A stretch of 42,680 nucleotides of DNA from Candidatus Hodarchaeota archaeon (GTDB taxonomy: Archaea > Asgardarchaeota > Heimdallarchaeia > Hodarchaeales > Hodarchaeaceae), in contig JAEOTC010000153.1 in NCBI GenBank assembly GCA_016840035.1, forward strand, positions 1 to 42,680, written 5' to 3'. The notes beneath the pieces are model-generated. The model searched no databases. It had not been told where the DNA came from and saw nothing but the letters and a program-made list of their open reading frames with translations. Position 1 is the stretch's first letter. Each line of letters starts with the position of its first letter. Of the stretch, positions 1 through 42,680 are shown piece after piece. The translations under genes and the position numbers were made by a program.

Positions 1-1348
1 GCACGGTTGTTAATCCATTTTTCTTTCTTAATTGAATTATATTCAAAATAAACTCGAAATTCTCCTTATCCTGACCAATAAATGGTTCATCCATTACTAA
101 AATCGCTGGGGAATAAATATCGACTGATATAACCGTTAATCGTCTTTTTTCTCCAAATGATAATCCGTACGGGGGAAAAGCTCGATATTGTTGGAGAGAT
201 GCACTTCTGAGAAGTTGATCGATTTTCTGATCGATTATTTCTGAGGCCAGATGTAAATTCTTAGGTGCAAATGAAACTTCTTTTTCAACCGATTGTTCAA
301 AAATCTGATGATTTGGATTTTGATAGACTAATCCACAATTCCTAGCAAGTTCATATGTTGGTTTTTTTGTCGAATCTTCCCCAAAAACAGATAACCTTCC
401 TCTTTTCGTTTGTAAATTAAGGAGAGCATTAGCAAAAGTGGTCTTACCAGATCCATTTCTACCAATTATTCCATAAATCAACCCAGAATTTATACTGGAA
501 GTAATACCAAACAGTATTTGTTTATTGTTGATAAAAACCTCATAATCCCTTGTTTCTAGAATTTTTTCTTCGGAGATCACAGAAGTAATATTCTTGATGT
601 GTTTTAATGAACTCTCAGGTATACGGAACTTAGAATAATCAATCTCCTCCTTACTCCAATCTGAGGTAATAACTCCCTTCTCAAGAACGATAAGACGATT
701 TAATAGATCTTTATAAATCTCAGGTTGATGATCGATTACAATAATTGTCATTTGTTCCTGAGAATTTAATTGTTGAAGGAATTTCAACACTTGGATTTTA
801 TTCACTTGATCAAGATAAGAAGTCGGCTCATCTAGAATCAGTATAGATCCTCCCATTGTAAGGACTGAAGCAAGCGCTACTCGTTGTTTTTCTCCTCCCG
901 ACAGCTCATTTGTTCCTCTTCTTACCAGATCTTCTAGATTTGTTGCAGAGATCGAAAACTCTAATCGTTTTTTTATCTCTTCCTCATTAAGATTCAAGTT
1001 TTCTGGTCCAAACGCGATTTCTTCGAGAACACTTGATGTAACAATCTGATTCTCTGGGTCTTGTTGAACTAACCCGATAAACTGACTAATCTCCCCCAGT
1101 GTCAATGTTTGAGTCTTAATTCCTTGATATTCTACTTCTCCTTGAAACTCTCCCGCAATTAGGTGAGGGATAAATCCACTTAGAATATAGGCTAGAGTTG
1201 ACTTCCCACTCCCACTTCGACCTGTAATAACTATAAATTCTCCTTTTTCGATGTTTAAATCTAGATCAGAGATGACTTTATTTTGAGATTCAGCATACCG
1301 AAAGCTTACATCTCTCAATTCGAGAATAATCTGATCAGAGTCCACCAT
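1..1348 (-). CDS. ECF transporter ATPase with two fused ABC domains (partial, runs off the window start)
   Basis: Manual translation from ATG at 1348: MVDSDQIILELRDVSFRY..., Walker A GRSGSGKS, signature LSGGEKQR, LDEPTS. Second domain has GRNGSGKT, LSFGEKRR and MDEPFIGQD. Lies downstream of an S-component gene. Not in the ORF track. Confidence 0.9.
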   Translation of the reverse strand, partial: MVDSDQIILELRDVSFRYAESQNKVISDLDLNIEKGEFIVITGRSGSGKSTLAYILSGFIPHLIAGEFQGEVEYQGIKTQTLTLGEISQFIGLVQQDPENQIVTSSVLEEIAFGPENLNLNEEEIKKRLEFSISATNLEDLVRRGTNELSGGEKQRVALASVLTMGGSILILDEPTSYLDQVNKIQVLKFLQQLNSQEQMTIIVIDHQPEIYKDLLNRLIVLEKGVITSDWSKEEIDYSKFRIPESSLKHIKNITSVISEEKILETRDYEVFINNKQILFGITSSINSGLIYGIIGRNGSGKTTFANALLNLQTKRGRLSVFGEDSTKKPTYELARNCGLVYQNPNHQIFEQSVEKEVSFAPKNLHLASEIIDQKIDQLLRSASLQQYRAFPPYGLSFGEKRRLTVISVDIYSPAILVMDEPFIGQDKENFEFILNIIQLRKKNGLTTV

Positions 1349-1426
1349 TACTCGAAGTGTTTTAGATCAGAGTTTGGTCAAATTTTTTTTCCTAGATTGA
1401 TAAATCCCTAAACTAATATGAAATTA

Positions 1427-2563
1427 TTAAGATAATCTTTGCACACTTATCGTAGCAATATAGTAGATCCAATAATTTCCAGGATAATCTGCTGCTACTA
1501 TTCTCAAACCTCTATTACTTGAACTTATCATGATATATTCATTGTGATCAATCTCAGTTGAATTAAATGTTACAGAATAACCATCAGGAGCTCGAAGTGT
1601 AATTTTATACAGTTCAATCTTTGGTTGAGCCCTTTGGAGAATTTGATATACAGGTACACCTGTATAATTCTGTGGTGGTTCGACAGTAACATCCCCAACT
1701 AATTGTGCTTCTATAGTTACTTGAGGAAAGTCATCTATATAGAACGTGTACGGATTATACACTTCTCCGGTAATTTCAATTGAATATCGATTTTGAGTCA
1801 TCAATAGAACTACGATTGATACTTCAGCAAAGAGTAATATTGCAATAATCATCCCACGAATAACTTTGATATTCCTTCTATATCTGGGAGATAAACTTCT
1901 AGGTTTTCTCCATTTGAGAGCGGTTGATTGGTTAAATACATAATAAACAGATAACGGGAATACACCTCCAAGGATACACCCAGATATAAAACTCATGACA
2001 CCAATCAAGGCAATAAAAGATATCGGTATCTGTGAATTAAAAAAGAGTACTTGTTGTAAAACTACATTAGATAAGCCTGCAATACCAGCTGCGGCTGCAA
2101 TAATACTTTTTCTTTTTGTACTTAGAAAAACTATTAGTATTAGCTCAATAACAAACCCTTGAGTCGAGGAGATTAGAACTACTAATAGCCCATGAGCGTT
2201 CCCTGCGAAAAATTCAACAAAGCCCTTCAATACCCCAGAAGTAAATGTAACACCCACTTTTCTATCTGTGAGTAGATAAATAAAAACTAACCAAAATATG
2301 TGAAGCCCTGCAAGAAATTGACCTCCCCCAAACGGGATTCCGAATATACTGTTTAAGAGATTAGCTAAATATCCTATATACGTACTAAATATTCCTCCTA
2401 ACCCACTAAAGAGCGCAATAATGACCAAATCGCTTGTTTCAAAATATGGTTCTCTTTTACGTTCTCTCACTAAATCAGGTCGAATCCATGGAATATGTGC
2501 AGGTGTTTCCCTCTTTTGATCTGGTTTCTGAATCTGTTCCTTTGTTGATTCATCTGATGACAT
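1427..2563 (-). CDS. ECF S-component (YkoE/ABC_cobalt-like) fused to a C-terminal molybdopterin-oxidoreductase-like domain
   Basis: About 6 hydrophobic helices with an S-component pattern (DLVIIALF...GQFLAGLH...KGFVEFFAGN.HG...QGFVIEL), one further TM helix, then ITGEV..P, YTGVPV..IL, APDGYSVTF, LRIVA...G.YWIYYI..I. Adjacent to an ECF ATPase. Confidence 0.8.
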   Translation of the reverse strand: MSSDESTKEQIQKPDQKRETPAHIPWIRPDLVRERKREPYFETSDLVIIALFSGLGGIFSTYIGYLANLLNSIFGIPFGGGQFLAGLHIFWLVFIYLLTDRKVGVTFTSGVLKGFVEFFAGNAHGLLVVLISSTQGFVIELILIVFLSTKRKSIIAAAAGIAGLSNVVLQQVLFFNSQIPISFIALIGVMSFISGCILGGVFPLSVYYVFNQSTALKWRKPRSLSPRYRRNIKVIRGMIIAILLFAEVSIVVLLMTQNRYSIEITGEVYNPYTFYIDDFPQVTIEAQLVGDVTVEPPQNYTGVPVYQILQRAQPKIELYKITLRAPDGYSVTFNSTEIDHNEYIMISSSNRGLRIVAADYPGNYWIYYIATISVQRLS

Positions 2564-4179
2564 TATAGTCCCTCCCCAATTATTGTGATAGATTCAATAT
2601 ATTTGATCCATCGATATCCTGCTGAGGGATAAATATTCCAACCTTCGTTCGGAAGCGAAGTATTCTCACAATCCTCATTGCTAAATTCTCCATCAGGTGG
2701 TAAAAACACTATTCTATAGCCATCTACATATTCAGGGACGATCATATTATTGTAGGAAAATGCTAAAATCATATCTCCTTGGATATTGTACCAACTACTA
2801 TTAGGATAGACGGAATGATAGCTAAAATTTGACATCATTCCATCCCACGCTTTTACGGTTATCCATTGATCTGCAGTCATCCCTCCAACAGTCTCTAATA
2901 GATCATTAATGGTTACTCCGATGTAGGATCCGTTTCCTCTCCAATTGCCATATTGATTTTCAAAAGAACTATTACCATAAGCTAAGCTAAATTCACTCTG
3001 TAGATCTCCAAGAGATATAACCTGTGTTTCATTACCTTTGACAATTCTGATATCAGTTGGTATAGATTGTTTAGTCAGTGGAGTAGGAGTAACAGTCATT
3101 TCATGAGTTATCGTATTTATTGTGATACTCGCAAAATGATGAAATCCTCCATCCTCAGGATTTTCATATAAAAACGCTCCCCCTCCACCTGAGGTAATGA
3201 AGTGAATTCCATTGAGTATGGTATGATTATAATAATGTATATGCCCTGATATTACAGCTTTTACATTAGAATTATTTAAAAGATGAAGTACTCTCGTCAC
3301 TTGAGATGTATTAAGTAAAGCATGATCTTTCCCCTCCCTTGGATCAAAGATTGGTATATGAGTAAATATCACCTTTGGTTTGTCTGGAAACTGTAATAAG
3401 ACCTCTGAAAGATATGAGAAACTACTCTCGGAATAGAATCCAGAGGACGAATTGACAGAGATAAACACATACCCTTTATATTCAAAGAAGTATTCGGAGT
3501 GACCAAAATAATTCTCATACATTGATGTAGAATTAGCAATTTTAATATCATGATTCCCTGGTGTAGAAAAGACGGGGATAGGTGAACTTCTTGTTATATT
3601 ATGGAACTTTTGAAGACTGTCTGGACTACCTGAAGCAGTAATATCTCCGAGATGAAGAATAAAATCAGTAACTTCTTCTCGCTCAAAAGACCCCCGATCT
3701 CTAATAATACTAAGCATTTCTTTATATAACCACTCAAAACCTTGGGTATCACCCATAGCGTAAAAATTTATTTCGGATGGATTGTTTGGATCACTAGTAA
3801 TTTTAATTGTCCTGTTACCAGAACTTCCTCCTATTATCTCTAGCTCAAAAGTTAGTGTATCTTTTATTGTTATTTTTTCATCCTCTAATAATCCTGAAAC
3901 TGATATATCGGAGGTTGGAAAGTTTAAAACTTGTATAGTAAAGCGTGTACCTTTTATTTTGGAATCATAATGTTGATCGATTCTAAGTTCAAATCCCTGT
4001 CCCCATATGATTCCTGAATGATTTTCAGGAGTAACCTCAATTAGTGAACCACCTGATACTTTAAAAGGAAAAACTAAATCAGACTTAGGGGAATGTTGTA
4101 ATGATACTAAAATAATTAGACCCGAAACTAGCAATATACCCGAAATAATGGAGAATAATGAAACAGTCCTGAGGTTCAT
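2563..4179 (-). CDS. Membrane-anchored extracellular metallophosphoesterase with a C-terminal molybdopterin-oxidoreductase-like domain
   Basis: N-terminal signal/anchor; calcineurin-like motifs GDTQ, LGD, GNHD, THIP, GHIH; many N-x-S/T sequons. C-terminal YIGVTINDLL, AWDG, MILAF, YRIVF, RWIKYIESI. Its stop overlaps the next ATG (TAATG at 2561-2565). Confidence 0.8.
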   Translation of the reverse strand: MNLRTVSLFSIISGILLVSGLIILVSLQHSPKSDLVFPFKVSGGSLIEVTPENHSGIIWGQGFELRIDQHYDSKIKGTRFTIQVLNFPTSDISVSGLLEDEKITIKDTLTFELEIIGGSSGNRTIKITSDPNNPSEINFYAMGDTQGFEWLYKEMLSIIRDRGSFEREEVTDFILHLGDITASGSPDSLQKFHNITRSSPIPVFSTPGNHDIKIANSTSMYENYFGHSEYFFEYKGYVFISVNSSSGFYSESSFSYLSEVLLQFPDKPKVIFTHIPIFDPREGKDHALLNTSQVTRVLHLLNNSNVKAVISGHIHYYNHTILNGIHFITSGGGGAFLYENPEDGGFHHFASITINTITHEMTVTPTPLTKQSIPTDIRIVKGNETQVISLGDLQSEFSLAYGNSSFENQYGNWRGNGSYIGVTINDLLETVGGMTADQWITVKAWDGMMSNFSYHSVYPNSSWYNIQGDMILAFSYNNMIVPEYVDGYRIVFLPPDGEFSNEDCENTSLPNEGWNIYPSAGYRWIKYIESITIIGEGL

Positions 4180-4271
4180 TGCTGTTCCTCGATCACTTTC
4201 TTGAAATTAAAAGAAATTTAATGAGCTAAAGGATGTTATTGCTCTAAGCGATAATTACAAATCTGTACTAT

Positions 4272-5078
4272 TTATCTCTGATTCTCTTCAAAAGTGAATG
4301 GATCTCGAATATATTTCATAATTTTTTGTGATACTTCCATGCACCCACGGATAAAATCAGATCGACGCATTTTCTGAGACCCCATTCGGGTTTTTTTTGC
4401 TTCATAGATAATATCTACACTAGTTGCTCCTAAGTCGTCACCGAGCAGTTTATCAAATTCCTCTGGAACCTCTGATCGGACTAAATCTAAACGTCCTTTG
4501 AAAGCTAATGTAGAATGAGCGATATCAAGCATAAGATCGGCAAATTCATAAGTTAGCGGTTGTTCTCCGATTACCACCCGTTGTAAATACCCACTTTTAA
4601 GAGATTCATAAGCTTGATTTATGGCAATCTTTGTACATCGATTCAATTGCTTTTCTGAATATGTGAAATTTTCTAGTACATTATTACCCAGAATAACTTC
4701 TCCGTAACGGGCTGTTGATTCTGCATGAATAGGAGAAAAGGCCATTCCTAACTTTGCTGGTAAATCATGGTACTCTAGTAGTCTAAGATCCAAGATTGGT
4801 GCATACACTGGATGAACGAAAAAGACAGATAGCGTTTCAGCAATTTTGGCGAATCGTCTTGAAGGTTTTTTTGGATTAATATCGTCTACATCAATAATTA
4901 AAACTAAATCCAAGTCAGAAGTTCCTGGTATAATCCATCCAGGGCCTCTATCTTGCTCTTTATGGTATGATCCATATAAGATCAAACTTCGGACATAACC
5001 TAACAGCTCTGATTCGACAGCGCTAGTAAATTCAGATAGAAGATTGGAGTACTCAGAGTCAGACATCTTAGATCCCAC
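4272..5078 (-). CDS. Pol-beta-type nucleotidyltransferase with a helical C-terminal (HEPN/KNTase-like) domain
   Basis: LILYGSY...TSDLDLVLII (hGS...DxD) motif followed by a helical C-terminal half. Confidence 0.7.
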   Translation of the reverse strand: MGSKMSDSEYSNLLSEFTSAVESELLGYVRSLILYGSYHKEQDRGPGWIIPGTSDLDLVLIIDVDDINPKKPSRRFAKIAETLSVFFVHPVYAPILDLRLLEYHDLPAKLGMAFSPIHAESTARYGEVILGNNVLENFTYSEKQLNRCTKIAINQAYESLKSGYLQRVVIGEQPLTYEFADLMLDIAHSTLAFKGRLDLVRSEVPEEFDKLLGDDLGATSVDIIYEAKKTRMGSQKMRRSDFIRGCMEVSQKIMKYIRDPFTFEENQR

Positions 5079-5167
5079 GATTGGTTTAGTTAATACCTGT
5101 TTGTTTTACTTTCTCAAAAAATCTTAAAGTCTTTTGGATAGACTCTCCCAACATATTGAGTCGAAAT

Positions 5168-5689
5168 TTAACCAAACATTGAATCTTTTCCATCCCTTTT
5201 TACTAGGCGGTTAAATTCTCTGTCTAAGCGTTTCTGCTCTTCTGTTAAGAGAGGAAGGGGCTTTGTTGGACGGTGAAATGAGCTACCAAGTTTAAGATAA
5301 TCTATACCCTGATTCTTTTGTCCTAAAAGAGCATCAAACAAAATTTTATCCATATTTTCTCCCTCATTCATTGCCTTTTGTAGTAATTTGAAGTTTAAGT
5401 CTAGAATACCTAAATCTCCTGCCTGTTTTCTTTTATCTATGAGATTTAAAAAGTCTTCATCAATAGATCGCGATATTCTTGTCCCCAATCCTTGCATCTG
5501 GTATGGATTCTTCTCATATGCACGGACTTGGAAGATAGGTCCAGATATTGGATGAAATAATAATAAATCCGAACCAGTATTATCTCGTGTAGGCGCGTAA
5601 ATACTTTTCCACTCCCCAGGACTCTTCTTACCTTCCTTCATAATTTCTCGCAATATTGTTTGAAGATCTTTCAACAGTTTGAGACTCAC
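5168..5689 (-). CDS. Hypothetical protein
   Basis: 173-aa ORF co-oriented with neighbours, protein-like composition, no recognised motif. Confidence 0.6.
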   Translation of the reverse strand: MSLKLLKDLQTILREIMKEGKKSPGEWKSIYAPTRDNTGSDLLLFHPISGPIFQVRAYEKNPYQMQGLGTRISRSIDEDFLNLIDKRKQAGDLGILDLNFKLLQKAMNEGENMDKILFDALLGQKNQGIDYLKLGSSFHRPTKPLPLLTEEQKRLDREFNRLVKRDGKDSMFG

Positions 5690-5775
5690 ATATAATGCTG
5701 GTTAATACATATCAAATTTGATTACTTATGATTTATTGTTCTCACGAAGAGATGTTTTCAAATTTCCTGTGAATT

Positions 5776-6573
5776 CTACAAAAATGCAATTAATGTAAGA
5801 AAAATAAGTATTACACCTAGAATTATTCCAAAAGTCACCACATGCGAGTCACTTCCATTTTCCTTGCATGTTTCATGTGCAGAGGGTAATAATTCATCGA
5901 AAGAAATAAATAACATAATTCCAGATACGAATGCTAAAGCCATTTGGATAAATTCATCTGTAGTAAATCCAAAAGATAAAAGAACAATAGCAGCGATAAT
6001 TGCACCAAGTGGTTCTGCTAATCCTGATAGAAAGGATGTTTTAAACGCCTTTCGCTTATCATTTGTTGAAACATAGATAGGTACGGCTACAGAAAGTCCT
6101 TCGGGAATGTTATGCATCGTGATCGCTATAGCTAACAGTATTCCCAATTCAGTTGAATGAAATGCCCCAGAAAGAGTGATAAAGCCTTCTGGTAAGTTGT
6201 GAATTGCTATACCGATAGCTACCAATCGTCCTGTCCGTCCTAATCTCACCTTCGTCCCATTTGAAATTTTATCATCGTCTGCACAGGAATGCTCATGCAT
6301 ATAGTCGTGAGGTACAAAAATATCTAAGAATGATACAGTAATTAACCCAAGGATGAAAGCAAAACCCGCTTTTAATAAACCAATCTCTAGAAGGGCGGAT
6401 GGTAATAATTCCAACATGGAAACTCCAATCATCACTCCCGCGGAAAATCCCAAGGACATACTTATAAATTTGCTATCCTGTTTAATGAAAAAGATTCCTA
6501 GCGCACCTATTGTGGTCGAAAGGCCTGCTAGAGTTGCCAAGGATAATCCATATATCACAGGAGTTAAATCCAT
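5776..6573 (-). CDS. zupT: ZIP family zinc/divalent metal transporter
   Basis: LAGLST.IG, GFSAGVM, His-rich loop PHDYMHEH, IAIHNLPEG, MHNIPEG, SGLAEPLGA, DELLP. Confidence 0.92.
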   Translation of the reverse strand: MDLTPVIYGLSLATLAGLSTTIGALGIFFIKQDSKFISMSLGFSAGVMIGVSMLELLPSALLEIGLLKAGFAFILGLITVSFLDIFVPHDYMHEHSCADDDKISNGTKVRLGRTGRLVAIGIAIHNLPEGFITLSGAFHSTELGILLAIAITMHNIPEGLSVAVPIYVSTNDKRKAFKTSFLSGLAEPLGAIIAAIVLLSFGFTTDEFIQMALAFVSGIMLFISFDELLPSAHETCKENGSDSHVVTFGIILGVILIFLTLIAFL

Positions 6574-6720
6574 AAGTAATCCTTCATTACAACCCTCTCC
6601 TTCTTAAGATAAAAAGTTTGTCTGTGTGAACATTCTAAGTAAATTTCCTTTATATGCGTATAATTTTTTTAAAAAAATCATGAGAAGTTGAACTTAACTG
6701 AATCATGAATAAAAAGGAAA

Positions 6721-7365
6721 TTATCCGTAGAATTTAATGAGAGTAAAATCTTCTGAATACGAAGATAGAATTTGATCAGTACTAGTTTCAAACTGAGGAA
6801 GTAGTAGAGGATTATAACCTAATGGGGAAACAGAGAATTCTTCACTATCTGTTACTCCTTCAATCCGAGTAAGTACTGATTTCAGAACATTAGCGAAGTA
6901 TTCTTTCTCGGGTACAGTTATCTCTAATGATTCGCTCTTTCCATCCGCTGTAATATACCAGAATTTTGCTGTTACTGTTTTCTCTTTTTCAACTTCCTTT
7001 TGAGGAAGAGATTGAATTAACGAGCGAAGTGAACTTAGTGAAAATACGTCATCTCGTTCTCGGCTGACGGAATCTGGGGGAGGAGTTCCAATTGTCGTGG
7101 AAGCTTCGATTTCCACAGGAACAGGTGAGAAATTTTCATCAAGAAACATTGTACATTTCCTTAGAAGGGTAGTAATGGTTTGAGACATTTCCTCTAACGA
7201 TTGTAACATTCCAGCTATTTGTGGACGGTCTTCAGCCATAAGTGAACTTATCTTCGCATACCACAAAGTTTTAGCACTTTCGCTAATGCGTAGTTCATTA
7301 ATCATCTCGCTATAGTTCTTTTGAAGCTCCAAAGACTTTAATTTTTCTTCGAGACTCATATTCAT
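6721..7365 (-). CDS. Helical/coiled-coil protein with a C-terminal UFM1/ubiquitin-like beta-grasp domain
   Basis: The C-terminal ~85 aa pattern (TVTAKFWY...ITVPEKEYFANVLK...TDQILSSYSEDFTLI) resembles UFM1; the protein ends in Gly. Confidence 0.55.
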   Translation of the reverse strand: MNMSLEEKLKSLELQKNYSEMINELRISESAKTLWYAKISSLMAEDRPQIAGMLQSLEEMSQTITTLLRKCTMFLDENFSPVPVEIEASTTIGTPPPDSVSRERDDVFSLSSLRSLIQSLPQKEVEKEKTVTAKFWYITADGKSESLEITVPEKEYFANVLKSVLTRIEGVTDSEEFSVSPLGYNPLLLPQFETSTDQILSSYSEDFTLIKFYG

Positions 7366-7512
7366 CTAATTCCTATTCAGAATAAATTCTCAATTACGCG
7401 AAATTAGTTTATATTAATCGAAGTATGTTTTAAAAACTATGGTTTTGGAGAAGATAGTACTAGCTTGATTTCGTCTCTTGTTTAGAATCTGTGCACGAGG
7501 AATGTAAAAGAC

Positions 7513-9264
7513 GTGAATTCCGTAGATCCACCATTTGATCGTGAATTTCTGGACAAAATACCTTCAGGTATTATTATCTTAAAAGATAGACGGATCTACT
7601 ATGCGAATACCAAAGCTCGGCTAGATCTTAATATTCCCACAGATCATCGTGCTCTTTCTGTTGAACAGTTCGTTGAATTCCTTGCACCTTCTGAAAGAGA
7701 AAAATTCGCACGGATCATATCTGAAAGTAATACCCCATTACCAATGGAATCTGAATGGCAAGCGATCCTACCAGATGGTACCTCGACTTGGGTTCAAGTC
7801 AGAGTATCTCCTATTGATGATAGACATGATCTGGTATTAATTAGACATATTGGTAAGTTAAAGCAAATTAGGGCTGACCTTGATGCAACCCAAAAACAAT
7901 ATCATGATTTATTCAGTAAATCTCCAAATTTCCTATTTATATTTAAAAATGGATGTATTGATTATTATAACAGAGCTTTTGTGGAGAAATTAGGATATTC
8001 AGAGGAGGAAATAGAGGAGAAAAAATGCCTTCCAACTTTTTTTGTATCACCTGAGCATAGGGCAAGAATCGCGTCTTATCTCTTAGAGACTAAGCGTGAC
8101 TTAATTACTGGGAAAATAAATGGTAAAGATAGTATCGAATCTCAATTATTCTTTCCTGATGAAACTACAGAACTTGAATTACTCTGTAAAGATGGTCAAC
8201 GTATCCCTGTAATGGCAAATGTAAGAAAATTATATTTAGAAAAAACAGCGATTGTACAAGGAATTATGGTAGATTTAACACCCGTTAAACAGTTAACAGA
8301 CTTAAAATTTGACTTTCTTACTCTTTCCCAACACACTCTCAGGACGCCGATAAGTAACCTTCGTGGACATCTAGATTTTTATCATTCCCGATTGAAAGAT
8401 GGAATAAATTCAGAAGAAAAAGATATTCTGGAGGAAAATATGTTAACGGCGTTTGGGAGAAATCTCTCTCAACTCGAAACTATAGTAAATGACTTAAGTG
8501 ATATTGCAGCTATTAGAATGGGCAAATTTAAATGTAATCTCGTTTTAGAGGATTTTGTGCCGATATTGCAGCAAGCAATTGATGGTCTTGAATTTATTCT
8601 GAAAAGATATCGAGTTCATATAGTAATGGAGTATCCTACTACCCCATTTATCCTGAATGTTGACAGACTTCGAATGATGGAAGCATTAAGAAACATCTTT
8701 GAGAATGCAATACGATTTACTGGTCATGGTACGGTGGAAATAACTTTATCTAGCGAAGAAGATAATAAAATTGCACGATTAATCTGTAAAGATTCAGGAG
8801 TTGGTATTAGCAGTGAGGATTTACATACTGTTGGGGAACCATTCATGACATTTCATTCATCAGCGAGTCAGCTTGGACTGGGAGTATTTCTAGCAAAACA
8901 AGTAATCTCTGATCATGGAGGTACTTTCAAATTTGAATCTGAAGGTTTTAACCGAGGAAGCACAGTAACAATTGAGTTACCATTAATTATTCCACCAGAT
9001 CAAGAAATTAAAATGATACAGAGTGAGACCAAAGTAAGTGAATTGATTAAACGAGCTAGTACTTCTCAAAACTATATAAAACGAATGGATGCTGTTCAAC
9101 AGCTAGGAAAGCTCGGATTGGAATCTGATGAAGCAAGAATAGAGATTCTCACAGGTTTAGAGCAAATAATCTTGCATGATCCAGACCGTACAATACGAAA
9201 CTTAGCAAGTACCCTTTATTCTAAGATTAAGTCTTCTTCAGAGGAAAAGGTTGTAAATTTCTAG
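7513..9264 (+). CDS. PAS-PAS sensor histidine kinase with a C-terminal HEAT-like repeat
   Basis: Two PAS-like regions (IYYAN...WVQV; IDYYNRAF..KLGYS.EE...KDG.RIPV), H-box QHTLRTP, N-box FENAIRFT, G1 DSGVG, G2 LGLG. Tail RMDAVQQLGKLG...HDPDRTIRNLA. No TM segment. Confidence 0.88.
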   Translation: MNSVDPPFDREFLDKIPSGIIILKDRRIYYANTKARLDLNIPTDHRALSVEQFVEFLAPSEREKFARIISESNTPLPMESEWQAILPDGTSTWVQVRVSPIDDRHDLVLIRHIGKLKQIRADLDATQKQYHDLFSKSPNFLFIFKNGCIDYYNRAFVEKLGYSEEEIEEKKCLPTFFVSPEHRARIASYLLETKRDLITGKINGKDSIESQLFFPDETTELELLCKDGQRIPVMANVRKLYLEKTAIVQGIMVDLTPVKQLTDLKFDFLTLSQHTLRTPISNLRGHLDFYHSRLKDGINSEEKDILEENMLTAFGRNLSQLETIVNDLSDIAAIRMGKFKCNLVLEDFVPILQQAIDGLEFILKRYRVHIVMEYPTTPFILNVDRLRMMEALRNIFENAIRFTGHGTVEITLSSEEDNKIARLICKDSGVGISSEDLHTVGEPFMTFHSSASQLGLGVFLAKQVISDHGGTFKFESEGFNRGSTVTIELPLIIPPDQEIKMIQSETKVSELIKRASTSQNYIKRMDAVQQLGKLGLESDEARIEILTGLEQIILHDPDRTIRNLASTLYSKIKSSSEEKVVNF

Positions 9265-9435
9265 AAGGAGGTTTTTCACGTTAATCCCTCATTCTATAAC
9301 TCTATTTTAACTGCAATTCCTCTTAAAACGCAAATCGAAATTATAAAAAAGCATTTTTCAAAGCAAAATAATATCAATGACAGTCACAAGCTTTCTATCT
9401 TTCAATCCTCATACCTTGAAAGTAGATTATCTGGT

Positions 9436-11943
9436 TTGACTTCTGTAATTGGAGATCCAATACAACATTTGAAAGAAATGGGGTATTTTTGGATTAAATC
9501 AGATATAGGAATTTTATTAGTAAAACTCTCTGAAAAAGAGTTCTTCAATTACAAGGAGCTTAAATTTTTAAAGTTTATACGACGAGAATTAGAGAAAGTA
9601 AATCTGAACTGGCTTTATGTTTTGACGGAGGACAATATTATTGTTTTTTCACTTTTTAACGATAATTATCTCCTCTGGAACGCTATTCCAAAGAATATTT
9701 CAATCCTATTTCTATATACAATCCTTGTTAATCCCGAGCTCCAAAATCAAATTAATGAAGACTTTCTACTGGAGGCTTATCGACAGGATTTTAACGTATA
9801 TACAACGGTTTTAGAAGAGGTCAAAGACAAGAAGAGGTCAGTTGAAAATGAAAATCTCCATAAATCACAACTACCAGAATTAAATTCAATTTGTTCATTC
9901 TTTGCTTTTAAATCTCAAGTTTTACTCCGATTTGAGGAAATTACCTATAATTTTCATACAGACTCCACTAATCAGGACATTATTCGGTTTTTGAATAAAT
10001 TAGTCAACAAACCTCTCTTTGAAGAAGAGTCATCAGTTAAAATGATAGATTTTCTTTGCCTAACTCCTATATACATGCTTGAAAACCCCCCATTAGATCT
10101 TAATATCGATAAAATGCGTGGACAATATTTCACCCCCCTGGAATTAGCCTTTACACTTGTTGACCACTCATTTAATTCTCTATCAGAAAAGAAAAAGCAA
10201 TCGTTATCAAATATACTAAAACTGAAAATCTTGGATCCCGCTTCTGGCACAGGAATGATACTTTTTGTAGCATTAGAAAGAGTAGCAAATCATATCATTC
10301 AGCTAGATGAAAAAATCCCTTTCAACTCAATTTTTGATCTTCGAGAAAAGGTATTCTTCTCCTGTTTCAATGCATTTGATATCGATGATCGTGTTGTAAA
10401 CTTTTCAAGGGATTTTTGCAGATTTTTCATGTCACTACCTGAAATTATTCCAGAAAAAGCATGGATGATTATGAATCAAAATTTTCTAACATTTATGACA
10501 GATACCATAAATAATCCAAAACTTCAAAGGAAATTTGATATCATTCTGTCCAATCCACCCTATATACCATTTTCAGGACGGTTTGCCAAGAAAGTTATCT
10601 CTGAAGATGTCAGAAACCTTCTCTTAAAGATGATTCCAAAATTTATGGGAAAACGTGAGAATCTCTATATTATGTTTTTAGGCCTAGCTTTACGCCATGC
10701 ATCAAGCTTAGAACATGGGATTGTTGGATTTATCATTGACCATTCGTTTCTTGATTTAGGTTCGTACTGTGATATTCGCAAAGTGATAATCGAGGATTTT
10801 ACCTTAAAGTATATGTTGGAAAGTTATTCCTACAGGAAAGCAGTTGTAGATTTATCCATCATTATATTCCAGAACTTGAAACCACAGGATAAAGAACCTA
10901 TAGAGTATTATGGGCAGAAAGGATTGAAACACGCACCAAAATTTGAACCTACATTTCACTTCAACGACCATCCGAATTATATCTATAAAACTTATCGAAA
11001 AGAAGCTTCACGTGGCATAATCAATCAAATTAGTGAGGATACAGTAAATTTGGGGGATATTTCAAAAGTTTCATGTGGTTTGGAATACGGGAGCTTACTC
11101 AAATCACATTTTTTATTCCAAAATCAGTCACAGGATATGTATCCAGTACTTGACGGTTCCAATGGTATTCCACAATCATTTGTGATCTTCTGGGTCCCAG
11201 AAATGGACAATTCGTATGTAAAATACTCAAAAGAGTATGAAGAGTATTTGAAGAAAAACAATCTCAATCGATCAATTATGGGTAATAAGGAAGTCCTATT
11301 AATTTCAGGTGAAAAAGAAAGGTTTACTGAACCTAAAATATTTTTACGGCAAACTGCTAACAAGTTTATCATAAGTTATGATACTGAAGGTTTTTTTGGT
11401 TTAAGAAACTTGCATACAATACATAATTTTCAAGCTCCATTTTCTCCCTATCTTATTATGGGAATTCTTACTTCTAAATTTGGGAACTGGCTAGGTAAAG
11501 AGCTCAATATTATTCGATCGACTGGTACTAATGGAAACCGCTATCCCCAAATTAGAATCAGGGATATGAATAACTTTCCCATAATTGATATTGAAAAAGA
11601 AAGTAAAAATACTAATCCTCAAAGAATTAAACAATTAGAGACAAAAACACGCGAAAATATTCAGATCGGAAGCAAAATAACAACAGTTTATAGAAAAATA
11701 TGGAGTTTAACGTTATCTCAAACAGATAAAAAACCATTCAGTTCACAGAAGAGATTGTTTCATTTTTGTAAAAATCCAGAAAAATTTTCATTCTTTTCCA
11801 AGCAAGCACAAAGAGATCTCTCAATTCTTTTGAATGACCTAACCAGAAACGAAAAATTAATTCAGCATAATCAAATGATTATCGATCAAATCATTTTTAA
11901 AATGTATGGGATAGCAAAGGAAGATTGGGAAAGAATTCTCTAA
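9436..11943 (+). CDS. Type IIG/Eco57I-TaqI-like N6-adenine DNA methyltransferase with C-terminal target recognition domain; true start may be upstream
   Basis: GQYFTP, motif I ILDPASGTG, motif IV FDIILSNPPY, TaqI-C-like PKIFLRQTA...ISYD...LTSK...YPQI. The frame is open upstream to 9265. Confidence 0.85.
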   Translation: MTSVIGDPIQHLKEMGYFWIKSDIGILLVKLSEKEFFNYKELKFLKFIRRELEKVNLNWLYVLTEDNIIVFSLFNDNYLLWNAIPKNISILFLYTILVNPELQNQINEDFLLEAYRQDFNVYTTVLEEVKDKKRSVENENLHKSQLPELNSICSFFAFKSQVLLRFEEITYNFHTDSTNQDIIRFLNKLVNKPLFEEESSVKMIDFLCLTPIYMLENPPLDLNIDKMRGQYFTPLELAFTLVDHSFNSLSEKKKQSLSNILKLKILDPASGTGMILFVALERVANHIIQLDEKIPFNSIFDLREKVFFSCFNAFDIDDRVVNFSRDFCRFFMSLPEIIPEKAWMIMNQNFLTFMTDTINNPKLQRKFDIILSNPPYIPFSGRFAKKVISEDVRNLLLKMIPKFMGKRENLYIMFLGLALRHASSLEHGIVGFIIDHSFLDLGSYCDIRKVIIEDFTLKYMLESYSYRKAVVDLSIIIFQNLKPQDKEPIEYYGQKGLKHAPKFEPTFHFNDHPNYIYKTYRKEASRGIINQISEDTVNLGDISKVSCGLEYGSLLKSHFLFQNQSQDMYPVLDGSNGIPQSFVIFWVPEMDNSYVKYSKEYEEYLKKNNLNRSIMGNKEVLLISGEKERFTEPKIFLRQTANKFIISYDTEGFFGLRNLHTIHNFQAPFSPYLIMGILTSKFGNWLGKELNIIRSTGTNGNRYPQIRIRDMNNFPIIDIEKESKNTNPQRIKQLETKTRENIQIGSKITTVYRKIWSLTLSQTDKKPFSSQKRLFHFCKNPEKFSFFSKQAQRDLSILLNDLTRNEKLIQHNQMIIDQIIFKMYGIAKEDWERIL

Positions 11944-11947
11944 TTTT

Positions 11948-13048
11948 TTACTTTCTTCGTCGACGCCTCTTTTTTCTCTTCTTCGGTGGTTTTTTTGCTT
12001 TAGTTTTCTCAATAACATCTTTTTGTTGAACTATTTCGGATAAATCCTTTGCTACCTCATCTCTAATATCATCAGGAGTAACGGATAACGTGCTTTCACT
12101 CATTCCGATATCCAGATCGTTATCAGACCGTATTTCTTGCCTTATGTCTTTAGAAGCTTGCCGAAGCACAGCTTTAATTTCAGAAACATCTGGTGATTCA
12201 TCAAAATCTAAATCTACGTCAGCAGTTTCAAATTCCTCTTTAGGTATTTCTTTCCTAAATAATCCTAAATCTAGTATAGATTCTTGCGCACGGCGTAATT
12301 CCTGTCTTAATGCAGTCGCATCAACGCTTTCTTCAAGTTGCTTATCAGTAAGTCGGAGCTGTTGTTCACCTATTACTTTTAATCTTTCTTTTGGAATATT
12401 TAATCCCGCGCCAGAGACTAAAGCATCCAGTACTGGAGTGAAATCTTCAAATATTGAAGTATCAATTACCTCTTGAGTAATTTCGTTAGTGAACACTTCA
12501 GAGAACCTTAGGGCAAGTAAATCAGTCAATTCGTCAATCGGCTTGGTTTGTTCACTGTCACATATGACAGCAACAGTCATTTCTCCTATTCTTCGAACAT
12601 GAATGACAAGTTCATCCGTCGTAATTTTATCTATTAATCGTCCAGTGACTTCAGCCATCAAATCAACTATTCCTGTCACTAGCCCTGCAAAAATAGTATC
12701 AGGAAACTGCAATCCAGAATAGGATCGAGAAAGTAAGCATGTACCAGCAGAGGAGATAAACCAAACATAATGAATCACAGGAGCCGATTTTTCAACTTCA
12801 TATCCTGCTACTGGTGATCCCATACGAACAGCATACGTAATATCATCTGCAGATACAGTTTGGCTATTTCTTTCTCTACTACGTGTCACTGCTCCTGCAG
12901 CAATTTCTCTCGCCCTATAGGTTAATAATTTATTCAGAGCAACAGCTGCATTCTGAGATACACGTTTTATTCCTGTTTTTTTTATTATTCGTCTACACTC
13001 CGCAGTTGTAAAAGCTAAATGAATTGACTGTGATTTCTTTCTGGGCAT
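11948..13048 (-). CDS. Histone-fold / longin-domain fusion with an acidic region and K/R-rich C-terminal tail
   Basis: Probable ATG at 13048 (MPRKK). Archaeal histone fold RRIIKKTGIKRVS..A...L...AREIA..A...TVSADDI..AVR; longin-like VWFISSAGTCLLSRSY...FAGLVTGI...RFSEVF...FEDF...LD; tail KKPPKKRKKRRRRRK. Confidence 0.8.
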   Translation of the reverse strand: MPRKKSQSIHLAFTTAECRRIIKKTGIKRVSQNAAVALNKLLTYRAREIAAGAVTRSRERNSQTVSADDITYAVRMGSPVAGYEVEKSAPVIHYVWFISSAGTCLLSRSYSGLQFPDTIFAGLVTGIVDLMAEVTGRLIDKITTDELVIHVRRIGEMTVAVICDSEQTKPIDELTDLLALRFSEVFTNEITQEVIDTSIFEDFTPVLDALVSGAGLNIPKERLKVIGEQQLRLTDKQLEESVDATALRQELRRAQESILDLGLFRKEIPKEEFETADVDLDFDESPDVSEIKAVLRQASKDIRQEIRSDNDLDIGMSESTLSVTPDDIRDEVAKDLSEIVQQKDVIEKTKAKKPPKKRKKRRRRRK

Positions 13049-13267
13049 TATTACGTGTATCTCCCGCAAAAGAACAAATAAGGCGATTAATCTCTGACAG
13101 AATAATCAATAATATCGAATACTGTTTTAGTTTGACTGATAAATGTATTGATGATTTAAAAGCTTACTTTTATATGCTTTATTCGCAAATATTCGGGTTT
13201 AATATTCAAATACCCTTCTTAATGTCGGCGAATCCAAAAATATAACAAATTTTAGGTAGGAAAATTA

Positions 13268-15145
13268 GTGCAAAAGCCTTCAGGAAGTTCTTTCGACTAT
13301 AATTACAAAGAGTTAGGTTTTTGTGCAGGTTTAGAAATACACGCACAATTACAATCCGAACGAAAACTTTTTTGTCATTGCCCTCCGAATCTAGTTCCTT
13401 CTACTGCCCAAAGTGATTACCATTTTGAACGATTTTTTCGACCAGTTCTAGGTGAGCTCGGAGATTTTGATGCTGGAATGCTTGTGGAATTTGAAAAGCA
13501 TTATCGTGTTATTTATGAAACTTATGGAGATAATATTTGCACGTATGAGATGGATGAAACACCTCCTTTTCCTCCCTGTTTAGATACAATAGATAAAGGT
13601 TTCTTACTGGCTAGATTTCTAAATTGTGAATCACCTGTCAATGAGATTATATTTAATAGGAAACAATATTTGGATGGATCTATCACAACTGGATTTCAAC
13701 GAACCACGATCATTGCTAGAGATGGATTCATTAACTTTCAAAACAAAAAAATAAGAATCAATAATGTTTTAATCGAAGAGGATGCTGCACGAAGGGTAGA
13801 TTTTCATGATCGCGCATCTCGGACCGTTTATTATAATCTTGATCGACTGGGTATTCCACTAACTGAAATTATTACAAATCATGAGGATTGTCATGACCCA
13901 ACAGCCTTAATGCAGATCGGATTATTACTCGGACTTGGTTTACGAGTATTAGGAATAGCTAAAAGAGGGATAGGATCGGTTCGTCAAGATGTTAACATTT
14001 CAATAACAGGAGGTTCTCGTGTGGAACTTAAGGGAATCCAGGAAATAAGTGATCTTCAACAGTATTGCGATCACGAAATTACTCGTCAATTAGCTCTTCT
14101 TAAGCTTATGAAAAAGTTGAAAACAAAGGGAGTAAAAAAGTCTGATTTTCAAGCAAATTATATCGATGTTTCTTCTGCAATAACCGATCTAAATAAAAGT
14201 GAGTTGGCACTGGCAGTTAGATTACCTAAGTGTAAAGGTATCTTTCTTGAAGAAATTCAACCTGGAAAACTATTCTCAGAAGAACTATTTGATCGTATCG
14301 AATTAATAACTGGCTTACCTATGTACGAAATGAGCCAATCAGATACTCCTCGTCAATGGTTAGATAGCACTCGTGTTCGGGAAATTTTGAATCTACAACA
14401 AGATGACAGTTATGTTGTTGTTCGAGGATCCCAAAAAAGCGTGATTCATGCATTATCACGAACAATCGAAAGAATGAAAAAGGCTTTGGATGGTGTACCT
14501 GAAGAAACAAGACGATTTAACCCTAAAACTTTCAACAGTGAATTTTTACGTGTAATCCATGGGAAAGATAGGATGTACTCAGATACTGATACACCTCCTG
14601 TTTCAATATCAGTAGATTATACTCATATTCTACCCGAAAATATTACTCCTCCTTGGGACTTAATTGAAAAACTTCCAATCTCGGTAAGGGAGCTTATCTA
14701 CATAGAAAAAGCGAATTTGTATCCTGAGTTTTCATATATTGTTCAAAAGGATCCTGAATCATGTAGAAAAATGCTGGGATTAATTCAACACGCTTCTCAT
14801 TACATTAAAAAGCATAATTTAACCAAAACGGATAATTGCGATGAATATAAAAAATTATTTTTGGATTTGATTTCATATAAGGTTTCCAGGGATAATTTCG
14901 AAGAAATTCTAATTGAGATAAATAGAACAGGTACATACGATCCTAAATCCCGACGTTTGGATAAAGTATTCATTGATGATGAACTGTACAGACGAATTCA
15001 AGTTGTTATTGCCGATTCTGAAAAGCAAATGAACAATATTACGCTTGATAGATTATTTGGTATACTCAAAACACATTTTCCTATGCTAAGCAGTGAACAA
15101 ATTCATTCTACATTAGTCAAAGAAGGAAAAATTGGAGCTAGGTAA
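13268..15145 (+). CDS. gatE: Glu-tRNA(Gln) amidotransferase subunit E
   Basis: GLEIHAQL, KLFCHCP, YEMDETPP, RKQYLDGS.TTGFQRT, IEEDAAR, LDRLGIPL.EI, RGIGSVRQDVNISI.GG.RVELKG, GVPEETR. Confidence 0.95.
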   Translation: MQKPSGSSFDYNYKELGFCAGLEIHAQLQSERKLFCHCPPNLVPSTAQSDYHFERFFRPVLGELGDFDAGMLVEFEKHYRVIYETYGDNICTYEMDETPPFPPCLDTIDKGFLLARFLNCESPVNEIIFNRKQYLDGSITTGFQRTTIIARDGFINFQNKKIRINNVLIEEDAARRVDFHDRASRTVYYNLDRLGIPLTEIITNHEDCHDPTALMQIGLLLGLGLRVLGIAKRGIGSVRQDVNISITGGSRVELKGIQEISDLQQYCDHEITRQLALLKLMKKLKTKGVKKSDFQANYIDVSSAITDLNKSELALAVRLPKCKGIFLEEIQPGKLFSEELFDRIELITGLPMYEMSQSDTPRQWLDSTRVREILNLQQDDSYVVVRGSQKSVIHALSRTIERMKKALDGVPEETRRFNPKTFNSEFLRVIHGKDRMYSDTDTPPVSISVDYTHILPENITPPWDLIEKLPISVRELIYIEKANLYPEFSYIVQKDPESCRKMLGLIQHASHYIKKHNLTKTDNCDEYKKLFLDLISYKVSRDNFEEILIEINRTGTYDPKSRRLDKVFIDDELYRRIQVVIADSEKQMNNITLDRLFGILKTHFPMLSSEQIHSTLVKEGKIGAR

Positions 15146-15146
15146 T

Positions 15147-16553
15147 ATGAATGAAGATACAGACCCTTTACCTGGGTATAAAGGAAAAATAAGAGAGATC
15201 CTGGAAAGAGAAGGGATTAAAGTCTGGTCGGAGATAATTGTAACCAAACAAAATGGTGCTCATTTCCAGGGAATACTATTACCTAGACCCGCCTTTACTG
15301 CAAAAAATTTTGTTACTCTAAGAGTATTAGATACTGGATATAATATTGGGATCGAAATAACTGAAAAAACTACTTTTCAGTTACTTGGATATTCAAAAGG
15401 TAATTATCGATTACCAGCTATAAATGTGAAACGAAAAGAGTCCTTACCCGATGTAGTACTTCTTGGAACAGGCGGTACTGTAGCTAGTCGTTTAGATTAT
15501 AGAACTGGCGCGGTTCTTCCCGCATTTACGCCAGAAGAGCTATTTGCCGCAGTACCCGAAATTCAATCACGCGTTAATCTTACACCACGAACTCTGTTTG
15601 AAATTTTATCCGAGAATTTTAAGCCTGAATACTGGGTTAAGACTGCAGAGGAAATAGCTAAAGAGATCACTAGTGGTGCCGATGGGGTCATCATTGGACA
15701 TGGCACGGATACAATGGGCTATACAGGATCAGCCTTATCATATTTCCTACGCAATTTACCAATACCTGTTATAATACTTGGATCTCAGCGTTCTTCTGAC
15801 CGACCATCCAGTGATGCCGCAATCAATCTCCTAAATGCAGCTACAGTAGCGGGTTATGCAGATATTGGGGAAGTTTTGATTTCAATGATGGGATCTACCA
15901 GTCATAAAGCCGATTACTTGCACAGACCGACCAGGGTTCGAAAAATGCACAGTAGTAGACGTGATACTTTTCGAAGCTTATCGGTACCTCCTGTGGGGAA
16001 AATAGATTGGCACACTCAAGATATCTCATACTTTACTCCAGTAAAAAGCCGTTCTAATCCTGAAGAATTCATTTTAGACACAAAAATTGATGAGAAAGTG
16101 GCAATTCTTTACTTTTATCCCGGTATGAATCCTGATATGCTACATTCAGTCATTGATTTAGGATACCACGGGGTGGTAATCATTGGTACAGGTTTAGGAC
16201 ATGTTAGTTCAGAGTTTTATCCAGTCTTAGAAAGAGCTCAAGAAGAAAAAGTTCCTATTGTAATGGTCGTTCAACCACTTTTTGGATTTGCACATCTTAG
16301 GGTGTATGAAACTGGAAGAGAAATGCTGGCTAGAGGAGTGATTGAGGGGGGAAACATGTTACCGGAAGCCGCGTATCCTAAACTAGCTTATGTTTTAGGT
16401 CACACAGGCTTTCCACCTTCAAGCCTTGAAGAAGTTAAATCTTTAATGCAAACCAATTTCGTAGGTGAACTTACCAATCGAGAAAATAGATTTGGTTTCA
16501 GCTTATTACAGGGAATTGAACCTAATATCGAAAAATTGTTTGAATCCATTTGA
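15147..16553 (+). CDS. gatD: Glu-tRNA(Gln) amidotransferase subunit D
   Basis: GYNIGI N-domain, TGGTVASRLDYRTGAV, HGTDTM, GSQRSSDRPSSDA, RKMHSSRRD.F, GTGLGH, VYETGR, MLPE.A..KL. ATG at 15147, one base after the gatE stop. Confidence 0.96.
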   Translation: MNEDTDPLPGYKGKIREILEREGIKVWSEIIVTKQNGAHFQGILLPRPAFTAKNFVTLRVLDTGYNIGIEITEKTTFQLLGYSKGNYRLPAINVKRKESLPDVVLLGTGGTVASRLDYRTGAVLPAFTPEELFAAVPEIQSRVNLTPRTLFEILSENFKPEYWVKTAEEIAKEITSGADGVIIGHGTDTMGYTGSALSYFLRNLPIPVIILGSQRSSDRPSSDAAINLLNAATVAGYADIGEVLISMMGSTSHKADYLHRPTRVRKMHSSRRDTFRSLSVPPVGKIDWHTQDISYFTPVKSRSNPEEFILDTKIDEKVAILYFYPGMNPDMLHSVIDLGYHGVVIIGTGLGHVSSEFYPVLERAQEEKVPIVMVVQPLFGFAHLRVYETGREMLARGVIEGGNMLPEAAYPKLAYVLGHTGFPPSSLEEVKSLMQTNFVGELTNRENRFGFSLLQGIEPNIEKLFESI

Positions 16554-16637
16554 AAGACGAACGATATAATTTTGGATAATACACTGAACACTCAACAATA
16601 ATTCGAAACTAAAACTAATAATAATTCAGCTGAAATC

Positions 16638-17060
16638 ATGGATAAACAAAGAAGTATTGCCAAAGTGGTAAGTAAATTGGTTTCACAAAGTCTAAGACAT
16701 ATCTTTAGTTTAACTGGTAGTGTTTTTCTTATTTTACTAGGAATCAGTTTACTTCAAATTGAAACCTCTCTCGAAACACTTTCTGCTATTACGATTAGCG
16801 GTATCCTCTTTCTCCTGCTTGGATTATCAGGGATAATTGAATTCATTTTTCGAATAATAAAGCGTTACTGGCAAGAATATTATACAAAACCACCGACAAT
16901 AAAACCCCTTCGGCAAATCGACCTACCTGGTAGTGAAACTGGTCCGACCAATGACCCACAGACAGTATGTCCTATGTGCAACGAAAGTTACCCTCAAACT
17001 ACAATTCATGATGTCTGTATAATGTGTGGTGCACAATTAGAATCTGATCACAAAGATTAA
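16638..17060 (+). CDS. Two-TM membrane protein with a C-terminal zinc ribbon
   Basis: Two hydrophobic helices, then CPMC...CIMCG. Confidence 0.7.
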   Translation: MDKQRSIAKVVSKLVSQSLRHIFSLTGSVFLILLGISLLQIETSLETLSAITISGILFLLLGLSGIIEFIFRIIKRYWQEYYTKPPTIKPLRQIDLPGSETGPTNDPQTVCPMCNESYPQTTIHDVCIMCGAQLESDHKD

Positions 17061-17289
17061 GTGTTTACTGGAAATTATACCTCGTACGAGATTACTGATT
17101 AGAGGAATACTATTTCCCAGATATTCTAGCAATTTCTACTTAAAAGCCGACTTAAAAACCAATTGGATTATTATTACCAGAATTTGAGGACATTGGCGTA
17201 ATACCCTTAGTAGTACGATGCAAAGGGCTTTTAAAGACTGATTTTCTCTCTAAAGTTACATAAATTACTCATGAAGGGTTTGAGAATCG

Positions 17290-17688
17290 ATGGTTGAAGA
17301 GTTAGATGGACTTGTGCAAGCATTCCTAGGATTCCGGAAATTTCAATTTCACGAAAATGTGAGTATTAGAGGGAAGAACGACAAGAATGTGTCATTTTCC
17401 TATCTAGTTCATGGGAGTACTGACCCTCATGTTAACCTTGGTGGTAATATAGGAGTAGTTGTTAAAGATTGGTCAAGAAGCTGTGGTTACAACTGTATTT
17501 TAGAGGCAGAACGACTTCAAACCAATACTCCAGGATTAAATCGGGTTATGGTTGTAGCAAACCAATTTTCAAGCACCGCACGCGAGTTAGCGGAGAAATT
17601 AGGAATTTTAACGTTAACAAAAGGCGAATTAGTATCAATTCAGAGTATGTATCACCAGCAGTTTTCGACAACTGTATTCGACCCCTAG
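17290..17688 (+). CDS. Mrr_cat-like restriction-endonuclease-fold protein, probably inactive
   Basis: VVVKDW.RS.G...MVVANQFS..A.ELA.KLGI..L..GEL matches the Mrr-type pattern, but the acidic catalytic residues appear replaced. Confidence 0.6.
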   Translation: MVEELDGLVQAFLGFRKFQFHENVSIRGKNDKNVSFSYLVHGSTDPHVNLGGNIGVVVKDWSRSCGYNCILEAERLQTNTPGLNRVMVVANQFSSTARELAEKLGILTLTKGELVSIQSMYHQQFSTTVFDP

Positions 17689-17852
17689 ACACTTTCTCTT
17701 TTTCTATTAGTTGACTTTGACAAGAGTTTAATATAACTCGTTTTTTTCGGGTAAAACTGGGAGGTATCCCGTACAGTTATTGTATGGGAGAAAATCATTT
17801 AAAGCTTTGAAATAGACTCTCTTTAACTTTAAAAATTTACAGGAGACTCTTT

Positions 17853-18332
17853 ATGCCCATAAAACATGACTCTTCCCTGGTTAGATTTTTCATCAACTAC
17901 CTCGCTATGGAGATTCTTTTTTTCATTGGCTCGGGGATACTCGCAATCTACAAAATGACTTTTGATGTTGAGATGAACGAAATTCTAGCGGGAACTTTCC
18001 TTAATAGTTCAAGTGCAGGATTATTTACAACCGCTTTTAGCCCATCACAGGTAAATTGGATCTTATCTAATATTTTATTGTGGCCTATTAACGTATTTCT
18101 TGCCCTTTTTAGCTCATTATTACTACTCTCGGGATTTTTTGCCTTAGCAATTCTTATTCCTCTCCAGATTGATGTCTTCTCAGGTGCAAACGCTATCAAT
18201 TCTGAAGCCATTTCAGTAGGTATCATGTTCTTAATTTGCTGGGGTATAATACCTTGCCTTTACATAATGCGAAACACATTTTACGGTTGGGGTGGAAGAA
18301 TTAAGGGAGTATTTAGTAACTCTCCTAGTTAG
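17853..18332 (+). CDS. Hypothetical membrane protein
   Basis: GGAG upstream of the ATG; three hydrophobic segments. Confidence 0.6.
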   Translation: MPIKHDSSLVRFFINYLAMEILFFIGSGILAIYKMTFDVEMNEILAGTFLNSSSAGLFTTAFSPSQVNWILSNILLWPINVFLALFSSLLLLSGFFALAILIPLQIDVFSGANAINSEAISVGIMFLICWGIIPCLYIMRNTFYGWGGRIKGVFSNSPS

Positions 18333-18375
18333 GAGTAGTTCTCAAATAATACTCTTTATTGGGAAGAAAATTCGC

Positions 18376-19158
18376 TTAATCAGCAGAATAGGAAACCAAG
18401 GCCCCCCTTCCTTTTGAAGGAACCAGTACATAAAATGGTTTGTAATTCACAGACTCACTCTCCACTTTAGATTCGATTTCAAAATATGCGGTTTCAGGAT
18501 TATTATTATTTTCTGAAATATGAGTAATTATCGCAATCTTAGGTTTTGTTTCAATAATAAATTCTGCTGTATGCCAATTGGATAGATGGCCATTAGCACT
18601 TAAGATTCTCTCCTTTAATACATCCGAATAAGAACTGTGTAATAATTCGTCAAAAGAGTGATTAGCCTCGATGATTAAGATATCTAAATTTCTAAATCCA
18701 TCAAATAAATAAGGTGAAGTTTTTCCACAATCTAGAAGGATACCTATTTTTATATCTTTCTTTGAAAGCACATAAGAAATAGGATCAACCGCATCATGGG
18801 GGATCTCATAAGGAATGAAATCCACTGAACCAATGGTAAATTGTTCAGCGATTTCAATAAATTCAGTATCAATAGGCCCCGTTTTGGGACGAATTTTCTT
18901 ATAAGTCTCGTATGTTGTCCAACATTTAACCTGATGCTTTTTTGCTAATGTTTTCAACCCTCTAATATGATCAATATGTTCATGAGTCAACAAAATACCA
19001 GTAAGATGAGAAGGATTTGGCTCGTTTAATTCCTTGAGTAACTTCTCAATCTCCCGATTAGAAATTCCTGCATCAATTAGGAATCGATCATCATCAATTC
19101 GAATAAATATAGCATTACCTTTACTTGACCCTGCGAGAACACAAACCTTTACTTTCAT
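18376..19158 (-). CDS. YycJ/WalJ-like metallo-beta-lactamase-fold hydrolase
   Basis: LAGSSKGNA, LIDAG, THEHIDH, PHDA, EANH, GHLSN, HISENNN. Confidence 0.88.
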   Translation of the reverse strand: MKVKVCVLAGSSKGNAIFIRIDDDRFLIDAGISNREIEKLLKELNEPNPSHLTGILLTHEHIDHIRGLKTLAKKHQVKCWTTYETYKKIRPKTGPIDTEFIEIAEQFTIGSVDFIPYEIPHDAVDPISYVLSKKDIKIGILLDCGKTSPYLFDGFRNLDILIIEANHSFDELLHSSYSDVLKERILSANGHLSNWHTAEFIIETKPKIAIITHISENNNNPETAYFEIESKVESESVNYKPFYVLVPSKGRGALVSYSAD

Positions 19159-19181
19159 ATTATTAGCTCCAAGTTTTGGGA

Positions 19182-20117
19182 TTAGCTAGAGAACAAGTTG
19201 TTTGCATTCTCGAACAATATTAACCGTTTTTCAATCTCTGATAGAAGAGGACTATTTTGAATTACTCTTTTTGAGTGTTCCATTGAGGTTCCGTGAACTA
19301 CAGGATGATCAGAACCGAATAAAATCCTCTCAAAACCAAGTTCACGTAGTTTTGTAACTGTTTCAGGATCTTCAAGGGCATACGTGACTGCACTTGTGTC
19401 TAAATATACATTCGAATTTTCTTTAGCTATCTCTAGTGCAGAGTTTATCCAAGATTCGTCATCAGCTACCCCATAACCGCCTAAATGGGCAAAAATGATC
19501 TTAACTTTATTTTTCTTTATTATTTGTTTCCAAAAACGAGGGTGGGAGTATTGAACATATCTAAGGGTAGGAATCTCAAAAGGTCCCGGATCCTTTCCTG
19601 TATGAATTAAAATAGGCCAGTTATTCTTCGATGCAAATTTAAAAATACGATTGAGATTTTTATTCTTCTGAGGATGGAAAAATTGAAGAGTTGGGATCAA
19701 TTTAATACCTTTCAATCCTAAAGATAATATCTCTTCTAGTTTAGTACTTACATATTTTTTACCTTTACTTGGATTGACTGATCCAAATCCGATAAATCGA
19801 CTAGGATCGGAATTACATATATCTGCTACTAGTTGATTCGTTGTTGTCCCTGTCATTAGTATTTTAGTCATTGACTCCAAAAGTTGTTCTGGATTAATAA
19901 AATAGGAATACGCCCATAAATCATCAACTATTTCTTCACGAAGTTTTAAATTTGTATTTAATATTTCAGGTTCTAAATCTAATGCAAGAATAACGCCTTT
20001 TGTAATTCCAGAACGATTCATTTCATCAATCAATGAGTCATATGATATAACTGATCTAATTGGGTGAATATGAACATCAAAAACTTGAGAAACTGATGTT
20101 GGGGTTGGTTTATTCAT
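19182..20117 (-). CDS. Amidohydrolase_2 family protein
   Basis: DVHIH, FIGFGSVNP, GIKL.P, IHTG, AHLGG, NVYLDTS, ILFGSD.P. Confidence 0.9.
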   Translation of the reverse strand: MNKPTPTSVSQVFDVHIHPIRSVISYDSLIDEMNRSGITKGVILALDLEPEILNTNLKLREEIVDDLWAYSYFINPEQLLESMTKILMTGTTTNQLVADICNSDPSRFIGFGSVNPSKGKKYVSTKLEEILSLGLKGIKLIPTLQFFHPQKNKNLNRIFKFASKNNWPILIHTGKDPGPFEIPTLRYVQYSHPRFWKQIIKKNKVKIIFAHLGGYGVADDESWINSALEIAKENSNVYLDTSAVTYALEDPETVTKLRELGFERILFGSDHPVVHGTSMEHSKRVIQNSPLLSEIEKRLILFENANNLFSS

Positions 20118-20122
20118 AGACG

Positions 20123-20140
20123 ATTCAGTTTCAACTGAAT
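20123..20140. promoter_or_regulatory. Perfect inverted repeat ATTCAGTT-tc-AACTGAAT, candidate operator
   Basis: 8-bp arms with a 2-bp spacer, between the divergent amidohydrolase and GNAT genes. Confidence 0.35.
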
Positions 20141-20222
20141 GTGAACCATATTATTAGTTCTTTTATCTGGATGGTAAAAAATATAATTCTCATCTGAAAG
20201 TGATGGTTGGATCTGATTCCTA

Positions 20223-20843
20223 TTGGTACCAACTCAATCTGATCGGCCTTCGGTCAAAATGCGGCGAATTCTTTTTCGTAAGGACTCCACTGATCATGAA
20301 ATTATACAAAAGGAAAAAGGGCATAAATTTTATGTTTTAAAGATGTCTTGGGATCAGGCATGGTCGAAGGTGGACGAGGTACAAAAAATTATCAACCGTA
20401 GTGAGGATCTAAGGAATGTTAGTATCAGGAACTTAGATCCAGATAAAGATTCGGAGAAATTTATTCGAGTTTATAATCGAAGCTTTATCTCTGCTCCTGA
20501 TCCCTACCGTAGTTTATCCATTGAAGATTTCCGTCACTTTGATCCAGAATCTACTTTTGTTGCAGTCCTCTATGGTCAAATAGTGGGTTTTATTTACCTT
20601 ACAATAGAACCACTAATTAAAAACTCAATTGAAGTTGGAAAACAAGGAGTTATTGCAGGTCTTGGAGTTGAACCTCGTTATCGCAGACGTAAAATAGCCT
20701 TCTTACTTGTATCTAAAGCGGCAGAGTATTTTTCAGCGAACGAAGTTGATGAACTCATTTGTGAGGTATACCACAAAAATACGGTATCATACTCATTCAT
20801 CCAGAACTTCGGGATGACTCGTACCGGCACAATCTACCTCTAA
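20223..20843 (+). CDS. GNAT family acetyltransferase
   Basis: IVGFI, IAGLGVEPRYRRRKIA (motif A), EV...N..SYSF..NFG. Confidence 0.85.
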   Translation: MVPTQSDRPSVKMRRILFRKDSTDHEIIQKEKGHKFYVLKMSWDQAWSKVDEVQKIINRSEDLRNVSIRNLDPDKDSEKFIRVYNRSFISAPDPYRSLSIEDFRHFDPESTFVAVLYGQIVGFIYLTIEPLIKNSIEVGKQGVIAGLGVEPRYRRRKIAFLLVSKAAEYFSANEVDELICEVYHKNTVSYSFIQNFGMTRTGTIYL

Positions 20844-20967
20844 TATAATATTTTTCTTACTATGTTAATATGCGAATATATAAAAGGAATTAATGCTTAA
20901 TTGACCTGATTATATTCCTAGATTTCTAGAAAAAAATCATTCTAACAAATAGTTTGACCGTAGTTAA

Positions 20968-21411
20968 GTGAGAATTATGAATACAGGGAATCAAGAAAAG
21001 CGGACTGACAAAGAATTTGACGAAATTCCACATGTTCTTATTATTGATGACGAAGTAGATGCGGTAGAATTATTATCCCTAATATTATCAAAAAATGGAT
21101 TCACAACTGAAAGAACCTACAAAGCAGATGAGGCTAGGATACTACTCGAGAAAACAAAAAGATTACCTGATGTAATCGTTCTTGATGTAAAGTTACCTGG
21201 AACGGATGGAATAACTTTTTGCAAAGAATTACAATCAACTCCGCGGTACAGTGAAATTCCTGTAATATTAGTATCAGCAATGTGTTTTGAAAATGATATT
21301 GATCAAGGATTCGCTGCTGGGGCTAAAGATTATATCTTAAAACCATGGAGTAATCTAGACCTTGTGGAACGAATAAAACGTCAGGTTGCGGTAAAATATT
21401 CTGCAAACTGA
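20968..21411 (+). CDS. Single-domain response regulator receiver
   Basis: VLIIDDE, PDVIVLDVKLPGTDG, IPVILVSA, AGAKDYILKPW. Confidence 0.92.
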   Translation: MRIMNTGNQEKRTDKEFDEIPHVLIIDDEVDAVELLSLILSKNGFTTERTYKADEARILLEKTKRLPDVIVLDVKLPGTDGITFCKELQSTPRYSEIPVILVSAMCFENDIDQGFAAGAKDYILKPWSNLDLVERIKRQVAVKYSAN

Positions 21412-21423
21412 ATTGTAATTTAC

Positions 21424-22296
21424 TTATTCGATCTTAATTTCCACAATAATTTTAGTCAGAATATTGATTTTTTTTCTAAGTTTAGGAGAAATATTAACCT
21501 CATCAGTGTGACAGAGTGCTATATACTCCTCCAATAAAGTTAGAAACAAACGGGAAAAAGCCAAAGTTTCTTCATTCTTTTTAGAAAAAGCTATTAGACT
21601 TTCTGGTATGAAATTTGCATTCATTTCGTTGATAAAGATCATCGATTGATTTAAATTAGAATGAAGGGCATTAAATTCACTTGAACATAATACACCCATA
21701 TAGTCAGTATCGACGTAATATAAAGAGCCTCCTGCTTCTGCTCGTAAAAAGTGATTGTGATTATAATCTAATAGTATTAGCGCTTTAGAAGCGTGGAAGA
21801 GAAGATCAATCAGATGAAAAATGTCTTGTTTCTGCAAAAAATCACAAATTGGATAGAACAAAAAGGGTTGTAAAACTATTAATAATCTGGTAGATTCTAG
21901 AAAATACGTTTCAGGGTAATGTGCAGAGCCTAAGGCATCTATCAACTGTTCAATGCGAGTTTTATGGTGTTCTGCTAAGTTAAATGCCATATGGACATTC
22001 GATAAGGGTTTTTGATAGATTCTTATTGTGAAATAATCAGAATGCGAGTAGCTATTCGATATAAAATGCGGAGCGACTGTAATAACCGAATGAACAAGTC
22101 CAAACCCTGGACGAGTTACTTCATAGAATGTGTACTTTGATTTTTCTCTTTCTCTCTCCTCATGTAAATGAGAAAAATACGTCTCCAAAAGGGAAAAAAC
22201 TTCTTCTGGTGAAGCCTTGTTATTCCATGGCCAAGGAATTTCCCTTATTTTTACTGGAAAAGTAAACAAGGATGGTTTCATCGCTATGTGAATCAT
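21424..22296 (-). CDS. Protein-kinase-like fold protein, probably a pseudokinase
   Basis: PGFGLVH (Gly loop), FTIRIY (VAIK position), YPETY...LIVLQPFL (hinge), LLDYNHNHF (catalytic loop) and YYVDTD (DFG position), in kinase order. Confidence 0.5.
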   Translation of the reverse strand: MIHIAMKPSLFTFPVKIREIPWPWNNKASPEEVFSLLETYFSHLHEEREREKSKYTFYEVTRPGFGLVHSVITVAPHFISNSYSHSDYFTIRIYQKPLSNVHMAFNLAEHHKTRIEQLIDALGSAHYPETYFLESTRLLIVLQPFLFYPICDFLQKQDIFHLIDLLFHASKALILLDYNHNHFLRAEAGGSLYYVDTDYMGVLCSSEFNALHSNLNQSMIFINEMNANFIPESLIAFSKKNEETLAFSRLFLTLLEEYIALCHTDEVNISPKLRKKINILTKIIVEIKIE

Positions 22297-22403
22297 TTAA
22301 TTCCTTCATCTTAAGATTTTGTATTCAGAAGATACATGACAAAATTTTCCAGTACTTCTGGAGGAAAAACTATTCATAATTAAAAACAAACTCAATTATA
22401 ACT

Positions 22404-24392
22404 ATGGTAATAACCCGAAATGAGCTAGAGATTCCAAAAGATTTGAAGAAGAAGTTTGTTGAGATACGTAATCATTTAGCGGGAAATTTCAAGGGTATAA
22501 CTCAAGATAATGTCTTAGTGAAACAAGTTTTATTTCTATTATTTTGTAAAATTAATGATGAAATGGTTACTTCCCCTAGTAAACCAGTACAGTTCCAGAT
22601 TAATTTCCCTGATAACCAACCATTAATTGTACGAATAAATCGGTTATTTAATCAGCTCAAAGCAAAATTCGATACTATTTTCAATCCAAAAAACGACCAG
22701 TTAATTGTTGATGAAAGAAGTCTTCGAGTCATTGTATCTTTACTCGAGACCTATGCCATTAGTGAAGCTCCTAGAGATGCGATTGGAGATGCCATTGAGC
22801 AAATCCTGTTACCCTCACTTCGAGGTTCTCAAGGCCAATTCTTCACACCAAAAAACGTATCGGTTACGATGGCTCATATTTTGGATCCTAAAGAAGATGA
22901 AATGGTTATTGATCCTGCTTGTGGAGCAGGAGGATTCTTAATAAGCATCTTAGCTCTTCAGAATGGACCAAATTACAGTAAACTCTATGGAATAGATAAA
23001 GATGATTTTCTAGTAAAAATTTCGAAATTACAATTAGCTATTCTTAACTATCCAAACCCTAAAATCTTCTGTGAGAATTCTCTGGAACTTCCGGAACGGT
23101 GGGCTGAAAATAGTCGATCCTACTTGAAACCAGGACTGTTTGATCTTGTATTAACAAATCCTCCATTTGGGGCAAAAATCTCAATCTCTGAGCCATCAAT
23201 CCTAAACCAATATGATATGGGATATAAATGGCATAAACAGGACGATTGTTGGATTAAGGGAGATACTTTACGGGAGCGCCAACCACCACAGATTCTCTTT
23301 ATTGAGAGAAGTTTACAGTTTTTAAAACCAGGTGGTAAGATGGCAATTGTCCTACCTGAAGGTATTTTTGGTAATACAAGTGATCGGTACATAATTGAAT
23401 ATTTAATTGACAATTATAAGGTTCTGGCTGTCATCAGCTGTAGTTCTGTCGCTTTTGCACCTCATACCCACATTAAAACATCCCTTCTCTTTATAGAAAA
23501 GACGAAACAACAAGAAAATTATCCAATTTTCTTTGCAATTGCCCAGAATGTTGGCCACGATAAGGATGGCAAGGAAATCTATCAATTTGATGAATTAGGA
23601 AATTTGATTCTTGATCAGACTGGGAGAAGAACCCTCGTAGATGATCTTCCTATAATTGTTCAAAACTACCAATCCTTTTGTACCGGTCAGAGTCTTAATT
23701 ATTCCTCCCTAGGATTTATTCTTCACCGAGATAATCTAGTTGATAATATACTGATACCTGCTTATTATAATCCTAGTGTTAAGAGTAAATTAGAGGAATA
23801 TATGAAGAATGGAGGGTACCAGATTATCTCTATTGATGATCTTCTCGAGAGAAAAGTCCTTTCGATTACTCGGGGCCATGAAGTCGGAACGAAGGCATAC
23901 GGGACAGGAATAATTCCATTTGTAAGGACTAGCGATATTATAAATTTGGAAATTGATGTTAATCCTCTTAAACAAGTTAGTGAGGAAATATATCAACAAT
24001 ATAAGGAGAAACAAGATATTAGAGAGGGAGATATTCTAATAGTCAATGATGGAACTTTTCTCATTGGCCGAACAGCAATGATCACAAGACATGATGAAAA
24101 GTTAATAATCCAGAGTCACTTTCGTCGCCTTCGAATTCTTGTTGAGAATTCAATCCTTGATGAATATTTACTACTCTGGAGTTTGAATACCGATATCGTT
24201 CAAGAGCAAATTCGAGCAAAAACCTTTATTCAGGCAACAATCTCTACTCTCGGAGATAGATTAAAGGAAGTGGTTCTAGTCCTACCTTCCAATCCCACAG
24301 AAAAAAAGAGGATTGCCTCAGAACTTAAGACAATAATAAAACAAAAGCAATCACTGAAAAATCGTCTTAAACAACTTGTAAGTAGTATATAA
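22404..24392 (+). CDS. Type I-like N6-adenine DNA methyltransferase fused to one specificity (S/TRD) domain
   Basis: HsdM-like N-terminus LLFCKI.DE, GQFFTP, IDPACGAGGFL, VLTNPPFG, LKPGG.MAIVLPEG; C-terminal IPFVRTSDI...EGDILIV.DGT..IGRTA. Confidence 0.9.
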   Translation: MVITRNELEIPKDLKKKFVEIRNHLAGNFKGITQDNVLVKQVLFLLFCKINDEMVTSPSKPVQFQINFPDNQPLIVRINRLFNQLKAKFDTIFNPKNDQLIVDERSLRVIVSLLETYAISEAPRDAIGDAIEQILLPSLRGSQGQFFTPKNVSVTMAHILDPKEDEMVIDPACGAGGFLISILALQNGPNYSKLYGIDKDDFLVKISKLQLAILNYPNPKIFCENSLELPERWAENSRSYLKPGLFDLVLTNPPFGAKISISEPSILNQYDMGYKWHKQDDCWIKGDTLRERQPPQILFIERSLQFLKPGGKMAIVLPEGIFGNTSDRYIIEYLIDNYKVLAVISCSSVAFAPHTHIKTSLLFIEKTKQQENYPIFFAIAQNVGHDKDGKEIYQFDELGNLILDQTGRRTLVDDLPIIVQNYQSFCTGQSLNYSSLGFILHRDNLVDNILIPAYYNPSVKSKLEEYMKNGGYQIISIDDLLERKVLSITRGHEVGTKAYGTGIIPFVRTSDIINLEIDVNPLKQVSEEIYQQYKEKQDIREGDILIVNDGTFLIGRTAMITRHDEKLIIQSHFRRLRILVENSILDEYLLLWSLNTDIVQEQIRAKTFIQATISTLGDRLKEVVLVLPSNPTEKKRIASELKTIIKQKQSLKNRLKQLVSSI

Positions 24393-24402
24393 AAGATTAA
24401 AT

Positions 24403-25242
24403 TTATTCATTGCTTAATATTTTGTCTAATTGCCATCTCTTATTTTCGAGAACGGTAAATTCTTTTACTGAAATGTGTGAAAAAAGGTGGTTCGAATAAT
24501 TCAGATTTACATCTCGTACTGCTTTAAGGCATAAAGCTTTAGCCCACGTCTCAATACGCTTTATACGAGTAATACGTTCTAACGAGGCAAATTCCTGCCC
24601 ATAAAGTAATGTCTGATGTTTAATTTCAAAAATCTCTCTATCAGAATAGTTTGCAAAATTCATTTCAGAATTTAAAATTCGAATCAAAGTCGAAATTAAG
24701 GTTCTCGATGGAGTTTCTGACCGAACACTCCTCCATTTGTCTCTTAAATCGGGGTATAGTTTTAATAAATTCATACGCCATGTTCTCAACTTATGTTTAT
24801 TCAAATTGACCCCTAGTGCTTTATTAATTTCTTCTAAGGTGGAATCTAATAGTGTTAATCCTCGAAAAATTAATAATAAATCAATATATGCAAGATAGGC
24901 GTATAGGCGATCCTCCTCTAGTCTTACACATAATTCCTTAGCACTAGTTTTCTTGAATGTGTTCGTAATAACATCTAACCACTTAAGAGGAAAAAATTCT
25001 GCTAATCTACCCGCAATATTATGATTCATTTGAAATCGGTTGTCACAACCAGTTTCATCGTGTGTAATACAATTATGGATGTTTTTTAGTCGATAGAAAT
25101 GGCTGGGAACTTTATTATTAAACTGAATTAATGTTCCTAAGAACCAGTGTTCCTCTCTTTCTTGTGCGTTTTCACTTGACTTCCTGAATGACTCAAAAGA
25201 TGAATTTCCTTCAGGATTTTTATTTGGATACCCCAATACCAA
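24403..25242 (-). CDS. Hypothetical helical protein, possibly a divergent TFB/TFIIB-like cyclin-fold protein
   Basis: LGTLI...FYRLK.IH, STLEEI, WAKALCLKA and TVLENKRWQL loosely parallel TFB linker and core motifs; no zinc ribbon. Confidence 0.4.
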   Translation of the reverse strand: MVLGYPNKNPEGNSSFESFRKSSENAQEREEHWFLGTLIQFNNKVPSHFYRLKNIHNCITHDETGCDNRFQMNHNIAGRLAEFFPLKWLDVITNTFKKTSAKELCVRLEEDRLYAYLAYIDLLLIFRGLTLLDSTLEEINKALGVNLNKHKLRTWRMNLLKLYPDLRDKWRSVRSETPSRTLISTLIRILNSEMNFANYSDREIFEIKHQTLLYGQEFASLERITRIKRIETWAKALCLKAVRDVNLNYSNHLFSHISVKEFTVLENKRWQLDKILSNE

Positions 25243-25593
25243 CTCTCCAAGTTTTTTGATGGTTTATTCTTCGATATTATAAGCACCCCAAAACAATCTT
25301 ATAAGCCTTTCTTCTATATAAAAAGGGTTTATATATAGAGCCTTTGTTTATGGAAATTTATCAGTAATTAGTATAAAAACTGTATATTCAAGTTAATTTT
25401 CCAAAATTTAACCATACTATTTCAAAAATCCAAGAAAAAGAAGAACTGTGAATCCAAATTTAAATTTGTTCCTGTTTACCTCAAACAAAGTCAAAATTAA
25501 GATTTAGAAGGGAATTTTCTTTTCACTTAGCATACAAAAATACACTAATTCGAGATATGGAGTCGGAGGAATTGTGATAAGGAACGGTTAGAA

Positions 25594-26028
25594 TTGCTAA
25601 CAATCGACGATTATTCAGTAAAAGTAAGTATACCCATTGAATGGGGAGCTATGGACTCATTTGGGCATGTGAATAACACTAAATTCTTCAGATATTTTGA
25701 AACTGCACGGATCGAATATTTTACCAGAATTGGTTTTATTGAAGAAATGGAACGTTCTAAAGTTGGCCCTATTCTTGCTAGCACTTCAGCTAAATTCATT
25801 AAACCGTTATTTTATCCAGATAATATACAGGTTGGAACGCGTGTAAATAATCTCAATTCAAATAAATTCACTATGGATTATTTGATATATAGTGACAAAT
25901 CTGGTACTGTGGCCATTGGAGAAGCACTCATTGTAGTATTTAACTATGAGAGTTCTACAAAATCTCCAATACCCCCAAAAATCAGGAAAAACATTATCTC
26001 TCTCGAGCCAGATTTAAACCAGAAGTGA
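25594..26028 (+). CDS. Acyl-CoA thioesterase (4HBT/YbgC-FadM hotdog fold)
   Basis: W..MDSFGHVNN..FFRYFETARIEYF, GPILA, KPLFYPD. Confidence 0.92.
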   Translation: MLTIDDYSVKVSIPIEWGAMDSFGHVNNTKFFRYFETARIEYFTRIGFIEEMERSKVGPILASTSAKFIKPLFYPDNIQVGTRVNNLNSNKFTMDYLIYSDKSGTVAIGEALIVVFNYESSTKSPIPPKIRKNIISLEPDLNQK

Positions 26029-26050
26029 AGACTTCCCTACCAGAAAAGGA

Positions 26051-26953
26051 TTATTCTGGAAAATAGGAAAGTAAATCTGTCTGGTTTGGATCATTCTCTT
26101 TCAAAGCCTTAAGTGTGCTCAAATTTAATGGTTCTTCTGAAGCTTTGAGTGTATCATTACCTGATAATGTGAGGGTCGGTCCTGGAGCGTCCCGCTGGCA
26201 AATAAAACAATTCCAGGGAAACTCATCCATCTCTTCACCCCATTTAACCAGCTCACCTCTGACATAATTTGGTGAATTACATTCTCCACTTAGGTGACCA
26301 AATAAAAGTGCTTCTTTTTGTTCATGAATCTCATGTAATATACCAATAGTCTGATGATTGTCAAGATGAGATGCTCTTATCCTTCTTTTTAACCAAGTTG
26401 TTCTCCGCGACCGATATAAGGCTTGAATATCATGATTCATCTCTAAAAGAGTGATTGTTGATTTATTAATTGCATCCAGATGGTTGGGAAGAATGGTGCC
26501 TGTATCTGTAAGGATGGTAACTCCAATATCTTTATATTCAATATAGAATGCTGTTGATCCTACTACATCATGAACGGTTGGTAAAGCGTGTATACGGAAT
26601 GCACCAAATTCCAGCGGAATCTCTGAATCGACAACTTGAACTTTCTCGCTCTCGATCTTCCATCTGGTATCATACGGTTGAAATCTTAGAAAGCTATCAC
26701 GAGTTCCCTTGGAACTAATTATCGGTAAATTTAATGTTTCATTGATTATAGGTAAACCTCGACAATGATCAGTATGAGAGTGACTTATTAAAATTCCACG
26801 TATCTTTTCTCTTGAAATCTTAGTTTCGTTCATCAACTCAAACAATCGTTTTCGAGATATCCCTGCCTCTATTAACAACGCTCCATCTGGAGTTGATAGT
26901 ATCCCGCTATTCCCATTACTGCCACTAGCAAAAACTCTGAACTTAATTGTCAT
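26051..26953 (-). CDS. YycJ-like MBL-fold hydrolase/nuclease with a C-terminal PIP box
   Basis: FASGSNGN, SHSHTDH, HD, TDTG, EMNHD, HLDN, GHLS.ECN; ends QTDLLSYFPE. Confidence 0.85.
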   Translation of the reverse strand: MTIKFRVFASGSNGNSGILSTPDGALLIEAGISRKRLFELMNETKISREKIRGILISHSHTDHCRGLPIINETLNLPIISSKGTRDSFLRFQPYDTRWKIESEKVQVVDSEIPLEFGAFRIHALPTVHDVVGSTAFYIEYKDIGVTILTDTGTILPNHLDAINKSTITLLEMNHDIQALYRSRRTTWLKRRIRASHLDNHQTIGILHEIHEQKEALLFGHLSGECNSPNYVRGELVKWGEEMDEFPWNCFICQRDAPGPTLTLSGNDTLKASEEPLNLSTLKALKENDPNQTDLLSYFPE

Positions 26954-27029
26954 CGACCATCGATTTCCCTAACCAGATATCTCTGAAAAAGATTAAATAA
27001 GTGAAGTAACTTTAGAAAAGGGATGAATT

Positions 27030-28220
27030 GTGAGTTTTCAAAAACTTTTCAGCTTACATGGTGAACTTGGATATATGGACATGTTTGACTCACAATTTCA
27101 ATTACCACTTCTAATACTTGGCCCTAGAGGATTTGGAAAGTCAGAGCTCTTTTCTTTGTTTATTGAACAATTCGATGATGACTATATCAAGTTTATTCCT
27201 ATAGCATCAGATGGAATAATTTTTCAACAGGATAAACAGGGAAACCGATTAGCATTTAAGACGAAAGGTCAACATATCTCAATTCGTGGTAAAGACAATA
27301 TTGATTGGGATCGAAAGATACCAATTGAAACCGAGTTCCATAAAGATTTTACCATAAGAATTAATGATTTTAATTTTGGAATAATGATTGTTGGATCTTT
27401 AGGATTAGAGGGGCACTCACGACTAGAATACAAAGAACTAGTTCGAGAACGTGGTCATCGCTTAAATTTTCGATCTGGAGTAAATCTCCTCCGAATTGAT
27501 GACTCAGAGCAGTATTTATTTGAACTCATACGTGACATGATTGAGCAGCCTGCCCATTGGAAACAATTAGAAGTTTTTAGGACAGGAAAATTAAGTAGAA
27601 TTGACTCTGAATTCAGGTTAATCCAGAAGATTACTAAATTTCTCCCAAAGCGGATTTTAGAGTTAACACTTCCAGAGGAGGAGAATAAATGGGGCCAATT
27701 ACGTGAAGTCTTCAAAGCGGTAGTAAAAAAGATGGATCGACTGATTATTTCTACCGTGGAATTTCAACTGTCAACGTTGATCCGAAAAGAAACGTTATCC
27801 CTCATTAATCAAATGAAACACGAATGGCGATTTCCTAATGATAAGCAACTTCCAGATCTGTCAGGAATCCCGGAAATCTTTCTAATTAATAAATGGCTAG
27901 AGGATAAAATTGAACGACATGGTCCTGATTCTGACTTACCACTTAAAATCAAACAAAGTATTGAATCTGGCCTTCTTAGTATACAAACAGCTTTTATCGA
28001 AGATCTTGGGTCTGCATTAGAACTTGGAGAGCATATCAGTACCCCTCAGGAGTTACAAAGAAAACTTACAATGCATAGTATTGCTATTGGTGATATGCTG
28101 ACAAGCTTGGCTCAGAAAACACATGAAACAGCCGAATTCATTGATATTGCGACCGAATCGAAAGAAAGTATTGATGCTTTGGATGATTTTTTAGAAGCAG
28201 TAAAGCGGGGAGATATCTAA
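27030..28220 (+). CDS. Divergent P-loop NTPase, possibly a GTPase with large insertions
   Basis: Walker A LLILGPRGFGKS; G4-like IFLINKW and G5-like IATESKESIDAL near the C-terminus. Confidence 0.5.
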   Translation: MSFQKLFSLHGELGYMDMFDSQFQLPLLILGPRGFGKSELFSLFIEQFDDDYIKFIPIASDGIIFQQDKQGNRLAFKTKGQHISIRGKDNIDWDRKIPIETEFHKDFTIRINDFNFGIMIVGSLGLEGHSRLEYKELVRERGHRLNFRSGVNLLRIDDSEQYLFELIRDMIEQPAHWKQLEVFRTGKLSRIDSEFRLIQKITKFLPKRILELTLPEEENKWGQLREVFKAVVKKMDRLIISTVEFQLSTLIRKETLSLINQMKHEWRFPNDKQLPDLSGIPEIFLINKWLEDKIERHGPDSDLPLKIKQSIESGLLSIQTAFIEDLGSALELGEHISTPQELQRKLTMHSIAIGDMLTSLAQKTHETAEFIDIATESKESIDALDDFLEAVKRGDI

Positions 28221-28403
28221 TTTTACCAAACAAAAACTTTAACAAATGAATAGAATCTCACTCATTTGTCATATCTTGGAAAATCTAATGGATAATTCAA
28301 GTTTTCCAATAATATGAAGGTTTGTCCGAAATTTTGAACCATAAATTGAAGATGAAAGTAATGATTCCTCACTGTAGTTAAATGAATAATTAAGGTAATA
28401 ACA

Positions 28404-29639
28404 ATGTTTGATATTAAGAACATAAGAGAAGATTTTCCTGCTCTATTTGAGTTAAAGGATGGGAGACCGATTATCTATTGCGATTCTGCTTGTATGTCCC
28501 TGAAACCAAAACCTGTGATTCAGGCCTTAACTGATTACTATACTAAATTTACCGCCTGTGCTGGTCGTTCACCTCATATGTTTTCTAGGGAAACTACAAA
28601 GCGTTATGAGGCAGCTCGAGAAAAAACTGCAAAATTCATCAACGCTAAGAACTCCTCAGAAGTAGTGTGGACGAAGAATACAACGGAAGCATTAAATCTC
28701 GGAAGTATGATTTTAAAATTGGATGGTACCGAAACTATTATCGCTACCTCAGAATCACATAATTCTAACATTGTTAAATGGATGTTTTTGGAGAATGCAG
28801 GAAAAATAAAGCTCAAAGTTCTTGATGCTGGGGAAACTGGGATTTGTTCATTAGACACCTTTTCAGCAGCAATAGATGAGTGTCAACCAGGAAAATTCTT
28901 AGTAAGTCTTGCTCAAGTGAGTAATGTTACTGCGGGAATGATAGATGTACCTGCTATTGCAAAAATCATTCATGAAAAGGAGGGAATCTTTCAATTAGAC
29001 GCAGCTCAGTCCTTTCCACATCTGTCCGTCGATGTTCAGAAACTAGATGTTGATTTAATGGCAGTATCTATGCACAAAGCATGTGGCCCTTCAGGAATAG
29101 GATTTTTATGGGGAAAATATCACATACTGGAACGTTTACATCCAATGATTTTAGGAGGAGAAACGGTTTCTGATGTAAAAATTCCTAATACCATCAAAAT
29201 GCTACCCCCACCCGCTAAATTCGAAGCAGGATTGCAAAATTATGGTGGAGTTATTGCAGCTGGAGCAGCAATTGATTATCTCGATTCAATTGGAATGGAT
29301 AATGTTCATCAGCATGAAGTAAGACTTAGTAAGGTCATGCTGGAGGGTCTTGAGGAATTTGGCGATAAAATTTCCTATCTTGGTCCGACAAGGGCAGAAG
29401 ATCGCGCAGCACTGGCAGCGATTGATTTAAAGGGGATAAATCCTCATGAGGTAGCTATTTTACTTGATGATATGTACAATATTTTCCTTCGATCTGGTTA
29501 TCACTGTACTCATGCCTTCCATCATTCCCTAGATCTTGATCAAGGTACATTACGTCCTTCATGGTACCTTTATAATACTGAAGAGGAAGTAAAAGTATTT
29601 ATTGAAGCCCTCGGGGAAATTATAGATACTTTAAGTTAA
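28404..29639 (+). CDS. sufS: SufS-type (group II) cysteine desulfurase
   Basis: IREDFP.L, NTTEALN, DAAQS.PH, PLP lysine SMHKACGPSGIG.L.G, FEAG, catalytic RSGYHC, RPS.YLYNT.EE. Confidence 0.88.
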   Translation: MFDIKNIREDFPALFELKDGRPIIYCDSACMSLKPKPVIQALTDYYTKFTACAGRSPHMFSRETTKRYEAAREKTAKFINAKNSSEVVWTKNTTEALNLGSMILKLDGTETIIATSESHNSNIVKWMFLENAGKIKLKVLDAGETGICSLDTFSAAIDECQPGKFLVSLAQVSNVTAGMIDVPAIAKIIHEKEGIFQLDAAQSFPHLSVDVQKLDVDLMAVSMHKACGPSGIGFLWGKYHILERLHPMILGGETVSDVKIPNTIKMLPPPAKFEAGLQNYGGVIAAGAAIDYLDSIGMDNVHQHEVRLSKVMLEGLEEFGDKISYLGPTRAEDRAALAAIDLKGINPHEVAILLDDMYNIFLRSGYHCTHAFHHSLDLDQGTLRPSWYLYNTEEEVKVFIEALGEIIDTLS

Positions 29640-29667
29640 TTTTCAAGTTTAAGGAAAGTGTTTTTAC

Positions 29668-29916
29668 ATGGCTAAAGGGATAGAAAAAACTAAACAATTA
29701 ATTCTCCTACTTCTTCACGATATGGGACCTTCCTCAACCGAAGAGTTAATTGCAGAAGCTGAAACATTAGGAATCGCAGAATGTCGAGATCGTGTTCCTG
29801 GTGCAATAGCTGATCTTAATGGTGAAAGGATGTTAACTAAACAATTATCTAAAGAAAAAAAAGCAATTGTTTGGGATTTATCGGATAAAGTAGATCGATC
29901 GAAACTCGATTTTTAA
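29668..29916 (+). CDS. Small winged-helix-like protein
   Basis: IL..L...GP.STEEL...I..L...ML.K......VW.L pattern; starts 28 bp after sufS. Confidence 0.6.
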   Translation: MAKGIEKTKQLILLLLHDMGPSSTEELIAEAETLGIAECRDRVPGAIADLNGERMLTKQLSKEKKAIVWDLSDKVDRSKLDF

Positions 29917-29939
29917 AGGATAAAACCAAGAAAGAGAGA

Positions 29940-31685
29940 TTATCTCTCTTTTTGTTTTTCCTCATCCCGTAGAGTTCGTCTAAGAACTTTACCGACATTA
30001 GTCATTGGAAGTTCATCTCGGAACTCTAAATAATAGGGAACTTTGTATTTAACAAGGTTTTCTTTGCAATAATCAATGATTTCCTCTTTCGTTGCTTCTT
30101 TTCCCGGTCTAAGGACAACAAATGCCTTAACAGTCTCACCTACTTTTGGATGAGGAACACCAATGACTGCAGCAATAGAAACGGCAGGATGAGCAATTAA
30201 TACTTCTTCTATTTCACGTGGATAGGCTTTAAACCCAGAAACATCAATCATATCCTTTTTCCTATCGGTAATCCATGTGTATCCGTCTTCATCTATCTTT
30301 CCAATGTCCCCGGTCAAGAAAAAACGTTTTCCATCTATCGTTCGCATCACTTCAGCCGTAGCTTCTTCCTTTTTGAAGTAACCCTTCATAATCTGTGGAC
30401 CTGATAGTGCAATTTCCCCTTCCTCATTGGTTGCTAGAGGAGATGTTCCTTTGTCTAAATCGAGGATTAAGACTTCAGTGTCTGGAAAAGGTACACCCAC
30501 TGAACCTGCTTTTTTGAGTGGTTTGCCACCTTCTTCCCATGGAATCATTGGATTTGCACAGGCGATAGGTGACGTTTCAGTTAACCCATATCCTTCTGCA
30601 AGATTTGCTCCTGTTACAGATTCATATTCCTTGAGTACAGCCACAGGCATTGGTGCTGCTCCAGAAACAGATACCATTAAGCTTGATAAATCATACTTAG
30701 CAATATCAGGATGATTTAGTAAAGCTGCGTAAAGAGTAGGAATCGAGCAGAAAATCTCTACTTTGTACTTCTGAATTAAATACAGGAGTTGAGTGAATTT
30801 GTTCTCACGTGGATCCATCATCAAGATTGTATTTCCAGCAAATAAAACACTAACATTCATTGCTGTAGTAGCGCCAAAAGAGTGATAAAATGGCAAACTA
30901 CCCATAACAACGGTTTTACCTGTTTCAGGTCCTGGATCGAGCCAGGTGGCACCTTGTAACACATTTGCATACAGATTTCGGTGAGTCAACATTGCAGCTT
31001 TTGGAGCACCTGTCGTGCCCCCAGTAAACATTAAAACAGCTATATCATCTGGTTTAGGAGGGTCGATTTTTGGTCTATCCTCTGGACTAAATTTTCCATA
31101 AACCTCGTGCATATAGAGATCGCGTTTATCTTTCTTTGATTTTTTACCAATTACTCCTGCTAATACTCCCTTGATTTTTGAAAGATATTGACTAACTGTA
31201 GCAACGACAATAAATTCAAGATCGGTGTTACCTGCATCTCTTACGGTTTTGACTACTTCATATGGTTTTGCTGCAGGTGTGATCATATCTGCGCAGACAA
31301 TACCTTTTGTTCCAGTTTCCTTAAGTTGAAATTCTAATTCTCGTTCTGGATATTGGAAATTCAGACTGACTACAGCCGCACCAGCTTTTAAAATACCATA
31401 GTAAGCAATAACAAATTCGATCATATTTGGTAGGAATACAGCGACACGATCACCAGGATTAATTCCTTTACTAGCTAAGTAGGCAGCAAATTTATCAGTG
31501 GCATCACTAAATTCTTTGTAAGTCATGGTACCAATTTTATCAAAGCTTCCAGTTTCAATTGTTAGTGCAGGAGCATTAGGAAAAGATGCAACAGCACGAT
31601 CCAATAAATCATACAATGGTTTATCTGGATACTCTAAAGATTTTGGCAACAGTGGGTATTTGGGACTATTTTGAGGGTTTACCAT
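29940..31685 (-). CDS. fadD: Long-chain fatty-acid--CoA ligase (FadD-like)
   Basis: FTGGTTGAPK, LPFYHSFG, EGYGLTETSP, GPQIMKGY, TGDIG, DRKKDMI.VSG, YPREIEEVL, GKVLRR. Confidence 0.93.
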   Translation of the reverse strand: MVNPQNSPKYPLLPKSLEYPDKPLYDLLDRAVASFPNAPALTIETGSFDKIGTMTYKEFSDATDKFAAYLASKGINPGDRVAVFLPNMIEFVIAYYGILKAGAAVVSLNFQYPERELEFQLKETGTKGIVCADMITPAAKPYEVVKTVRDAGNTDLEFIVVATVSQYLSKIKGVLAGVIGKKSKKDKRDLYMHEVYGKFSPEDRPKIDPPKPDDIAVLMFTGGTTGAPKAAMLTHRNLYANVLQGATWLDPGPETGKTVVMGSLPFYHSFGATTAMNVSVLFAGNTILMMDPRENKFTQLLYLIQKYKVEIFCSIPTLYAALLNHPDIAKYDLSSLMVSVSGAAPMPVAVLKEYESVTGANLAEGYGLTETSPIACANPMIPWEEGGKPLKKAGSVGVPFPDTEVLILDLDKGTSPLATNEEGEIALSGPQIMKGYFKKEEATAEVMRTIDGKRFFLTGDIGKIDEDGYTWITDRKKDMIDVSGFKAYPREIEEVLIAHPAVSIAAVIGVPHPKVGETVKAFVVLRPGKEATKEEIIDYCKENLVKYKVPYYLEFRDELPMTNVGKVLRRTLRDEEKQKER

Positions 31686-31795
31686 TTATATTCAAACACC
31701 TAAACTTTTCTAAAAACAAATTGTTATAATAGAAACAATTTTTAGCTTATCAGAAGGAGGATTGGATCTTAGTATTTGAACTTTTTCTTCCTAAT

Positions 31796-33307
31796 TTAAT
31801 CTACTAATATTTTCGGTAGACGCCACTGAATCGATTCATTATCAAACATGTCTAGGGTACGTTTTGCTGCGTTGTGAGCAGGTAGTAGCGGAAAAAGTTG
31901 CCATCCTAAATCAGAATGGATTTTTTGTGCCATCACATTTGTTAGGTAAGTGAAAATATAGCTATTATCGACAGTCATAGCAATGCGAGCAGTAGGTAAT
32001 AGCTCTAAAAGTCTTTTGAGTTGATAAAGAGAAATTTTTGGTGCTTTGATCAAATATAAGTCTAACGAATATTCTGCACATAATCGATAAGGAAAAAAGT
32101 CAACAAAGATCGAGTGCTTGCTTATTAATTCCTTTAGTATTTCGAATTCTTTCGACGTATATGTTTCTGTAAGTAGGTCAGAGTAGTCAAAAATATTTTT
32201 TTTGCATACTAGTTCTATTGCTAAAAGTGGATCTTCAAGATTCCTATAAGTCCACTCCTTTTCCCTTCTAGGAGTGATGTATTCAAACTCAATATGTTTT
32301 CTGCGTCTAGGGAGTGTTTTTAGTCGTATTAAGTGAACGAGACCGCTCCAAGCAGACTTATTTAATTCCTTCCATCCAGATTCTACTTGGTATTGAGCCA
32401 AGGAATAAGTCCAATGATTCTCAATGATTTTCGAGATCGAAAAGTCTTGAAGTTCTCCATTCTTCCTTTTTTTCTCTAAATGCGAAATCAAAAGATTTTC
32501 AGACCCATGGGGTAAGTGTAGAAAACCAGTATATTCATTTTCAGTTTGACGAATTGAATAAACGGTTGAAGTTGATATTATGCTTTGTTTTTCTCTCTGA
32601 AAATCAAGGATATCAAGTAATGTGCTTTTACGATTAATTTTAAGATACATAACGAAAGATTCGATACCAAATGCAGAATATTGAGGCCAGACAGTCCATT
32701 TTGCATTCAGCAACGTAAAAAGCTTAGGCAATCTACTCGACAACCTCGGAAATTCATGTTGGTTCAAAAGAACTGATCGCAGTCGTCGAGGTTTGAGAAT
32801 TTGTAAGGGATGGGTTTTTAATAATTCGTACACAGATTTAATAATATCTAGCTCTTGAGATTGTAAGGGAATATGTATCTTTGCACTAGTATATTGTAAT
32901 TCCTCCCATCTGAGGTCACTAAGAGCAATATTATCTTTTAGTAATTGAAATACTCCATCATATTGACCTGTGGTCCCTCTAAGTATGGACAGCAAATAAT
33001 CATAAAAGAAATCGGCATGAAAATCTGATACTCTAAGAGAGATCTCTACATTTTCAAAATAACTGTCCACAAACCAGAAAAATGGGTTACTTAGATAGAG
33101 TTCATGTTCAGTAAAAAATTTACGGGCAAACTGATATCTTTGAGCGAGTTTATTTCGTTTAAAATCAGCTTCATCATTGTATTGCAAAGGTTCGATAAAC
33201 TGATTCAAAAAGATCTGATCTTCGGTTGGATATTTTGTGATGAAATTTGGAAGCTGTTTAGTTATCAATTTAATATAACGTTTCATGTTCTCTCTTCGAG
33301 AAACCAT
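31796..33307 (-). CDS. Hypothetical protein, possibly a degenerate Lrp/AsnC-like multidomain regulator
   Basis: 503-aa ORF with a helical segment followed by PQYSAFGI and beta-rich segments, repeated as FFPY.L...YSL. Family assignment is tentative. Confidence 0.45.
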   Translation of the reverse strand: MVSRRENMKRYIKLITKQLPNFITKYPTEDQIFLNQFIEPLQYNDEADFKRNKLAQRYQFARKFFTEHELYLSNPFFWFVDSYFENVEISLRVSDFHADFFYDYLLSILRGTTGQYDGVFQLLKDNIALSDLRWEELQYTSAKIHIPLQSQELDIIKSVYELLKTHPLQILKPRRLRSVLLNQHEFPRLSSRLPKLFTLLNAKWTVWPQYSAFGIESFVMYLKINRKSTLLDILDFQREKQSIISTSTVYSIRQTENEYTGFLHLPHGSENLLISHLEKKRKNGELQDFSISKIIENHWTYSLAQYQVESGWKELNKSAWSGLVHLIRLKTLPRRRKHIEFEYITPRREKEWTYRNLEDPLLAIELVCKKNIFDYSDLLTETYTSKEFEILKELISKHSIFVDFFPYRLCAEYSLDLYLIKAPKISLYQLKRLLELLPTARIAMTVDNSYIFTYLTNVMAQKIHSDLGWQLFPLLPAHNAAKRTLDMFDNESIQWRLPKILVD

Positions 33308-33407
33308 AAGTCATCAACCAAATTTATTCAGAAGTAAGATCATAGATATAATCGAAGAGTTTTCATATAAACTCTTCTTAAAGAAATCAAAAAAATAATT
33401 AGAAATT

Positions 33408-33926
33408 CTATATCATGTTCTTTACTAGATCTAAGAACGCTTGTTCAACATTCTCTCCAGTAAGAGCGCTAGTATCATAGTGTGTCTGTATATCCTCAAA
33501 ATGACTTATAATAAAAGCATTAACATCGTCTTGGGAGATTGACTTTAATTCAGTTAAATCTACTTTATTACCAATAAGAACAAAAGGAATTTTGTTCGTT
33601 ATAGTCTTGATATCAGAGATCCATGTGTGAAGATTATCTAATGTTGCAGGAACGGTTAAGTCAAAAACTAATAATGCTCCAGAGGCATTCTGAAAGAACT
33701 TTGTACGAAGATTACGAAAGAGCGTTTGACCTGCAATATCCCAAATCTGTAAATTTACTTCTCTATCATCATCTAATTGGACTGCTTTAGAAAATATTTG
33801 TACTCCAATTGTAGCTTTATAATCTGCCGAGAAACCGCCCGTTACAAATCGATTTATAAGAGTAGTCTTGCCTACTGCACCCTCGCCAGCGAGAACTACC
33901 TTATATTTTCGTGTATCTTCGGCCAT
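33408..33926 (-). CDS. Rab-like small GTPase
   Basis: KVVLAGEGAVGKTT (G1), YKATIG (G2), LQIWDIAGQ (G3), GNKVD (G4), TSALTG (G5). Probable ATG at 33926. Confidence 0.95.
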   Translation of the reverse strand: MAEDTRKYKVVLAGEGAVGKTTLINRFVTGGFSADYKATIGVQIFSKAVQLDDDREVNLQIWDIAGQTLFRNLRTKFFQNASGALLVFDLTVPATLDNLHTWISDIKTITNKIPFVLIGNKVDLTELKSISQDDVNAFIISHFEDIQTHYDTSALTGENVEQAFLDLVKNMI

Positions 33927-34216
33927 GGCTATCTCTCCACGTTCCACTAAATTAGAGTCTATTGTGAGTAGTTTGACTAATAATTGTTAAATTTATTTCC
34001 TTTACTATTAAGACTCCAAGGAACCTAAGATTTAAAGTAATTCTAGATAATTTAACCTATGATACACATTTCCAACCGAACACAAGTCTCTCGCTTTAGC
34101 TATCTTTGTCTTTAATTAATGATATCGCCTTAAGGGAATCTTGAAGAAACCTTTCTCTTAATGGAAAAGAAATTATCAAATAAAAACGAAAATAAATTCA
34201 AATTTGGTTTAAAAGT

Positions 34217-34972
34217 TCATATCCCCTTAGACAATCTTTCGCCCAAGAATTCAGGTAATCCAGCTTTGACTATTTGAGTGTTAACCTTATCAACATCGTA
34301 ATCTACACGAATGATTTCCGCTTCCATGTTTTTAAGATCAATAACTGCGTAAGATGCGCGAGGATCTTTATCTCTTGGCTGTCCAACGCTTCCTGGATTA
34401 ATCATCAATAGCTCTTTCTCATCGGCTGTTGCCTTATCAATAAACGGGATATGAGTATGTCCAAGAAGTAAAATATTGATCTCAATCAGTTGCATGAAAG
34501 GAAATAAAGCCATTTGTGCAGGAGTCTTTGGAAGAATATATTCGTCCAAGGGAAAATTAGGAGAACCATGGATTATGCCAATCTGGGCTTTTGGTTCTGA
34601 ATGATGAAGACATGTCCGAGTATGAGGAAGCTGATAAAGGAAAGTCTTTAGCTCTTCAGAAAGAATTGAAACCTGCCATCTGATTGCAATCTGCGCTAGA
34701 GGATTAAATTTTGCAACATACGTGTCAATATTTTTTAGATCACGTCCTCCTCCCCCTATTGCGTGATCATGGTTGCCTTTAGTAATAGCTAGAATTTGTT
34801 GATTATTAACGATTGCTTCGATAACCTCACGGGGTTTGGGTCCATAACCTACAAGATCACCGGGGCATAATATTTCCGCAATGTCAGGAAAGTTTACTCT
34901 CATATGATCCATTACAGCCTCATAGGCCTCTAGATTCGCATGGATATCTGAAATGACAGCTAGCGTATACAA
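34217..34972 (-). CDS. Metallophosphoesterase (YfcE/PPP-like)
   Basis: ISDIHANL, GDLVGYGP, GNHD, HGSP, GHTH.P, NPGSVGQPRD.DPRASY. Confidence 0.92.
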   Translation of the reverse strand: MYTLAVISDIHANLEAYEAVMDHMRVNFPDIAEILCPGDLVGYGPKPREVIEAIVNNQQILAITKGNHDHAIGGGGRDLKNIDTYVAKFNPLAQIAIRWQVSILSEELKTFLYQLPHTRTCLHHSEPKAQIGIIHGSPNFPLDEYILPKTPAQMALFPFMQLIEINILLLGHTHIPFIDKATADEKELLMINPGSVGQPRDKDPRASYAVIDLKNMEAEIIRVDYDVDKVNTQIVKAGLPEFLGERLSKGI

Positions 34973-35132
34973 TGACTGACCTTCTATCGTAGATGGACTA
35001 ATTTTTGGTGAATGCTTATAACTTCTTTGAAAGATATATGGGCGTTTAAGTTTACTCGTTTAAGAGGTTTTTTAAATACTGGTGTATAACTATCAGATAA
35101 TTTCACAAAACCGGAGTATTTTTATCGAGTAG

Positions 35133-35663
35133 GTGGGTAAGATGCCTTTTACACCTTTTCACTGGGGTTTATCCCTTTTAATTCAATCAATTGCAATATT
35201 CTTGGATCCACTTGGTCTATTTGCTGGTAGTGTCATCAATGATATAGAAGGTGTTTATTCTTTACTTTTCCCTGATTCTGGAGTTCCTTTACACGGTTTT
35301 TTTCATTCATTTGTAGGTGCTTTGATTCTAGGCTTCATTGTTGGTGTTTCTTCCTTTTTGATTCACAAAAGCATTCGCCGAATTGACATAAAATTTGATA
35401 ACCCAACCCCGTTTACTCTTCCCAAATATTCTCTAAAAATATGCGTTTTAAGCGCTTTAGTTGGAACCTTTTCTCATGTTCTTCTTGATGCTTTCGTTTA
35501 TGAAGATCTGCAGCTTTTTTATATCATTCCAAGCGAAAATCCTCTACTTCATCTATTACCAGTTGAAATTGTTTACTTTCTCTGTGTTGTTTGTTTTATT
35601 CTTGGTGGGGTGATTTTGGCAGGCCGCTATCGTGCCTATCTTACAGATGACGAATTGGTTTAA
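35133..35663 (+). CDS. Membrane-bound metal-dependent hydrolase (YdjM/DUF4184-like)
   Basis: MPFTPFH, DIE, LHGFFHSF, SHVLLD with TM segments. Confidence 0.8.
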   Translation: MGKMPFTPFHWGLSLLIQSIAIFLDPLGLFAGSVINDIEGVYSLLFPDSGVPLHGFFHSFVGALILGFIVGVSSFLIHKSIRRIDIKFDNPTPFTLPKYSLKICVLSALVGTFSHVLLDAFVYEDLQLFYIIPSENPLLHLLPVEIVYFLCVVCFILGGVILAGRYRAYLTDDELV

Positions 35664-35678
35664 TTTTTACATAATTCA

Positions 35679-36677
35679 CTAGGTAACTGCTTTTACCAGT
35701 AGTAACAAAACCCCTGAAAAAATAGCGGAAGCGGGAGTAGTTATAATCCAACTAATGCCGATTTCCTTCAAGGAGGCCATATCTACGCTCTCTTGATTGA
35801 CAAAACCTACACCAATGAAAGCAGCCACTAATATGTGACTTCCACTTAAAGGCATTGCCATTACTGTTCCGACAAACATTATAATGGATACAGAAACACT
35901 TGCAGCCAGAGCAGAAGTAGGGGATAGGGCAACAATATCTTTAGCTAATTTCTTAACAACACGACGACCTAAAATAATGACTCCAAGACACATTCCCACA
36001 CCTCCTGCAAGAAGTGCAACAAATGGATCATCAGCAATTTCAGGTAAAGCCATTAATGGGCCGATAGCTTTGGCAACATCATTCCCTGACCGACTAAATA
36101 CCGAGAAGAGGAGAAAGAATGCAAGAGCATATGCTGCATACTTTTCTTGTCGTTCGTAATCGGAGTATCCTGTCCGTTTAAGAGATTTTTGGAATGATTG
36201 GATTAGTCTATAGAATAAGTACCCTCCTGCAAGTCCTAAAACTGGACTAACAATCCAACTAAGTACAACTATAGATACTGTATCAAATCGTATTGCAGAA
36301 ATATCATATTCAAGAATTGCAATTCCTAACACACTACCTACTATTGATTGGGTTGTACTTATCGGAATTCCTTTCATGGAAACTATCAGAAGCCAAGCTG
36401 CCATCGAAATTAGAATAATAAACACCATTGGTAGGGTCAAGGGATATTCAGGATATGTAAAATTATTCCCAACAGTTTTTGCGACACTTTCACCTAAAAA
36501 GAATACCCCTATAAGATTGAAAACTCCACCTATGACTACTGCTGCACCTAAACCAAGTAAGCCTGCTCCAACGGCTGGTGTCATTGTCTCATCATTTGCA
36601 CCTATAGTAAAAGCTACAAATAACCCGATACCTATAGCTAAGGTAAGAACAGCTGGATCTGTGGTCAGTACTAACAC
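35679..36677 (-). CDS. PiT family inorganic phosphate transporter
   Basis: IGAND, G.PISTTQSIVG, SW..SP, GNDVA..IGP, MPLSGSH, W..T.P. Confidence 0.9.
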   Translation of the reverse strand: MLVLTTDPAVLTLAIGIGLFVAFTIGANDETMTPAVGAGLLGLGAAVVIGGVFNLIGVFFLGESVAKTVGNNFTYPEYPLTLPMVFIILISMAAWLLIVSMKGIPISTTQSIVGSVLGIAILEYDISAIRFDTVSIVVLSWIVSPVLGLAGGYLFYRLIQSFQKSLKRTGYSDYERQEKYAAYALAFFLLFSVFSRSGNDVAKAIGPLMALPEIADDPFVALLAGGVGMCLGVIILGRRVVKKLAKDIVALSPTSALAASVSVSIIMFVGTVMAMPLSGSHILVAAFIGVGFVNQESVDMASLKEIGISWIITTPASAIFSGVLLLLVKAVT

Positions 36678-36688
36678 CTTGAGTTTTT

Positions 36689-37342
36689 TTAACTATGTTT
36701 GGCTATGAGTACTTTGAGGTAATCAATACCTTCTTCAGCACGAATGCTTATCCGAGTAGTATCATTTAGTAATCTGCGTGTTCCCCGCGGAAATTCATCA
36801 TTGAGAACTTTTTCTAATGCACGATAATACAAATCCCGAACCTCATCACGTGTCTTTTCTAATTTTCGTGCTTTCTTAGCTGCTTTTTCATAATCATCAA
36901 AAAATGCTTTATGTGCTTCTATATATAATTCAATGACATCCTCTGTTTTTTCTAATATTTCATCATACTCTGAGGGAAAATAACTGTCATCAATCTTCTT
37001 TAAACAAAGAACTCTAGCAGCTCGTTCAATACAATCCAAAACCACGTCTGCATTAAGCATTAATTTGTGCCTTTCCTCAGTAATTTGAGGAAGATAGGCC
37101 TTCTTTCTAAAAATGCTTTCAAAGAATACGTCCTTAACTAGGTCAGCATCTTTCTCGAGTGCAATAATTTCATCTCGTAGTTTGTATCCTTTCTCATAGT
37201 CTTTCTCTCTCCATGCAAAAATTGCTTTTTCGAAAATTTTAAATGCTTCTTCTATTGATTCTACAAGTTCTAGGAAGAGTTCTGTGCCTCTCTTATGGAT
37301 ATCTTTTTCACCCAGAATTTTAGAAAAGTATTCGCCTGGCAT
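36689..37342 (-). CDS. DUF47/PhoU-like phosphate transport regulator
   Basis: Helical, with LEKDAD..K and LEK.RD repeats; directly upstream of PiT. Confidence 0.85.
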   Translation of the reverse strand: MPGEYFSKILGEKDIHKRGTELFLELVESIEEAFKIFEKAIFAWREKDYEKGYKLRDEIIALEKDADLVKDVFFESIFRKKAYLPQITEERHKLMLNADVVLDCIERAARVLCLKKIDDSYFPSEYDEILEKTEDVIELYIEAHKAFFDDYEKAAKKARKLEKTRDEVRDLYYRALEKVLNDEFPRGTRRLLNDTTRISIRAEEGIDYLKVLIAKHS

Positions 37343-37508
37343 TATAAATCACCTTTATCTTTCCAGATATTTTTCTTAGTGGTTTTTTTAATCTTTGGGA
37401 AACAGATTATTTGAACGCGTTATTCGATCGGGAGGAATGATTAAATACTAATCATATTGAATTGTTTTCTCCCCCGTAATGGACTGAAAAACATAACAAT
37501 TTTTACTT

Positions 37509-38051
37509 TTGGAAGTTCTTATTACAATGACTATACTAGGTTTCGGCGATGATATAATCCAATTAGTAGAGTATCAGAAATCTTGGGACTATCGCTTTCA
37601 ATTCGAAAGTGCAATGATCCTTCTTGCACTCGGTGATTTAATTAAAGGGATTGAACATATTGGAAGTACAGCTATACCTGGGATTATTGCAAAACCAATT
37701 ATTGACATTTTAATTGGAATAGATGATCTGAAAGGTGTATTTACTCATATGAATGTTCTTGAGGTGTTGGATTATAGTTACACAGCCGAAGGAGGGGATA
37801 TAAAACGTCTTTTCTTTAAGAAAGGATCACCTCGACTTTTTCATATTCATTTTGTCGAATTTGAATCAAAAGAATGGAGAAACCATATCTTATTTCGGGA
37901 TATTCTTCAGCAAGATAAAGGTAAAAGGTTTCGTTATCAGCAATTAAAAATCGAATTAGCCAAAAAATTCCCCACTGAACGGAGTAAATACGTTGAGGGA
38001 AAGTCTGCATTCATCAATCAAATCATTAAACCTGTTGCATCTGATAAATAG
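37509..38051 (+). CDS. GrpB/UPF0157 nucleotidyltransferase-fold protein
   Basis: IEHIGSTAIPG..AKPIIDI, FRD.L, Y..LK..LA, Y..GK..FI. ATG at 37527 is an alternative start. Confidence 0.9.
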   Translation: MEVLITMTILGFGDDIIQLVEYQKSWDYRFQFESAMILLALGDLIKGIEHIGSTAIPGIIAKPIIDILIGIDDLKGVFTHMNVLEVLDYSYTAEGGDIKRLFFKKGSPRLFHIHFVEFESKEWRNHILFRDILQQDKGKRFRYQQLKIELAKKFPTERSKYVEGKSAFINQIIKPVASDK

Positions 38052-38064
38052 ATATAAGACATTT

Positions 38065-39486
38065 TTAACTTGGAATTTTTAGTTGAAATACAAAATCCAG
38101 CAAGTCTTGTAGAGTGGCTACATGATAAACCTCCGCTCCAACTCGTTGGTAATATTTTACAACGGAATCGCCAGCATCCCATAACGAATGACTTTCTGGA
38201 TTCAAAATTACCACTCTTTTAGTAGTATTCACCATTTTTTGTATATATTCACTGCTAATGGGGTGATCGTGTCTCCACATCCCTTCAAAATCTCTGCAAT
38301 CACCGAGAATTAACACAGAAGTTCTTTTATTTAGTGGACGATGCTTTATCAAAGTAAAAAAATCTTCAAAACTATCCTGATAGTCTGAATGTATTCTACG
38401 CCTCCGAATAGTATCTTCCCAACATTTTTTTCTTTCCTGCATTGCCCGATTAATTGTCTTTCGTGCTAGTGCTGAGGATATCTCTACCATTGTATTATCA
38501 AATTCAAAGACTCTAACTTTTTTATAGACCTGTTGAGCCGTATAACAAATAACAAAAAACCAGTCAGCAATCCAACGGGTACTACCAGATACATCATTGA
38601 GGATGATGATTTCGGGATCGTCAATTCGTTTATGTTTCTGAACCAATTCAAGCATAATCCCGTTATTCTTCAAATTTTTCCTAATGGTCCGCCTAAAGTC
38701 AAGCTTCCCAGATTTCGCTTGTCTTCTCCTTCTTCTTTCACGAGAGGCCAATATTTTGCCAATTTCTAAGAGATGCTCCTTGATATTCGCCATTGTTGCT
38801 GATACTGTTGCTAAATCTTGCGTTAAAAACTGATCTAGTTGATACAAATCTTCAGGAGTGTCAGAAATGGTCTTTTCATGTCTGATTGGAGGTTCATCTG
38901 TGGTGTTATCCATAGCTTGGAGTTGATTCATATACTGATACAAATTGTAACCGATCCGAATTACCTCTGGACTTAACTCCTGTCGTTGGGAAGGGGTTAA
39001 ACCTCGGATAGGAACTTCTAAATTAAATGCACGGTACAAAAATCGAGTAAGTCGCTGTTGCAATTCAGAAAGTTCTTGCCCTGTGGGTGCACCTCCTGAA
39101 GTACCTCCTCCCGTAGGTATTACTGTCATGGTGGTTTGAATTGCTTCACTTACTTGGCCATTAACTAAGAACTCGGCTATATTCGAATCTTTCTGATGAA
39201 TTGAACGGCTTGTCACCTTTAAAAACTGTTCAGATTCAGAAGACACTTCTGAACTCGATTTATCATCTTTAGAACCTTTCTGTGTAAAGAATTGATCAAA
39301 ACAAGTACTAAAAATATTGAAATCTTCATGACGTTTTAAAATTGCGGCCTTTAAACCAATCCGTAATGCCTGTTGATCTGTAGCCCCGAGATATTCATAC
39401 ACTTGCTGAGCTGTGATTGTTTCAGAGGGAGAAACTGGTAAACCAAAGAATCGAAGTGATTCAACGAAATTTAGGATAATCGACAT
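38065..39486 (-). CDS. CoxE-like VWA domain protein
   Basis: FV..LR..GL.VSP.E, GKLD.RRTIR, MIDAS DVSGS, LILGD.R, LNPE...W..GDS. Confidence 0.88.
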   Translation of the reverse strand: MSIILNFVESLRFFGLPVSPSETITAQQVYEYLGATDQQALRIGLKAAILKRHEDFNIFSTCFDQFFTQKGSKDDKSSSEVSSESEQFLKVTSRSIHQKDSNIAEFLVNGQVSEAIQTTMTVIPTGGGTSGGAPTGQELSELQQRLTRFLYRAFNLEVPIRGLTPSQRQELSPEVIRIGYNLYQYMNQLQAMDNTTDEPPIRHEKTISDTPEDLYQLDQFLTQDLATVSATMANIKEHLLEIGKILASRERRRRRQAKSGKLDFRRTIRKNLKNNGIMLELVQKHKRIDDPEIIILNDVSGSTRWIADWFFVICYTAQQVYKKVRVFEFDNTMVEISSALARKTINRAMQERKKCWEDTIRRRRIHSDYQDSFEDFFTLIKHRPLNKRTSVLILGDCRDFEGMWRHDHPISSEYIQKMVNTTKRVVILNPESHSLWDAGDSVVKYYQRVGAEVYHVATLQDLLDFVFQLKIPS

Positions 39487-39493
39487 TTTAGTT

Positions 39494-40363
39494 TCACATA
39501 GTACTTAATCGAATCAGCTCGCTGTGTTTATTTTTGATTAGTAGGAGATCTTCTTGATATTTGAGTAAAACGGGGAGTGTATCCTTCAGAGTCTCTGTAT
39601 CGATCTGGGTTTTCCCTAGATGGATGAGAGAATTAGCCCAATCAATCGTTTCAGCAATGGAAGGAACTTTCCTTAAGTCCAAAGATCTCAAATGATGCAC
39701 AATCTTCGTGACACTTTTCAATAAAGGTGAATCAAGAGGTAATTCAGTATGAACAGCAAGGATTTCTTTCTCCCGTTCTAATGTGGGGAAATCGACGTAT
39801 AGGTACAAACACCGACGACGAAGCGGTTCGCTTAAATCACGACTAGAATTACTGGTAAGGATTACTACTTGGTCTTGGTTGTCAGCTTTAAATGTACCTA
39901 GTTCTGGAATGGATATTTGTCGTTCACCTAAAGCTTCTAAAAGAAAGGCTTCGAATTCCTCATCAGACTTATCAATTTCGTCAATTAATAATACATTTGC
40001 TTGATCAGATATGAAGGAGAGAAATAATGGACGTTCAATAAAAAAATCTCGTGAAAAAATATTCTCAAGATTCATATCTGCGTGCAACGGATTATGTGGC
40101 TTCTGACGCTCTAATTCGATGTGTAGTAATTGTCTTCTATAATCAAATTCTCCAATCACGCTCTCAACTGTAATTCCTTCATAACATTGAATACGGTATA
40201 ATTCCCAATTTAAAGCATTAGCTAATGAGATAGCAATGCTTGTTTTGCCAGTTCCTGCCGGGCCTTCGATCAAGATTGGGCGATTCAGTTGTAAAGCAAG
40301 TTTAATAGTAATGTTAATTTCAGGAGTAGAAATATAGCTGTGAGAAGCGAGATCGATATCCAT
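39494..40363 (-). CDS. CoxD-like MoxR AAA+ ATPase
   Basis: EGPAGTGKT, RIQCYEG, LLIDEIDKSDEEFEAFLLE.L, ILTSN, LRRRCLY, P.IAETIDWA. Confidence 0.92.
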   Translation of the reverse strand: MDIDLASHSYISTPEINITIKLALQLNRPILIEGPAGTGKTSIAISLANALNWELYRIQCYEGITVESVIGEFDYRRQLLHIELERQKPHNPLHADMNLENIFSRDFFIERPLFLSFISDQANVLLIDEIDKSDEEFEAFLLEALGERQISIPELGTFKADNQDQVVILTSNSSRDLSEPLRRRCLYLYVDFPTLEREKEILAVHTELPLDSPLLKSVTKIVHHLRSLDLRKVPSIAETIDWANSLIHLGKTQIDTETLKDTLPVLLKYQEDLLLIKNKHSELIRLSTM

Positions 40364-40483
40364 AGGTTAAGACTCCACTAATTCTTCAAAATAAATCAAA
40401 TACATTTCAATTTAAGAATGCTTTTAATTTTATTAACTGGGAAAAAGATCGAAATTATGAATTTTATCTTGCTGGGCTAATTC

Positions 40484-40834
40484 ATGCGAAAGAACGAACG
40501 AAAAAAGATTTTCAAAATGTATCTAGAATCTCTTATTTATGAGGGAGGATCCAATAATTTCGTTATTTTTAGTGATATAACTTCAAATAGATTTATCCAA
40601 GCTGCAGGGGGGAAGGGAGATAGATTAATTATTATTGATTTACCTAAGGCTTCATTAGATAAAAATGAAATCATAGCTCTAAAGAAGATTTTTGTACTTT
40701 TTGAAGAAATGGATCAAGCCTTCCAAGGACAAGCTACTCCCGACCAAGGAAGTTTAATCATCGAAAAAATCTTCCGAGACGTATTTTTACTCCCAGATCA
40801 TTATAGTGTCGATATCGAGCTAAATCTTTCCTAA
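40484..40834 (+). CDS. Hypothetical protein (TY-Chap-like alpha/beta fold possible)
   Basis: 116-aa ORF with FVIF.D..SNRFIQAA and IFRDVF.L patterns; family tentative. Confidence 0.5.
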   Translation: MRKNERKKIFKMYLESLIYEGGSNNFVIFSDITSNRFIQAAGGKGDRLIIIDLPKASLDKNEIIALKKIFVLFEEMDQAFQGQATPDQGSLIIEKIFRDVFLLPDHYSVDIELNLS

Positions 40835-40982
40835 ATCTGACAATTAACTAGGGCTTAAGTTCTCAAATTAAAGGGGGTTGGATAAAAATTTATTTATGTT
40901 AAAACTAATATTGAATCTTGTATAGGCTACTTTCAAAAGAGATTTAAATTTAGCTTCTTTAAAGAAAAGAGGAGAGTTTAAA

Positions 40983-42221
40983 ATGAAAATAATTAGAATT
41001 TTGGTATTCTTTTTTATTTTTATATCATTATTATTACCCCTGACCCAAGTATCATCATTCATGATCCCCAAACAAACAACAAAATTTGCTTTAATCTTTA
41101 CCATAGGTGGTCGTGGTGATAAATCATTTAATGATGCAGCTTATAGGGGAATAGAACAAGCAAAAGCTGATTATGGTAACTCCATCAGTATTGATTATAT
41201 TGAGCCAGAAAATATTCCTGAATTTTATACTTTCCAAGATGATCTTGCTAGGAATGGAGATTATGAGTTAATAATCTGTGTTGGATATCTGCAATATTCT
41301 GCATTAAATGCGACAGCTAGAGATTATCCTGATCAAGATTGGGCTATAATTGATGAAAAGTTCTCTCATCTACCTAATGTTCAATCCTTTACATTTAAGG
41401 AACAGGAAGGGTCGTTCTTAGTTGGAGCTATGGCAGGGATGGTGACACAAACAAGTAAAATTGGCTTTTTAGGCGGTATAGATATCTATCTCATTAATAA
41501 ATTTCGATATGGGTATGAACAGGGAGCTAAATACATTAATCCAGCAATTAACGTTACTGCGACATATATGCCGGTTCCTCCTCCTGCTTGTTGGAATGAC
41601 CCTCCAACTGCTAAACTTGTAGGGGAAAATCTTTACAGTCAAGGGATAGATATTATCTATACTGCAACAGGTGAATCATATCGGGGTGTTTTTCAAGCAG
41701 CTAACGAAACGAGTGGAGTATTTGCAATTGGTGCAGATTATGATCAAGACGGGGTTATTCCAGGTAAGATTCTGTGTTCTATGATAAAAAAATATGAAAC
41801 AGCAGTTTATACTGCTATAAAAACCAAAATGGATGGATCTTGGGCCGCAGGAACTCAGGAGTTAGGACTTGCTGAAGACGGAGTAGCAATAAGCCCAATG
41901 ACCTTTACCGGTGTTATTAAAAACGGGCAATTTACCTTAAAAGGTGTAAGTAAAACCCGATGGGAACATATTCTCGAAATTAAAGAACTGATATCTGAAG
42001 GATATATAATTGTAAGTGATGACACTCCTTGGTACAGTACTACAACACCCACCCCTGTAACTACCACAACTAATTCCCAATCAACGACGCATTCCAATAA
42101 TTCCACATCGAAAAATACAGCAATTATTACTCCAAGTACACATATTGCTTATATTATTTTGACCCTTAGTTTAGTTGTACCACGGATTAGATTAAGAAAG
42201 AAAAAGAGAAATTCACAATAA
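40983..42221 (+). CDS. BMP family (nucleoside/purine-type) substrate-binding protein with Thr-rich linker and C-terminal membrane anchor
   Basis: GGRGDKSFND.A..G, F.EQEGSFLVG..A, KIGFLGG, GVFQAA, AIG.D.DQ, GL.EDGV. N-terminal signal peptide; TTTPTPVTTTT linker; hydrophobic segment plus RKKKR. Confidence 0.9.
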   Translation: MKIIRILVFFFIFISLLLPLTQVSSFMIPKQTTKFALIFTIGGRGDKSFNDAAYRGIEQAKADYGNSISIDYIEPENIPEFYTFQDDLARNGDYELIICVGYLQYSALNATARDYPDQDWAIIDEKFSHLPNVQSFTFKEQEGSFLVGAMAGMVTQTSKIGFLGGIDIYLINKFRYGYEQGAKYINPAINVTATYMPVPPPACWNDPPTAKLVGENLYSQGIDIIYTATGESYRGVFQAANETSGVFAIGADYDQDGVIPGKILCSMIKKYETAVYTAIKTKMDGSWAAGTQELGLAEDGVAISPMTFTGVIKNGQFTLKGVSKTRWEHILEIKELISEGYIIVSDDTPWYSTTTPTPVTTTTNSQSTTHSNNSTSKNTAIITPSTHIAYIILTLSLVVPRIRLRKKKRNSQ

Positions 42222-42304
42222 TTCAGTGAAGAGAACATATAAAAGGGAGAATTCAACTCAAACGATGTATTCAGAATAGTAGCAGTTATAGGATGTTTAC
42301 TCGA

Positions 42305-42680
42305 ATGACTGAAGCAATAGATTGGTCTGCATATGAAGCACTTGCAGAAACCCTTGAAAAAATTCCTAACGGATATGCCAAGACATCTGACAATACTTAT
42401 CTACGTGTACTACAGTGGATATTTTCAGAGGATGAAGCAAAGCTCACTAGTAAAATGAAATTAAGGGGAGAAACCGTTGAAGAACTCGCAGAACGGTTGA
42501 AGATTCCTATTGATGGATTAAAAGATAAACTTGAGACTATGCATGATAAAGGGCAAATTACCGTGTATAACACATCCACTGGTCGGCGGTTTGGATTAAT
42601 GCCTTTCGCAGTGGGAATATATGAAGAACAATGGAAACGGATGGATGAGGACTTTGCCCTTCTAATTGAGGAATATTTCA
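42305..42680 (+). CDS. Partial gene: N-terminal HTH region typical of HTH/4Fe-4S ferredoxin-domain proteins
   Basis: Manual translation MTEAIDWSAYEALAETLEKIPNGYAKT...LQWIFSEDEAKL...ETVEELAERL...LETMHDKG...LMPFAVGIYE; open to the window end. Fe-S motifs are not visible in the window. Confidence 0.7.
   Translation, partial: MTEAIDWSAYEALAETLEKIPNGYAKTSDNTYLRVLQWIFSEDEAKLTSKMKLRGETVEELAERLKIPIDGLKDKLETMHDKGQITVYNTSTGRRFGLMPFAVGIYEEQWKRMDEDFALLIEEYF

Follow-up and report, generated by a model that had tools for sequence, protein, structure and literature searches.

A histone fold fused to a longin domain in a protein family conserved in Hodarchaeales

No known archaea are more closely related to eukaryotes than Hodarchaeales, and histone folds and longin domains are both eukaryotic building blocks, of chromatin and of GTPase-driven trafficking, respectively. 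What, then, is a Hodarchaeal gene whose product seems to hold both in one chain, and what might each part do there? The gene lies on the minus strand of the 42,680-nucleotide stretch of DNA analyzed here (the window), where the ORF list gives an open frame at 11948..13069. The start codon is the ATG at 13048, which matches the N-termini of aligned homologues (MPRKK, MPKKK, or MSKNN). The encoded protein, P0001, is ordered as an archaeal histone fold, a longin domain, conserved helices with an acidic tract, and a polybasic tail. The original prediction had named the same parts, and the nucleotide ranges that it gave for the two folds are off by no more than a few codons. The features are as follows.

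11948..13048, minus strand: whole gene, P0001, 366 amino acids plus stop codon (ORF list, translation, homologue N-termini)
12818..13012, minus strand: histone fold, residues 13-77, α1-L1-α2-L2-α3 (Pfam, NCBIfam, HMfB match, AF2 model)
12404..12778, minus strand: longin domain, residues 91-215 (AF2 secondary structure, Foldseek, VIA-align, identity)
12254..12352, minus strand: conserved helical segment, residues 233-265 (alignments A1 and A2; AF2 helices 235-241 and 244-260)
12194..12244, minus strand: acidic tract, residues 269-285, sequence EEFETADVDLDFDESPD (translation)
12125..12193, minus strand: second conserved helix, residues 286-308 (alignment A1; AF2 helix, local pLDDT up to 82)
11951..12013, minus strand: polybasic tail, residues 346-366, sequence KAKKPPKKRKKRRRRRK (translation, charge count)
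11948-11950, minus strand: stop codon

An AF2 model of P0001, computed with an alignment of 30 homologues as input, has a mean pLDDT of 63.7, with values of 70-83 within both domains and low confidence in the 13-residue linker that joins them. Net charge is strongly segmented, at +10 in the histone fold, -12 in the longin domain, -14 over residues 269-345, and +14 over the last 21 residues, with the blocks running basic, acidic, acidic, basic along the chain. Neither a transmembrane segment nor a lipidation motif was seen in the P0001 sequence.

The N-terminal domain was predicted to be an archaeal histone fold, and this assignment is borne out by several lines of evidence. Residues 16-74 match CBFD_NFYB_HMF (PF00808), the Pfam family of archaeal histones and NF-Y, with an E value of 3.5e-8 and 34.1 bits, against a cut-off of 21.4 bits, and the NCBIfam archaea_histone model (NF043032) scores 51.4 bits against a cut-off of 50. 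Residues 6-65 of HMfB (1a7w) align to this region with an E value of 9e-7. The AF2 model places helices at residues 15-24, 32-59, and 67-77, the central one long as expected of the fold, with pLDDT 72-79.

The second domain had been described as longin-like, and the model agrees. Over residues 91-213 (pLDDT 70-83), DSSP reports a β-β-α-β-β-β-α-α topology, with strands at 91-99 and 104-109, a helix at 117-135, strands at 141-143, 148-154, and 157-163, and helices at 169-191 and 198-213. Foldseek matches include sigma-adaptins, zeta-COP, TRAPP Bet5/Trs23, and Mon1-Ccz1 (best E value 2e-5, probability 1.00). VIA-align superposes the domain on solved longin domains over 120-127 residues in every case, with the highest Z scores for the first longin domain of Fuzzy (9rs9_A; Z 14.2, rmsd 2.4, 122 aligned residues) and TRAPPC4 (2j3t_D; Z 14.2), followed by VAMP7 (13.0), Mon1 (12.7), Sec22b (12.5), Ykt6 (11.4), and the SRX domain of SRP receptor alpha (11.3). 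No Pfam longin-family profile scores above its cut-off in P0001. Longin scores of its relatives also stay under threshold, the best being 26.0 bits for Fuz_longin_1 (cut-off 26.1), and distant relatives show weak Pfam matches to Fuz_longin_1, Longin, Sybindin, and Clat_adaptor_s.

A related fold, Roadblock/LC7, has the topology α-β-β-α-β-β-β with an N-terminal helix. The P0001 model has no helix between the linker and β1 and has two helices after the last strand, which argues for a longin rather than a Roadblock domain. PF03259 (Roadblock/LC7) gives no match in P0001 at E values up to 10, and the Roadblock chains LAMTOR2 and MglB, although they reach Z scores of about 11, cover only residues 89-192 (97-103 residues). 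We rejected a Roadblock/LC7 identity on these three grounds; judged from the predicted topology, the name longin suits the second domain better than the published Roadblock/LC7 label, which is taken up below. Longin SNAREs carry a SNARE motif of about 53 residues and a membrane anchor after the longin domain. In P0001, the helix that follows the longin domain has about 33 residues, the C-terminus is polybasic and neither hydrophobic nor lipidated, and there is no synaptobrevin or SNARE match in Pfam.

Whether the two folds truly belong together can be read from their distribution. A search of 5.8 billion proteins returned 66 clusters with the fusion architecture (E 1e-62 to 1e-228), nearly all of 350-500 amino acids and with query coverage of 80-97%. 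The underlying assemblies are from NCBI, JGI, ENA, and Logan, one cluster is represented on a 3.16-Mb contig, and the organism names attached to them are Hodarchaeales or Heimdallarchaeota. A phylum-wide sample of 301 genomes gave strong full-length matches in 18 of the 20 genomes from the window's family (the two that lack one are 87% and 71% complete) and in both genomes of a sister family of the same order, at 37-38% identity. In these two families the fusion is a single, uninterrupted frame of 350-415 amino acids; outside the order Hodarchaeales, the 301 genomes gave no strong match, only weak matches to the longin part. The gene is therefore real and conserved in Hodarchaeales. An artefact of chimeric assembly or misjoined ORFs, for which we see a negligible chance, is excluded by the recurrence of the architecture in the 66 clusters, on contigs of up to 3.16 Mb, and in the genomes of both families, and so is the possibility that orthologues are always split.

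An exhaustive HMMER search added further divergent fused relatives at 24-38% identity, including HeimC3_22820 of Heimdallarchaeota LC_3. Pfam detects no histone fold in HeimC3_22820, and its model (pLDDT 69-91) has the same three helices followed by a longin domain with the same order of strands and helices. One relative, P0076, apparently truly lacks the histone fold, so the longin-helix module can exist without it. A second candidate for a fold-less form, P0079, was rejected as a broken copy: the first half of the fold is still encoded upstream in the same frame, cut off by a single stop codon. Two others, P0065 and P0072, appear to be fragments. In the genome to which the window belongs, the fusion is present in one copy among six histone-fold loci, the other five encode short histones of the canonical kind, and the genome has several further longin-like paralogues.

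What the histone fold does may be reflected in the residues that it has kept. Residue equivalences between HMfB and P0001 were taken from the HMfB (1a7w) alignment. In HMfB, R52-K53-T54 are the L2 DNA-contact residues, with R52 and D59 forming a clamp, and L46, H49, and L62 form the dimer-dimer (tetramer) interface. At L2, P0001 has S62-Q63-T64, with D69 retained, whereas all five canonical histone paralogues of its genome carry G(R/K)KT; its tetramer-interface positions are R56, E59, and Y72. The framework positions G26, R29, and D69 (G16, R19, and D59 of HMfB) are kept in the family. In 30 relatives, the equivalent of R52 (position 62, Ser in P0001) is Arg in 27, that of K53 is Glu or Asp in 25, that of T54 is Glu in 17, that of H49 is Glu in 25, and that of L62 is Gln, Lys, or Arg in 26, and the fold's net charge varies between +11 and -6.

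By these alignments, the family has largely lost the L2 DNA-contact and tetramer residues of histones. Because these positions are lost and the charge of the fold varies so widely, the pattern across the family fits a histone fold kept for pairing and not for wrapping DNA. Direct DNA contact by the fold could still occur in the window's own clade, since the P0001 fold is very basic (+10, pI 10.7) and keeps the equivalents of HMfB R10, K13, and R19. The original prediction had offered two readings, a physical link between chromatin and GTPase signaling or a histone fold that serves as a dimerization module. The family-wide losses in the 30 relatives speak against the first as it was stated, and the second suits the conservation pattern better; a physical chromatin-GTPase signaling link is something we still only infer.

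Conservation is markedly uneven along the chain and is highest in the longin domain, with a mean pairwise identity of 79% against 59% for the histone fold in 30 close relatives, and 44% against 29% when distant relatives are included. The invariant residues of the longin domain cluster in the β2-α1 stretch SGLxFPDTIFxGLxxGI..EVTGR. Beyond it, the helical segment at residues 233-265 (consensus LTxxQLEExVDAxALRxELRRAQ..LxxF) is kept in every fused relative, even the most distant. The acidic tract that follows is poorly conserved (mean identity 34% in A1 and 14% in A2), and the second helix, with the consensus DVxEIKAVLRQAxxDIR, is conserved only in the close subfamily (71% in A1, 21% in A2). An ESM Atlas feature search with residues 216-345 of P0001 gave no usable match.

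The tail of P0001 has 15 Lys or Arg in 21 residues. Every tail in the close subfamily is strongly basic (+13 to +16), and those of P0048, P0051, and P0037 are lengthened into KKP/AKP-type repeats, a style typical of nucleic acid-binding and DNA-binding tails. The alignments confine the basic tail to this subfamily, whereas distant relatives end acidic or neutral. The acidic region and Lys/Arg tail of the original prediction are thus present in the translation as described, but they characterize one subfamily and not the whole family.

Within the window, the fusion gene sits between a divergent gatE-gatD pair and a convergent gene for a large N6 DNA methyltransferase, which is followed by a PAS histidine kinase. 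The gatE/methyltransferase arrangement recurs in relatives at 51-52% identity and in genome G301, and it is not repeated on the 3.16-Mb contig CP070760.1. As the genes are convergent, this neighborhood says little on function. Most fusion loci show no synteny with histone genes. At one locus, L038, a histone lies 4.6 kb from the fusion gene. A canonical histone near a stand-alone longin paralogue on contig C3 of the window's genome was rejected as a link, the two being 3.8 kb apart with unrelated genes between them.

Small GTPases appear around this longin subfamily in several other settings. Residues 86-232 of P0001 match L023, L024, and other such proteins by blastp (E 1e-8 to 1e-14), and both L023 and L024 join a longin domain of the same subfamily to an Arf-like GTPase domain (E values for Arf 1e-23 and 7e-19, respectively). 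This longin fold also occurs in combination with Arf/Ras domains in an ESM Atlas cluster of 376 Asgard proteins, and one longin-like paralogue of the window's genome begins 4 nt after a Ras-family GTPase. Other partners occur too: L025 joins a same-subfamily longin domain to a TackOD1 output domain, and P0083, P0085, and L013 have wHTH-like ends with weak scores; a word-based homologue search with P0085 returned only P0085 itself.

Both sister-family genomes carry the fusion gene at the end of a cluster of genes on one strand, in the order Arf-like GTPase, SerK/SbnI-like kinase, histone fold-longin gene; the gaps measure 68 and 17 nt in one genome, and there is overlap in the other. The cluster GTPase is a sister-family-specific paralogue of an Arf-like GTPase that is 88-100% identical within the window's family; the closest match to it in the window's genome has 58% identity and has a closer orthologue elsewhere in the sister genomes. 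No GTPase adjoins the fusion gene in the window's own family. Overall, a GTPase lies within about 2.5 kb of the fusion gene in 2 of about 7 lineages, which is only suggestive, given about 48 GTPase matches per genome. The Ras-family GTPase gene of the window (33408-33947), which the original prediction had named as a possible partner, is 20 kb away and has no detectable link to the fusion gene. A complex prediction for residues 86-270 (A1) with an Arf-like GTPase of the window's genome, G000:C112:103933-104493 (A4), and GTP/Mg, run without controls, returned "no answer" with a score of 0.00 twice, which weighs on neither side of the question of binding. A GTPase near the LC_3 homologue was set aside as a probable chance neighbor: it is Ras-like, has 29% identity, and is separated by a reverse-strand gene. 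A relative, L083, has the same GTPase arrangement.

A Pfam match to ParB_N (E 9e-4) had suggested that the middle gene of the sister-family cluster encodes a DNA-binding protein of the ParB type, a reading rejected by PDB and NCBIfam searches. It is a distant, ParB-fold relative of the SerK/SbnI free serine kinases (5x0b, E 4e-18), with 97-119 bits against NF053625, far under that model's cut-off of 380. Because it is SerK/SbnI-like and not ParB-type, it provides no link to DNA. About 10 genomes have the f1 homologue of the SerK-like gene at a distance of 8-25 kb from the fusion gene, which amounts to no more than regional synteny between close relatives. In the window's genome, this homologue would be expected just beyond the start of the contig.

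Our preferred reading, which we put forward tentatively, is that P0001 is a longin platform dimerized by its histone fold, plausibly for a small GTPase, and tethered to DNA by its tail. P0001 would then be a modular adaptor protein. The histone fold would most likely be an obligate "handshake" dimerization handle, through which P0001 pairs with a second copy of itself or with a different histone-fold protein, and probably not a DNA-wrapping, polymerizing histone. Dimerization would bring two strongly conserved longin domains together as a binding platform. In the eukaryotic TRAPP, Mon1-Ccz1, and Fuzzy-Inturned complexes, paired longin domains form a platform that binds and regulates a small GTPase, and by analogy the paired platform of P0001 would most plausibly bind one as well. 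In this subfamily, the linker histone-like polybasic tail, aided by the basic histone fold, would anchor the platform to DNA or to some other polyanion. The analysis establishes the two folds, the order in which they stand, how they are conserved, and in which taxa they occur, as well as the fusion or operon linkage of related longin domains to small GTPases; from these we infer dimerization, DNA binding, and the binding of any GTPase by P0001. Not every function of longin domains involves GTPases, as SNAREs, adaptins, and SRX show. Further observations against the preferred reading are that the longin-helix module stands alone in P0076, which lacks the histone fold, and that the gene does not adjoin a GTPase in its own family.

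The same observations can be arranged differently. P0001 could be a true chromatin histone variant that pairs with canonical Hodarchaeal histones on DNA, caps or interrupts hypernucleosomes as a "capstone," since it would have no tetramer contacts and a bulky longin domain, and displays that domain on chromatin. The fold scores above curated histone cut-offs, with a pI of 10.7 and with the equivalents of R10, K13, G16, and R19 in place, five canonical short histones are encoded in the genome as available partners, and the tetramer positions are altered as a capstone would lead one to expect; capstone variants are discussed for Asgard chromatin (10.1101/2025.05.24.653377). We consider this account doubtful nonetheless, given the loss of the L2 contacts (SQT in place of the GRKT of all five canonical paralogues), the neutral or acidic histone fold of many family members, the lower conservation of that fold relative to the longin domain, and the lack of synteny to histone genes at most loci. 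A more specific proposal, in which a chromatin-resident longin platform recruits or regulates an Arf-like GTPase on the nucleoid, possibly with the SerK-like kinase, seems to us quite improbable.

Conservation that favors the longin domain would also suit a protein that has nothing to do with chromatin, namely a cytosolic or membrane-proximal small-GTPase regulator (GEF-, GAP-, or scaffold-like), in which the histone fold is only a dimerizer and the tail binds acidic lipids. The polybasic tails of eukaryotic small GTPases do bind acidic membrane lipids, related longin domains are associated with GTPases, the highest structural similarity is to the longin domains of Rab GEFs, and distant relatives dispense with the basic tail and end acidic. 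However, the KKP/AKP-type repeat tails of relatives resemble nucleic acid-binding tails and not membrane anchors, the sequence has no transmembrane segment or lipidation motif, and the histone fold is highly basic in the window's own clade; we regard such a regulator as unlikely. The segmented charge, with -12 in the longin domain and -14 over residues 269-345 between two basic blocks, could alternatively point to a histone chaperone-like or buffering protein whose acidic regions bind basic histones or its own tail. However, no part of the protein is less conserved than the acidic tract, no chaperone family matches in Pfam or NCBIfam, and conservation falls on the longin fold and the helices rather than on the acidic runs, all of which makes this function very improbable.

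A conserved protein that combines a histone fold and a longin domain is among the very few hints of how chromatin and trafficking might have touched before eukaryotes arose, with the caution that the histone fold may be only a dimerization handle here. P0001 is also a tractable target, being small, soluble-looking, and single-copy, with candidate partners at hand.

The original prediction knew of no characterized protein with this architecture. We found none with a histone fold-longin architecture either, but one sentence of "Nucleosomes at the Dawn of Eukaryotes" (Genome Biol Evol 2024; PMC10919886) mentions Hodarchaeales proteins with a "histone fold fused to a Roadblock/LC7 domain," of whose function nothing is known according to that paper. 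These are almost certainly the same family, given that they belong to the same archaeal order and that P0001 is the sole histone-fold fusion in its genome, and P0001 is thus a member of a family that the literature has mentioned before. The fusion is treated neither in two later preprints on Asgard chromatin nor in a 2026 structural-clustering preprint. Compared with PMC10919886, where the conserved helices, the subfamily-specific tail, the L2 and tetramer losses, and the gene contexts are absent, what is new here is the assignment of the second domain as longin and not Roadblock, the asymmetry of domain conservation, the residue losses at L2 and the tetramer interface, the tail and its restriction to one subfamily, the cryptic LC_3 member, and the sister-family cluster with GTPase and SerK-like genes.

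With HMfB, HHoB, and the five canonical histones of its genome, P0001 shares the fold and the equivalents of G16, R19, and D59, at about 30-35% identity to HMfB. It differs from them in its length (366 amino acids against about 70, with 290 extra residues), in having SQT in place of GRKT at L2, and in having Glu in place of the tetramer His. Asgard longin-GTPase and longin-TRAPPC3/V4R fusions have been described (PMC10933270), and their longin domain belongs to the same archaeal subfamily as that of P0001. In Asgard longin fusions, the partner is a GTPase, V4R, TackOD1, or wHTH domain, whereas in P0001 it is an N-terminal histone fold and the longin domain is internal.

VAMP7, Sec22b, Ykt6, and SRX share the longin fold (Z 11.3-13.0) followed by helical sequence, as in P0001, which differs in having no heptad motif of SNARE length, membrane anchor, NG domain, or SNARE or SRP match in Pfam. 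The whole longin fold is likewise shared with Fuzzy-Inturned (CPLANE), Mon1-Ccz1, TRAPP Bet5/Trs23 (TRAPPC1/C4), and BLOC-3. Here, the superpositions reach Z scores of 14.2 for Fuzzy, 12.7 for Mon1, and 12.1-14.2 for TRAPP (rmsd 2.4-3.2 over 122-126 residues), at sequence identities of only 9-17%. Where these eukaryotic platforms have three longin domains, P0001 has a single one, to which it adds a histone fold and a basic tail.

The fusion gene, which encodes a histone fold joined to a longin domain (the HFD-longin architecture) and a polybasic tail, is followed by two genes on the opposite strand:

window 9436-11943, + strand: large N6 DNA methyltransferase (N6_Mtase, Eco57I and TaqI_C domains), convergent to the fusion gene
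window 7513-9264, + strand: PAS histidine kinase, the next gene after the methyltransferase

The methyltransferase is 835 aa long and has a 225-aa N-terminus without a domain assignment. Relatives with 51-52% identity have the same trio, as does genome G301; it is absent from CP070760.1, a 3.16-Mb contig that carries the fusion gene.

The original prediction also named a small GTPase of the window as a candidate partner:

window 33408-33947, - strand: Ras-family small GTPase (Ras, E 4e-44)

A distance of 20 kb separates it from the fusion gene, and no conserved linkage between the two was seen. GTPase and longin genes of note occur at other loci:

L026:3299-5859 and L027:1765-4265, sister-family genomes G265 and G286: same-strand cluster encoding an Arf-like GTPase, a ParB-fold kinase distantly similar to SerK/SbnI, and an HFD-longin protein
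L081:1846-3223, own genome, contig C11: Ras-family GTPase, then a longin-like paralogue
L034:3133-9056, own genome, contig C112: neighboring pair of Arf-like GTPases
L025:5623-6756, genome G004: fusion of a longin-like domain with a TackOD1 zinc-ribbon output domain (TackOD1, E 2e-31)

The kinase-like protein of the sister-family cluster scores far under the SerK cut-off, and a nucleotidyltransferase-like gene is located close by. At L081, only 4 nt separate the GTPase from the 256-aa paralogue, and the pair looks like a GTPase-longin operon within the same genome as the window. One of the L034 GTPases retains 88-100% identity across the window's family; both adjoin a ubiquitin-system cluster (E1 ThiF, ubiquitin-like, E2, JAB) and ThrRS. 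In the L025 fusion, the longin-like domain occupies the usual place of a receiver domain.

Searching the window's genome with the HFD-longin profile gave weak matches to two TPR proteins (E 6e-7 and 3e-5). The canonical histone listed with them, one of five, carries a lysine-rich N-terminal tail of ~25 residues.

L079:355-2568 and L080:446-2659, own genome: TPR proteins, 737 aa each
L002:1486-1767, own genome, contig C69: canonical histone, 93 aa

Two relatives depart from an intact, recognizable histone fold:

L083:2803-3711: P0079, from a soil metagenome
L036:5001-5903: HeimC3_22820 (P0078) of Heimdallarchaeota LC_3

P0079 has a single in-frame stop between the first half of its histone fold and the remaining protein. 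This copy may be broken, or the stop may stem from a sequencing error. Pfam did not detect a histone fold in HeimC3_22820. In its structural model, predicted helices at residues 18-27, 35-61 and 70-78 follow the histone-fold pattern and precede a longin domain. HeimC3_22820 may be a histone-fold protein that the published tally of ten LC3 histones omits.
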